The position numbers and the translations under genes are program-made. Under the pieces are notes generated by a model that ran no database searches, was not told the origin of the DNA, and saw nothing but the letters and a program-made list of their open reading frames with translations. Shown here one piece after another: positions 1 through 1,009 of a stretch of 1,009 nucleotides of DNA. Each line of letters starts with the position of its first letter. Within the stretch, counting starts at the first letter, position 1. Origin of the DNA: Naegleria gruberi (lineage: Eukaryota); assembly GCA_000004985.1 (NCBI GenBank), contig GG739620.1. One strand, 5' to 3'.

Positions 1-2
1 AG

Positions 3-92
3 GAAAAGGTTGCACTCAAAGAATTGGAAAAGTACAAACAAACCGAAAGTCCTCTTGTTTTCAAACATTACAGAAAGACTAAATCCAAGTAA
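3..92 (+). CDS. Possible 3' end of an unidentified protein-coding gene (start lies left of the window). Frame 3 reads EKVALKELEKYKQTESPLVFKHYRKTKSK followed by a TAA stop at 90-92.
   Basis: All three + frames are open over the first ~80 nt, so stop codons alone cannot choose a frame. Frame 3 gives a protein-like, charged C-terminal tail. It uses codons preferred in the rest of the window (gaa, aag, gtt, ttg, tac, caa, aga, tcc) and ends in TAA. No homology search was possible. Confidence 0.3.
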   Translation, partial: EKVALKELEKYKQTESPLVFKHYRKTKSK

Positions 93-202
93 TTAAATAT
101 TTGTTGATTTTAAGTTTGAAAATGTGAGACAATATTTTTTCCCTGTCTGGTTCAGCTTATTGCCCTATCTCAGAACGCCTTATCATCCTTAATTTAATGT
201 AA

Positions 203-274
203 GGGACCATGGTCTAGTGGTATGATTCTCGCTTTGGGTGCGAGAGGCCGTGGGTTCGATTCCCACTGGTCCCC
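203..274 (+). tRNA. tRNA-Pro with anticodon UGG, eukaryotic cytoplasmic type and intronless.
   Basis: I folded a 72-nt cloverleaf by hand. The acceptor stem is 203-209 GGGACCA paired perfectly with 267-273 TGGTCCC. U8 is at 210. The anticodon stem is 228-232 CTCGC paired with 240-244 GCGAG, and the loop is 233-239 TTTGGGT, so the anticodon is TGG at 235-237. The variable loop is 5 nt (245-249). The T arm is 250-254 GTGGG, TTCGATT, 262-266 CCCAC. The discriminator is C274, and CCA is not encoded (274 is followed by TTT). The A box TGGTCTAGTGG (210-220) and B box GGTTCGATTCC (252-262) match the RNA polymerase III internal promoter consensus. Body positions 8-48 (210-249) are the same as the yeast tRNA-Pro(UGG) exons as I remember them. 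Confidence 0.92.
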
Positions 275-279
275 TTTCC

Positions 280-305
280 TTTTATTCAATTCAACACGTA
301 TTTTT
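280..305 (+). terminator. Probable RNA polymerase III termination T-runs downstream of tRNA-Pro: a T4 at 280-283 and a T5 at 301-305.
   Basis: Oligo-T tracts on the coding strand directly 3' of the tRNA. The first run (TTTT, then ATT) is short and the T5 run is about 27 nt past the tRNA end. The actual stop point is uncertain. Confidence 0.4.
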
Positions 306-444
306 GTTCTCAATAGTATCATTACTTGGAAATTGCAGTTCCACAACTTGGCAGGAGTGATTGATCCATTTTACTATAAGAACACCTGCTAATCCATAAA
401 AAATCATAAAGTATTATTTAAAAAACGACTAAATTGTAATAGTT

Positions 445-450
445 TTTATT
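445..450 (-). promoter_or_regulatory. AATAAA polyadenylation-signal-like hexamer on the - strand, 25-30 nt downstream of the SDR stop codon.
   Basis: The + strand reads tttatt at 445-450, which is AATAAA on the - strand. It sits in the AT-rich 3' flank of the - strand gene, whose TAA stop is at 475-477. Hexamers like this are frequent in AT-rich DNA, so support is weak. Confidence 0.3.
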
Positions 451-474
451 AAAGAAGTCCAAGTTTACAAATAA

Positions 475-733
475 TTACAAGAAAAATTCAGAATCCTTCT
501 TGATGAGGTTCTTACTAGATTCCCACAATTCAACTTGTTTTTCCACTTCGTAGGATTCGTCAGAGGAATTTTTCTTTTCCTTTCCATCATAATAAGATCC
601 AGAGATTATTCCAGTTTCGTTTGGATTCACCAATTTTGCTAAATCGCCACCAGAAACAGATAATTCTCTTCTCAAATCCTTTGCATGTTCAATCATTCCC
701 TTTTTTCTTTCAGGATCAATATTTCTTGTCAAA
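475..733 (-). CDS. Terminal exon of an SDR gene of the retinol-dehydrogenase / Env9 / WWOX-like subfamily: the C-terminal region plus the TAA stop. The ORF-track start at 732 is TTG, not ATG. I place the exon start at 733, after a TAG acceptor.
   Basis: Open frame 475-732 from the track. Position 733 completes a split AGT codon with the last two bases of the upstream exon. The tail SGSYYDGKEKKNSSDESYEVEKQVELWESSKNLI fits the conserved C-terminal pattern of RDH-type SDRs (G-x-Y-[FY]-x-D ... E-x-LW-E-x-S-x-x-L). I am recalling human RDH12 (...SGKYFSDCK...AERLWNVSCELLG) from memory. The family call depends mainly on the upstream exon. Confidence 0.65.
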
Positions 734-782
734 CTAATTATGGAAATAGTTGAATATTTATCTGAAACTATTCGATACTTAC
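734..782 (-). other. Predicted 49-nt spliceosomal intron on the - strand, phase 2.
   Basis: On the - strand the donor is caaG|GTAAGTat with GT at 782-781, a perfect match to the AG|GTAAGT consensus. The acceptor is taatTAG|t with AG at 735-734. Splicing joins frame A upstream to the ORF frame downstream with no frameshift, which had a 1-in-3 chance of happening by accident. The interval is about 24% GC against about 35% in the flanking coding sequence. Without splicing, the ORF frame reads low-complexity ...KYSTISIIS... and hits a stop at 819-817 with no ATG. The weakness is that there is no recognisable branch-point motif: no TACTAAC and no CTRAY. Confidence 0.5.
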
Positions 783-957
783 CTTGTTTCTGGAATAAAT
801 CCAGGATTGAAACAAGTTACACGGAATTGATTCTTGAATTCACTTGAATTTTGTAATCTTTTCCATAATTCATAAGTGAACAGAATATTCAAGAGTTTGG
901 AAGTTGGATATCTACTTCCAATTTCTTCTGGAGTTTCGTATGGTGGTGAATGAGTTT
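783..957 (-). CDS. Internal exon of the same SDR gene, encoding the catalytic YxxxK motif and the PG motif. Its 5' boundary is uncertain; the frame is closed by an in-frame TGA at 959-961.
   Basis: This - strand frame runs 58 codons without a stop in DNA that is about 67% A+T, which I estimate happens by chance about 1% of the time. It translates to ETHSPPYETPEEIGSRYPTSKLLNILFTYELWKRLQNSSEFKNQFRVTCFNPGFIPET. The catalytic Y-P-T-S-K fits YxxxK, and the following LLNILFTYELWKRL matches the SDR consensus Y-x-x-SK-LAN-x-LFT-x-EL-x-x-RL. RDH12 has [20 protein letters not shown] as I remember it. FRVTCFNPGFIPET matches the [IV]R[VC]-x-x-x-x-PG-x-[VI]-x-T motif. Codon use is yeast-like, with cca, aga, ttg and gaa preferred. 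There is no in-frame ATG inside the open stretch. Confidence 0.55.
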
Positions 958-1009
958 CTCAATGGATCATATTTTGCTTTTGGCATTGGATTTTCATTTT
1001 GATCTGTTT

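Follow-up and report, generated by a model that had tools for sequence, protein, structure and literature searches.

The minus strand of a 1009-bp unplaced nuclear contig of Naegleria gruberi, referred to here over its whole length as the window, very probably holds the final two exons of a classical SDR gene of this genome, a reading to which we assign a probability of about 93%. The gene would be the same as NAEGRDRAFT_75916, or an allelic or redundant copy of it. Several lines of evidence support the view that an 85-aa ORF on this strand forms the last exon of such a gene, which is spliced, and is no gene in its own right; the splicing is inferred from homology together with an existing gene model. 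The splice junction is already annotated in GenBank for this contig, so the finding is ordinary and already known. Its biological weight is very small, as this is a routine fragment of a eukaryotic gene from one of the commonest enzyme superfamilies.

In this arrangement, the penultimate exon (1003-783) encodes the helix with the active-site Tyr-x3-Lys, beta-6 and the enzyme's PG motif. A 49-nt phase-2 intron of the form GTAAGT...TAG (782-734) would be removed, joining the pre-mRNA at 783/733, and the last exon (733-475) supplies the substrate-lid helices, beta-7, the C-terminal helix and the stop codon TAA. The full protein, predicted at ∼316 aa, would carry the TGxxxGxG motif, an Arg for the 2'-phosphate of NADPH and the Asn-Ser-Tyr-Lys tetrad. 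Such a product may act as an NADP(H)-dependent oxidoreductase, of the carbonyl or enoyl reductase type, with a substrate pocket that would be built in part by the last exon. Both the 85-aa ORF, which starts with TTG, and a shorter 73-aa ORF, which starts with ATG, would then be artefacts that arise when a eukaryotic exon is read by bacterial ORF rules.

The features of the window are listed below. Two sequences serve as the main points of comparison: L001, a related metagenome contig (ENA ERZ929261, 1266 bp) that is 98% identical to the window, and the GenBank protein EFC36403.1 (P0152).

1-92, plus strand: 3' part of another gene, which converges on the SDR gene and encodes a C terminus ending ...EKVALKELEKYKQTESPLVFKHYRKTKSK and a stop (L001 941-1264, minus strand)
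203-274, plus strand: eukaryote-type tRNA-Pro(UGG), 72 nt, intron-less (Rfam, 62.4 bits)
445-450, minus strand: AATAAA hexamer, a possible poly(A) signal 25 nt past the stop codon
475-733, minus strand: last exon, coding part (the T that completes the split Ser codon, then 85 codons and the TAA at 477-475)
734-782, minus strand: predicted spliceosomal intron, 49 nt, GTAAGT...TTAG, phase 2 (from homology and GenBank model EFC35187.1)
783-1003, minus strand: penultimate exon, 221 nt here and 226 nt in L001 (from alignment to L001 and EFC36403.1)
783-958, minus strand: single-frame part of the penultimate exon, which the original prediction took as exon 1 (58 codons plus AG)
800-805, minus strand: Pro-Gly of the SDR 'PG' motif after beta-6, in NPGFIPET
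896-910, minus strand: catalytic Tyr-x-x-x-Lys, YPTSK (Tyr 908-910, Lys 896-898)
940-1003, minus strand: contig-end stretch with five one-base deletions (runs CC, TT, TT, TT and TTT, each shortened by one)
940-1009: contig end, apparently sequence of low quality
1004-1009, minus strand: 3' splice site of the upstream intron, AAACAG (its last 6 nt; AAACAG ends a 69-nt intron in L001)

Two reading frames joined by a predicted short intron

The 85-aa ORF occupies 475-732 on the minus strand. ATG first occurs in it at codon 13 (M13 of MTRNIDPERKKGM...), and its frame stays open upstream through 733-780 and further with no ATG, GTG or TTG. From 958 to 783 on the same strand a different frame is open, with a length of 58 codons plus 2 nt and the translation ...GSRYPTSKLLNILFTYELWKRLQ...FRVTCFNPGFIPET (in full, ETHSPPYETPEEIGSRYPTSKLLNILFTYELWKRLQNSSEFKNQFRVTCFNPGFIPET). 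Every statement that the original prediction made about the sequence holds, and the SDR motifs that it recognized in the second frame are present, with YPTSK and PG at the positions given above. The two frames are connected by the donor AAG/GTAAGT (G782/T781, with a slash here and below marking the junction) and the acceptor TTAG/ (A735/G734). A split codon AG/T then specifies Ser, and the joined product of 144 aa reads ...PETS/LTRNIDPE...FFL and stops. The G + C content of the intron is 24%, compared with 33–34% in the exons. The putative intron thus has the features of the U2 type, with GT...AG ends, a consensus donor and a removal that restores a frame colinear with intron-less homologues; the upstream intron of the same gene, as seen in L001, likewise begins GTAAGT.

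Enumeration of GT/AG pairs identified 33 that would connect both frames free of stops, so that the geometry of splice sites is not decisive by itself and the case rests on homology. The pair 782/734 is the sole one that has the GTAAGT consensus together with a gapless match to the PETSL(A/T)R of homologues. The most informative of these is P0154, a 313-aa N. gruberi paralog recorded as a 'predicted protein'. With E-values scaled to a database of 1e9 residues, the penultimate exon alone matches P0154 residues 174-226 (E=5.5e-18) and the last exon alone matches residues 228-313, the end of the protein (E=2e-16). The sole residue between these two matches, S227, corresponds to the split Ser codon, giving PETS/L in both proteins. 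Across the junction PETSLTR aligns on PETSLAR, and SSDESYEVEKQVELWESSKNLIKKDSEFFL on SSDESYEVSKQLELWEGSKNLIKTETDFIL; overall, the spliced product is 58% identical to P0154 and reaches its final residue (E=2e-51).

Wider searches gave the same picture. A phmmer search of the spliced 144-aa product against 1.8 billion representative proteins returned 267 matches at E<=1e-3, nearly all of them single stretches that run over the junction onto residues ∼180-310 of proteins of 300-350 aa, and these proteins carry Pfam adh_short. Among BLASTP alignments to the collected homologues, 260/264 cross the junction. The junction is also gapless in a multiple alignment and against P0154, P0153, P0004 and others. 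The fragment encoded in the window also aligns in one stretch with the NCBIfam profile NF004846, residues 17-136 onto 178-300 of 306 (E=3.6e-8, 33 bits). Furthermore, EFC35187.1, a partial GenBank model on this contig, has the same 782/734 junction. The proposal of a last exon of a spliced SDR gene is therefore borne out by the phmmer matches, by the paralog at 58% identity and by the GenBank model.

Comparison with L001 provides evidence of constraint on the coding sequence. Outside the contig end, the coding sequences differ by 3 substitutions in 416 nt and no indels; two of the substitutions are synonymous (CTG/CTT, TCT/TCA), and the third replaces Asn with Asp. The 49-nt intron is 100% identical in the window and L001, so it offers no contrast in divergence between exon and intron. 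The AATAAA hexamer lies in an AT-rich region and is absent from L001 at the aligned position, which makes it weak evidence for a poly(A) signal.

These observations bear on whether the intron is removed at all. If it were normally retained, the real product would be a 231-aa protein ending ...PETR, which would leave the ORF downstream as untranslated 3' sequence. Retention of 782-734 gives an immediate stop, AGG TAA, in which AGG straddles the donor and TAA, next to it, starts one base inside the intron, and the GenBank model P0152 (EFC36403.1) does end in PETR. However, the ORF matches the final 86 residues of P0154 (2e-16), it aligns with the ends of dozens of SDRs, and it holds at least nine family-conserved positions. 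The last exon has one synonymous base change in 259 nt compared with L001, while the 200 nt past the stop codon have diverged heavily (25 mismatches and 34 gap columns). The intron is spliced out in EFC35187.1, the second GenBank model for this sequence, and a protein ending at PETR would, on the structural model described below, be without the lid, beta-7 and the C-terminal helix. We consider the likelihood of normal retention to be very slim.

A second alternative is a stand-alone small gene, bacterial or organellar, that starts either at TTG (85 aa) or at ATG (73 aa). Prokaryotic gene callers do report the 73-aa ORF on a metagenome contig. The 73-aa ORF (475-696) and the 85-aa ORF both lie inside the last exon, and the homology of the ORF carries on upstream across the intron into another frame. 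The DNA is Naegleria nuclear, with a eukaryote-type tRNA-Pro adjoining, and an exact look-up found the 85-aa TTG ORF on record nowhere. A scan for bacterial promoters and terminators found 5 promoter-like sites, against 4.1±2.2 expected, and no terminators. The origin of the DNA and the homology across the junction rule out a small gene of this kind, and the last exon of a spliced gene is the reading followed below.

Frameshifts at the contig end and the true start of the exon

The open frame that contains the catalytic motifs is interrupted by TGA at 959-961, and 958 had been taken as the 5' limit of the exon. This limit proved misleading. The alignments indicate that the stop is created by frameshifts and is no exon boundary, and that the exon runs to 1003. 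Over the 64 nt from 940 to 1003, the alignment of the window with L001 contains 5 mismatches as well as 5 gap columns, compared with 0 gaps in the next 465 nt. The TGA arises because the five one-base deletions scatter the exon over three frames, and protein pieces are found in all three of them (..QNENPMPKAKYD, SIEKLI and SPPYE..). In L001 the 69-nt upstream intron reads GTAAGT...AAACAG, and its removal gives ...SSEVH/DPKLKIPMPKAKYD..., identical to EFC36403.1 (in a fuller reading, ...SSEVH/DPKLKIPMPKAKYDSIEKLISPPYE...). The window opens on this strand with AAACAG (1009-1004), the last six bases of that intron, so the exon starts at 1003.

The deletions themselves can be read in two ways. They might be real, in which case the contig would be a decayed duplicate of NAEGRDRAFT_75916, either a pseudogene fragment or a defective allele, from which no SDR is made despite an intron and a last exon of intact appearance. 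Such decay could account for the loss of five single bases and for several mismatches within 64 nt when the window is compared with L001 and P0152, and the existence of an unplaced 1-kb contig beside a 138-kb scaffold with the same protein sequence also fits a duplicate. The position of the deletions points the other way, as all of them are confined to the final 64 nt and each shortens a homopolymer run, a pattern typical of poor read ends; the other 465 nt of exon and intron are indel-free compared with L001. In addition, the 55 codons that follow the frameshifted stretch are identical to EFC36403.1. Sequencing error is favored over a pseudogene on these grounds, and a decayed duplicate is unlikely. 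The five deletions are thus probably low-quality sequence at the end of the contig.

Family placement of the protein

To place the protein in a family we used a composite of 316 aa, made from EFC36403.1 minus its terminal Arg (which is read into the intron) plus the last exon; its N-terminal two thirds come from outside the window. Judged by its sequence, the composite is a classical SDR of the retinol-dehydrogenase/WWOX/protochlorophyllide-reductase-like branch. It matches Pfam adh_short (PF00106) with 70.8 bits against a cut-off of 26.6, and the match covers residues 11-153, upstream of the window. The hallmarks of SDRs are all present, at positions that are invariant in an alignment of 62 sequences: T15, G16, G20, G22, R44, N99, N122, S152, Y189, K193 and P224, with R44 presumably the NADPH-type Arg. 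Those that make up TGxxxGxG, NAG and the catalytic Asn and Ser (T15, G16, G20, G22, N99, N122, S152) are all outside the window, in EFC36403.1. Within the window, the Y, S and K of YPTSK are invariant in alignments of 11 and 62 homologues, as is the P of the PG motif, the G of which is at least 90% conserved. At least nine positions in the last exon are conserved in the family, namely G276, Y278, S287, S288, S291, Y292, L300, W301 and S304 in composite numbering.

The fragment in the window behaves differently in some of these tests. Pfam assigned no family to the spliced 144 aa or to either exon, the sole weak match being Thioredox_DsbH (E=0.19), so the adh_short match that had been anticipated for the conceptual spliced translation did not appear. 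The fragment has no Pfam match because adh_short here aligns only to ∼138 of 195, upstream of Tyr-x3-Lys. The original prediction had counted a missing SDR hit for the 783-958 translation as evidence against itself, and this result, taken literally, would wrongly reject a correct idea. More generally, a Pfam test at the level of fragments may wrongly refute a correct SDR call, as adh_short stops short of the catalytic Tyr in this subfamily. A phmmer search of the fragment against PDB sequences gave matches at chance level only (phosphopantetheine adenylyltransferase, E=0.4), and a word-index protein search with the 144-aa product gave no match. The latter marks a limit of sensitivity, since 100%-identical entries exist in the same collection; the identical entries that it missed are sequences of 73 aa and 105 aa.

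Profiles that cover the whole fold place the composite more closely. The best profile is NF004846/PRK06197, which aligns end to end (7e-42); its score of 143.6 bits lies below the subfamily cut-off of 268, and we do not class the protein as PRK06197-type. The LPOR profile TIGR01289 also aligns end to end (1e-34), residues 9-308 onto 3-312 of 315. Among PDB sequences the top seven distinct ones are all LPORs (2e-26 to 3e-24), followed by 3rd5. An AlphaFold model was examined for the paralog P0154 and has a pLDDT of 91.3 and a pTM of 0.92. Its best structural match is the LPOR 7jk9 (TM 0.84, 2.5 Å, E=6e-23), compared with ∼1e-14 and TM ∼0.6 for generic SDRs. On this model the penultimate exon corresponds to the loop that leads up to the active-site Tyr, to the long helix alpha-5 with YxxxK (178-205) and to beta-6 (213-219), followed by the PG motif. 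The last exon corresponds to the post-beta-6 lid, formed of three helices (234-262), to beta-7 (275-277) and to the C-terminal helix (291-304).

Naegleria is non-photosynthetic. Identity as an LPOR was rejected on this account and because the composite scores 120.5 bits against an equivalog cut-off of 331.35; the protein is LPOR-like in fold. Identity as WWOX was also rejected, as the protein is without WW domains: the composite starts 14 residues before TGxxxGxG and has only SDR-type Pfam domains. Among named relatives, proteins labelled 'light-dependent protochlorophyllide reductase' by JGI are 39–42% identical to the composite, WWOX-like proteins 38% and RDH11/12/13-like proteins 36%. The animal WWOX-like and RDH11/12/13-like relatives, at 36–38% identity, have coverage of 71–97% and E-values of 1e-38 to 1e-45. 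The RDH/WWOX-type architecture proposed originally is thus upheld at the level of the clade, but the closest solved relatives are LPORs, not RDHs.

Relatives in Heterolobosea and beyond

The heterolobosean SDRs compared were P0154, N. gruberi NAEGRDRAFT_71650, N. lovaniensis C9374_003611, and Willaertia magna ABK040_002278 and ABK040_008570. P0154 is 58% identical over 99% of the composite, and the others are 40–42% identical to the composite or 39–45% over the fragment. They have in common with the composite their length class, an extended loop from Ser to Tyr, PETSL or PTTSL at the junction, and a C-terminal end of the form ...SSDESYEV.KQ.ELWE.SKNLIK....F.L. They are nevertheless separate genes, and the lid segment after the junction is ∼10 residues shorter in the composite. 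In the type represented by P0003 (349 aa, from an ENA contig) and NAEGRDRAFT_71650, a prokaryotic gene caller reports one uninterrupted ORF on a metagenome contig; since this type is uninterrupted at PTTS/L, the 49-nt intron is not common to all SDR paralogs of Naegleria.

LPORs (TIGR01289; PDB 7jk9, 6r48, 6l1g, 6l1h and 6rnv/6rnw) are the best solved relatives by sequence (2e-26) and by fold. They have TGxxxGxG, ACR, NHLGHFLL, YxxSK and an insertion between the catalytic Ser and Tyr in common with the composite, and a similar C-terminal helix (...S.ES.D...A..LWE.S..L). Identity is ∼28%, however, and the insertion between Ser and Tyr is shorter in the composite. RDH11-14, the SDR domain of WWOX and PRK06197-type proteins (PDB 3rd5) have the same architecture around YxxSKLxNxLFTxEL and the same C-terminal motif, SGKYF...S..S.D...LW, as the composite. 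The names RDH and WWOX were given to the matches by their sources, and retinoid substrates are not implied by them. Among the matches collected, the nearest relatives of the Naegleria and Willaertia paralogs outside Heterolobosea are mostly unnamed metagenomic and prokaryotic sequences.

Existing models of the gene

Two GenBank models describe this sequence. EFC35187.1/XP_002667931.1 ('predicted protein, partial [Naegleria gruberi]', 105 aa) is annotated on this 1009-base contig as complement(join(475..733,783..841)). It reads EFKNQFRVTCFNPGFIPETS/LTRNIDPE...FFL and is the spliced translation from EFKNQ... to FFL. EFC36403.1 (NAEGRDRAFT_75916), of 231 aa, lies on a 138-kb scaffold; it reads AGG-TAA across the donor (the equivalent of 780-785 in the window), unspliced there, and ends ...PETR. 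This model is probably without its last exon and 85 residues short, and should read about 316 aa. The G + C content of the window is 33.1%; for N. gruberi NEG-M the published values are a G + C content of 33% and 1.7 exons per gene (PMC8296547, Table 2).

When bacterial-style ORF tracks are run on eukaryotic DNA, exons end up as 'small hypothetical proteins', and metagenome protein collections already contain two such fragments of this gene, of 73 aa and 69 aa. The two best phmmer matches are short ORF calls of this prokaryotic style, 100% and 98% identical to the two exons, and both GenBank proteins were found in the clusters of these two matches.

Two wider readings go beyond the arrangement favored here, namely that the terminal 49-nt intron is a regulated retention switch and, separately, that the LPOR-like SDR paralogs of Naegleria and Willaertia are an old bacterial acquisition; we see a slim chance of this. 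If there were such a switch, the stop at AGG-TAA would give an SDR core of 231 aa that lacks the lid, beta-7 and the C-terminal helix, and both annotated forms (the EFC36403.1 type and the spliced one) would exist in vivo.

Neighboring features

The gene at the opposite end of the window is visible over 107 aa in L001. This part is highly charged, possibly coiled-coil, and no Pfam family was found for the 107 aa at E<0.1. The two convergent genes are 382 nt apart, and the tRNA-Pro(UGG) is located between them, ∼200 nt past the stop codon of the SDR gene, and is followed by a T-run (TTCCTTTT). It was the only feature found by Rfam; a match to 'Plastid-ycf2' on its antisense strand was dismissed, as its 24.5 bits are far below the threshold of 65.7 bits. 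The tRNA is identical in L001 at 72/72 positions, with indels in both flanks. The intergenic sequence at 93-202 and 275-474 differs from L001 by a 40-nt indel (∼112-151 in the window), by indels of 16 nt and 10 nt, and by ∼14% mismatches. Genes and tRNA are ∼99–100% identical and the intergenic sequence has diverged, which suggests that L001 comes from a different Naegleria strain or a close species.
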